Shown: in pieces, positions 1-64,000 of the stretch
Position numbering within the stretch: position 1 is the first letter of the stretch
Layout of the letters: each line of letters opens with the position of its first letter
Assembly (NCBI GenBank): GCA_963575745.1
Contig: CAUYUJ010000001.1
Coordinates: forward strand, 868,001 to 932,000
Direction of reading: 5' to 3'
DNA length: 64,000 nucleotides
Origin: Prorocentrum cordatum
Lineage: Eukaryota
Translations under genes and position numbers: made by a program
Notes under the pieces: generated by a model
Told to the model about the DNA's origin: nothing
Seen by the model: the letters and a program-made list of their open reading frames with translations, nothing else
Database searches by the model: none

Positions 1-419
1 AGGAAGGATAACGAATAACATTATTATAGCGGCGATGCCAGAAAAGGCAACCAGGAGTTATCGCTAAATTGCCGGCTTGACCTTCCTGCTATTCCGCCTG
101 CATACCAAACTTCAAGGACCAAGGTGCAGGGCGCGAAGCGCCACTGCAGTCTTGTATATATATATATATGTATATGTATACAAGTGGCACGTGTGTGCCC
201 AGGCTCATAGAAGTGATGCAAGATGGGCTGGCGGAGTGAGCGAAGCGATTAACAAGAGAAGTGTAAGCACGATTTCCACCAGCCGATCTGTTTCACTAGA
301 CAACTTGTGGAGGGAAAAAGAAGGAGGAGAAGAGGAGGAGGATAGCTGCTGGGAGTGAAATGCAATAGCGAGGTCGCACTCGAGCGCAAGTGGGGTTGCC
401 ACACCTTGCGATGTGTGTA

Positions 420-760
420 CTAGGGCCCCCCAGGAAGCCTCAGGAGGCCCGACTTGGATACCGGAAGAGACTCCAGGAGGCCCCAGGATTGTGAGTGTTG
501 TGTGGGTGTGTGTGTGTGTGATGTGTGCTCTGTGTTGAGCGTGTCTTCTGTGCGTTGTATGTGTGTGTGTGTTATGTGTTTCTAGCGTGTGATGTGTTGG
601 GTGTGATTTGTGTAAGAGGCTCCAGGAGGCCCCAGGAGGCCCCAGGAGTTTCCAGGAGACCCCCAGGAGGCTCCAAGGCGGGGTCTGGGGCACCAGAAGG
701 TACAGAAAGCCCCAGGAGGTTCGAGGAGGCCCCCAAGAGGTTCCGAGGCAGGGTCTTGGG
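420..760. repeat. CCCCAGGAGG-type ~10-bp degenerate satellite interrupted by a (GT)n-rich tract
   Basis: Recurrent ccccaggaggc/ctccaggag units; GT-rich stretch at ~495-612. Confidence 0.7.
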
Positions 761-1059
761 TACCAGAAGGTACGTCGGGGCTCGATGTTGGGAGGATGTC
801 TCAGGCGAAACCGCCATGTTTTGAGAATCGGGATAAAAATCATTGACATTGCCATGTGTTTGAAGGTTTTATGTTAACATGTTGAAATTCCTATGTGTGT
901 TTGGACCCTGACGTCACGATCTCTGTGAGGGGTGCCACCGATTTTCCGAATTTCGAGGATGTCCCTAGCGAAACGGCTAGAAAAATCGCGAACGACGCGG
1001 CGCGTATGCATTAATCGCCTCTGAGCCCTTCTCCCTCGGAGAGGTGCGTATGAGAGCGT

Positions 1060-1290
1060 GTGTATATATATATATATATAGATATACATGTATATATAAA
1101 TATATATAGAATCGATTCGCATATTATATAATAGAATCAAATGAGCTACAATACAGTACAATATATACATATGTATATAGATTCAACCATCCATAATTGC
1201 ATGCATATCTGCATACATACATACATGCATGCATACATACATACATGCATACATACGTCTATATATACACAGATATAGCTATACATAGAA
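1060..1290. repeat. (TA)n and (ATAC/ATGC)n microsatellites
   Basis: Directly visible tatata and catacatacatgcatg runs. Confidence 0.85.
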
Positions 1291-1399
1291 AGAGAAGGAG
1301 CTAATCCAACCCAGATCCACCAATCCCAAATGCACCCACACCTCACTACCCCTCATCACTCATCATTCTTCGCGGTCCACTGTAGCGGCCCAAGAGCGG

Positions 1400-3190
1400 C
1401 GGCATGCTAGCATAGAGGATGGCGGTCGGGCGTGTCCACCGCTAGCGTCAACGGCTATCCAGACCTGGGGGGGAGGAACGCGGGGAAGAGGGGGGAACAA
1501 CGAGAGGGCGGAAGAAAGACGGGACACAGACCCAGAACCTCCAGAACGTTTCGACCTCGGACCTCCTACCTGCACGGGCGACCGGCGACGCGACACATCA
1601 ACATGCACGGCACATGTTGCCTGAGATTGACGAAGCACACCTCAGGCATTGGAGGAGGGAGGCAGGTGGAAGGGAGGAAGGTGGAAGGGAGGGAGGCTCC
1701 TGGCGGACGGGTGGCTGCTGCCGCGGGTCCACCCCGCTGCCATGTGCATTTTCGATTGGATACACGTGGTCTTCGTCAACGGCATCTTCGGCACTGCCGT
1801 TGGCCAGCTCACGCAGTTTGCCCAGAAGAAGGTCGTTGGCTTCAAAGCGCGCGGCTTCAGCTACGCGGCCATCCACGCGGCCGTGGCGGGATTCCAGTGG
1901 CCAAAGCTCGTTGGCACAGGGCCCACTGATGTCTTCAGTCCCAAGAGAGCTGCCTCGCACTGGAATGACGCCAACTTCAAGGTGATCGCCAGCGAAGGCC
2001 TGAGCATTATGTCCTTCTTGCTCTGCTTCCTGCGGGCGGCCGTTGCCGCGATCGACGACGTGTTGCTGACTCGGCATGCGATGTGCTTCGCGATGCTGTG
2101 CGGCATCGCGCAGGCTCTGCACGGCGTCCCCCCCCCCCGGGACGGCGTGGACGCGGCGGCGCTGCAGCGCGACATCAATGTTTTGTGGGCGGGCTTCTGC
2201 TCTTGCACGGCCAAGAGCAGATGCAGCCGAACTTACATTATAGCTGTTGTGTCACAAGGACGCCTGCCATGCGAGCTCGCTGCAACGGGCGCGCGGGGTC
2301 GGAGGGGTGGGGGTGGGGAGGCGGGGGTGCGGTGGGGGGGAGGGCGAGGGAAGACCAGGATCGATGGAAATCTGGATGAGCAGCAGCATCAGCAGGTATT
2401 CAGTTGATGATGGTGAAGATGACGATGCTGACGGCGATGCTGATGACGATGGTCATTCCCCCCCCCTTGCGCGGACACGCGGGCCGATGAGGTAGCGGCT
2501 GCAGCCGCCCAGCTCAGCTACACATCGCCGCGGCTGCAGCCGCTCAGCTCTCCATGCGGGCGCTGGCAGACCTCCTGCACCTTCCAGGGCTCATCGACAG
2601 GTTCGGGCCATTGCCGACGTGTTGGCCGTTGGCCACTGGAGCGGAAGCACAAGCTGATCACGAAGTACGGCAACCACACGTTCAACACGGCCACTCCCAG
2701 CAAGACGCGCAGTTGGGAGAAGTCCGTCCCCAGGGACGTCACCTGCGAACGTCTGTTCGCGATACCCGACGACGAGCTTGGCATATAGATGTCGCTCATG
2801 GCGCCGACGAAGGCGCCCGGCAGGCAGCTGTTGGTGAGTTTGCGCGAGGGCTTCGGCGTAGCACACGCTCTTGGGGGGCAGCGTGGGCTTCAGCTGAGCA
2901 GGCACGCGCGCGTGAATGAGCACACTCGCGTCTCCGTTGGAGACGTGGTGATCTGTGCATGCGGCGCCTCGTGGTCCGTGGGTATGGTCCAGCAGGTTGT
3001 ACAGGTGTCGACTTCGCCCTCTGAGGAGCCAGCCCTCCGGGCTTTAGTCCCCCCAAGTGGGTCCAGCGCAGTGCGGGGAAGGGCTCCAGCGTCTGGGAGA
3101 CGCAGAGCCTGGGAACGCAGCACATGCGGCTGGAGGCAATCCTGCGGCCCGCCGCTTGCTGGTCGCATCGGTCTGCAGACCGATCTGTGG
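1400..3190 (+). pseudogene. Decayed DNA-transposase-like gene (CACTA/EnSpm/Plavaka-like), frameshifted and interrupted
   Basis: ORF 1649-2407 has LLAD...FDWIHVVFVNG. At 2554-2680 LLHLPGLIDRFGPLPTCWPL continues after a frameshift as LERKHKLITKYGN (ctggagcggaagcacaag), resembling the H..GP..W..ER signature of CMC-type transposases. Family assignment is by motif recall only. Confidence 0.45.
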
Positions 3191-4014
3191 TAGTGTACCC
3201 GCCTGGGTTTGAGTAGCCTCAGACGCAAGTTACCCAGACAATAATTCGCAGCAGCTGCAGCAGCTGACAACGTGGAGCTGCCGCTCCAGCAACTGCTGCA
3301 GCCCACACATGGGCATGCAGCTCGCGCTTCGTGGGCGCAAATGGTTCAACATAGTTCAACCAGAGCTTGCCTAAACACGTGGAAGCTAAGTCCCGTCCGT
3401 CTGAACTGTTAGCAGCTAATTCATGTCAAGGCTGTGTAAAGTCAAATTAAAAGTTAGCATCTGCATGTTGAAACAGCTCGAGTGCTGCTAAGTTTGGCGA
3501 GTCGATCTTACTCTTCTGTGATTCGGAAATCTACCGAAGCAGGACCTAAAACATTCGAAATTGGTCCGAGACGAAAGCTGTCCCCCAAAAAGCGATCTGG
3601 AAGCTGCGGGGCCGCGGATTGAAAATGACACCTCTGCTACAACAGACCACGAACAGCTTCGCACGGTTCATGCTAAGGGGGCCGCGATGGGGGGGCCCAC
3701 GATGTGCCACCCATGTCGGGGGCCCGGCATTACTCACCGGCCAGGCGTAGGACCCTTACAGGCAAGCGGACGTCGTTATTGTTCACGGCGTAGACCTACA
3801 GGACCGGCTTTTCATCCTGAGCAGTTCTGTTGACGGTCTTGGGGCACGCAGCGCTGGCGTCCAGAGGTTGACAGTTGTCCCAAACCCGCCGTCGTTCTTT
3901 CAGGGGCGATGCTCGCCAGAGCGATGCCCTGGGCGCCTCGAGAGGTCGATCGGTACGACGACAAGCGGTGAGCGGCTCGTGCGTGCATGGAGGACGGGGA
4001 GGCTGGAGGGGAGG

Positions 4015-4190
4015 GGGGAGGAGGAGGAGGAGGAGGAGGAGGAGGAGGAGGAGGAGGAGGAGGAGGAGGAGGAGGGGAAGGAGGGGAAGGAGGGGAAGGA
4101 GAAGGAGAAGGAGGAGGAGATCGAGGAGGAGGGCAGTAGGGGGAGGAGGAGGAGGCTGAGGAAGAGGAGGAGGAAGACGAGGAGGCTAGA
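4015..4190. repeat. (GAG)n microsatellite
   Basis: Long gaggaggag run. Confidence 0.95.
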
Positions 4191-6499
4191 GGGGGCATGA
4201 CTTGGTGGCGGTGGTGGCGACGATTGTGACGATGAGGTGGCGGTGGTGGCGACGATGGTGACGATTACGACGATGTCCTTCCTGCTGTTGTTGCCGTGGT
4301 GGTTGTAGTGTTTCGCCCGCCCCAGCTGCTCGATGCCGCTCGATGCCAATCACATAGTTCGATGACAGGACGTGTGCGTGGGGGCAGATCTTTGCGCTCC
4401 TCCTCCTCCACCTTCCTGCTTCATGGGCGTCCTATTTCTTCCCCTGCCATTCCTCGCCCTCCTTCTCCTCGCCCACGTCCTCATCGTCATCGTCCTACTC
4501 TTCCTCTATCTCCCTCTCTTTCCTCCGCGTCCGCGTCATCCGTCTCCCATCTTCGTCGTCCTTGTCTTATTGATAGCCTTGTCATATTCCTCGTCTCCCC
4601 CCCTCCCCCTCGTCCTCCCCCCTACAGCCAAGACGTTGAAATAAGGGCCATTTTGAGTTTAGGAGGGGCTATGGCTTTCGGGCCAGTCCTTGGGTCCAGG
4701 TTTGCGAGCCGACTCGTGGCCGAGGGTCGCCGTGGCCAGCAAAACGCCCTCCGAGTTCCTTATCTGACGTTGCTTGTGGCAGCATGATGGCTGTGCTCCC
4801 TGGCACCTTTGCGCTTGGCCAATCAGTGAAGAGGAGGACGACTAGGAGGGGAAAGGCGCGGACCATCAGGAAGAGCGTTCTTCTGACCCTTGCCCTGGCT
4901 CTTCCTGATCGTCCGCGCCCTCCCCCTCTTCGTCGTCCTCCTCCTCCTCACTGATCGGCCACGCGCAGAGGGGGGTAGCGGAATGGGGAAGGTTTCTTGG
5001 AAGCACCCCTGCTTCTTAGGAGGCGCGGGCCTCGTCTATAGATGCACGTCTCCTTCTAAGAAGCCTCCCCCCCTCCCCCTTACCCACCAGTGTGCGCCGC
5101 CAAGATGAGTCCTCGTCCTCCGCGCCATCCTTCGCTTCCCCCCCGCCGCCCACCCCCCCAGCTGCTCGACGCCAACACGCACGTGAAGGCACCTCCTCTT
5201 CCTCGACGGGTGGGGGTGGGGGGGGGGGCAGACTCAGGGGCAACGTCAGAGTCGGATCCAGACCCTTTGAATGGGACTTTTCTCAATCGCTAGGTCCACT
5301 TTAAAAGCGTATCGTCCTTGGCAGGCCCAAGTTGAGCCCCCATAAAACAGGCTGCGGAGCGGGAGACAGAGACTCCGGCGAGAAAACTCCCCAAGCCTCC
5401 GCAACTGCATGGATGTTGGCATGTTTTGAACGGGGGCAGGACTCAGGGGCAACGCCAGGGTCGCATCCTATGGTTTTCGAGCTTTTTCGCAGGTGCCCCA
5501 AGGCTTTCCCGCCTCGGGGTGCTCTCCAGCAGCTGCGCCTCGCCAGAGCGTCCCCGACGGCCGCCAGAGGCCCGAAGTATGACCCGAAAGTGCGACGACG
5601 AGGATCATTGGCTCAGGTGGTGAGTGCATCGTCCCCGAATCGCCCATTCGTCGCCGATGGAGGCCCAGTAGGTTGCCCCGCCGAGACGCGTGTGGATTCG
5701 CTTTCAAGGGCAGATCGCTGGTCTATCGGCGATGCATCGCCGATTCCAGCGCGATGTTTCCCCCCTGAGCTGGTCCCCACACTATAGCGTTGCCCGTCGG
5801 GGGGTGGGGGGGCAGACCCGCGGGGGGCGCCGCGAAACAAAAGCACACAGACGACGTGCGTTTGAGGATTTCGGCCTCAATGCTGTTGTATTGCTCAAGG
5901 TGACAATTTTTTTGTATGGCTGATTGCTGGTGTGTACGTGTGTGTGTGTCGTTTTGTAGGCATGCCCCCAAAACAACGACCCGCGACGACAAGCCTGCCC
6001 CACGGATGGATGGGGCCGAGAGCTCTGGCCACGCCGTCAGAGTTCTCTGGGAAGGCGAGTGGAATACGAGGCGACGGAGGAGGAGGAGGAGGAGGAGCAC
6101 ATCCTGCCCCCCCTCGTCCACCCCTGCCCCCCTCCTCATCCCAGCTCATCCTCCATCTTCCTCATGCCTGCTCCTACGCGCCCCTTTCATCGCCGATCGC
6201 TGCCATCTCTCGACGGAAGCCGTTCTCTGCGGCTAGTTCGTTGTGATTTATGTTGCCCGCCTCGGCGCCGCCGCCGCCGCCGCCGCCGCAATACGTATGC
6301 TTTCGTGCTTGCGCGATTCGATTCTCTACAAAAGCCGGATCCTGCGTCCCGGCCGTGGCCGTTATTTTGCCTGGAGCTGGCTCGAGCCGCGGCGCCACTA
6401 CGACGACAGCGAAGAGAGCGCTTCCGCGAGGCCCACCGGTGGCGCAGCGGAGAGCCCGCCGGGCACCGGACGCGGCGGTCGGCGGGTGATGGCTACAGG

Positions 6500-6610
6500 C
6501 GGGGGATCTCATGGCCGGGGCCATGGGATCTCCCCGGATCCCATGGCGCCCTCTCCCTCTTACAAGACGTGCCTTGGCCACCCCCCCCTGGGGCCGCGCA
6601 CGTGCCTCGG
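6500..6610 (+). repeat. Dispersed repeat family A (hairpin-headed), copy 1
   Basis: ggggatctcatggccggggccatgggatctcccc...ccccctggggccgcgcac; similar sequence at ~16697, ~19473 and ~36243. Confidence 0.7.
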
Positions 6611-8477
6611 GCGATAATGTGCTCAGGAGCGAAAGGAGGACGGACACGTACATGAATCCACGGTGGTTTTGAGAGTGCGCATTGCGCGAACGCTCGTATT
6701 TTGCGGCTGCTCTCGCGGATTGGGGGGCCGTGTTCGTGTACGTGGCTGGGCTCGCACGTCCTTGGTGGGCTCCCTGGATGCGACCCCCCCCCGTGCTGGA
6801 CGTCCACCCCTGGAGGCCCCGAGGGATCTCCGAGAGGGCTCGGCAGGCCTCCGGTGGTCGGGGGAGCTGCCCGCTGGGGCCCGGAGAGCCAAAGGCCGCC
6901 GCGAGGCTGCGCGGGCTGGTCTTCGGCGCAGCCTCGCGGACCGCCCCGGGGGGGCGTCGCAGCGGCTGCAGGCGCTGCCCCCTGGAGGAGGAGGGGGAGG
7001 AGGAGGGGGAGGATGTAACAGCAGCGTCAGGAGACACAGATGCCATCTGGTGCCATCAGGTGCCAGGAGGAGGGGTAGGGGGAGGAGGAGGAGGAGGAGG
7101 CGGAGGAGGAGGAGGAGGAGGAACAAAAAGGGATGATCTGGATGGGATCCCGAGAGATACAGCCTCCGTCACAGCAGGTCGTGGAGCCTTCGGCCACACG
7201 CCTGCACTGCCTGCGGGGTTCGGGGGGGTGGACGCCCCGCCTTCTGCCACGCGTGCCGGCCACCATTCGCTGGAGGGGCAGCCTGCGGTGCAGCTCCATT
7301 GGGGGCTCCCAATAGCTGAGTGCGAGACGGCAGCAGCAGCTGGCGCCCTTGGGCTTGACACCCCCGCGTACCCCCCCCCCAAAAGCCGCGCACCAAATGT
7401 CACTCTTGCTTGGGGTCACTCTTGCGTGTAGCCGACTCCTGGACCGAGATGCCTCCTCGCAGAGCGACCGGGCAACGGGGCGCTCAGGGCATCCGAGGGA
7501 GGTTGCAGCTGAGAGTGACCTTGCGGCCAACCTTCGCCAGGTTACAATCTCGCGTGCTCCTGGCTCTGACCCACTCCCTACACGAGCCAGTGCGGCTGCT
7601 CTGTGTCAATACACGGCCTCGGCGGCACCCCAGCAGCAAGGGAGAAGCGGGGGAGCTGCCGCCAGCTTCGCCGACGAAGTCCTTGCCGCTTCCTTTGTTG
7701 CCCAAGGCGGGGTGCAGCCGTTTATGTCATGAGACGTTGTCTCGCATGTCGCCTGGACGAGTACCCATCGGTCCCTGAAATCTGGAATTTTTCGACGCCC
7801 AAATACCATCTACTCTAGGCGTCTTCCTACTTCAAGAGTGGAGTGGCCTTCCCTCTTCCCTCCTTTTCAGGGGGCGGGCGGAAGCCAACTCTACTTCCAA
7901 CGCCTTCCTACTTCATGTTTCTGCCCACTTCGTCCGACCGACGTGTATTGACCCCCGTTCCGTGCTGGTTTTCGCCCTCGCGGTCGAGCGCGGCGCAGAG
8001 GGTGGGGGTCATCCAGCGACATGCGGGCTCGGCTCGCCGCCGTTCGCTGCCACAGCAGGGGTGCGCAAGCCACGCTGCTGTAAGGGCCTAGAGGCGTCTC
8101 AAGGCAGCTGGTCGCGGTGCGCTCGCGTCTTGCAGGCCAGGGGTGGGCCACGCTGGGCCTAGCAGGCCTGGCGCCGGACCGCACTGCATGGCAAGCGGGC
8201 CGCCCACTGGCTGGCCTGGCGGTCCCACTGGTTGTTCAGCGGTGTGCCGCGTCCCTACTGAGCACCAGAAGCTGCCTAAGCCGACGACCGCGAGCAGGCA
8301 GATGCAGCTACAGCCCACAATCGTTCCCCCCTCCTCGGCGGAGAGCGTGCAGCACGGCAGGTGCAACCCGAGCCAGTCTTGCAATGGCCGTCTTCGAGCA
8401 CATAACGGCATGCCGTCTGACGTGAAGACGGTCGTGTGTAAATCACGCGGAGCGGATTCCTCAGCTGCAATCCGGTG

Positions 8478-8695
8478 ATGGTCGTGATGGCGGTGATGTT
8501 GTTGATAATGGTGATAGTGATGATGGTGATGGCGGTGCAAGTGAGGATGCGGTTGGTGGTGATGATGATGACGATTACGATTGCGATGATGGTGGCTGAT
8601 GTTGATGGTGATGGTGATGAGGAGGAGCAAAAGGAGGAGGAGGAGGAGGAGGAGGAGGAGGAGGAACGAGAAAGGAGGATGAGGAGGAAGAGGAC
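8478..8695. repeat. (GAT/GGT)n grading into (GAG)n microsatellite
   Basis: Directly visible. Confidence 0.85.
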
Positions 8696-9324
8696 CCGAG
8701 TAAACTAAAGATGCATGAGCGATGCTGCAAAACACCCTCCCGTCCCAATTCCTCGACCCCAATACGCCCCTACAAGTGCCCCTCTTTACTACAAGAGGCG
8801 CCTCCCTGAAATACCAGCACAGTTGGGCCTGCAAGTTGAAGGAGAGCCGCGCTTGCTTGAACAGGAGTTGTCTTGCATCCTTCTGACTTGGAACCAGGAG
8901 CGCGAGCACTGATGCTAGCCAGTGTGGACCCCAAACATTGTGTTTCTAACAATCTATGTTGTGCGTGCGATGTCTGTGGTGAAGGTGCAATCTACGTTGT
9001 GCAAGATCTGTCGCTGCGCCGTTTGTTCCAACGCGCAGCCTTGCGTCTGGGGGAGGGCGCCGCGGCAACCAGGGCAAACACCGCCTCGGGCGCGGTGGGT
9101 CCGTCGTGGGTTTTGCGCGTGGCGACCACGTCTACTTGGGCTGCGAGCCGCAGGGCTTCGTCCACTTCTCGGGCGCATCACAAACAAACGGCGCGGCGAA
9201 AGATGTGGTGCAATCTGTGTGGGGCAACCTTTGTGGTGCAATGTATGTGACGCAGCCCGTGTGACGCAACGTATGGTGCGCAATCTACGTTGAGCAATTT
9301 CCAGGCTTAAAGCAGAGCCCAGCA

Positions 9325-9530
9325 GCGCCCAGACGACGGGCGGCGACGGGGCGGCGACGGAGCGGCGACGGCAACATCCAGGCGGCGGACCTGACACCAA
9401 ACGACAGGCGGCGACGGGGCGGCGACGGGGCGGCGATGGCGACAACGAGGCGGCGGAGCTGACACAGGGGCCCAGACGACGGGCGGCGACGAGGTGCCGA
9501 CGGGGCGGCGACGGCGGCAAGAGAACGGCG
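9325..9530. repeat. GC-rich minisatellite (gacgacgggcggcgacggggcggcgac units)
   Basis: About three degenerate 60-75-bp units. Confidence 0.65.
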
Positions 9531-9639
9531 GACCCGACACCAGGAAGACCCCCTTTCCAAAGAAGGATTGTCCCCCTACCGTGAAAGTGTTGCATGTTCT
9601 TTCACTTGCACTTGGAGTCATGGACTCCGAGGAAGTTCT

Positions 9640-10290
9640 AGGCGACAGCTCCATTTTGAAAGAGCCACCAAGGATCCGTGCAGCCGCACGTGCGCTGAAG
9701 TTCGGGGTCTTTCAATCGAACAAAGCCTCAGGCGATACTCCATGTTGAAAAAGGGCAGTCTTCCATCCTGCTAAGCCTTCTTTAACACATGAATGCACGC
9801 GGTGTTGAGGCGAGTGCCCTACAAAAGAACTACCAATACTCATTCTTTCCTCTTGATGCAAGATTTTGAACCGAATGCATGCGGCGCTACAGCGAGAGCT
9901 CAACTTTGAAAAGGAACCGCCTTCCATCCGTGAAGCTAGCGCGCCCTGCGCGGCGCACTAACTTCAGGAATGTGCGCGACGCTCGGGCGAGAGCACCGTT
10001 TTGAAAGCGGCCCCTCCCCCCTTCATCTTTATAGGTGTTTATGACGAGCACGCGCGGCGCTAAGGCGAGAGCCTCATGTTGAACAGGAGTTGCCTTCCAT
10101 CCGCGAAGCTGTTGCACATGTTATACATGAATGCGCGCGGCGTTCAAGCGAGAGCCACATCTTGAAAGTTGCCCCACTGACCCGTGAAGCTGTTGCAAAT
10201 GTTGAAGACAATTGTGCGCGGCACCAATGCGAGAGCAGCATTTTGAAAACCACCCGCCTTCCATTCGTGAAGTTGTTGCGAACAATTAGA
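9640..10290. repeat. Degenerate tandem repeat (gcgagagc..ttttgaaa..ccttccatccgtgaagct core)
   Basis: Core recurs near 9650, 9740, 9900, 9995, 10075, 10155 and 10235. Confidence 0.6.
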
Positions 10291-10311
10291 ATATATGGAG
10301 CGTTCCAAACA

Positions 10312-10490
10312 TGGGCTTGCCTTCGAGGATCGAAGGAGTTGTCATCTCTTCCGCTGCAGAAGGCGGCGGAAGGACGGCGGAAGGTCGGCGGAAGTAAAAC
10401 GAGGCCGCCCCCGCCAGCGTAAGGCGGCGGAAGTAAAAGATGCGCCCCCAAGAGATGAAAACGTTTTCGGGTTAAGGGTTTCCGAAATCG
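10312..10490 (+). repeat. Dispersed repeat family B, copy 1 (second copy at ~36475-36650)
   Basis: gccttcgaggatcga..gttgtc.tctcttcc...gaaggcggcggaagtaaaa...aagag..aac..ttt.gggtt.agggttt shared between the two loci. Confidence 0.75.
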
Positions 10491-13400
10491 CCCATATGCA
10501 CGCGGCAATTTAGCGAGAGGTTCATTTTGAGCGTGACCTGTCCTCCATCAGTGACACTGCTGCGAATTTCAAGCTTCAGGTTCATCAGTGGTGTGGAAAT
10601 GTCCGATGAAACGCCTGGCCCGCCCTACCAACACATCTGGGGGTGCCACAGGGAGGAGTTGGCCAAAAGGAAGTGGTGGAGGAGCATTCGGAGGAGGAGG
10701 AGGAGGAGGAGGAGAGAGAACGGGGAGGAGGAGGAGGGGAAAGGGGAGAAAGAGGATGAGGAGGAGGAGAAAGAGGATGAGGAGGACGCGGACGAGGAGG
10801 TCGCAATCGCCGTAGTCGCCATTCGTCGCAGCCTCCCCCACCTCGCCGCCCGGCACGCGAGGCCCCGGCGCCCGCCGAGGAGACCGAGGCGCTGGCCGCC
10901 CGGGAGGCGCCCGTGGCCCCGGCCAAGGCGCCGCTGCCCCTTCCCAGCAGGAGGAGGCGGAGGAGGCGGAGGCTGCTCCCAGGAGCCGGCCAGAGAGGAC
11001 AGGCAAGCTCGTCGCTTGAGGCCTGGAGGAGACGGCCAGGAGGGGATGGAGGAGGAGGAGGAGGAGGAGGACGACGAGGAGGGAGGAGGGAGGAGGGATC
11101 CGCCGCGAAGGCCTTCATGGGCGAGCTTTTGAGGGCGCCGCTGTTGGGGTGGCGGGCGGCGGGCCGTTTTTTGTACAGGCACGGCATGCCGCCCCCTCCC
11201 AGAGGAGCAACAAGTCCTGATAGCAAATCCCTGGCGATATGATGTTTGGAACTCCGGAGCTATTCATCGATTTGGGCTATATATTGGGGCCCCAGTTGTC
11301 GGCCTGGGCCCCCTGGTCATCAGAATTGGTTCTGGGACGAGAAATCAGTCCCGGGAAGGGGGGCGGGACCTCTGAGGTCGGGCATTGAAAAATCAGAGTA
11401 TCGGATGTCTTGGTTCCAGGGTTTCGAAGATTTCTTGCTGCTCCGCGCGAGCTTCAGAAAAACGAGGGCCGCCAGATGCGACGGAGCTTCTGGAACGCAT
11501 TCTTAGCCAATCGCATCATGACATCATTCTTGTCTGACCCCTCCGCGTCGGCGGCGGCACGGCGGCGACGACGACGGCGTCGGAACTATCATCATCGGCG
11601 GCGCGCTCTCAAGGATCGCAGTTTTTTGTCGGCTTGGGCGCCTAGGGGCCGTTCGGGTTGAGATTTTTCCCCACGACAGGTTGGGGCGTGAGGGGCAGAG
11701 CCCCCGACGCCCACCCTGCATACCGCGGCCGCCAGATGCCCAGGTGCACTCACTGTTCCGAGTGTCCCGCACCTCCTCCTCGCCCTTTACTACCACCGCC
11801 CACCGTACGTACCGCAGACACCAGATCGCCATGTCCACCCAGGATCTCGAGCATTCCGCCCCCAGCCTCGCCTTGTACTACCACCGCCCACCCTGCAGAC
11901 CGCGGTCGCCAGATCCCTGACCACCCAGTGTCCCGAGTGTCCCGCCCCCCGCCTCGCCCGACATGATGACGATTACCCTTACATATAGTGAATAGTCTTC
12001 GTCCCTTTTTTCTACCACTACTGCAACAACGACTACTACAACTACGGGTACAACTGCAACATAACATAAGATGATACAACATCACATGAAATATTACAAC
12101 GGGGAGTAACACAACTGAACATAACCTAAGAGTGTTTATTCCGATCGAACCAAATTGTATGCACTAGTGTGCAACGTAACAGATGACCGCACCATAGTGT
12201 ACCATACTTGTAGGTTCGCCTGTTTACTTATAACAAGCGGAGCCAGATCAGATCTGGTATAACAGGCCAAGTCACGGAATACAAAGGTAAACATCAGAAC
12301 AGCATTGAATGTAATAGGATGATGGGCGTAGAGAAAACCATATTCAATAAACAACGTACAGCGTGGTAGACGATAGCATACCATCGCAGAACACATACCG
12401 CAACATAACGCAACATACTGACATAGCGTACGAGCAACATACATAGTGAATCAACCAGAACACCTTTGACAGTGATTATACACAGCCGCGGCCGTAGGAA
12501 CTGATCTCCGACCCGCACCACCCGCCCCGTATGATTACTGCGGTCGCCAGATCCCAAGGGCCATTGGTGGTCCCAGAGCGTCTCGCTTCGCGTCTTCGGC
12601 GAAATTCACAGCGTTACGCTGTGCAGGCGTCGCGACGCCACGCCACTACCATTACAAAACAGGCTGACCTTTGAAGAGCCTAGCATGTTTCGGTGGAGCC
12701 GAAAAGAAACGAGCACACGAGAGATGAGACAACAGCATGACTTGCTGATACCAGATGAAATAGAAACACAGCTATCATAACATATTATAGCTCAACATAT
12801 AAGAAGGGGCTTGAACATGGCATGGCGCAGTCTAGCATGAGTGACTCGACGATATTCAAGGAATCAGCATCAGGAATGCACATAATCATATGCCACAGTG
12901 CAAAAGAGAACAGCAGGGAACAACACAAATCATAGTTTAGTAACATAGACTAGGAGAGGCTACGCGACAAAACAGCATGATACACCCGGTAAACACACGG
13001 CACCATAACACAATAGTGTGGCGTGTTCAGCAATAACGAAAATGCCAGAATTCAGCAAAGCGCTGCATATGTATAGATAGTAGACAAGCGACTCAAACCA
13101 TAGCATACTATAGTGCACATGAACAGAAAAGGTCGCTCCATGAAAACAAGCAAGATTGATCAGCACATGCATGGTACAGCATCATGGGCGAGTTCTGCGT
13201 ACACGGTATCACCGAGTAGCGCATATGATGGGTCGCGCCATGACACAAGTGAGTTTGATGCCCTGCACCCGAAGGGAAAAGCACGGACACGGAACATAGT
13301 AGAGCGCGCGAACATAGAATAGAGCACCCAGCCGCGCATTTGCACGGAGCAGGGCGAGGCAGCATGAGGTTGGTTGCGTTGGCAGCCTCGGTGTGGCTTC

Positions 13401-14859
13401 GATTGCCATGCCGACAGGCCGAGCCGCCCCTTTTGGGCGCAGAGGCAGTTCTCCTCGGCGGTGCGCGGCACGCGTGCCGTGCCCGCTGCCGCCGTTCCCT
13501 CGCCTCTCGGGCGACGACACGGGCTGCCCGGCCACCCGTGGAGGCCACAGCCCCCATCTCCTAGCTGATAACTCTCATCGTCAATGCCCTCCTGCCTCCT
13601 CCTCCTCCTCCTCCTCCTCCTCCTCCTGCGGCGGCGGCGGCGGCGATCCGCGGCGGCGCCAGGACGAAAGGGAGTGGGGTGTGTAATTACCATGTCTGCT
13701 GCATGCAACTGGTTTCGGCCGCGCCACTGGTCGCCTTCCTCGGTGCACTGGCGCCAGAGGCGCCAGGACGGCGCCGGGAGAGTCAGCCATAAATAAGTTG
13801 ATCCGCTACCCCCTTCCTGTTACTACCCCCATGGACTCCTCCGTCGGTCCGACACGATCCTCGTCCTGCTGCTTGTCCTTGTCGTTGTCCCCCTCCTCCC
13901 ACAGGTCCCGACCCCTTCCCCGAGGCTGGGTTCTCATCCCGAGGGCTCAGGGGTCGAAAATTGCGAAAAACCGCCGCCCCGATAGTTTTCAATACGTTGG
14001 AGGTCCCGGCGTCCTTGCCGTCGTCGCCCTTGCTTGCCTGCCTGCCTGCCTCCTCGTCGCGGCGGCCGCGCCGTCCACGGTCGCGCGAAGGAGCCCGCCG
14101 CCGCCAAGGGCGTTCGTCGTCGTCGTCGTCGCCGCCGCCGCCGCCGCTTCCGCCGCCGCGGCCGCGGCGGCACTTGGCGCTCCGCGGCGGCGGCGAAGGA
14201 GGAGCTCGCCTTCGCCGAGGGCGGCGCCGCGCCCGAGCCTGGGCCAGAGCCCGAGGTGCCCGAGGCTCGGGCGTTGCGTCCCGGGGGGGGGGGGGGGCGG
14301 GGGACCCGTGGCAGTAGTTCTGCCACGCCCACGCTCTCGCACGCACTCATTGCAGGCGACCGCCAGGCGTGGGAGACGCTGCAGAGTGGGGCACGGGGGG
14401 GCGGGAAGGGAAGGGGGGGGGAAGGTGCACCTCTTGTGCCCGAAAGGGGCCCCCAAAGCGGGCCCCCTGGGGCCCAAAAAGTTGTCATCGAGGCTAGTAA
14501 CCCGTGGTCGTTCCGACGAAGACTTCCCAGGAGTTGCATCCTGAGGTACCGCTACAGCTACCGCCTCCCTCGTTTTCGGCTGTTGGGGCCTTCTGGCAGG
14601 CTCTCGTCGCCACTGCTAGATCCGCCTCGAAATCCCAGCCGAAGCGCGCCCAGTCGCAGCCCCCTTGCGCGTCGAGAGTTAGAACCACGACAGAAGGTCC
14701 CTCGCCAGGTTCGACCTCCGGGGGCCCCTGCTTGGGCCTTGGGGCCGTCAAGGAACGACTCGTCGGGGGCGGCCATAAGAGGGGGGGGGGGGATAGCTCG
14801 GTAGGATTAAGTCGGGCGTGTCCCGGGTGCCCGGTGGCGGGGTGCCCGGGTGCACGTTA

Positions 14860-15032
14860 GCCCTATAGAGCCTTATAGCCTTATAGGTCTATAGCCCTGT
14901 AGCCCTACAGCACTATAGCCCTATAGCCCGAATAGATCTATAGCCCTATAGCCTTAAAGCCCTATGCCCTAAAGTTCTATAGCCCCATAGCCTTATAGCC
15001 CTATAGCCATATAGCCCCATGGCCGAATAGCC
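14860..15032. repeat. ~9-bp satellite (CCCTATAG/CCTTATAG)
   Basis: Tandem ccctatagc units. Confidence 0.9.
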
Positions 15033-15154
15033 AGGAAAAAAATTTGATTGGGTTTTCTGGGATTGTTCAAAAATAGTCAAAATATTGCCTGGGGGCGATG
15101 TTTGAACCATTTTTTATTCTCTTGCACATGGTGTCTAGAGCTCCGACCACTTGG

Positions 15155-16560
15155 TTTCGGCACGGCCCCCCCCCTCCATCACCCACACATTCCACCAGCC
15201 AGCGCGCCCTTCCGCCCCGACCCCTTTATTTCGGCACGGCACACCCCTCCGCCCCGACCCATGTATTTCGGCACGGCACACATCCTCCGCATCCCCCCGC
15301 CCACCAGCCAGCGCGCCCCTCCGCCCCGACCCCCTTCATTCCGGCACGGCACACCCCTCCGCCCCGACCCCCTGATGTCGGCACGGCACACCGCCTCCGC
15401 ATCCCCCCACCCACCAGCCAGCGCGCCCTTCCGCCCCGACCCCTTTATTTCGGCACGGCACACCCCTCCGCCCCGACCCTTTATTTCGGCACAGCGCCCC
15501 TCCGCCCCGACCCCTTGTATTTCGGCACAGCACACCCTCCGCCCCTGACCCCTTTATTTCGGCACGGCACACCGCCTCCGCATCCCCCCACCCACCAGCC
15601 AGCGCGCCCTTCCGCCCCGACCCCTTTATTCCGGCACAACACACCCCTCCGCCCCGACCCCTTTACTTCGGCACGGCACACCCCCTCCCCCCCCCCACCC
15701 CCACCCCGCCCCGACCCATTTTATTCAGCACGGCACACCCTCTGCCATTGACCCTTGATGTCGGCACGGCACCCCCTCCGCATCCCCCACCCACCAGCCA
15801 GCGCGCACCCTCCGCCCCGACCCGTGTATTTCGGCACGCCCCCCCCCGCGCGCCCCTCCGCGCCGGCCCTTTCATTTCGGCACGGCGCACCTCCGCCCCG
15901 ACGCCTTTATTTCGGCACGGCACACCCCCTCCGCATCCCCCCCGCCCACCACCAGCGCGCCTCGCCCCGACCCTTTTTATTTCGGCACGGCACCCCCTCC
16001 GCCCCGACCCCTTTATTTCGGCACGGCACCCCCCCTCCACATTCCGCCCCCCCCCCACCAGCCAGCGCGCCCCTCCGCCCGACCCCTTTATTCCGGCACG
16101 GCACACCCCTCCGCCCCGACCCTTTATTTCGGCACGGCACACACCCTCCGCATCCCCCCGCCCACCAGCCAGCGCGCCCCTCCTCCCCGACCCATTTATT
16201 TTGGCACGGCACACCCCTCCGCCCCGACCACTTCATGTCGGCACGGCACCCCCTTTCCGCATCCCCCCACCCACCAGCCAGCGCACCCCTCCGCCCCGAC
16301 CCTTCATTTCGGCACGGCGCCCCCCCGCATCCCCCACTTACCAGCCAGGGCGCCCCCTCCGCCCCGCTACCTCTTTATTTCGGCACGGCCCCCACTCCCT
16401 CCCCGCGCGCCCTGCGCGCCCCCTCCGCAGCCCCCCACCCGCCAGCCATCGCGCCCCTCCGCCCCGACCCCTGCATTGCGCCCCCCCCCACCCACCCACC
16501 CACTCACAAGCCAGCGCGCCCCTCCGCCCCGACCCGTCGATTTCGGCACAACACACCTAT
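15155..16560. repeat. C-rich minisatellite (~36-bp unit cccctccgccccgacccctttatttcggcacggcaca with an optional cccaccagccagcgcg insert)
   Basis: More than 20 degenerate tandem copies. Confidence 0.95.
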
Positions 16561-17480
16561 CCGACCCTCCCCCTTTTTTTGGTGTAAGAGTCATGGCACA
16601 CGTGCCATTTGTTTTCGAATATGTTTTGGCTACTTTCGCTCTTCTCCCCAAAATCCCCTTGTAGGAGAACACGCACGACCTAAGGATAGGACCTGGTGGA
16701 TTTCATAGCGGGAGCCATGACATCTCCCCGGATCAGATGGCTCCCTCTTCTTAGAATGCAATGTTTTCCCGGCCCTCCTGCCGTCCGTGCACATGCCTCG
16801 GGCCTCGGGCCACGACACCACACGTGCCTCTTGGACGCCCCCGTTCTTCTTGGACGCCCCCGAACTCGGGATGAATAGCCGGCCGAAGGGAACAGTCCAG
16901 ACCTTTGGGGCGGGTCGGGGCGGGTGGCCGCGGCCGGCGCCCCAGATCTCCGACGATCTGGCTCTGCTCAATCCGGGCGTTGTTCCTCGACTTCGGCTGC
17001 CGGCACCCCGTCTTCGGGCCTCGGGGCCATCAAGGATGCACTAGGGGTGCAGGAGTCCCAGGCAGGCCTCGCGTCGTGAAGGAATCAGGACGGGAGGTTG
17101 TTCGTCTTTTGCGGCCTCTGGGAGCCCTTACCGGGGCCCCGAGGCCGTCAAAAAACATCGACATGAACGAAAAAGTGGTCCCAGGGAAAGCGTCGGGACT
17201 TCCAGGGACCGCGTGTTGAATCCTCGTTTCACGCTCCGCTCCTTCAAGGACTTCCACTTCCGCGCTGTGCTCGCGCTCCGGCACACACGTGCAGGGACTT
17301 CACGTTCTGAGCTTGCTCCCCTCCCGTTCCGCGCGCTCCTCCTCTTCCCGCTGCCTGCTGTGCCCAGTTCGGCCACGTGCGTCCCACGCCTGCTTCCAAA
17401 CGCGGTGGGATCTCGCTGCTGCGGCCAAAGAGCCGGAACAAAAACAGGACATCGCATGTCTGGGGTGGCCCTGGAGAATC

Positions 17481-17693
17481 GAAGACAAAAAAGCTACAAA
17501 AACATAAACTTTTGGCGCTCCGCGCGGATTTCTTGGATCCGCGCCTGGGCCCCCTTGCGGCGCTTCCGGCGCCGCCCTGGCGCGTTCTGGCGCCGCCCCA
17601 GGCGCGCTCCGCGCGCCAGGGAGAGGGGTCCAGCGAGAATCCAAGAAATCCGCGCGGAGCGCCAAGAGTTTATGTTCATGTGTTTTTTTCTTC
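17481..17693. repeat. Long imperfect inverted repeat (MITE/foldback-like)
   Basis: aacataaacttttggcgctccgcgcggatttcttggat (from 17501) is the near reverse complement of atccaagaaatccgcgcggagcgccaagagtttatgtt (to 17676). Confidence 0.85.
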
Positions 17694-19849
17694 CCCGGAG
17701 ATCCGAGGCCGCACATCGACAAGCAGATCTTCGGACGACCGGCGTCGCGGGGCGGAGCGGTCGCTCGCTCTCGCGAGGGCTGGGAGGAGCGACCAGGCCC
17801 CGGCTCAGAGAGACCACGGTCGAGCAACTGTGCTCAGCGTGACTCGCCCCCTGGCCGCCCTCGTGGTGTGCACTCTCTACGCTTAAGTCGGGCGCGTCCC
17901 TCTACAGGAGGAATATTCAAAAATAGTTTACAATGTAATCTGGGGGCGGTTTTTGGATTATGTTTGATTTGGAGTATGTTTAACCTATTTTTGATTTTTC
18001 GTCCAAGATCCGCCGGTGGGGGGACATGCCCGACCTGACTCTACGCCTGGGGCCCTCCCGCGTTCCCCCTCCGCGGCCGCCCTCCTCTTTTCCTCTCGTC
18101 TCGTGTACCCCAGCCGCGCGCGGCCCGCCGGCTTTCCACCGCGCCGGCGCTCGCCATCGCTGACGACCATGAAATCGCGCTGCCTGTTCTGGTCCACCGC
18201 GCCCTCGACGCGACACGCGAACCACGTCCCCGTCCTGGAGCGTCAACGTCAACGCCCCGAGCGTTGCGAAGCCTCCCGTCCTGCGAGGCGGGCCAGCACG
18301 GTTTCCGACTGCACGGCGCAGTGCGTCCCCGGGGCCACCGCCGCGACACGCGAAACACAAATCCCTGACCGTAGCTTACACAGTGGGCATCTCGAACAAG
18401 AAACCAGCCAGCCAGCAGGTGCCCCACGGAATGTCATTGTCGCCCGATGGCTTTGATATGCCCGCACGAACCTCCCGCCTTCTGCGGAGCGGTGCGACAC
18501 GCCGATATCCGCGCGCAGGGTATGCAGTCAAGACGCTGAAAGAAGGGCCACTTGGGGGTTCAGGGGGCGGGCTCTGGTTTTCGGGCCGTTCCCCAGATCT
18601 GAGCCGTGGGAGACATTTCGTGGCCGAGGCTCGCCGTGTCCGCCCCAGGGAGCTCCCAACTCGACGACAAACGTGCCCCAAGATTTCTTACGGCGGGATG
18701 CCTGACCGCAGCTACACGCTGTGCATCTCCCCCCCCACCCTCTGGCGCCTGGCCGTCGCCTCGCCTGCCCCTTGTGGTAGCAAAGAGGTGGGCCGACGGC
18801 TTCGCTGCCGTAGGCGGGCCCGCCTGCCTGCGCGCAGTACGCCGCCTCCCCATCACTGGGGCCAGTCTGGCTGTGCAGGGCGCGAGTCGAGCGGAGGTAT
18901 GGTAGCACGCTGGCCGCAGCGTGTCGCCAGGGCCGCCGCCGCGACGCGCCGAGCAAAAGCATAGGATGCACGTACCGGGAGGCTAGGCTCCGAGTCGGCG
19001 CTGGCATACGTATTCCTGATCGAAGGTTGGGCAAATTTGGCTGCATCCGCCGATCCAGGCCTGATGTGGCGCAACCCCGCTCGATCCAACCTAGTCCTGG
19101 GCTTCCTCCCGGCCTGCTCTGGCTCGATGGCCCCTCAATCGGGCTTCGTAGCCCTTACTCGTTCTGACGAAGACCTCCCAGGACCTGCCCCCCAAAAGAG
19201 TTCCTGGCCGTGGCTCGGAACGGGCAAGGACGAGGATAAATCCGTTCCAGAGCGTCCCGGAACGCTTTCAAAACGTTCTGGAACGTTCTGAGGTGGCCGC
19301 GGCGCCCGAGAAATCCTCCGGAGCCGCGTGATCTCAGAGATTCTCGATTTGTCCTCACCCGATATTGTCTTCGACCTGGCTTCGTCTTATCCTGCCTCCT
19401 CAAAGAACTTCCGGCCATGGCCTCGCTCCTGCCCAAGTGTCGGGGGCGGCAAGAAGGGGGGTGGTGATCCGGGGAGGATATCATAGCCTTGGCCATGAGA
19501 TCTCCCCTGATGTCATGGCGCTTCTGCCTATTTCAATTCGTCCCCCCCCCCCCCCTGGGCCGCGCACATGTCGGCGGCTATGGTTTGCGCGCGCGCCCTC
19601 CCCCCTCTTGGACGCCCCCCCTCTTGGCCGCCCCCGACCGCATGCCGTGGAGCGGCGGCGGGCAGGAGAGCGGTTTGGGGGGCCGTGGGGCCCGCGGCAG
19701 GCCGCAGCCGCGCCCCCGCGGCAGCCCGCGGCCGGCGTGCCGCGCTCGCCCTGCAGGGGAGGCGCGGTGGGTGCCAGCTCCCGCCTCCTCTCCCGTGTCC
19801 TGCCTCCTCTCCCGCATCCCGCATCCTCCCCCGTCCTGCCTCCTACCTC

Positions 19850-20020
19850 CTGCCTCTTCCTCCTCCTGCTCCTCCCTCTCCTCCTCCTCCTCCCTCTCCT
19901 CCTCCTCCTCCTCCTCCTCCTCCTCCTCCTCCTCCTCCTCCTCCTCCTCCTCCTCCTCCTCCTCCTCCTCCTCCTCCTACTCCTCTTCCTCCTCCTCCTC
20001 CTCCTCCTCCTCCTCCTCCT
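19850..20020 (+). repeat. (TCC)n microsatellite directly 5' of the LINE
   Basis: Nearly pure tcc run ending at the SL. Confidence 0.95.
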
Positions 20021-20042
20021 TCCGTAGCCATTTTGGCTCAAG
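20021..20042 (+). other. Perfect dinoflagellate spliced-leader sequence at the 5' end of a LINE
   Basis: TCCGTAGCCATTTTGGCTCAAG matches DinoSL 22/22. It is followed by ATG, not by the GT donor of an SL RNA gene. Confidence 0.97.
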
Positions 20043-20177
20043 ATGATGGTGCCTGCGGCGTCCTTCATGGATACCGCTAGTCCGCGGCTAGTCCCCAAGC
20101 TTTTGCCGCCACAACCACGGGCGTGCGGCAGCCCACAGCTCATCCTGCTTCTCACCTTGGCATTGCAGGCTGCCATA

Positions 20178-20305
20178 CATATCGGCTCGACCGAGCCCTT
20201 CATATCGCTCGTCGAGCCCAGCTCCGAGCACTTCATATCGCCCGTCGAGCCCTGCTCCGAGCACTTCATATCGCCCGTCGAGCCCAGCTCCGAGCACCTC
20301 ATATC
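20178..20305 (+). repeat. 33-bp tandem repeat in the LINE 5' UTR
   Basis: catatcgcccgtcgagcccagctccgagcactt, about 3.5 copies. Confidence 0.85.
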
Positions 20306-20503
20306 CGACGCCGAGCTGCGCTCCGCGTCCCAGGCCTCCGCCGTCGAGCCCAACTCCGAGCACGCCATCCTCGCCGTGAACGTTGCCCGCCCCGAGTTCT
20401 GCCGCCAGCATCTCCGCCAACCACGTATTGGCACCGCAGCCGCCCTGGACATTGGACAACTGTACAACAGCCGCTCATTGGACCTGCCCTACCATCCGCT
20501 ACA

Positions 20504-21990
20504 ATGTCGTCAAGCAGTGATGAGAGATCGACGTCCCGCAGCGCTCCGACACGCAGAAGGAAAGAACGTCGCCGTGGACGCCAAGACAAAGATCGAGATG
20601 ACAAATGTTCCCGTGCCTCAGCTGCCAAGGCTACACTCGACGTCATGGGAGAAGCTGGCGTCGCATCGCAACTCGTGCGTGCGTCAGGGAGAGCCTCGGC
20701 GCCACCTTCACGTCCTGGTCGCTCGTCTGCGCGCCCGTCTACTCCGCCAACGTTTGCGATGGATGCCGACGACCTTCTACACCACGGTGATGTCGCTTGC
20801 CACGCAGCGGCTGCCCCCGTTCAAGCTCGCGATGGACAAGGGAATGCTCCGCCCTCCCAACCTCTTGCAGTCGAGGCTGCTCCAGCCGCTGGAGGACACC
20901 TACATGCAGACCCACTGGCAGGAGATCGCGACCCTTGGCGTGGCCAACACACCGCTGGACACTCGTCCGCCGTCGGAACCGCCGCCGCCCCTCATGGTTG
21001 GGACATACCAGCCTCTGTCGAAGCTGCTGGAGGCACTGCCACGCCTGGATCGATCCCAAGCATCCCAGGCTTGCATCCTGACGTCGAAGCTGCTCTTCAA
21101 CAAGTCATGCAGACTCAAGTCGAACACGCTGCCGCCACCTTCCAAGCCCAGGCCAACGCTCTTCTCAATGAATCACGTGAAAGCTTTCGCCAAATTCTCG
21201 CACAACAAGTCATTGCTACCGAACGCCGAGTGGATGTTCTACATGATGCCGTCGCACGCACCCGCCGTGAACAAGACCGTCAAGCCGACGAGCAGAAAAA
21301 GATGTGGCAGCAGATCGACCAGATGCGCGACACGCTCGCGCTCGCTGAAGCTCAGGCGCCCATCACGGACCTCACCAAGCTTGCGGACTGGGACCGCGCC
21401 CCCGACCCGACCATCTTCCCCATCGGCTGCCAGCGCCTCATCGCGCCCGACATTCTGCTCAACGACCTGCAGGAGTGGATCGCCTCCGCCAACGTTGACC
21501 GCAACGCCGTGGAGTTGCTGGGGGACGAGCCGTCCAGACGCTTCCTTCTTCAGGTCAAAGGAGATCGTGCAGCCGCAATCCCGCGAGCTCTCGCTCTTTC
21601 ACGTGCCCTACGAGATCCCGCTGACAGGTGGAAGCGCTTTGTCTCCACCGACACGACAGGTGCCCGAGTGGACATCTACCTCAATCCCTCAGTCCCGACA
21701 AGTCTCCCAAGCAGATCCGCACCGAGATCCAGTGCAAGAAGCTCCTGCAACTGCCCCAGCATCGCTACCCCGACAAGCCATGGATAGCCATCCGCACCAA
21801 GGGCGAGATCCATTGCAACGCCATGCCTGCTGCGCGCCTCGACGTCAAGGGCCAGGCCGACCCCGCCATCCTCGAGTGGAACGAGCACGCGTTCGAAGGC
21901 CATCACTTCAACGAAGTGGATCGCGGCGGCGTCCTCACTGCGTCCCAGGCGCTCTCCGCGGACACTGCGTCAGCAGCGTGGCGGGTTTAA
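20504..21990 (+). pseudogene. LINE ORF1 (coiled-coil, putative RNA-binding), one frameshift near 21690
   Basis: ATG at 20504 (MSSSSDERS) lies in ORF 20123-21787 with a Q/E/R-rich helical segment (ALQQVMQTQVE...WQQIDQMRDTLA). It continues in frame 21628-21990 (SPDKSPKQIRTEIQCKK...AWRV*). Position upstream of the endonuclease fits ORF1. Confidence 0.7.
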
Positions 21991-22039
21991 CCATCCCTGG
22001 TCGCCTTGGCGACCGAACGAGGACCCCGTCCCCAGCACC

Positions 22040-25000
22040 CTCATTACTTGGAATGCCAGAGCCCTCATGCGTCACAAGCGCCAGCGCCGCCGACGCAAAC
22101 AGGCCGCCCTGCTGAAGTTCATGCGCCGCCAATGCGTCATCCTCATCCAGGAGGTTCATGGCTCTGAGGCCCTGCTCCGCACGTGGGTGGACACGCAGCC
22201 GTACCCGTACAAGCTCTTCTTCTCCGAGTTCGTCGGCGACGATGACGCCGAGGCCCGCCCTGGCACTGGTGGCGTTGCTACGCTAGTGCCCTGGCTCACA
22301 CCAATGCAGCTCGAGCAGCTTGCTCCGCACCAACTGCCTACCTTCGTCCACGAGGAGATCGTCAAGGGCCGCATCCAGACTGTCTCCATCCAATGCCGTC
22401 ACGAACAACTCCATCGTCATCATGAATGTCCATAACCATGAGATCGACGCTCGCGGCCGCGCCCGAGTGCAACGCGCTTGGCATCAGCATCGCACCTGGG
22501 CCGAGATCGACTACCAGCACCGCACCTTCATCGCCATGGGTGACTTCAACACTGCCAGCCGCCCACCGAACAGCTTCCTGCAGCCCCAGCCTCAGCACGC
22601 GCGCCTTGCGCTGGACAACAGCGCCCGTCAGCAGCAGCCTTTCTGGAAAGCACAATTCGATTCCATGCTCGAAATTGAATCCGACTTACCGACCCGCTTC
22701 AACAAGTCCGACTTCTCCGCCTCAGCGATCGACCGCGTTTTCATCAGCTTGCCGCCCCATGCCATGCTCGAGCTCACATCGCAGATCAACATTGCACACA
22801 ACCCTGCCATCCTGTCCGACTCCTTCCTCAGCGACCATGCGATCATCTCCTACACCATTGGCATCAAGCCGCGCACGCCGACGAACGATCATGCTATCCC
22901 CCCGCGATCTTCCGCGACCCGAGCTACGCCAAGTACCTGGACCAACTGATCACCCACACCAAGACCCAGCACGTTCCCATCCAGAACCGCTGGCGCACGC
23001 ACAAGCGCCTCATGGTCGAAGCCGCGAGGCTCGTCCGCGACGAGTGGGTCAGCTCCATCGGGGACGGCAACAAATCCAACCATGCCGACGGACGGGCCCT
23101 CACGGCGCGCTCGATCTCGCGCTCGGTCTGGCGCCAGGATGTTGCTCTCGTTCGCCGCCTACAGTCCACCACCGACCTTGGCGCCAAGTACCTCTCGATC
23201 ACCGACGGCCTCATCACGATCATCAACCAGCCCGAGTTCGCTGACATGTCAGCCTCGCTCCACCGCGACTTCGAGGCTCGGCAACGCTCTCTGGCGCAAA
23301 GAGCGGCCCAGCGCCCCCCTGGTGCGGCAGGGGCCCTCGAGCCCGAGAAACTCCGCCGAATCTTGCGCGCCTCGCAGAGGCGGGCTCTCCTGTGGGCCCC
23401 CTGGAAGCGTCGTCTGGTCCTCCAGGGCATCAAAATCTCGGGACCAGATGGCCCCCCTGGGGTCGCCAGAGAGAGCTGCGATATGGCTGACGCCCTTCGC
23501 ACCTACTGGAAGCCCGTCTTCGCACACAAGCTCGTCGACTCCGTCAAGGTCAAGCAGTACATCGCCGAGCACATGCCGCTGGGGGCCACCATCGACGTGG
23601 GCGCGCCGACCAAGAAGCAGATCCGCGCCTTCCTGGCTCGCACCTCTCCGTCGGCCCCTGGTTCTGATTGCCTTCCTTATCGCGCCTGGCTCGCACGCGA
23701 CTCGTCGCTGGACCTGCTCGAGGACCTCTCGTTCCACCTCTGCTCGAACGCCAATTTCATCCACGACCTGAGCGACTCTGACTTCGCCTTCTTGCCGAAA
23801 GGGGACAACCTCGTCGGCGAGTTGCAAACCGACAGGGCGCCCGAGGACACGCGCCCGCTCTCGCTCAAGAACACTGATATCAAGGCCATCGCTGGCGCCG
23901 CCAACTTCCTTCTCAAACCCGCTGTGGCAGAGCGGACTCACAAGGCACAACAGGGTTTCGTCGTCGGCCGCAACTTCACCAAGCACATTGTCATTCTTGA
24001 CGCCAAGCACATTGATCACCATCCTGTCTTCACCAGCTTCGACTTCGCGGCGGCGTTCCCGTCTTTGGGTCGGGTCTGGCTCTTCGCGGCTCTCGAGCGC
24101 TTCGGGGTTCCCATCGGCCTCATGAGCCTCTTCCGCAACATGTACCACGCCCCGAACAGCTTCCTCAAGGTCGACGGCATCCGCCACTTCATGTTCGCCA
24201 TCGAGTCGGGCGTCGCTCAGGGCTGTCCCGCCAGTGGCTCTGCTTGGGCCATCGCGATGGACCCGCTCGTCCGCCACCTCGCCTCCTTCATCGAGCACCC
24301 CGACGGCACGCCCGACTTCGACAAAGGCTACCTCGGGGTCTGTGCGGACGACACCGGCCTGCTCACATTCTCGTTCGACACGCTGCGCAAGGCATCTGAG
24401 CCTTTTTCTGCTGCCGAGGAGCTCGCCCTTCTCGCCCTCAAACCACGCAAGTGTGTAATAGTGCCCCTGTGGGCGCCCGTCTCTCCTGCCACCACAGCCC
24501 AAACGAAAGCGCCCCTGGCCGACCTTTGCCCTTCCTGGGGTGGCTTCACGATTTCGGGGCGAGCCAAGTACCTCGGGACCTTCCTTGGACCGTCCTCCCC
24601 CCTTGCCCTTCAATGGCTCGCCCCAGGGCAAAAGCGGTGGCAGCGCAGTAATTTGCTAAATCTTGTCCAGTCTGGCAGCGACGCCACTGTCCGCCTATAT
24701 AACACTTCTGTCCTGTCCACGCTCAGCTACGTTGCTCAGTTCTTCCCGCTCGACTCCAAGATTGCTCGCCGTGAGCTGTATGTCTTCCACAAAATGCTCA
24801 GCATGCCGCCCAACTCTTTTCGCAAGGTAGATCTCATTTCGACGGCGGAATGGAGCCCGCCACCTGTCCTTCGTTCAGCCCAAGTCACATGTGCTGCGGC
24901 GGCCATTCGCACAGCCACTTTCACACTCAGTGGAGAATGGGAACCGTTCCTCCACCGCCTGCGAGACACCGCCTGGGAGGAGAGCACGATCCAATCCTTC

Positions 25001-25730
25001 CCTCGGTGGGAAGCTGGGCGCTGGTCCCCCCCCTTCTGGGAGGAGGCCTCGTCCATCGTGCAATTCTACCATGCCCTGTCTAGCGGGCAGCGTGTCTCGC
25101 CATTTTCCGCAGCAGCCGTGGCCCTGGCGTACCGCGCCGCACGAGCTGAAATCCGAGAAGCACCCGACGCCGACCCGCCGCGTCGCCCGAAGGTACAGAG
25201 AGCGGTCGCACTCGCGCTGCAGCGTGCCTTTTTCTCTTCGCCGTTCACAGTCACCCTCGCGAAGCGCCTTGCAGCGTGGGGCCTTCAGAATACGCCGCCG
25301 CCCCCTGAGCTCGCCACCCGCTGGACTACTCTCGCGAAAGCGCTTGGAGAGGTCCGTCCCAGCTGGCGCTGGGCGGTTTTCAAAACGCTCAGTGGCGGGT
25401 GGACGCATGCATGTACTACTAGCTCAGCGCTCGTGTGTATTCGGTTGCCCGAACGCCCATTCTTTTCCCCACTACCTCTCCTGCTCCGTCCTCCTGAGCC
25501 TCCTCTGGTCCCCCGACCCCGCTCCGCTCCTCAGCACATATACATCGTGGGGCTTAGGCCCTGCAGCAGCGTACCCTTCCGAACCTGCCAGCGACCTCTC
25601 GTTGCGGCAGACGATTCGCAGGGTTGCGCTCGCTTTCCACATGTACAACAAAATGAAGCAACACGCAGCGCCGTCGCCAGCAAATATTGCTGCAGCGATG
25701 GCCGCAGCGAAATCACTCCTGTGGCGTTGA
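22040..25730 (+). pseudogene. LINE ORF2: AP-endonuclease, reverse transcriptase and Cys/His finger; frameshifts near 22400, 22900 and 25405
   Basis: Joins ORF-track pieces 22067-22435, 22320-22949, 23012-25795 and 24891-25730, with conserved motifs in the expected order. Confidence 0.9.
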
Positions 25731-25823
25731 GCCGCTGTCTGCCGTCTCACGCCTTGCCTCACTATCTAGGCAGGCTTGCGCGTGGGCTGGGCTGACAGAC
25801 GTGGCCGCCTCAAGGTACGTTCA

Positions 25824-25875
25824 CTCCTCCTCCTCCTCCTCCTCCTCCTCCTCCTCCTCCTCCTCTTCCTCCTCC
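25824..25875 (+). repeat. (TCC)n tract forming the LINE 3' boundary
   Basis: Follows gtacgttca directly; no poly(A). Confidence 0.95.
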
Positions 25876-25911
25876 TCCGTAGCCATTTTGGCTCAAGCCA
25901 TGTGGCTCAAG
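25876..25911 (+). other. Perfect DinoSL followed by a tandem relic SL
   Basis: TCCGTAGCCATTTTGGCTCAAG (25876-25897) then CCATGTGGCTCAAG (25898-25911), i.e. SL nt 8-22 with one deletion and one substitution. Confidence 0.95.
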
Positions 25912-26709
25912 ATCGTCGCCGCAGGCCCCGCCGCCGTCGCTCCGATGCCGGGTACGCAGGACGCCCGCTGCGCGCGCGTGTCGCAGGACGCCCTCCGCGG
26001 GGCGCTCCTGGCGACGCATGCTGCTGCTGGGCTGACGGGCGGGCATCGCGAGGCACAGCGCCTCGCGCGAGCCGCCGAGGGTCTCCTGAGGTCGGCCGTC
26101 GCTGTGCTTGCGGCGCCGCCCGCCCCCGCCGCGCCCCCCAGGGCAACGGCATCGCCCGCTGTTGCCTCTCGGCGGCGGCGCCGTCCGCGTGGGCGAGGTG
26201 GGCGAGCGGGTGCGGGAGTGGCGACGCTGGCGGCGGCGATGGAGTGCGACGCGGAGGACGAGGAGGAAGGAGTGGTGCGCGCTGCGATGGGCGACGCGGC
26301 GCAGGGCAAGGACAACAGCACGGGCCAGGGCGGCCCGACGCCACTCCATGGCGCCGCAGCGCCGCGGGCGCTTGCTGGCCCCTCCGAAGCGGCCGAGGTG
26401 GAGCAGGACGCGCAGGTCGGTGAGGACCTGATCGACGACACCTGGGCCGATGGCCTGCGGCGGGCGGCGGCTCCTGCGGCAGTCGCTGCGGGAAGCGCGG
26501 GGCGCCCCAGGCAGAAGGGCGATCGCGTCCGCATCGTGGAGGGCCAGTACGCGGGGCGCACTGGCACGGTCGTCGGTGCAGGCGAAGCGGTCGCCCGAGT
26601 CCGCATCGATGGCGCTGGGCTGCGCACGAAGCTCGCCTTCGAGCCGTTCGGCAACATCGTGCGGGAGGACGGCGGGGGCAGCTCCGGTGCGGCGGGGGGA
26701 GGACGATAA
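25900..26709 (+). CDS. Intronless Ala/Gly-rich protein (269 aa) with a C-terminal KOW motif; retrocopy or non-autonomous element ORF
   Basis: First ATG after the SL is in frame with ORF 25687-26709. KGDRVRIVEGQYAGRTGTVV...VRID (~26515-26610) fits the KOW pattern of NusG/Spt5/L24/KIN17. Confidence 0.65.
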   Translation: MWLKIVAAGPAAVAPMPGTQDARCARVSQDALRGALLATHAAAGLTGGHREAQRLARAAEGLLRSAVAVLAAPPAPAAPPRATASPAVASRRRRRPRGRGGRAGAGVATLAAAMECDAEDEEEGVVRAAMGDAAQGKDNSTGQGGPTPLHGAAAPRALAGPSEAAEVEQDAQVGEDLIDDTWADGLRRAAAPAAVAAGSAGRPRQKGDRVRIVEGQYAGRTGTVVGAGEAVARVRIDGAGLRTKLAFEPFGNIVREDGGGSSGAAGGGR

Positions 26710-26849
26710 TGCCCAGTCGGGCCGTCCTCCCCCTCACGGACTTCTCCTTCGGCGCCCTCTTCGACGGCAGCATGTGTAAGTCCGTCTTCTGAGTTGGCCT
26801 TCTCGGCTTAGGCCGAGGTGGGGCACGACCCGCGCTTCGCGGCCCGCTT

Positions 26850-26904
26850 CTTCTTCTCCTTCTTCTCCTCCTCCTCCTCCTCCTCCTGCTCCTCCTCCTC
26901 CTCC
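26850..26904 (+). repeat. (TTC)/(TCC)n tract ending the KOW unit
   Basis: Directly visible. Confidence 0.9.
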
Positions 26905-27462
26905 TGCCGTCGCTGGCTTACTGCGGAAGACAGACGTGGTAAAGATCAATGGCTACCTGACGACACTGCGCGGGAAAGCGATGAGAACCCGCCCGCGGAC
27001 ATGATTGGCATCCAGAAATGGCCCTCGTCGCTGTCATCCGGGTGGGAGACGCTACGCCAGCATCTCTCTCGAATGCCTCTCTCGAAGCTGCAGCCAGTCC
27101 TCAGGACGCTGTCGGCGGCATTGACAACAAGCTACCTCATGCACGTCCACCCGCATAAACTCAACTCAACTACATATTCGGCCTACGGCGAGAACACATC
27201 GACCATGCTATCGCGCGCATGGCGGTCGCCTACAAGGCCTTCACTTGCCTGCGCCTCCACAAGCAGAGCAACCTGAACCCCTTCACGGCCTCCGACACCA
27301 AGGTCTGGGCGGTGGGCCACCGGGACAGATTCCTCAACAAGAACGTCGCGGCTGTCGCCGCCGCCCACCGTGCCCTGAGGCTGCCTGCTTGCCTCGTGGG
27401 CGGCGCGGGGCTGCGCAGCCGTCTATGATCGAACGGATCGTCCCCATCGGCGAACGTCCGCT
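26905..27462 (+). mobile_element. 5'-truncated 3' end of a related LINE
   Basis: WETLRQHL..LQPVLRTLSAALTTSYLMH and MAVAYKAF resemble WTTLAKAL..WAVFKTLSGGWT..MH and VALAFHMY of the upstream ORF2 C-terminus. Followed by (TCC)n. Confidence 0.6.
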
Positions 27463-27645
27463 CATCTTCCTCCTCCATATCCTCCTCGTCCTCCTCCTCT
27501 CCTCCTGTCCCTCCTTGTCCTGCCTCCTCCTCATCTTCCTCCTTCCGCCTCCTTCATGTTCCTCCTCCTCCTCTTCCTCCTCCTTCTCCTCCTCCTCCTC
27601 CTCCTCCTCGTCCTCCTCCTCCTCCTCCTCCTCCTCCTCCTCCAC
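27463..27645 (+). repeat. Degenerate (TCC)n tract closing the array
   Basis: Directly visible. Confidence 0.9.
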
Positions 27646-29614
27646 CTAGGGCCATCAGCACAGGCGCAAGGTCGCCGAGTGGTTCGAGGCAGTTCCACCC
27701 ACCGTGTGCCCAGAGCAGACAGGTTGCCAGGTATGGAGAAGACTACGCTGCGCTGTGGCCTCCAAGTTCATTGGGGGCAGCTACACACAATATGCAGACG
27801 GCCGACGGACTCTGCAGTGCTGCGATGATCGAATGTTCTCGATCAGATCGGCGAACGTTCGTGCCCACTTGTGGCGCCACGCCCTTTCGGAAGGAGACAT
27901 CCCGGGGGTATAGTTCAAGAAGGTCTGGGGTCATTCCAGTCAGGCAGACGTCCGTGAAGATCGCATGTCAGAATTCGCGAGGCAAGGTGGCCACGAATCG
28001 GACAGAGTTGGTCAGAACGGCGCGTCTCTCAGATGAGGCTGCCATACTATCGGACAACAGTATGCTGGTCGTTGCCCGGTTGGCGCTGAGTGTCATAACC
28101 ACGGTTGCGTCTTTTTCATTCAGAGGGGGCAGTTTCGACAACGTTGGAGTCGAGGGACTCACTCTGATTTTCTCTGGGGGGTGGAGGTGTCGAGGTGGCC
28201 ATAGACGAGGCCAGGAGGGAAAAGGCTGTGAAGGAGAAGCAGGCTGGCTGCTGCTTCGGACCGCGCCCCCACCCCCAGACGCTCCCGCTGAGGGCCCCGA
28301 GGCCAGCCCACCTCCCGAGGGCCTCAGTCCAGACCTCTGTGGCTTCGCTGAGGGACCGAAAAGAGGCTCCCAGGGAGGCAGGGGGGCCATCTCTCGCTCG
28401 AGTTCCCGGCGTTGCAGGAGGGAGCCCCTTCTACTGTGCTTGCCCCTCGTGCGGGAGCTACGCCACGGTGGCCCCAGCCGCGAGGGGACGCAAGGCAGCG
28501 TGTCTGTGGCGGCAAGCTGACTGTTTTGGCGCTCGCAAGAGAAAAACAGGGCGTCCCTTTGCAAGCCGAGGCACCCAGGCCGCCCTTTCAAGCTTGGACC
28601 GTGGCAGCTGCCAAGGGATTTGGCCCGCAGGTTGTTCCAAGGTGTGCTGGACAGGCCTCTTGCTGTGTCCAGCAGAGCGGCGGCCCATGTGGGCCAGGGG
28701 GCGGCGAGGGCCAGACACAGCCTATGCTCGGCGGGCTGCCTCCAGAGCGCTGGCTTGAACGACGACGGGGCCAGGAGTTCTGGCGCCAGGGTCCGAGAGC
28801 GGAGGTCCCGCGATCTCTATGACGACGAGAGTGGCGTTGTGTGTTCTAGGGGGGGCCTTGTCACGGGCCCACGGGGCGGCCTGTCAAAGCCGCTTCGTGG
28901 TGTAACAAGGTCCTTTTCCTATGGGCCTCCCCTTAGGTTTGTGGCTGACCACCGAACTTCGCTTGCTTTTCTCTCCCTTCAGTGGCGTGCGAGTATCCTC
29001 CTTCCGCCTCTCTCCTTCCGCGCACCCACGCACAGGCCTCCAGGCGCTGCCAGCCCTGCTGCCCGGCGTCCCCGCGCGGCTGCCCCCGCTGGCGCTCCCC
29101 GCGCCCACCGCGCGCGCTCCCCGCGCCGATCGGCCCCGTGCCGGAAAGGCTCCCGGACTCGCAGTGTCGGGCGGGTGGTGCCGGGGACCACCCCGATTCG
29201 TCGAGATTCCTCCAAAACATTCGACAAATTTGGCGACAAGACGGGCCCGAACACCATTGTCGGGCGGGTGGTAATGGGGTGACCTTCATCGGGGGGTGGA
29301 GAAAAGGGCCCCAAAGGGGTCCTGTAGGGCCCCTCTTGGAGCCAGCAGGGGCCGCAAAGGCGCCCTGAAGGGCCCCTTTCTAAGACATTTCTTTTCACCC
29401 TCCATGTAAGTCACCCCCCATGACCACCCGCCCGACAATGGTTTTCGGGCTCGTCTTGTCGTCGAAACATGTCGAAAGTATTCGAGGGATTTCGAAACTC
29501 GGGGTGGCTCCCATCAGCTGTTCCTCGTCGAGCGCATGCCGGCGGTGCCCGGGTCACCCCGAAAGGCAGACCGCGACCCGAACTGTGGCTCGAAAACCAA
29601 CAGGAAATGTAATC

Positions 29615-30420
29615 GGATCCGATCTCACTGTCGATCTCATTCAACGGGACACCACGGGACACCACGGGACACCGCGGGACACCGCGGGACACCTCTCGAT
29701 CTCACGATCGATCTCTGTATCGATCTCACTTTTTTTGGACACCACGGGACACCTCGGGACACCACATCGATCTCACTTTCGATCTCACTATTGATCTCAC
29801 TCATCGGGACACTTCGGGACACCGCGGGACACTTGTCGATCTCACTATCGATCTCGCTTTCTGGGACACCACGGGACACCTCGGGACACCACATCGATCT
29901 CAGTATCGATCTCACGATCGAACTCACTATCGATCTCACTATAGATCTCACTCAACGGGACACCACGGGACACCGCGGGACACCACGGGACACTGCGGGA
30001 CACCGCAAGCCACCGCCGGACGGACGGACGGACGGGCGGGCGGGGGAGAATCATTTGTCTTGATTTCGCCCTAGCAACTGCGGACACCACGGGACACCAC
30101 GGGACACCGCGGGACACCGCGGGACACCGCGGGACACTGCAAGCCACGGGGGAGAATCATTTGTCTGGACTTCGCCCTAGCAACGGCGGACACCACGGGG
30201 CACCAGGGGACACCACGGGACACCGCGGGACACCGCGGGCCACCTCCAGACGGGCGGGAGCGGGAGAATCATTTGTTGTGGTTTTTCTCCTAGCAACTGC
30301 GGACACCACGGGAAACCACGGGACACCACGGGACACCACGGGACACCGCGGGACACCGCGGGCCACCGCCGGACGGGCGGGAGGGGGAGAATCATTTGTC
30401 TTGACTTCGCCCTAGCAACG
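29615..30420. repeat. Composite satellite: 10-bp GGGACACCRC blocks alternating with 12-bp ATCGATCTCACT blocks and a ~120-bp higher-order unit
   Basis: Tandem units visible; gagaatcatttgtc...cctagcaac recurs four times. Confidence 0.9.
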
Positions 30421-30879
30421 GCGGGTTCGTTTCTCTCGCGCGCCCATGCAGCTTCGCCTCGCCCGCACGCACGACACGAACGAAACGAAACGATTTCCTG
30501 GTTGGGGGTCGCCGTTCCATTGCGATCTCGCCCCCCAACCTCCGATATATTCCCTGGCGATCTCGGGCATGACTGGGTGGCGGGGGAGAGGAGGGAGGAG
30601 GGGGCCTGTCATGTCGCGCTTCGCGCCAGCGCCGTCTAGGAATGCCCAAGATGGGATCATTCCCACACTGCGCTAGGTCGAATCGCCACGGCGCGGGGGG
30701 AGGGGGAGAAGGGCGGGCCGGTCACGGGCGCGATCGCGAATAATGAAAATGATTCCGATGGTAGGACTCCGCATGAGCATTTGCCAAATGAATCTGGAAG
30801 TACACCTCATCGTCGTCCATGTCATTGCGGAGGCTCTTTTTCTGTGTTCTTCTCACCATTATCTCTGGTGAGATGTCGG

Positions 30880-30955
30880 AGGTCCTCCTCCTCCTGCTTC
30901 TCCTCCTCCTCCTCCTCCTCCTCCTCCTCCTCCTCCTCCTCCTCCTCCTCCTCCC
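30880..30955. repeat. (TCC)n microsatellite
   Basis: Directly visible. Confidence 0.95.
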
Positions 30956-31371
30956 ACTCCCTGGAGTCAAAAAATTACGTCATTTACAAGATTTGAACGG
31001 CCCGCTCGGATTCGAACGAGGAGGTGGAGACCCTATAGGGAGGGCTCCCGCCTGAGAGTTTCTCGCGATTCATTCACAGACGAGACTCCCGCTCGAGACA
31101 TCCTCCACATTCAACCTGGGGAACCCAAAAGTGACGACAGCTAGAAGATTTGGATGACCCGCTCGGATTCAAACATGGAAGTTGAGACGCCATAGGTAGA
31201 GGGTTCCCGCTCGAGACTTCCTCACGGATCACCTACGAACGAGGCTTCCGGTCGAGTCATCCTCGAGATTCAGGCTTGAGGAGGTCAAGAGTGACGACAG
31301 TTACAATGTTTGGATGGACCGTTCGTCTTCGAACATGGGGGTGGGGACCCCATCGACCAATACAAGATTTG

Positions 31372-31393
31372 TCCGTAGCCATTTTGGCTCAAA
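31372..31393 (+). other. DinoSL (21/22) at the 5' end of the retrogene
   Basis: TCCGTAGCCATTTTGGCTCAAa. Confidence 0.95.
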
Positions 31394-31460
31394 ATTTGGC
31401 CCACTCACATAGACCGGAAGGCGTCGGCATCGTTGCTGCTTTCTCACCCAAGCAGCAGAG

Positions 31461-31769
31461 ATGGCGCCGATGATGAAGTCCACGGTCATGACCAAGAGCG
31501 CCCTCACCGCAGCACTCGCGGAGGCCTGCGAGGTCAAGAGGGGCGTGATCGGCACGGTCTTGAGCACCCTCGCGAGCATTGCGACAAACGAGGCGAAAAA
31601 AAATGGTAAGTTCGTCATCCCGGGCGTTGCGATGATCAAGACCCGCCAGAAGAAGGCGACCAAGGCCGGGAAACGCGAGATCTTCGGGAAGGTTGTCATG
31701 GTGAAAGCAAAGCCGGCCAAGACCATCGTTAAGGCCTTCCCCGCAAAGGCCCTCAAGGACGAGTTCTGA
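31461..31769 (+). CDS. Dinoflagellate histone-like protein / major basic nuclear protein (bacterial HU-derived, HCc-like), intact intronless retrogene
   Basis: 102 aa, Lys/Ala-rich, HU-fold pattern MTKSALTAALAE...GKFVIPGVAMIK...KAKPAKTIVKAFPAKALKD, with strong GC3 codon bias. Confidence 0.9.
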   Translation: MAPMMKSTVMTKSALTAALAEACEVKRGVIGTVLSTLASIATNEAKKNGKFVIPGVAMIKTRQKKATKAGKREIFGKVVMVKAKPAKTIVKAFPAKALKDEF

Positions 31770-31992
31770 GGGCTTCCCAGTCTGTGGCGAGCCCCATGAA
31801 GAGGCTCCGCGTGTGCTTCTCCAGTTCCTCCTCGTCCATCCCGTCCTCCTCCGAACGATCTTCATGCCACACCTTGTCCAGGTTGGCTGGAGGGTGCGTG
31901 GTGATGCATGGCCTTCTGGTCCCAGGAAGCTCGGCGAGCCGACCACATGTACTCCACATCCGTCTCGCAGAGGGAAAAAGATTTTAACACAC

Positions 31993-32022
31993 AAAACCAA
32001 AAAAACAAAACAAAACAAAAAA
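31993..32022 (+). other. Decayed poly(A) tail of the retrocopy
   Basis: aaaaccaaaaaaacaaaacaaaacaaaaaa about 220 nt after the stop, immediately before the TSD. Confidence 0.85.
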
Positions 32023-32649
32023 CGACCATTACAAAATTTGTATGACACAGTTCGGATTCGAACGCGGAGGCGGGGACCCCATAGGGAGAGGGCTCCCACT
32101 CGAGACTTCCCCACGATTCATTCACAATCGAGGATCCCGCTCGAGGCTCCCTGAGGATGAGTATCTGAGTGTGTGCGGGGATCACATCGGGAGAAGGCTC
32201 CCGCTTGAGATTTCCTCGCGATCCACTCACGAACGAGAGACTCCGGCTCAAGACTTCCCCCAGAATTAGGCCTGAGGAGCCCAAAAGTGATGACAGGCAT
32301 GGGATGTTGATGACCCCATTCGGACTCGAACTCGGAGGTGGGGACTCCACAGGAAAGGGCTTCCGCTCGAGACTCCCGCGCGATCCACTCACGAACGAGG
32401 CTCCCGCTCGACACTTCCTAAAAATCTCAAAATAAGTGTGCGATTGTGTGTGGGTGCGTGAGTGTTTACATGTGTGTGGATGTGTGACTGTGCGAGCGAA
32501 TATGTGTGTGAGTGTGAATGAAATGAGGAGGGGGGGCAGAGGGGGGAGGCGTTGTACTCCGCGGGGGCGCCCAGAGAACATCATCGAGGCGAAGGACCCA
32601 ACCATATGCGGCTGCGAGTACCGCAAGGCAGGCGGGACGAAAGAGAGGC

Positions 32650-33400
32650 AGCTCCTTATGGAGCCACGGAACGAAAAAGGGGTGTGCCGAATCGGATGCG
32701 GTGCCGCCATGCGAACGCAGCCAATGCGGCCTTCGGTGGATCTCCCGACGGGGCCACGAAACGTGTGAGGGCTGTGCCGAAATGGTGGCGACTACGCCAT
32801 GCGAGCGCAGCCACTGGGGCCTTCGTGGAGCACCATATTGGGTCACGTTGCGTGAGAGTGTTGTGTCGAATCCAGCGCGGGTACGCCATGCGAGCGCACC
32901 CATCGAGGCCTTCGGTGGAGCTCCCCATAGGGGCCACGAAACGTGTGAGGGTTGTGCCGGGTCGGGGGCGGGGACGCCATGCGAGCGCAGCCACTGTGGC
33001 CTTCGGTGGAGCTCCTTATGAGGCCACGAAGCGTATGAGGTGTTCGCCGAATCGGGGGCGGGGGCGCCATGCGAACGCTGACGTTTGGGCAAAAGTTGAT
33101 GCTTCCCGTGGGGCCAAGAAACGTGTAAGGGGTGTGCAGGATCGGGGTTTTAGTTGGGGCTCCTCATGAAGCCACGAAACGTCTGAAGGGTGTTCGGAAT
33201 CGGGTGCGGGTGCGCCATGCGAACGCTGGCAGTTTGGCCTTCGCTGGGACTCCCTACTGGGGACACGAAACGTGTGAGGGGTGTGCTGACATGAACATAC
33301 GAAGGGCAGAGGCAGGGATGGGAAGAGGGAGGAGGGGGCAGCGGGATGGAAGGAGATGCGGGCTGCCTTCTCTTCAAAATGAGGACCCAACGCCACAGGA
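32650..33400. repeat. ~87-bp tandem repeat (~7 copies) with a conserved tail; a single unit plus tail recurs at ~35570-35815
   Basis: gccatgcgagcgc..ggccttcggtggagctcc..ggggccacgaaacgtgtgaggg; tail ggcagaggcagggatggga...ctcttca.aa.gaggacccaac at both loci. Confidence 0.85.
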
Positions 33401-33829
33401 TGGCTGGGGACAAGAACCCCATTCAGGATATGGGGAACATGTATTATTTCTTTCTCGCCTCCAACCCCCGACTCTTCCACGAGAAGCCAAACCGGTCAGA
33501 AAAGGAGAGACACTCGGGGAGACACCCCCAGGAGAGCTACCCTGTTGCACCCCATACCGAGGATGGACGCCCGACGATCGTGTATCCCCGAGTTTGGCCC
33601 AAAATTGTTGGTTCACTCGAAAGTTCCATTCGGAAGTTTCACGAAGTCGGGGATGGGGGCCGACATGTCGTCTGTTACGGACGTTCTCGGACGCTTCCGT
33701 CGGTTACTCGGGATGCTTGTCAGCGGTTGCGCCTTGCCGAGAGCGGCCCACGACCTTTTTTGAGACTCCGCCCAGAAGGCAGCCACCTTTCCTCCACCTC
33801 TTGAGGAGTTCTCATGGGGGTAAATTGGC

Positions 33830-34340
33830 CCATCCTGGGCTGTCTTGGGCTTCTGTGGGGCAGTCTTCGTGAACCCTAAGGGGCTCTTTTCGGCCGTCCT
33901 AGGGCCATCTTTGGGTTGTTTTGGAGCCCTTTCGGGTCGTCCTGGGGCTCTCTTGACCATGCTGTCGTGGGAGTGTGTTGAGGCATTCTTGGACCGCCTA
34001 GGGGCCCTTTTAGTTCGTCTTGGATCCCTCCAGGGACCCTCTTGGAACAACCTGAAGCTTTCTCGGGGCCGACCAGAGGCCCTCTTGGAGCTTTCGGTGG
34101 GCCGCACTCATGCCCTCCAAGACCGCAAGTGGACCGACTTTCGGCCAACGATCTTAGAAATCGAAAAAACACTGAACGCACTGAACTCTTCAGGCCCTCC
34201 TGGACAGCGCATTGGGCTGCCTTGGAACCTCTATTCGGGCATGGTGGGCGCCTCTTAAGAGCTGGTGGGAGCCTCTCAGTCTTGGGCCCATGTTGAGCCA
34301 TCTTGGCGGCCTCCGTGGCCTTCCCAGAGGCCGTCTTGGA
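33830..34340. repeat. GGGCC(G)TCTTG-type short-period satellite-like repeat (related copy at 43205-43810)
   Basis: Recurrent ggccgtcttgg/ggcctcttgg units. Confidence 0.6.
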
Positions 34341-37300
34341 AGCCTTGGCGAGCGCAGCAGGGCTCCAGGGAGGCGTCGGGCCGCCCAGGGGGGCCTTGGG
34401 AGGGAGGGCCGACGCACGCCAGAGTCCCCCCTGGGGCTGCCCGAAGGCGCGTGCCTGGACGCTCCCCGGGGGCGCCCGAGGATGCCTGCCAGGGCGCTCC
34501 CCGGGGGCGCTCGGAGGTGCCTGCCAGGACGCTTCCGGGGCAGTGGTGCCTGGCGGCAGGTTGAGGCCGGAGGAGGGCCAGAAGTCCGCGCAGGACTTGT
34601 GCGCACAAGTGCCGCCATCTGGAGGCGCGGTGGATCCTCGGCCCTGAGAGCGGTGCACGGAGCACGGCTGTTCGGTCCTGAGAGCCGCAATCACTACGCC
34701 CCACGCCGCGCCGGAGCAGGGCAGGGAGGGAGTCCGGACGTGGTGCGGTGCATGGGCGCCGTTCTCGTAGGAAGGGCCGCGCTTCGTGGCCGTGGGCGGT
34801 ATCGAACGTCGGCGAACCTGCTCGATTCCTGAAATGAGTATTGTTATGTTTTCCCTTGGTAACTCCTTTGGGATGTTTGTCGGCCAGGCTCGTGTTTTTT
34901 TCTCATGTGATACTATTTCTCCGCAGCTTGTAAGCTCAGTCTTCTCATCTCCTCCATTTCGTCTCATCGGAACCCCATCTTGGGACAAACTGCGTCCTGC
35001 TTGTTCGTTGCTCGGGCATCCTGGTCGATCGATAGTTGAACGGTCTGTGCTAGTTGTTCGTCTCGTTGTTTACCCTTCTCCACGCTCCCTGCTGTTGCCG
35101 CCGCTGCCGCTTCTCCGCCATGCGGTATCGTGTTAAATTTCGTGGTTCGCTCCCAGTGGAGCTGCGCTCGTGGGGGCATGCCCCCCCGAACAAAAATGAC
35201 TCGTCAGTTTGCCCGTGGCTGACTCTGACCCCCAGAACGGTCCCGCGGATGGACAGCCTGCCGACTCCATACTCACACTTCTAAGGTTGGGATCGCGCCA
35301 TTGGGGTCTTGATGCATGATGGAAGATTAGCCTGGCGAAGGATCCAATCATATGCAGCTGGGAGCATCGCGGGGCAGGTGAAATGGAGGAGGGGGGCTAT
35401 CACAAGGACTGCGGCGTTCATAGGAAAAGGAACAGCGGGCAGGGGCTCGCGGGGGGATGTTTTGTTTTGCCCGGACCCCGAACTCAGACGTTATCGTGCA
35501 CATGTCCTTCCCATCTCGTTCGCCCGCCCTTGTTTCCGTTGTGCATTGCGTTCCTGCCCGCCAGGCGCCATGAAGCGAGGGGGTATGCCGAATCAGGTGC
35601 CGGGTGCAGGTTCGCCATGCGGACCCGGCCGCTGGGCCTTCGGTGGAACTCCCTATTGGGCCATGAAAGCGTATGGGGGGTGTGCCGAAACAGAAACAGG
35701 TGGAGGCAGAGGCAGGGATGGGAGGAGGGAAGAGGGAGCGGGAGGAGGAGGAAGTAGGAGCAAGGACGCGGGGTGCTGTCTCTTCAGAACGAGGACCCAA
35801 CTTCACAGGACGATTGGGAAAAATGAACCTGACCCCAGAAGTCTGAACCCCACAGCAGTCGCACGACATGTACACCCATCGATAATGTTAAGAAGAAGAA
35901 GCGACTTCAATGGAGTCTAGGTCTTGCTGAATAAGATCAAGAATCTAGACTGGGCCCTGGGCGTTTTCTTGGAACGTTCGTACATCTGGATCTGGACTAC
36001 GGTTTAAAATATTAGAGAGGCGTCCATGCTCTTAGCCCAAAAACTTGTAGCTCTAAGCAGCCCCAGCCGTCTGCCACGAGCCCGAGGATCGGGCGGACGG
36101 CAACGGTTCCGGTGCGGCCAAGAGGGGGGGGGGGGATGACGATGCAAAACACCATGTCAAAGCCGAACGGTGCAACCTCAGTTTGTCACGAGACCGGCTG
36201 AATGTAGACGAATAGCAAAAACAGACGACAAACACACAAAGGGGGGGGATCTCATGGCGGGGGCCGTGTTGTCTCCCCAAATGTCCTGGTGCCTCTTCTT
36301 ATTCCAGTGCGTCCCCAACCCGCCCCCCCTGGGCCGCGCACATGCCGCTGGCCATGATTTGCGCCCCACCCCACTCTTGGACGCCGCCCTCCTGGACGCC
36401 CCCGAGCGGCCTAAGCCGGAGCGGTGGAGGAGGCGCAGAGGGTCGGGGAGCAACACATGAGGCGTTCCAGCAAGGGCCTTGCCTTCGAGGATCGACGAAG
36501 TTGTCGTCTCTTCCTCGGCGGAAGGCGGCGGAAGTAAAATGGGGGCGGCTCCGCTGGCGGAAGACGGCGGAAAGTTGGCAGAAGCCTGCGGATGTAAAAA
36601 GTTGCCCTCCAAGAGAGGACAACATGTTTGGGTTCAGGGTTTCTGGAGCTGCCGAATGACATTACCTCCTGGCGGCGCCTCCAGCGCAGCCCCATGGCGC
36701 GCGGAGCGCGCCAGGGAGGGAGATCCAGTGCCGATCCGAGGAGTTCGCGCGGGCCTCCGAGTCTTTCTGTTTATGCCACTGTTTGTTCCCCTAGGTGGAG
36801 GGGGTGCCCAGGGAGGTGCAAAGGTATTCAAAATAGTTGACACGTGGATGCAGTAGTTTGCGGTCTGGGCGCAATCGTTGCGCGTGGATGTCAACCGCGC
36901 GCTCCAACTCGCGCCCCCCAGCAACAGTTGAGATGCAAGGAACAGTCAGCGCCCGCGTACACTGTATTGCACCTCCCCCTGTCCCCCCATTTGGGTTGCC
37001 CCCTTCGCTCACGCAGAAAACAGGGGAGGGGGCAATAAACGTAGTTAGGGGGATCGAGGGCTGCAGGAACATGGCCCAAAGCGGCCCCCAAACTGCCACC
37101 GCGAGCCCAAGAGGTGCACGAGAGGTGCACGCCTCTTTGCCCAACATATTCCCCCCCCCCCGCGTTAACGAACACCCGAGAGGAGGAGTTACGCGTACCA
37201 CTCGTGAACGCGCTGCATGTGTACCCCAGTTGTTTCAATATTCTCGATTTCTGACCGGGCCACGCTTTCTCCTCGTCGTCGTCCTCCTCCTCATCCTCCT

Positions 37301-38634
37301 CCTCCTCCTCCTCCTCCTCCTCCGGGCTTTTTTCCACGTTGTGGCGATCGCAGCGTTGAGCGGCGCTCCTGCGCCACACCCGCAGCACCCTAGTTGGTGC
37401 CAACGCGCGGGGGGGCGGTCTTTGGTGTCCTGGAGGTGATTCAGGGAGGTGGTGGAGGTGTGCTGACGTGAGGCATAGCATTAGATCTCTGCTCTGTGTG
37501 GCGGTGGAGGTTCGCCCATGATGTATGGTGTGCGTAGGTTTCGTGTCGGGTCGACGCGGCGCCGACCCCGCCGCGGGCGTTCAAGACGCCGCCGGTGGCC
37601 CAGAACCGGCCAATATGGAAAGATTTGGCGGTCGAAGAGTCACCGACCGTTCCAGGTGGAACCATCCACACGGTGTCAGAAACCATGACCGAAGTCGTCC
37701 CGACACGAACCCGCCGTAGCCAGCATTATCCGCCATGTCTTTCCTCGGATTACAGACTTTCAGTTTTATGCGCAAGGTGTGGTAGATTGGTCCGCTGGTC
37801 CTCGATCCAGGGGACTAGCGATCGTCACCGCATCCCACAGATCACGGGAGGGTTCGGCTCCTAGGGCTTTACATGTCGCGACAAGAGGAGGAGGGGTGAA
37901 GGAGGAGGATGGGGGAGAGCCACGAGGAGGAGCAAGAGGAGCAGAAGGAGGAGCACGGGAGGGGAATAAGAACACGTGGTCCAGGATCCTGAACCCCCCG
38001 ACGCCCCCAGGGATCCCCGGGACCAAAATCCTCGATCGTCGCGGGCAAAGTTTAGCCAGCGGGCGTTATGCTTCCGCGCCCTGTGCCCACCTGCGCCGCC
38101 CCCGAGGCCGCCGACTTGGGGTCGGTCGGCCCGGCCGCTCCGACGAGGACGTTGCAGCCGCTGCCGCAGCAGGAGCAGCCGCAGCGGCCGCAGCCGCTGC
38201 AGCCGCAGCAGCGGCAGCAGCCTCTAAGGACCTGGGGGCCCAGAAATCATTGAGGATAAAGGAGCCCCTAACCCGAATTACACAGTGAAGACGTGGCCTC
38301 ACTGAGGTCCCCGTCTTCGCATTAGGGATATTAAGTTTGGGCGATTCCGTTTGATACATCTGCACAAATGACCCTATCCCTAATGGTTTTGGCCTCCTAA
38401 TTTAGGTCCCCCACAAAATGGTTAGGGGTGCTTCAACTGCGTATCAAGAAAGGCGCGGCCCAGGAAGCTCCGAGGAGGTAGATCAAGCGGTGCCGCTGCT
38501 CGTCCTGGAGAGCCCGCGTCGCGACAGCCGGACGGTCCTTGACTTGTGGGTCAGATTGTTTGCAGCGCGGACACAATGCACCAGCGGCGTCGAAGTCCGC
38601 AACCCGACGGACACTGAGCGAAGGTCGGAGACCT

Positions 38635-38822
38635 GGGAGGCAAGCCAGGGCTCGGGCGTCGTGGGCAGAGAATGGAAGAAGAGACGGAGGAAAGGAGGAA
38701 AGCAACTGCTCATTCTTCTTGCTACTATTATTGTTCTTCTTTGGGAGGCGAGCCAGGGCCCAGGCGTCGTGGGCAGAGGATGGAAGAAGAGACGGAGGCA
38801 GGGAGGGGGGCAACTGCTCCCG
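38635..38822 (+). repeat. Local direct duplication of a ~75-bp segment
   Basis: tgggaggc.agccagggc.c.ggcgtcgtgggcagag.atggaagaagagacggagg occurs twice. Confidence 0.85.
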
Positions 38823-40189
38823 CTCGCCGATCGGCTCACGGCCGCGCAGCTCACAGCCCTGCGCACTCGAGTCATGGAGCCCGGAGGGGCGCTGCTGCTC
38901 CCCACCGTGCTGCCGGACGCCGCACTGCCCGTCGACGGTCAGCTGCTCACAGCCGCGCTGCCCGCCACACTGCAGCTCCCACTCCACGATTCCGCGTGGC
39001 GCTGCAGATCCCCAATGTGGAAACAGACATCGTGCTGCGTATCTTCGCCGTGCTGCCCAACCGGGCGGAATTGCGGGCAGTTATCCGGCCGCCACACGCC
39101 AAGATCGGACGCGCTGCCAGGACACGAAACCCATAGTTCCGAAGTGTGTGGTGACATCCTCTTGGTGCCACCCCGCCGATGGCGGCATCCTGCTGCCGCT
39201 ACGTGGAGCCATGAGCCATGGTGCTGCACTCCGCCACGCTGCCAGACGAGTTAGGCGCTCAGAGCCGAGGTGCTGCGCTCCGTCGTGCTGCCTCGCCGTC
39301 CAGGACCCGCCTCCCCCATGCTAAATCGTGCTCTTCCGGCGTGGACCTCACAGCGCAACGGCCCGGACGCCGCCCCGGGGCAGTGCCGCGGCAGTCTGTT
39401 CGCTCCGCCGCGCCGCCGCGCAGGGCCCGACCGCCCCAGGGAGGGCTTCTGGCCCCATTCCCCGGCGTGGGCGCGCGGCACCTCCCGACGTTGCCGCCCC
39501 GCCCACGGTCTGTCCACCCGAGAAGGGGGCAGGGCCAGTCCGCCGTCCGCCCCGGCATGTCCTCTTCACCAGCGCCAGGGGCGCGGCCGCCGCCCTGGAG
39601 GCTGCGGCAGCGGTTGCCGCGGCTGGCGTGCCGCTCGGGGGATCGGGGGCTCCGCGTCTGGGCGTTGCGGCTCGTTTACGGGCGCGGGCCTGGGTGAGGT
39701 GCGCGCCTCTTGGACGCTCCTTGGGCGCGCGCCTCGGTCTGGCTGGGAGCAAAGTCAAGCTTTACCATTGGAGTCGGAACGGTGTCGTGTGTGTGTGTGT
39801 CCTCCCCGTGCTGCTCGACGGTGGATGTCAGAGTCGTGGTGATGCACACCGTCGTGCAGCTCATCGTTGTGCTGCGGGCATTCGTTGTGGCACTCGACGA
39901 AGGAAAGAGCGCGTTCTGTGGCCGCTTGGAGGGGGCGGGAGGGGTCCGGAACCGCCCCCCCCCTGGTTCAAGAGGGGAGGGGGGGTTCGAACCCCCCCCC
40001 CTTGGCCTGCGCTGGCGCCGACGGCGGCCCCCCTCCCCCTCCTGGGCCGGCGGCAGCTGGCAGCGGCGGCGGGGAGCGTCGACGTGGACGACGATTCAAG
40101 AGGGAGAGGAGGGGTTCGAACCCCCCCATTCCTCCTCTGGGCCGGCGCCCGCGCCAGCGCCAGCTGGTGGCGGTGGCGCTGCGGCCGGT

Positions 40190-43190
<3,001 letters not shown>

Positions 43191-43204
43191 GTGTGAGGCA
43201 GTTT

Positions 43205-43810
43205 TGAGGCCTCTTGGGGGCCGTGTTGGGGCCTTTTGGGGCCTCTTGAGGGCCTCTTGGGGCTTCTTGGTGTGCCTGTTGGGGGCCCCTTCGGGCCTCT
43301 CTGGGGCCTCTTCAGGACTCCTGGGGTCCTCTTAGGGCTGAAGGCTGGACTTTTCGATCCCCGTCTTGCATCCCTCTTGGGGCCGTCTTGCGGCCCTCTT
43401 GGGCCATCTTGGGCGCCTCTTCGGCCGTCTTGGGGTCATCTTGGGCCGTCTTGGGGCCCTCTTGGAGGATTCTTGCGCCGCCTTGGGGCGGCCTTGGGAG
43501 CCTCTTGGGCCGTCTTGGAGCGTCGGAAAGCTGAGAAGGCGAGAAGGCCAGAATCTTTCGAAAACCATTGTAAAATTAACGATTTGGGCCTCTCGGGGCC
43601 TACTTGGGGCTCTCTTGGGAGGCCTCTTGGTGGCCGATTCGGGGGTCTTGCACGCGTCGTGGGCCGTCTGGAAGCCATCGTGGGTGTCTCGGGCCATCTG
43701 GAGACCATCTTGAGCGTTTTGGAACGACCTTTCGTCGACTCGGGGCCTCTTGGGCCATGTAGGGGGCGTCCAGGCGCCCTCTTGGCGCGCTCCTGGAGCG
43801 CCCTGGGGGA
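43205..43810. repeat. GGGGCCTCTT-type short-period satellite-like repeat
   Basis: Tandem degenerate 10-11-bp units. Confidence 0.75.
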
Positions 43811-46800
43811 GTCAGCCGGGCCTCGCCCAGGCATCGCTCAGGCATCGCCCGGGGTACTGTTCGTCCAGGGGTCCCCAGGGACCGCCACGCGCGCGCGAAC
43901 TAGAAATATTGTTCTGTTACTACCGGAGATCTTAGCACGCCTCTGGCCCGTTGGGCCGGTGCATTTGAGGTCTGGGCCCGGCAATATTCCAGGAGCCAGG
44001 GCCGAGGACAGAGGACTACAAGGGACCTTGTCGTCGTCGTCTTCGTCCTGGTCATCGTCGTCGCGTCGCCGCCGTTGGCGCTGACGGCCGCCGCCACCGC
44101 CTGCGCTGGGAGGACGGGGGGGGGGTCGGGGAGGGGCGGAGGGGGGGCGGGGAGTCCCCCTGGTTCTGTTCGACGGCGCCGAATGTTCAGGGGGGGACCC
44201 CCCTGGTTCAAACGCGCCGCCGAATGTTCCCAAGGCAAGCGCCCGTGAAACGCGCTCCCTCCCACGAAGGGATGCAGGCTCCCGTCCTGCCGCGCGATGG
44301 CCGATGGTGTGTGTCAGAGTCGCATTGCTGTGCTCCGTCGTGCAGCTCCGCGCCGCAGTGCTTGGTTTCGACGGGTGTGCCGGCGACATAATGCAAGTAT
44401 CCGCCTGGCTGCACCACGTGGGATACCAGAGTCATGGTGCTGCGCTCCGTCTTGGTGCTCAGCATCGTGCTGCTGGTGCCCGTCGTGCTGCCGGGAGACG
44501 TTTGCACATGCCGTGCCCGCCCAGCTGCACAATGATGGATGACACGGGCGTGGGGCTGCACTCCGTCGCGCTGCGCAGCGTCGCGCCACTGGTACCCGTC
44601 GTGATGCTCGTCGGCATGATGCGAAGACTCATCCTCAGAGGCCTTAGAAGTTGGCGCCATTACCAGTGCCGGCGGTTGCCTCCACCGAGGGAAGATGATC
44701 CTGTTTTCGGTAGGGGTTAAGAAGTGGGCTTCTTAGGTGGCCGAGAGATTTCCAGCAGCACCGACGTCCAGGATCATTTTCACTTGGTGTAGGCAATCCC
44801 CTGTGTGTGCTGCCGAGCCTCCAACATCCTGCTGTTGGATGGTAGATGCGACCAGGCGATGCACACCGTCCTGCTGTTCGTCGTCGTGTTGCTGCTGTTT
44901 GTCGCGTTTCTCTGCGACGTGCTGCAGGTAGTGTGCTCGTCCTGCTGCTCACTGGCGGTTGTCGGAGCCGTGGCATTGGTATCTTCCGTTTTCTTCACGA
45001 CTCGATCGATGTTCCATAGGACGTGTGTTAGTCCAAGCGTGTGTTTACCCCGCTCGGTTCCGCCGACAGCGCGCAGCCTGTGTCGGCCCTCGTTGCGCCT
45101 CCTGCGTCGTATTGAAGGGCCTCAGTGAGCAAACACACGTTGGCACTAGCACACGTTCTGAGGATCATCGACTCGAGCACGCTTTGACAAAACTGCACCA
45201 GCGAGCCCAGCGGCGGGCGGCGCCACCGCGGGACGGCGAACGGCGGACGGAACGACCGGGGAGGCGCTCATGGGCGAAAGCTGCGTGCGCACGGGGCGCT
45301 CCAGACAGCGCCTCCCCTTTCGGCGCAGCTCGCCTCGGGCAGGAGGTCAGCGGAAGGCCAGCGGAACGTGGTGGAAACAAATCGGGGAAACGTAAGACTC
45401 GAGTAATTAAGCCGGAACTCGGGTTTGCCGAAGTTTTTTGAGTTTGCCGAAGTTTTTTGACGAGCGCGTCCTGGATTTCGACGGTCCAGTGTTCGTGGGA
45501 TGTTTGCAGCGGGAGCTCGCGTCAAAATTCAGATGGGGTCTGGTCATTTTCATGATGGCCCCGTCAGGCCAACCCGAGTCCCCTGTACCCGAGTCTTACG
45601 TCTCCCCGAACAAAGCGAGACGTCGACGTTTTTGAGTTCAGGTTTCTTGAAGATTGCCGCATGCGGCCGCATGTCTTCCCAGCGCCGGTCCATCGCGTTG
45701 GCAGATTCGTGGGTCCCCCGAGAGGGCTCTCCAGCAGGTGGCCCCCGCCTACTCCATACGTGAGTCCAGCCTTGTGCTTTGCTAGCTCTCACGCCAGTAG
45801 CTCGTAAACTGGCTTGCAGCCGAGAAGGAGGCTCGAAAGTGGTCGGGCGGGGCCAGGACGGGAATGAGTGTTCCGGAGCGCTGTCAGAGCGTTCCGGAGC
45901 GCTCTGGAACGGCGTCGGTGCTTGATGTATTTTCCAGGGCCGCCGGATCACCGCTCGTCTTGGGTTCGGCGTGCATCATTTGCACATGTCACCCAGCCGC
46001 TACGTGATGGTTCATTTTTGTTGTTTCCCGAGGTCTTTGTGGAGCACTCCTCAGCAGCATCGCCAGCCCCTATCCCGAAGCATCGCGCCCTCAGTCCCGC
46101 CCAACAGGAGCAAGAAAAATCACGATAGAGAAATATGATGGGGGCGTCGGTTAAGGAACGTACCAAGGAGGCTTCTTCAGACTTTCTGGGTCGGAAGTGA
46201 TATCCATGGCCAATCCAGGATTGGAGTTCCACCGGCTTCCACACCCTGGATTCCTCATCCAGTGGTTCCTTATCCCATGTGTTCACCGTATATGGAACGA
46301 CATTGCCGATAGGAGCAGAAGGTGGCGTGCAAACATAGATATGCAACCCGCCGAGCACTCAAGTACGCGTCGGGCTCGATGAGTGCGATGCTATCGGCGG
46401 CGGTGGATGAGCCATCATCGTGAAACAGCGATTCCCTCCATCAACGGCGACGAGTTCGATGGCGACTACGAGTAGTTAAGGGAATAAACAGCGAGGTCAT
46501 GATGCAACGACTTGGAAGTTGTATTCAGCATCGGCGCTTGCCTATCCGTGTTCGAAAATCGGACAAGCCCGGCATAAACTTGGCGGACTTCCGCCCAAAC
46601 AAGTTGAATCCCGCACACTCGGATTTAATCGTGGGTTTAGTCAGGGCTAATCTGGCTGAGTGGCACTTCGCCAGGCTTAACAGCCCCCCATCGATTGACG
46701 AAGACCTCCCAGGAGTTGCTTCCTAAGTTAGGACACCTTCGGGACCCAAACAGCACTAGAGCACCAGGGCAACCATCGGAAATCGATTCGGGCACTCTCG

Positions 46801-48965
46801 GGCCGCGATCTAAAACCAAGGGGGCACCATCGGGACACCATCGGGACATCGCCGTGACACTGGGACAGGACGCCACCCGGGACGCCACCAGGAATTCGCG
46901 CTTGCCGCCCGCCTCGAGCATCAGGAGGGGGCACTGTTTCTCCTGGCCTCTGGGCATCCTTTTCGAGCGACAGCGACTTGGGTGGGCGTTGCTGAATGGG
47001 CATGGGGCGATAACAGGGAGATGGAGAAACGTGCACCTTTCGTTCCCATTCTGAGTCCCAGTGGGCCCCTTCAGGGCCCCTAAGGTGCACAAAAGGTGCA
47101 CTTTTCTTCGCCCTCCCATCTATCTCCCCCCTCGGTACGCAACGCCCGGCCTGGGCAACTCGCGCACGGCCACGCACGCACGCCACGCGCATAACGACGA
47201 CGTCACACCGCCACGCACGTCACGGCCCGCCACGCGCAACACGACGCCGCACGCACGTCGCGCACGTCGCGTGCGGCACGACGATGGCGTGAGCGGGTTC
47301 GCATCAGCTTGCGCACGCACACACAGGCGTCGGGCGCTCGCGAACGATGGAGACTCCAGCGATGCGGTATTTTTCCGTGCGCGGTCCCTGCGAGGTGCCG
47401 ACCCCTTCCGCGAGGCCGGCTTTTCGACCCCGAGCAATGTGTTCTGGCCCCGGGGCCCGATGACCGGCCCTGGATATCGAAATCGAGGGAATACGCCAGG
47501 ATCAACAAAACTATAACCGTTGGAAGTCTGAAGCTGCCTAGGGGCAGGGCATCGTCGGACTGACACGGCGGAGGAACAAAAATCACATCGTCGGAGATCC
47601 AATGGGTCGTCCCCGCGAGGACGCCAGCTGCGCACCCAGAGCAGCAGCCACCACAGCAACAGCCGCCAGAGCAGGCGGCGCAGCCCGAGGTTATGGAGGC
47701 CCGATCGGGTCAGCGTTAGCGGGGGTCGGCTTACAGTGGGGGCACGCATCAAGAAGCCATATGCTTTTCGTCAGGGTGCCCTGGATTTCTTCGCTCCTCG
47801 CCCTGCGCGGTGCCTTCCCGCGGCCGTTGAAGAAGCTGCTGCGTTCAGAGCGCCCTGGGCTTCCCCCCAGTCACACCTCTCGTGCGGGTCTTCAGGGCTG
47901 GGTTTCTTGCGAGGGTTTCTTGCGGCAGCGCCCGCACTGTCGGGGGCAACGTTGCGGGATAAGCTACCGAGGAGACCGTGTTTTCTCCCCTGGCGATAAC
48001 AGGAATGACCTTAGGGGGAAGCCAGGGAGGGGGCCAGTCACGTCACGATTCGCGCTGGCGTCGTCTGGAAGTGCCTAAGAATGGCTAGTTCCCAGACGGC
48101 CCGATCTGGGGCAACGTTCGGGGGGGATGGGCTTATGGGGCAATGTTCGAGGATAGGCTCACTCGATGTCTGTTCATGGAAGAAGCTCTGGGCTGCGACA
48201 TTGACACCAGCTACCCCTGCATCTGGCTCGCATTTGGACCGCATCGGGTCCTTCCTCCTGCTCCTCCTCGCCCCTCCTGTTCCTCATCCCCCTCCTCGTC
48301 GGTCTCGTCTCCCTTGTGAATGGGCAGACCCAGTACAAATCTGGTCCAGATCCAGTCCCACCTGTGCTCCAAGTCCAATCCAAATCAGGCCCAAATCAGA
48401 CAGCGGCAGGGACCACGTCGGCTCCCATGGAACAGGCACCAAAGGCTCAGGAGATGTTCGAGGTGTTCGAACGTGCTCGTCGATGTCGGTTGTTTCGCCT
48501 CGGGATGCTTTCCAGGGGCTGCGCCTCGTCGAGAGCGTTCCGGGGGGTGCTCTGATCGTCCCGAACGGCCGCCGGAGACACGAGTTAGGCCGCACTGTCG
48601 AAGCTGACCCCCGCTTCTGAACCTGTTTGCTCACGCGGTGGCGGATGTTGCATGTAGCGCGCAGGGATATTGCACTCGAGCTTTTTTCGCGTCCCCAAAC
48701 TTGAGGGCACCAAGAAGACTAGGATCACTGGCTCAGGGAGTAATGCATTGACCCCCAATCGCTGATAGGGGCCCGATAGGCCACCCCGCCCAGGCAGGTG
48801 CGGATTTGATATTTGGGGCCCATCGCCGATCTATCGGCAATGTATCGCCGAATCCAGGTCGATGTTTCCCCCCGAGCTGGTCTTCCCTTCTCGTCTTCCC
48901 TCATTCGTGTATGCATCCCTGCGCGCATGTGTGTACGCACATCTCTACGCACGACGGTCAGCATT

Positions 48966-48980
48966 CTCTCTCTCTTTTTT

Positions 48981-49031
<51 letters not shown>

Positions 49032-49032
49032 G

Positions 49033-49076
<44 letters not shown>
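48966..49076. repeat. (CT)n microsatellite
   Basis: Directly visible. Confidence 0.95.
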
Positions 49077-49077
<1 letters not shown>

Positions 49078-49594
49078 AACGCAGTCTCAACAGCGCTCGT
49101 CTGTGCACAGAACGCGGCGCAGCCACGTCCAGCGCCGACGTTCGTGTGTAGATGCCGTGTGTTTTCGATGATGGGGTCATGGGTCAAATTACATGCACGT
49201 GCTTGATAACAGTCTGATGCAGCCTTCGGCGTGACCTGGTCTGACCCCACCAGTGCCGAAAAGCCCGTCACAAGAATTGCACTTATGCCGTGCAGCTCCG
49301 CTGCAGCCAATACGTAACATGTGTGGCAGGGGTCGAGTTACTGGGCAAGAGGGCGCGACTCAGCAGGCACGCGCACAGCATTCAGCACGCCAACGCTTAC
49401 CCTCCACCTGTTGTTTTGTATGACCCTTTGCAAACATCCGGAGCACTTCAAACATGTCATAGTCATCATCACTTGCCATTTCCCGTCCCCCTGTTCCTTT
49501 CCCGTTCTCTCCCTCATCCTCCTACCTCGTCCTCCTCCTCCCCGTACCTCATTCAGGTTCCCCCTCCTCCCCCTGGCTCCCCCCGATATTCCTC

Positions 49595-49777
49595 CTACCT
49601 CCTCTTCCTCTTTCTCCTCCTCCTCCTCCTCCTCCTCCTCCTCCTCCTCCTCCTCCTCCTCCTCCTCCTCTTCCTCCGCCTCTTCCCCCTCCTCCTTTTG
49701 TCACGCTCCGCATTATTATCCTCCTCGTCCTCCTCCTCCTCCTCCTCCTCCTCCTCCTCCTCTTTCCCCCTCCTCCT
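49595..49777 (+). repeat. (TCC)n microsatellite
   Basis: Directly visible. Confidence 0.95.
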
Positions 49778-49849
49778 GTTGCAAGCTGGGCGGAAGAGAT
49801 CGTCAGGGCAGCGCGCACCGCCAACATGCCAGTCCATAGCTTGCGTTGA

Positions 49850-52800
49850 GAGGATCGCACGGAAGGCCCACATGGCAGCTACGGCATGGACGGTTTCTCT
49901 CGCTATGTTTCTGTTCAACCCCCTGTCCGCCAGACCCGATAGACGCATGGAAAGATTCGAGGAGTCACGCAAGTCCGATGCCAGCATCCCGCCAGGAATC
50001 GCGAGATGGAAATGAGGGGCGCACGTGATTCAAGGCAGCATAGAAGGCTCGATATAAACCGACGCAAGCTGGAGGACAGGAGAACGTGCGAACGGAAACA
50101 CGGGCATATTACCAGCGCTAGAAGACTGACTTCGAGAAACCAGGCCATCAGCGCGGAAGAGACACCCCCAGCACTATGTAGAAGAGGGCTCTCACTACCA
50201 CGACCTGCCCGTCACGGCGACCTGCTCCGAGTGCCCACAGCAGCCCAACAAAGGCAACACCCGCAGGCAGTATTACGCGACGATCGGCCGCTTGTTCAAG
50301 TGGATGGATGTGACGGCGAGGGAAAGGCCCAAACACATCCTGCTAATCGCAGCAGGCGGCCTCAACAACAGCACTTGCCGTTCTCGCGAAATGGTCCGAA
50401 CCCAAACGTCAGTATTGGGACGAGGACGAGCCCGCGAACGATTACCAAGAGGAGCATGACACAAGGCCACACCATTCGCGGACACATCGCCTAGCAGTAT
50501 TGAGATCACTAGGCAACTTGGCGGCCCACGTACTCCGGCGAGAAGAGCGCAAGCTGCGAAGACTACACTGTGGCACCCCAGGGGCTGGCGAACAGCACGA
50601 TCTCACAGGGACCTCCTCTTCGCATGGGCACACGTATCCTGCGCATCCCTTGCCGAAAACACAGAGACCATGTACCAGCACAGGTCACATTAAGGTTACC
50701 GCTGCGACAAAGAGTGCACCAGCAACAGAAGATAACAAAGTGGGACAGACACGCACTGGAACGAGCAGCCCGACAAGGATACAACATAAACGAGTTCATC
50801 CGCGACCTCGTCGAGCAGAGCGTGGAGCAGCGTGAACCAACGGGTAAAGGAGTAGATGCGCTCTTCCAGGACATTAACGAGATGAGACGATCATTAAGTC
50901 AGCCCAGAAGCATCACGGACCCCAACCGGCGACCAAGCAAGGGGAACTAAAACGCCAACGCGTGGGCTTGCTAAGACGTCGACGCGAAGGAAGAGCAGAG
51001 CTAAAACAACGCGGCCCACTCCCCACGATCGCGATCGACACCGCCAACCCAATCAAAGCCAGGGTGGAGTACGCCACGAACACTAGCACCGAGGCCCACC
51101 GCCATGGCGCACCGACCTCGCCGCCACAACTCCCCCAGGAGTCAGGAGGGGCCAGGCCAGGATTTGTCGCTGAGAATAACCTGGGAGCCCCGCCGAGCCC
51201 CGAGGGCGGGATGGGCAGCGAAGGGGACAGACCTGACGCCGAAGAGGAGGAAGTAGTTTAGCCCGAACCCAGCGAGTCAGAGATTATGTTTCGACAGATA
51301 GAGCCCGAGCTCAAGCTGATCACCGGCAGGACGCAGGGCTACGAAAGATAGAGTACCAGAAAGGGAAGGATGCCAGGGTCGAGGAGCTGCACGAGACATG
51401 GGAGAAAAGAGATTTAGCCAGAGCCGGTCGCGCATCACGCCTTATCGCAGGAAAACGATACGGACTGCGAAATCGAGACAACTGGACGGCGGCCACCGCG
51501 GACCCGGTCAAGCAGGACTGACCATAATTTTTAGCCGCCACAAGGAGGCGAAGGGGGAATGCGAGGCGCGGAACAAAACGTGGAGGAGCTAGAGCAGATT
51601 CCACACATGGCGGAACACTATAAAAGTATTACGATAATGACTTAGAGGAGCTGGCGAACGCCAGTAGCGAGTTGATCGCAAAGAGCTCGGAAAAGACCAC
51701 GCTACGCAGAGCAGCTCCACAGAAGGCTGCACCTCCAGAGTTCTGGCGGCTACTTCTACGCCACCCAGCCGAACAACACCAACAGCGACACGGACTGGGG
51801 GCAGAGCGCCAAGCAGAGCGGCCGGAAGGCTTCGAGGCTCTATCTTTAACCACACTGGCGGCGATAAGGGTCGGCAGCATCGCGCCATTTAGACGGCGTC
51901 AAAGCGCGGCAACAGCGGCGCGTATGAACGCGAAGGAGATGCCCCTTCCGGCAAGAGAATCGACCACATCATAGACCCCACCGGCAAGGCTCACTACTCA
52001 ACAGGCGCGCGAAGAGACAAAGGCAAGGTGCACGGCGACCAGAACTACGGCTTCACTAGAGGAAGACAGGGAGAGGGAGCTACACTAATCATGGTAGTGG
52101 TAGAATACAGGGCTGGACAGGCAGGCAGGACTTACGCGCCCACGCTGAAGGACATGTCCAACGCCCTCTCGAGCGGCTCGCGGCTAACCACGGACGCGGC
52201 CAACAGCAAGACCACAGCAAAGGACCAATGGGACTCGGGAGAGCACTGGCACCCCCGATCCAAACTCAACATAACCTGCAAGGGCGCTGAAAAAGGGAAT
52301 ACGCATTAAGCCGCGCTGCGGGGGGCTCGTCGGCGACCCGCACGCGGCCCGCAACCCCGCGGCGAGCATCGCGCCCTGCATCCAAAGACGGACGAAGGAC
52401 TGCAACGACGAGATCGAAACGGACAACCTCCAGCGCCCCAGAGCGATCTCATTATGGCACTCAGTCTACTTCGGCCTCGCCAAGTACGCCGACGGCCTCG
52501 GGAAGCCGACCCCCGGCGGCTACGACGCGAACGCGCGGGGTTTCGTGGACACGGTCAAAAAGGTGGACAAGGAGCCCAACGCGAGGCCACGGGGGACAAG
52601 ACTGCGACGGCATCGGGGCAAGCAGGATATCACGGCACTCTTCAGGGCGAACGGAGCCACCAAGGCGCGCTGCAACCTCGAGAAGACACCAGTTGCAAGA
52701 TGCAAGTCAAAGCGCTTGAAGCAGCGCGCTACCTCGGCCCCCCGATCACCGGGCTACGCCGCGGAACTTCAGGAGCGCGCGCCGGCGATGAATAAGAGCC

Positions 52801-53700
52801 GCCACGAGCGCGGAGGCTTCATGTCGACGGTCGGCGCCCCATGCCGATGGAGGCGAGGGGCCTTGTTCTACAGAGTCATCAACACGGGCCCGTCGCGCGT
52901 CGAGCGGTTCCCCCGACGCCGAACGGGCGCGCGGGGCCACTGGGCGCGGCGGGCGCCCTCCCCTGAGGCGCCGCGGGGGGGGGGGCTGCTCTGCGCCGCC
53001 AAGACGGCAGCTCGAGGAGCGCGACTGCAATGGAGGTCTCGCGCCACCGGCGCATGCCGCCGCCGGCGGAAGAGGCGTTGACCCGCAGACTCGGCTGGGC
53101 ACGAGGTACTCTGAGATGTCAAAATGATCGCCGCCAGCTCATTGCGGCGATGTTCGGCCGACTCAAGTTCGGGGGAAAGGGCGGCGACGACGCGACCGAC
53201 GAGCTCCAGAGCGACGCGACACCCTGGGCACGAAGATTCGCGGGCGACATCGAGCACGCCTGCGAGGTTTCGGAGAGTTGTCGCACGGCGCTGGGCGACG
53301 AGACCTGGATCGGCAAACGACTCGCGTCAAGCGTCCGAGAACAGCTGCATCACCCAGACGTCCAGGAAGACAGGTCAGCTAAGCTAACTGTCGCAGCACC
53401 CCTACGTGGAGTTGGCCAGAAGGACGAACTACGAGAGGAACTAGCTTTACAAGAACAACAGCCTTGGAAATTCGAACTCAAGGCGGGGGAGGGGGGGGCG
53501 TGGGCCATTGCTCGCAGGCAAAACGGCGCTGCACCGCCACGTCATGCGATATTGCCACGCACCTAGCCTTGCTGAGCTACTAAGATCAAGCAGCGAGTGC
53601 ATCAACAGCAGGCAAGTCTTCACATTCAGAGGCACAACGTGGTAGCAATGGTCGCGAAGCATGATGAAATATTGCTGCGACCAGGACAGAACGAGAAACC
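49850..53700 (+). mobile_element. Heavily decayed non-LTR retrotransposon (different family), RT remnants
   Basis: Fragments in RT order: KAAPPEFWRLLL, NYGFTRGR, KDMSNAL, GDP, KYADG (aagtacgccgacggc at ~52482), RYLG. A-rich sense strand with many stops and frameshifts. Boundaries approximate. Confidence 0.65.
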
Positions 53701-55044
53701 AGAGCCAGCCAAAACGCCCTTAGTCGCGATGCTCAATCTGTAGTCACTTAGCTTTGGACACTGGGGAGTCACTTCAGGCACTTGCGCGCGCATCTACCGA
53801 GACAGCTGCTTCAACCTCAAGAGCAGGATTGCGCTGTCCGCCCAGGGGCCGCAGCGGCGGGCAGCGGCGCCAGCGGCAGGACCAGCGCGCCGAGACCGAA
53901 GCCGACAGGGACGACGAACACCCGCCGGGCAAGCAAGTGGCGCCGTGGCGGCACCCAACAACAAAGCGATGGACCCCACGGCGCGCTCGGCACTCATGCT
54001 GGCGAGAGAGCAGGCGGAGCTGGCCTCGGCGGCGCCGCAGACGCGGGAGATTCTGGCCGCCGCGAATACATCTACAGCGGCGCTCGACGACGGCAAAGAC
54101 ACAACGAATCGGCGCAGGACCTTCGGCGAAGGGCAGCTCGAGCAGGACACATCGACGCGCCGTCGCTCGGCTGCCCGCGCGCGAAGGTCGGGGCGGAGGT
54201 CGCGATCTATCCGGGGCGCGACTTGGTTGGAGGGCGGGGCGCCGGAGTAGCACGTCGAGAAGTACTGCCAGGAGACGATCTCGGGCGGCAGCGCGGGGCC
54301 GGCGGCCGACCCCGCCCCGGTCTTCAGGGCGAAACGCAACAAAGGCAAGGAGGGAGGAGGAGCCGCGGAGGAATGCCGGTTCCAAGGCGAAGCATGCGCA
54401 CCACCAGCACGAGACGATCGCGGCGAACCAACCACGGAACGAGGGCGCCGTCCTCGACGTGGGAGCGGCGCCGCGCGGAGCAGTGAAGCACGAGCTGAAC
54501 AAACTAATCAACGGAGACGCTGGCTCGAAGAGCACCGAGGCGAGGCCGCAGATGCCGCTGAGCATAGCGTGCAGCCCCTCTCTGACCCGCATACCTCCTC
54601 CCCCGCGCAGCGCGGAGAGTTTTCGAAACGAGCTCGCGATTTCGTGAGCTGGCACGGAATGGTAGACCTGTCCTCTGCTCAAGGTGGACGCCCCCGATAT
54701 TCGTCAGCTTCAGGGCCCGAATTCACCGAGCTATTCTGCGGTGCGCCGACCCCCCCCCCCAAAAAAAAAAGAACCAAACGAAAAGGGAACGGGGCGCGGG
54801 GGCCGGAACAGTGGCAGGGAGAGGCAGACGAGAGGCCATCCGCAAAAAGCGGGCGCCACCCTACCTGCGGACCCTCGCGCGGGGACGCCGGCGCAGGCAG
54901 AGCCAGAGCATCGCGCGGTGCCAGCGACCCCTTTTCCGCGCAGCGAACACAGCTAGGCCGTATCACATTTGCAAACACAACTCAGCTCTAGTCAGGGGGG
55001 GAGTAGCACCAAACTGGCCCAGGAGCCCGATCGATCGATCGATC

Positions 55045-55232
55045 CCACTCCTACTCCCCTCTCCTCCCCCTCCGCCTCCGCCTCACCTTCGTCCTCCTCC
55101 TCCTCCTCTTCCTCCTCCTTCTCCTCCTCCTCCTCATCATCCTCCTCCTCCTCCTCCTCCGCCTCCTCATCATCATCATCCTCATCCTCATCCTCGTCCT
55201 CGTCCTCGTCCTCGTGCTCCTCCCCCCCCTCC
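55045..55232 (+). repeat. Degenerate (TCC)n tract
   Basis: Directly visible. Confidence 0.9.
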
Positions 55233-55254
55233 CCCGTCGCCATTTTGGCTCACG
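55233..55254 (+). other. Degenerate DinoSL (19/22) directly after (TCC)n
   Basis: cCCGTcGCCATTTTGGCTCAcG. Confidence 0.85.
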
Positions 55255-58200
55255 TCACAGGCGGCCGCGCGCTGCCCGCGAGCGCGGCCGTCCGATAGAT
55301 GCATGCCCTCCCTTTTCTCTGCCACGATGGCGGCCGCCGCAAGCTGGGCCAGGTTCTCGATGGCGACCGCGGGCGCGAACGCCAGCTTCGCCCACTGGCT
55401 GCCGCCGCGCGCGCGCAGTCAGGCGGCCAAACGACGCCGCTTCCAAACCCAATCCAAGCAAATGCAATGAACCGCAACGACAAGCCCCGCGCAACACCGC
55501 CATCACCAACCTCGTTTTCGCCCACGGCCTCAACAGCTGCGCGCACGGCCGGTCCTTCTCCGCCGGCAACGTCCTCTACCGCGCCGACGGCTGCGCCAGC
55601 GGTCGACCCTGATGCACGCCAAGTTGACACATCCAACCTGAAGCTGGAGTTCGGAGCCACCTTCAAGTCCATGGACTATAGTTTGTATTCTTGCAGCGGC
55701 CCCTCACCGCGTCTTTCGACGCTTCGGCATGACCGACATTGTTGCCGCTGTTGCTGCTCGCAGGGTCACGCGGCGCACTCTCTCAGCTCGACGCCGCCCA
55801 CTCGCCCCGCTTCGTGTCGATGGCAACGCGGCTGCGGACGTCCGGGCGGCGCCCCATGCAGCGCGCGAGCATGGCCCGCTCTTGCGCGCAGGTGGCGAGG
55901 AGGTGAAAAACGGCGGCAAGCCCGACCCGTCGCCGCCCCCGCGCCCGCGGGGCAGCGCCATGGCGGACCCGCGGTCGCGGGTGGCACCCATCACTCCCAT
56001 GGTGCGCTGGCTTGCGGCAGACGCGATTATCGACGCGCCCCCCGCCCCCCCTTCCCTGGGCGGCCGCGACGCGGGGCTCCGTCTCCTGCAACGCCGATTG
56101 CGTGCCATTTGGGGTCACCAGTACTTCTTCGAACCCGCCCGCCCCTCGCTCGTAGACCAGCAGAACAGCACCATCGCCCACCAGATGAATATAATCGAGG
56201 GCCGCAGCACTGCCCCGTCTGTGGCAGACACGGTCATCAAGACTGCGCCGTTGGAGGCCCCCATCGCGAGGCCAGAGACCCCCGCCCGCATGTTCTCCGA
56301 CGCGATTGAGACAGCGATCGAACTGAGCATGGGTCAGCAGTTTCCCCCACCCACGTGCAGATGGTAGGCGACAAGATGAACGTGCTCCGCACCACCCTGA
56401 CCCAGCCCACCGGCGGCGGACTCGCCTCCTCGATCGCGAAGCTGGCGCTGGAGCGCGCGGTAGCACCGAAACGGTCATCCGCGGGATCAGCGCGCGCGAG
56501 GAGGAAGAGCCCCACGTCGACAGCCACGCCGTCGGGGGCGGCGCGCGCGGGCCGCCGCCGAAGGTGATGGTTGAAGGGGCCCCAGGACACACAAATAAAT
56601 ACACACAAATAAAAAGATTCCCCATATTTTCCCATATTTTCTGGGTTTCTGTCTTCCCGCCCACTTCCCATATTTTCCCATATTTTCTGGGAAATCGAGG
56701 ATTAATTGTGTCTGTGTGTTTCTTTTCCTCCTGAATGGTGGAGACCGACGCTGCCGACGACCGCGACATCTGCAGCGACGCCGATGGCAAGACGGAGCCC
56801 CCTCTGGAGGCGCAGGCCGAGCTGCCATCCGTCGACTGCTGGCTCGTCTCGCAGGGCGCGCAGACAGAGGTGAACCACGCGGCCATGGCGCGCCTCCTCA
56901 AAACCGCCCCCGTGAACAACAAGAATGGTCAGGTCGTCGGCTTCGCGAACGACACTGTCTGCGCGATGCCTGGCATGGGCCCTGACTGCACGCGCATCGA
57001 GGCCGTCGACCTGGAGATGGCCACGAACAGGGCCTACGACCCAGGCGCCCACGCTAAGGCAGATGTTGTGTGCGGCGCGGACAGACGGATGTCAAACAAG
57101 CAGTTCGTCGAGAACAAGCGCAACGAGGACCGCGCACAGAGGATCGCGAGCTTCCAGCTCGCATCCAGCTCACGCTCTGGACAGACGACCTCCCGCTGCA
57201 CGGGGAGAAGAGACTGCTGGCCGAAGCCCAGGAGCTGCAGCGCATTCAGAAGTGCGGAGAGCCGAGCCAAGTGACGCCCACCAGCTCGACCTCGGCTTCC
57301 GCGACGCTGAGAACTTCGACCGACGGGGCCGCGGCCCCGTCGTCGCGGCTCGAGCGTAAGTCGACAGACCATCCCGATGACACGAGGCCTCCCCCTCGTC
57401 CCCCCCGCAATTTCCAGGTTCGGGCTGTTTTGCTGAAGTCTGGACCGGCGCGCTAGAAGTGGCGCAGCTGGCCCGAGCTATTCTTTCGCAGTTGCTCGAA
57501 GAAGTCCACGTCGCGCAACGCGTCGCCGCGGAAGCAGGGGCAGAGACAGTGCCAGACCAAGACCCGGGCCCGGCGCGACCCGCGCTGCGTCTTCTCCAAT
57601 TTCCTGTTCGGAGCACCGTTAATCAGAGGAGGCAGCCGCAGGGCGGCGGAGCAGGGAAGGAACGCCCCAAGCGTTGGCTCAATGGCGCCCCCCAGCAGGT
57701 TTCGAGACACAGGTAAGCACGGGCAGGATGTAGGTGCAGCAGCCCCCATGTCAACTGTTGGTCAAGATGCTGCAAGAGAGGGGCTTCGAGTCAGGCTCCA
57801 CCGTCGAGAAGCAGCTGCAGAAATCGCCCAGGCAGACCGAGGAGGCAGTCCCCACGGCAGCCGACCTCCATGCAAAGGCCTCCAGACCTCGTCCAGACCT
57901 CTTCTAGAGGGAGGGCAAGAAGCTCATGCAGATGGAGTCATCAGATAAGCGTGTCGAAATATGCAAAGGAGGCTCTGCAGGAGTCGCAGCGGCTCGACGA
58001 TCAGGAGCCCGAGCAGCATCAGCCCCTCTGGGGCAGCATAGCGCAGATCGAGTCGCACATCGAAGAAGTTCACGCAGCATCCGCGCTGCCAGTGCCGGCC
58101 AACATCGACGAGGAAAGCGACCCCGCCCAGAAGCTCTCGGCGCTGGACATCCCGGACAAGGCCCTCCGCAAGTACGCATGCACGTTGGGTTTCGAGGCGA

Positions 58201-58700
58201 AGCCCCTCCTCCAAGCCGCAGGGCTCAAGAAGAAGGGGTTCCGGGATGAAGTGCCCAAGCAGCAGGAAGCACTTGTGCGAGGTGCTAAGAGTACTGATGC
58301 CGCGAGTGCACCTGCACCAGGGAGTCGAACGTAACCAACTTGAATCAGATGTTGCAGACCTTAAGAGAAGCGCACGAGAGCAGGAGTAGCAGCAGCTAGC
58401 GACCCCCGAGCACTCGAGCAACTCCTGGACGACATTGCCAACCGCATCGAGAGGCAGAAGCTGGGGTAGCACGAACTCCAGCTCCTCGGTGTGGCCCATC
58501 AACCCTGCTGCCTGGACATCAGCTCAGAAACTGATGGAGCGGGCCATGCATGACCATTGTGCGGCGCTGATGTTCACGGGGGGTGACGCGGTTGCTGCCA
58601 TGGATATCCGTAAGGGCTTCGCCCCCTGCCGCCGGCCCCCTCTCTCGGAGAATGGGCCATGGAAGAGCTAAGTCATGAGGTCTTGGCGCTGTCGTGAAGC
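55233..58700 (+). pseudogene. Decayed SL-headed retro-inserted unit (possibly the ORF1 region of a LINE), product unknown
   Basis: SL head followed by frameshifted coding-like fragments (LRAIWGHQYFFEP, KNGQVVGF, EALQESQRLDDQEPE...), interrupted by an AT-rich piece at ~56585-56730. Confidence 0.4.
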
Positions 58701-58877
58701 AGTATCGAAACTTCATGCGAAGCCGATTCGCAATCAGCAAAACCAACTGATCACAAGAGGGGTTACCACACCTGGCGATTGGTAAGACGTGTATGGTTTA
58801 CGGGCTTGGTTACCACACCTTGCGATTAAAGGGCCGAGGGAGTTCTCGCAGTTTGGGTTACCACGCCTTGCGATGGA

Positions 58878-59381
58878 TGTGCGTGAAGGGTGGCACCGAA
58901 TTTCAGAAATGTGGCAAATCCCCTGTGTTTTTGGACCCTGACCCCGCGGATCTGCGTGAGGGGTGGCGCCGAATTTCAGAAATGTGGCAAATCCCCTGTG
59001 TTTTTGGACCCTGACCCCGCGGATCTGCGTGAGGGGTGGCACCGAATTTCAGAAATGTGGCAAATCCCTGTGTTTTTGGACCCTGACCCCGCGGATCTGC
59101 GTGAGGGGTGGCACCGAATTTCAGAAATGTGGCAATGACCCCGCGGATCTGCGTGAGGGGTGGCACCGAATTTCAGAAATGTAGCAAATCCCCTGTGTTT
59201 TTGGACCCTGACCCCGCGGATCTGCGTGAGGGGTGGCACCGAATTTCAGAAATGTGGCAAATCCCATGTGTTTTTGGACCCTGACCCCGCGGATCTGCGT
59301 GAGGGGTGGCACCGAATTTCAGAAATGTGGCAAATCCCTTGTGTTTTTGGACCCTGACCCCGCGGATCTGCGTGAGGGGTG
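58878..59381. repeat. 73-bp tandem minisatellite, ~7 near-identical copies (one internally deleted)
   Basis: gcgtgaggggtggcaccgaatttcagaaatgtggcaaatcccctgtgtttttggaccctgaccccgcggatct; a diverged monomer lies at ~880-955. Confidence 0.97.
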
Positions 59382-60170
59382 TCGATTTCGAGCCCCCCCA
59401 GCAATTCAGACAACGCGCCCAGGGGACGCTAAAAATCTTGTTTGGGCCCCTCCCCCCCTCGCGCGGTCAATCAACTAGTTACAGTAACCAGCAAGAAGCA
59501 GAACTGTAACACTGGAAACTACAAGCTACAACTGGTACAGGAAACTGCGAATCACGGTCCTACAGCCTGGTGGCCCCACAAGGGGGCCTGCGGATTTCCA
59601 GCGTGGGCGGGGCCGACGGCAGCGGGGGGGCCTGAGACCCGAGGTCGCCGATCCCAGGAGGCCCTCGTGAGGGGAACGCCCGGTAGAATCGGTGGCCAGG
59701 CTGGTGGCTCCAGCGCCTGGTCCCAGGAGGCCCCCAAGAGGGGAACACCTGGTGGTATCGGAGGACCCCACGAAGCCCCCTCGAGGAGAACACTTGAGGG
59801 CGGCGATCACAGGGCAGCTGGAGGTGCAGACATTTCAGATCAAGTGCCAGAAGGCATTCTGACTGACGCCTTCTCTTCTGCATTCAGGAGTATCGAGTCA
59901 AAGATGCGATCAGGCACCAGCGTGCCATGACACGGGCGAAGCGGCGAGGCGATCAGAGTCCATGTCACTGGGGGAGGTCACAGGCCCAGAACCTGCGGAG
60001 TCGAGTGCAGGTTGCGCGGTGTTGAATACGTATCCAGCGGACATGATTTCCTTGAGTGATGGCGAGAAGCTTCCTAAGTTCTGGTTTGCAGCCAGCGAGA
60101 TCAGCATCGGTCTTCCGTTGCCAGTAGTGATCTTTTCAGTAGATTCGCACACCAGCATTGGTACCCTAAT

Positions 60171-60232
60171 CTCCTCCTCCTCCTCCTCCTCCTCCTCCTC
60201 ATCCTCATCATCATCATCATCAGCATCATCAG

Positions 60233-60322
<90 letters not shown>

Positions 60323-60330
60323 CATCATCT
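60171..60330. repeat. (TCC)n then (TCA)n compound microsatellite
   Basis: Directly visible. Confidence 0.95.
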
Positions 60331-60534
60331 CGCTCCTCCTCGCCCCACTACTTCCTTCCCTCCTGCCTCATAATCCTTCTCCCTCTACTTCCTTCTACCT
60401 CGTCCCCTTCGAAAGGGCGTTTTCTGTTGTCGCTCGTAGGGTCCCCAGGTTCGGATCCCCCGACACGGGGGGGGAGCGGGGGAAATGTCCCTCCCCACGG
60501 GATTCGAACCCGGGGGGGGGGGGGGGCGACGACG

Positions 60535-61485
60535 ACGGCGTCGTGCTCGGCGTCGTCGTCGTCGTCGGCGGCGGCGTCGGCATTGGTGTCGTCATCGTCG
60601 TCGAGGCCGGCGTCGGTGTCGGCGCCGGCGCCGGCGTCTGTTTCGGCGTCGGTGTCGCTGTCGGCGCCAGGCGTCGTCGTCGTCGGCATCGGCGTCTGCG
60701 CTGGCGTTGTCGTCGTTGTCGGCGTCTTGCTCGACATCGTGATCGGCGTCGGCGTCATCGTCGGGCTGGCGTCGTTATCAGCGTCGGCGTCGACGTCAAC
60801 ATCGGCGTCGGTGCTAGCGTCGGCGTCGGCGGCGTCGTGCTCGGGGTCGTGCTTAGCGTCGTGCTCGGCGTCGGCGTAGTTGCCATTGTCGGCGTCGGCG
60901 TCGTGCTCCGCACCGGCGTCGGCGTCGTCATCGTCGTCGGCGTCGGCGTCGGCGTCATCGTCGTCGTCGTCGTCGACGTCGGCGCCGGCGTCGGCGCCGT
61001 TGTCGGCGTCGGCGTCGTGCTCTTAGTCGGCGTCGACGCCGGCATCGTTGTCGACGTCGGCATCGTCGGCGACGTGCTCAGCGTCGTGCTCAGCGTCGTG
61101 CTCGGTGTCGTCATCGTCGTCGTCGTCGCCGACGTCGGCGTCGGCGTCGTGCTCGGCGTCGTTGACGGCGTCAGCGTCGTCGTCGTCATCGTCGACGCCG
61201 GCGTCGGCGTCAGCGTCATCGTCGCCGTCGTCGACGTCGGAGTCGGCGTCGGCGTCGTGCTCGGCGTCGTGCTCGGCGTCGGCGCCGGCGCCAGCGTCGG
61301 CGTCGGCGTCGGCGTCGTCGTCGGCATCACCGCCAGCGTCCGCGTCGCCGCCGGCGTCGGCGTAGGCGTCGGCGTCGTATTCGGCGTCGTGTCCGGCGTC
61401 GTGCTCGGCGTCATCGTCGGCGTCGGCGTCGGCATCGTCGTCGTCAGCATCGCCGTCGTCGTCATCGTCGTCGTCGTGGTCGTTT
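60535..61485. repeat. Degenerate (GTC/GGC)n expansion, reverse complement of the (GAC)n type
   Basis: Directly visible. Confidence 0.95.
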
Positions 61486-62064
61486 CGTTTCCTCCCCCCC
61501 AGGTTCGAACCCACCCGGGGGGAGGCTTTTCCCCCCGCCCCCCCCCCCCTTTTCGAAGAGGGGGGCTCTCCCCCCCTCCCCAGCTTCGAACCCTGGGAGG
61601 GGGGAGTTTACCCGCCCAGGTTTCTGGGGGAGGGTGGGGTGCATTTTTTTTCCAAGCGAGCGCCCGCGAAACGCGCTCTCTACTTCCTTCGCATCCCCCT
61701 ACCTCCTGCTCCTCCTCCCCGCCTCCCACCTCCTCCTTCTCCCATCTCTTCCTCCAGCCTCCTTCCAAGAGGAGGAGGAGGAGGAGGAGGAGGAGGAGGA
61801 GGAGGAGGAGGAGGGAGGCGGAGGGGAGGCGGATGTATGATGATGATGAGGATGATGATGATGATGAGGAGGAGGAGGAGGAGGAGGAGGAGGAGGAGGA
61901 AGAAGAAGAAGAAGAGGCGGCGGAGGAGGCGAAGGAGGAGGAAGGAAGGACGTGCCGACGTCGACGTCGTTAAGGGAGAGGGGACGTGACTGCCGCCGTC
62001 CCGAAGGAGCAGCTCGAGCCCGAACTCCAGGGCTCGCCAGCCATTGAACCCGTCACGCCGACGG

Positions 62065-62786
62065 AGCTGCGTGGCTCCCTGCCGTCGTCTGCTCGTCGGC
62101 ACCGCATGTCGTCGTCGTCGTCGTCGTCGCCTCCCGCCTTCCCAACATCATCCCCTGTCATCCTCGCGGTGAAAAAAAAACACGACGGGAGGTGTTTGCC
62201 AATTTCAGCCTGCGGGGGCACCTTGCTTGGCCTGGGACCACCAAAAACAGTTCGGGATGCGAAGTTTGTCTTGGGGCAAGGGGTCCAGAACCCTGAGGGT
62301 CCACGTCGCGAAAAAAACACGACGTCGGGGTCTGGGTGTCCAGATCTCCGACGAATTAGGGTTTTCATAGATTTGGCCCTTGAGGCCCGCTTTCGGGACA
62401 CGGATGAAAAAAATACGACGTCGTAGCTGCGTGGCTCCCTGCCGTCGTCTGCTCGTCGGCACCGCATGTCGTCGTCGTCGTCGTCGTCGCCTCCCGCCTT
62501 CCCAACATCATCCCCTGTCATCCTCGCGGTGAAAAAAAAACACGACGGGAGGTGTTTGCCAATTTCAGCCTGCGGGGGCACCTTGCTTGGCCTGGGACCA
62601 CCAAAAACAGTTCGGGATGCGAAGTTTGTCTTGGGGCAAGGGGTCCAGAACCCTGAGGGTCCACGTCGCGAAAAAAACACGACGTCGGGGTCTGGGTGTC
62701 CAGATCTCCGACGAATTAGGGTTTTCATAGATTTGGCCCTTGAGGCCCGCTTTCGGGACACGGATGAAAAAAATACGACGTCGTAG
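62065..62786. repeat. Exact 360-bp tandem duplication
   Basis: 62065-62424 reads identical to 62425-62784. Confidence 0.97.
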
Positions 62787-62831
62787 GCCTTGTCTCGTGG
62801 TGACCTCAGGGGGCCTAGATGGACCAGGGAC

Positions 62832-63050
62832 CTCTCCTCCTTCCTCCTCCTCCTCCTCCTCCTCCTCCTCCTCCACCTGCTCCTCCACCTGCTCCTCCTC
62901 CTTCTCCTCCTCCTCCTCCTCCTCCTCCTCCTCCTCCTCCTCCTCCTCCTCCTCCTCCTCCTCCTCTCCTCCTCCTCCCTCCTCCTCCTCCTCCCTCCTC
63001 CTCCTCCCCCTACTCCTCCTCCTCCTCCTCCTCCTCCTCCCCCTCCTCCC
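62832..63050. repeat. (TCC)n microsatellite
   Basis: Directly visible. Confidence 0.95.
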
Positions 63051-64000
63051 ACGTGGTGAGAAGACGTCACGGCGTCGGAGTTCTGGGCCCCCCCAGGTGG
63101 CCTCTGGCCCCCCCAGGTGGGTTGTCGTCGGCGCCATTTAGTAGGCCGCATCGTCGCAGGGGTGAGGAGGGCTGCAGGAGGGGGAGGGGGCTGGCAGGAG
63201 CGCGACCCACCGGCGCGCCGACCATGGGTCAGGGGCAGCGTAAAGGGGGGGATAGGCTCGGGGGGGGAGGCATCGACTCCCAATCGTTCATGGATGCACC
63301 CCGCCCAGAGCCGTGCGGATTTGCTAGTGGTGGCCTATCGCCGATCTGTTGGCGATGTATCGCCGATTTCAGTTCGATGGTTCCCCCCCCCCCTGAGTCG
63401 GTGCCCCTCCTACCGTTCACGCCGACGAGGCGTGGCTCTCCGCCGTCGCTGTCGCCGTTGGTGCCGGCGTCGTCGTCTGTCGGCATCGCAGGTTCGGAAC
63501 GTTTTCTGGTCGTTTGCGGGTGTTCTCGTCGTCGGGGCTGGGCGCAGCTTGCAAATGGCCAAGATGAGCCCGAGGAGGGCAGGGTGATGAGCCATCTGGA
63601 CCGTCCCAGCCCCCGCGAGGTCCCAAGCCGCCCCTCCCCTCCCCCCCCAATACACCCCACCGAACATGACCCAGCTGTGCTCCAGGAAAGTCCTAAGTTA
63701 GCCCCAAAGGGTCTTTAACCCCCCACCCCCCTAAAAAGAATGAAAAATTATAGTTTCTGCGTAGGCTCATTGACGGATTGGAAAGTAATTATTCCCCCGC
63801 GGCAGCCACCGTTAAGAGGATCTCGTCAAGCTGGCCCCCACGCTCCACGATTTCCCTGCTCACGTAAGATCGCCGACGAATGACGTCCTGCCTGTTTCAA
63901 CGCATGGGTCGGCCCATTTGTTCTTGTTGGATTCGCAGGTCCCGTTCCCAGACCCACTCGCGTCTAAAGAAAATCACGGCGGCAGGTTTTCGGCAATGTT

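Follow-up and report, generated by a model that had tools for sequence, protein, structure and literature searches.

A LINE copy of Prorocentrum cordatum begins with a perfect spliced leader, probably gained by trans-splicing of its RNA

The non-LTR elements CRE1, CRE2, SLACS and CZAR of trypanosomatids and NeSL-1 of nematodes encode a restriction-like endonuclease and reside inside spliced leader (SL) RNA genes, with the remainder of the gene flanking them. LINEs that target simple repeats are known from insects and fish, and simple-repeat tails have been found in other LINE clades. The trypanosome LINE L1Tc is described as having an internal promoter, Pr77, and unspliced transcripts (PMC1874656). 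In Symbiodinium, SymbioLINE was reported to encode an APE endonuclease and a reverse transcriptase (RT), to possess UTRs conserved at the 5' as well as the 3' end, to lack a poly(A) tail, and to carry a DNA methyltransferase in its ORF1 (de Mendoza et al. 2018, PMC5890265); the terms "spliced leader" and "DinoSL" are absent from the main text of that paper. Relic copies of the DinoSL upstream of dinoflagellate genes have been described under the term "mRNA recycling" (Slamovits & Keeling 2008, cited in PMC6050394; Song et al. 2017, PMC5585692). In several accounts these relics are taken as marks of gene retroposition by a machinery that is called unknown there (PMC5585692, PMC6050394, PMC12014239, PMC3942190). 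About a fifth of dinoflagellate genes are described as retrocopies marked by SL relics, with LTR copia elements favoured as the machinery (PMC6050394, PMC5585692). The passages on SL-relict genes in Song et al. (PMC5585692) report an enrichment for the GO term "RNA-dependent DNA replication" and do not describe LINE 5' ends. In the main texts of the openly accessible full-text literature we found no report of dinoflagellate LINEs starting with the DinoSL.

Here we analysed a stretch of 64,000 nucleotides of P. cordatum DNA with a G+C content of 62%, which is called the window throughout; features are placed on its plus strand unless stated otherwise. One copy of a LINE of the L1 superfamily, with APE and RT, was found in the 64-kb window and spans 20021-25824. 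The 5' end of this copy is a perfect dinoflagellate spliced leader: positions 20021-20042 on the plus strand read TCCGTAGCCATTTTGGCTCAAG and agree with the DinoSL (DCCGTAGCCATTTTGGCTCAAG) in 22 of 22 letters. Searching the window for the SL 21-mer with up to three mismatches gave four sites, at 20022 (0 mismatches), 25877 (0), 31373 (1) and 55234 (2), all on the plus strand, as compared to none in 100 shuffles. Directly 5' of the first SL lies a (TCC)n microsatellite of about 64 units (19824-20020, Tandem Repeats Finder), which is purer nearer to the SL. Directly 3' of it follows ATGATGG, and the A of this ATG, at 20043, opens the ORF2-frame reading. The SL RNA gene continues with GT behind the leader, as in GTACACATTGGG of Amphidinium (PMC12584245). 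At the LINE junction no SL intron was found, ATGATGG standing in the place of the GT, and the bases behind the four SLs of the window (ATGATG, CCATGT, ATTTGG and TCACAG) begin with GT in none of the four cases. No Rfam family was matched anywhere in the 64-kb window. Based on these data and on the comparison with related elements, we consider it very likely that 20021-25824 is a full-length, dead LINE copy whose leader came from a trans-spliced RNA that was copied by the element's own reverse transcriptase.

The ORF2-frame reading (20043-25730) opens at the SL-adjoining ATG and, as judged from frames and profile matches, comprises an N-terminal extension, APE, RT and a zinc knuckle. Within the N-terminal extension there is a 33-nt tandem repeat of 3.5 copies (20191-20305, Tandem Repeats Finder). 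ORF1 (20504-21990), located from the frames, contigs of other copies and tblastn, is nested in the same extension in another frame, with about 492 codons in intact copies; no Pfam domain was found in it. The APE endonuclease domain (22031-22904) is divided over two frames with the split at about 22389. Pfam detected Exo_endo_phos on 22320-22949 (1.3e-5), and a profile of the relatives described below matched both APE halves, 21788-22432 at 3.6e-16 and 22287-22946 at 1.2e-26. The reverse transcriptase and the conserved region behind it occupy 22859-25405 (RVT_1 in Pfam at 1.2e-14, and a profile built without the query). A C-terminal CX2C...HX4C motif at 25434-25484, here in a frame that differs from that of the RT, reads CVFGC...HYLSC and agrees with the CxFGC...HYxxC consensus of 20 relatives. 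For the ORF2 of one relative (L024), the best match among solved proteins was human L1 ORF2p (2.7e-25), ahead of R2. A restriction-like endonuclease was not found by Pfam in the window copy or in the intact relatives, which gave APE and RVT_1 only. The 3' untranslated end (25731-25824, from sequence and frames) has no poly(A) or A-rich tail, its last letters, ...GTACGTTCAC, passing directly into (TCC)n. Both flanks of the LINE are (TCC)n, so no unique target-site duplication is readable.

These results agree with the original prediction, made from the letters of the window, in several respects. It had placed a perfect 22/22 SL at the 5' boundary of the LINE, in an interval ending at 20045 that includes the ATG, and had noted that no SL intron is present there. 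It had also assigned the LINE to the APE type, which Exo_endo_phos, RVT_1 and the relatives' profile bear out, and had set it apart from CRE, SLACS, CZAR and NeSL elements; the window copy indeed has neither a restriction-like endonuclease nor an SL gene around it.

The window copy is dead. Four frame breaks (about 21685, 22389, 22897 and 25403-25458) and a stop at 21785 interrupt it, and each of them is missing in contigs that derive from other copies in public runs. At about 21685 the other copies are 8 nt shorter (one contig each in runs X1, X2 and X3), and it is this 8-nt insertion in the window copy that breaks ORF1. The other copies have an additional CA at 22389 (X1 only), an additional C at 22897 (X1 and X2) and differences of +11, -3, +2 and +1, in net +11, over 25403-25458 (one X1 contig), and at the stop at 21785 they carry a T>G change (six X1 contigs and one each in X2 and X3). 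When these offsets are applied to the coordinates, one frame of 5694 nt, in whole codons, would connect the ATG at 20043 with the stop at 25728-25730, and ORF1, beginning with the ATG at 20504 and ending with the stop at 21988-21990, would measure 1479 nt. In intact copies the SL-adjoining ATG would thus be predicted to open one ORF of about 1900 codons.

The LINE was multicopy in the three public runs. In X1 the summed contig depth was 48-264 over the LINE (48-107 over 19990-20622) as compared to 5-12 in the flank at 25898-26300. The stretch across the 5' junction (19990-20029), as well as 25816-25886, was masked as repeat in this read comparison. A contig of 219 nt in X2 aligns to 20030-20239 and has 9 further letters at the masked edge; should these be collinear, its end falls on 20021, the first base of the SL, a weak indication. 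Run X20, guessed to be RNA, gave three contigs, none of them on the 5' part of the LINE. A search of metagenome contigs with the ORF1 protein resulted in 107 pattern matches and no confirmed one. Viral contigs gave no match to the RT protein or to the pattern of SL plus ATGATGG, and prokaryote genome contigs gave none to a 24-nt pattern from 20043 onward.

Related LINEs were obtained from metagenome contigs. The window RT retrieved 28 proteins, at 25-41% identity except for one at 70% over 39% of the query, and an alignment of seven proteins led to 289 pattern matches and 115 confirmed loci, of which the best 80 (283,587 nt in total) were used. Their RT identity to the window LINE was 25-38%, and the comparison is therefore one with other families than that of the window. 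In these best 80 of 115 loci the SL 21-mer with up to three mismatches had 12 sites, which fell in 10 loci and were without exception on the RT strand. The 14-nt core of the DinoSL with up to two mismatches had 18 occurrences on the RT strand as compared to a single one on the opposite strand, about 0.9 being expected per strand. An 8-mer, GGCTCAAG, was present 24 times on the RT strand and 12 times on the opposite strand of the relatives' loci; taken alone as a relic it was rejected as too common, and L037 and L032 were kept as "no SL" or ambiguous.

A locus was considered to reach the 5' end of its element if the 5'-most ORF was closed at the contig start and its ATG lay over 60 nt from that start and over 1200 nt upstream of the RT, and 11 loci among the best 80 of 115 were selected by this rule. 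Five of the 11 (L010, L011, L012, L013 and L024) have the SL core within 900 nt 5' of the first LINE ATG, at a distance of 48-285 nt. Two more, L005 and L055, carry a 9-nt remnant only, TGGCTCAAG, at 24-32 and 10-18, respectively. No SL was found in the remaining four (L025, L032, L038 and L040). For L025 about 170 nt are available upstream, with an adapter-like start; its letters 1-50, as well as a loose end in X3 at window position 21746, resemble adapter and are presumably leftovers of assembly rather than biology. Additionally, the decayed locus L078 has an SL-like 21-mer with three mismatches at the expected distance.

A 15-nt relic behind an SL is known as the trace that is left when a new leader has been spliced on at the internal AG of an inherited one. 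Canonical relics of this kind, the SL followed by CCATTTTGGCTCAAG, were found in L011, L012 and L013, with one 15-nt relic each in L011 and L013 and two in L012, where the SL has three mismatches; L024 has several truncated ones. Because such relics mark re-splicing, the lineages of these four elements would have passed through at least two rounds, and the relics show that in the relatives the leader's internal AG had probably been the acceptor during earlier rounds. The window copy starts with one SL and no relic. This lone SL fits with a single round, or with re-splicing at the terminal AG of the leader.

The original prediction had expected full-length copies to begin with an SL or with an SL plus relics. 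In the related families five of the 11 loci begin with an SL, four of these having relics, and two more keep remnants, and full-length copies without any SL, named beforehand as what would speak against the prediction if they were the majority, amount to four of 11. Its central proposal, that the LINE transcript is itself trans-spliced and fully reverse transcribed, finds support in this comparison and appears probable. The further suggestion that an AG of the SL acts as a self-renewing acceptor was supported in part, by the internal-AG relics of the relatives, and the window copy, being without a relic, gave it no such support.

In all 10 of the SL-bearing loci that were examined, the first ATG behind the SL or relic is the start of an ORF, the lengths ranging from 117 codons, in a case cut by the contig end, to more than 1695 codons. 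The distances from SL or relic to this ATG are 0-320 nt in these 10 loci, for which the composition predicts about 17 ATGs in all. This layout would look like a scanned 5' UTR that starts at the leader. In L012, L005, L013 and L010 the first two ATGs behind the SL open two frames, the long APE/RT frame and ORF1, and in the window copy no ATG is found in any frame over 20070-20503, with 3.2 expected. L024 has the usual order, ORF1 and then ORF2.

Five diverged elements have an ORF1, of which 318-393 codons were tested, that is wholly enclosed by the upstream portion of the long frame: the window copy (20043-21990), L012 (244-1247), L013 (268-1338), L005 (140-1236) and L004 (123-1127). Synonymous shuffling of ORF1 introduced 2.9-4.8 stops into the long frame, as compared to the 0 seen, and 20, 8, 0, 3 and 1 of 500 shuffles reached 0 long-frame stops in the five elements. 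In the reverse direction, synonymous shuffling of the long frame introduced 8.6-10.4 stops into the ORF1 frame, where 0 or 1 is seen, and 0 of 500 shuffles did as well. Control parts of the RT had no such stop depletion. Residues 176-395 of the window ORF1 weakly matched the nested ORFs of L012, L005 and L004 (tblastn, E 3e-6 to 5e-4). The N-terminal extensions of the long frame are dissimilar between families, the absence of stops alone speaking for their coding, and they may need only to stay open. The nested ORF1 and the long frame may represent dual coding that is read by leaky scanning.

The same layout bears on the question of whether the stretch from SL to ORF1 is the 5' piece of an unrelated SL-tagged retrogene in which the LINE landed, or with which it recombined. 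The 461 nt from the SL to the ORF1 ATG have no match in the relatives and contain the 33-nt tandem repeat, as such a foreign piece might. However, the stretch is open from the SL-adjoining ATG in the frame that runs on into APE/RT, its X1 depth is at repeat level, and its lack of ATGs over 20070-20503 is as expected if scanning must reach the start of ORF1. The relatives, moreover, have a like layout of long frame and nested ORF1 behind their SLs, with an ORF1 weakly homologous to that of the window. We therefore regard a foreign origin of this stretch, which the original prediction had named as the finding that would overturn it, as highly improbable; frame, ORF1 homology and X1 depth all point to a 5' part that belongs to the LINE.

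Downstream of the LINE, 51 nt of (TCC)n (25825-25875, sequence and Tandem Repeats Finder) lead to a second perfect SL (25876-25897), which together with a relic-like CCATGTGGCTCAAG covers 25876-25911. An ORF with a KOW motif (25900-26709; KOW at 5e-5) has its ATG inside this relic, and behind the ORF come TC-rich sequence and, at 26856-26905, (TCC)n, without poly(A). Because the relic-like CCATGTGGCTCAAG and the KOW ORF follow, and no SL intron does, the second SL is by its sequence context the leader of a neighbouring retrogene and not a remainder of an SL gene. The expectation that nothing of an SL gene lies past the 3' end was thus confirmed as to the SL intron, with the amendment that the flank does hold a second perfect SL. 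A candidate 5'-truncated LINE ending in (TCC)n at 26906-27467 was rejected, as no tblastn or profile match was obtained outside 20021-25900.

The third SL of the window (31372-31393) agrees in 21 of 22 letters, the last G being an A, and does not adjoin (TCC)n. It lies 67 nt 5' of a gene for a histone-like (bacterial-type DNA-binding) protein of 102 codons (31461-31769; Bac_DNA_binding at 3.8e-7), and about two copies of a repeat of about 180 nt precede it; this repeat begins with ACAAGATTTG, the same letters that adjoin the third SL. The fourth, a decayed SL at 55233-55254 with two mismatches in the 21-mer, comes directly after a (CTC)n array, the two covering 55048-55254 (sequence and Tandem Repeats Finder). 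Three of the four SLs are thus found directly behind (TCC)n, as are 2.07% of the plus-strand positions (P for at least three of four = 3.5e-5). Runs of (TCC)n with at least six perfect units number 18 in the 64 kb, 11 on the plus and 7 on the minus strand. Other repeats of the window are an (ACG)n array, imperfect and about 3 kb long (40191-43188, about 996 units, 74% matches), a C-rich tandem array at 15143-16535 with units of about 36, 109 and 216 nt, and young tandem repeats at 58875-59381 and 62065-62786, whose units measure 73 nt (97-98% identity) and 360 nt (two copies, 100% identity).

Both the LINE and the KOW retrogene have (TCC)n behind them and neither has poly(A). As their junctions are common to both, this one locus suggests that the LINE made the KOW retrogene. 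Among the relatives, L010, L011, L073, L006, L067 and L055 have (TA)n or A/T-rich sequence in front of the SL, and the LINE 3' ends are A-rich and then (TA)n-like in L006, L010, L031, L033 and L055. A LINE 3' end, an A-rich or (TA)n tail and then an SL heading the next copy were seen in this order in L006 (2325-2402), L067 (2735-2782) and L015 (2641-2812). This arrangement is head-to-tail, like the LINE, (TCC)n, SL and retrogene of the window. It fits with new copies sitting on the tails of older ones, by priming on a nicked simple repeat or by template jumps.

An SL on either side of the LINE could also mean that the leader is that of the target, an SL-less LINE having inserted behind the leader of the KOW retrogene, or an SL-seeking LINE having done so, with a long duplication of (TCC)n plus SL. 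Site-specific LINEs do occur in SL genes of other phyla. A block of (TCC)n plus SL of about 75 nt is present on both sides of the LINE with 94.7% identity, and SLs also adjoin LINE ends in L006 and L015, where they lie 57-151 nt past the ORF2 stop (two of eight loci with a recognisable ORF2 C-terminus); in L067 an SL is found behind the LINE 3' end too, as judged by the 3' end motif. The two blocks are out of register, however, with a CTCTTCC variant that precedes the upstream SL by 33 nt and the downstream SL by 9 nt, and there is an extra T at the upstream junction. The absence of an SL intron from the junction likewise speaks against a duplicated target. A target duplication of 75 nt is also long for APE-type elements, and a chance insertion would not be expected to bring the ATG of the APE/RT frame directly to the SL. 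Among the relatives, the three loci whose 5' end carries an SL or remnant and in which at least 570 nt are covered past the ORF2 stop (L010, L024 and L055) all lack a second SL past the 3' end. In L006 the ORF behind the downstream SL is a LINE ORF1, 59% identical to that of L010 (E 8e-13), and this SL is thus the head of a new copy rather than a duplicated target. Taken together, we judge an origin of the leader from the target to be unlikely, and acquisition by the LINE's own RNA continues to be the preferred explanation.

A third way to place an SL before a LINE is a jump of the RT from unspliced LINE RNA to a free SL donor RNA, or an artefact of assembly or cDNA. LINE enzymes are known to jump between templates at RNA 5' ends, and the head-to-tail joints of LINE end, SL and next copy in the window and in L006 could be read in this way. 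A jump to the donor RNA would, however, have copied its intron between SL and LINE, where none is found. An artefact is hard to reconcile with an SL embedded in genomic (TCC)n, and with the sense orientation of all the SLs, of which the window has four and independent metagenome contigs have 12. The chance that a jump or an artefact produced the junction is in our estimate very slight, and a leader present on the LINE RNA before reverse transcription is favoured over it.

Based on these comparisons the following cycle is proposed for the window family. The LINE RNA would gain its leader by trans-splicing, like other dinoflagellate messages, and the LINE's own reverse transcriptase would copy this RNA to its extreme 5' end during target-primed insertion. 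The leader would serve as the cap-proximal 5' UTR, the start codon of the long APE/RT frame adjoining it in the window family. The genomic leader carries two AGs, one internal and one terminal, which could accept a new leader once the copy is transcribed from outside. Because the leader AGs can accept a new leader, no promoter would need to travel with the LINE. Insertion would occur within or next to a simple repeat, which is (TCC)n in the window and A-rich sequence or (TA)n in the relatives, and the neighbouring SL-tagged retrogene with its like junctions may have been produced by the same machinery. The LINE family would seem to have spread as ordinary spliced messages.

A broader reading would make this a promoterless LINE clade that acts as the engine of dinoflagellate gene retroposition. 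Read-through transcripts would be trans-spliced at the AG of the inherited leader, which would release the LINE. The leader would act as 5' UTR, in the window family as the entire 5' UTR, and both the long APE/RT frame and the nested ORF1 would be reached from the leader cap via the first two AUGs. Insertion would be primed on simple repeats, and cellular messages with matching 3' tracts would be copied alongside and end up with the same junctions. As a whole we hold this reading only tentatively and think it rather doubtful. The clade has its own leader and relic arrays, head-to-tail SL-tagged neighbours and, in the window, junction repeats in common with a retrogene, and in combination these three features make it a concrete, testable candidate for the retroposition machinery.

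In comparison with described systems, the window LINE resembles CRE, SLACS, CZAR and NeSL-1 in that a non-LTR element is physically joined to SL sequence. It differs from them in having APE, in carrying the whole SL at its 5' end solely as part of the copy, and in its location between a microsatellite and a retrogene without an SL intron. With LINEs that target simple repeats it shares, for the single window copy, the presence of one repeat on both flanks and in place of a 3' poly(A). Unlike in those elements the repeat varies by family, being (TCC)n in that of the window and A-rich or (TA)n in those of the relatives. Like SymbioLINE, the window element is a dinoflagellate LINE that has APE and RT and lacks poly(A). 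In contrast to SymbioLINE, the ORF1 of the window is without a Pfam domain and lies nested within the ORF2 frame. L1Tc and ingi are likewise APE-type LINEs of an organism that trans-splices its messages. Compared to the descriptions of L1Tc, the dinoflagellate LINEs appear to travel as spliced, leader-capped messages, which we infer to be a way for a LINE to dispense with an internal promoter where trans-splicing makes the 5' ends, the opposite of the solution found in L1Tc. The SL-tagged retrogenes of dinoflagellates resemble the LINE in that a sense genomic SL heads an intronless transcribed unit, of which the KOW and histone-like neighbours are ordinary examples, and in that canonical 15-nt relics, the record of repeated rounds, occur in the relatives of the window LINE. 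The window LINE would in this respect behave like an ordinary dinoflagellate retrocopy. It differs from the retrogenes in the lack of a poly(A) remnant and in the simple repeats at both junctions, and above all in that the tagged unit is the retroelement itself, so that the tag marks its own replication cycle.
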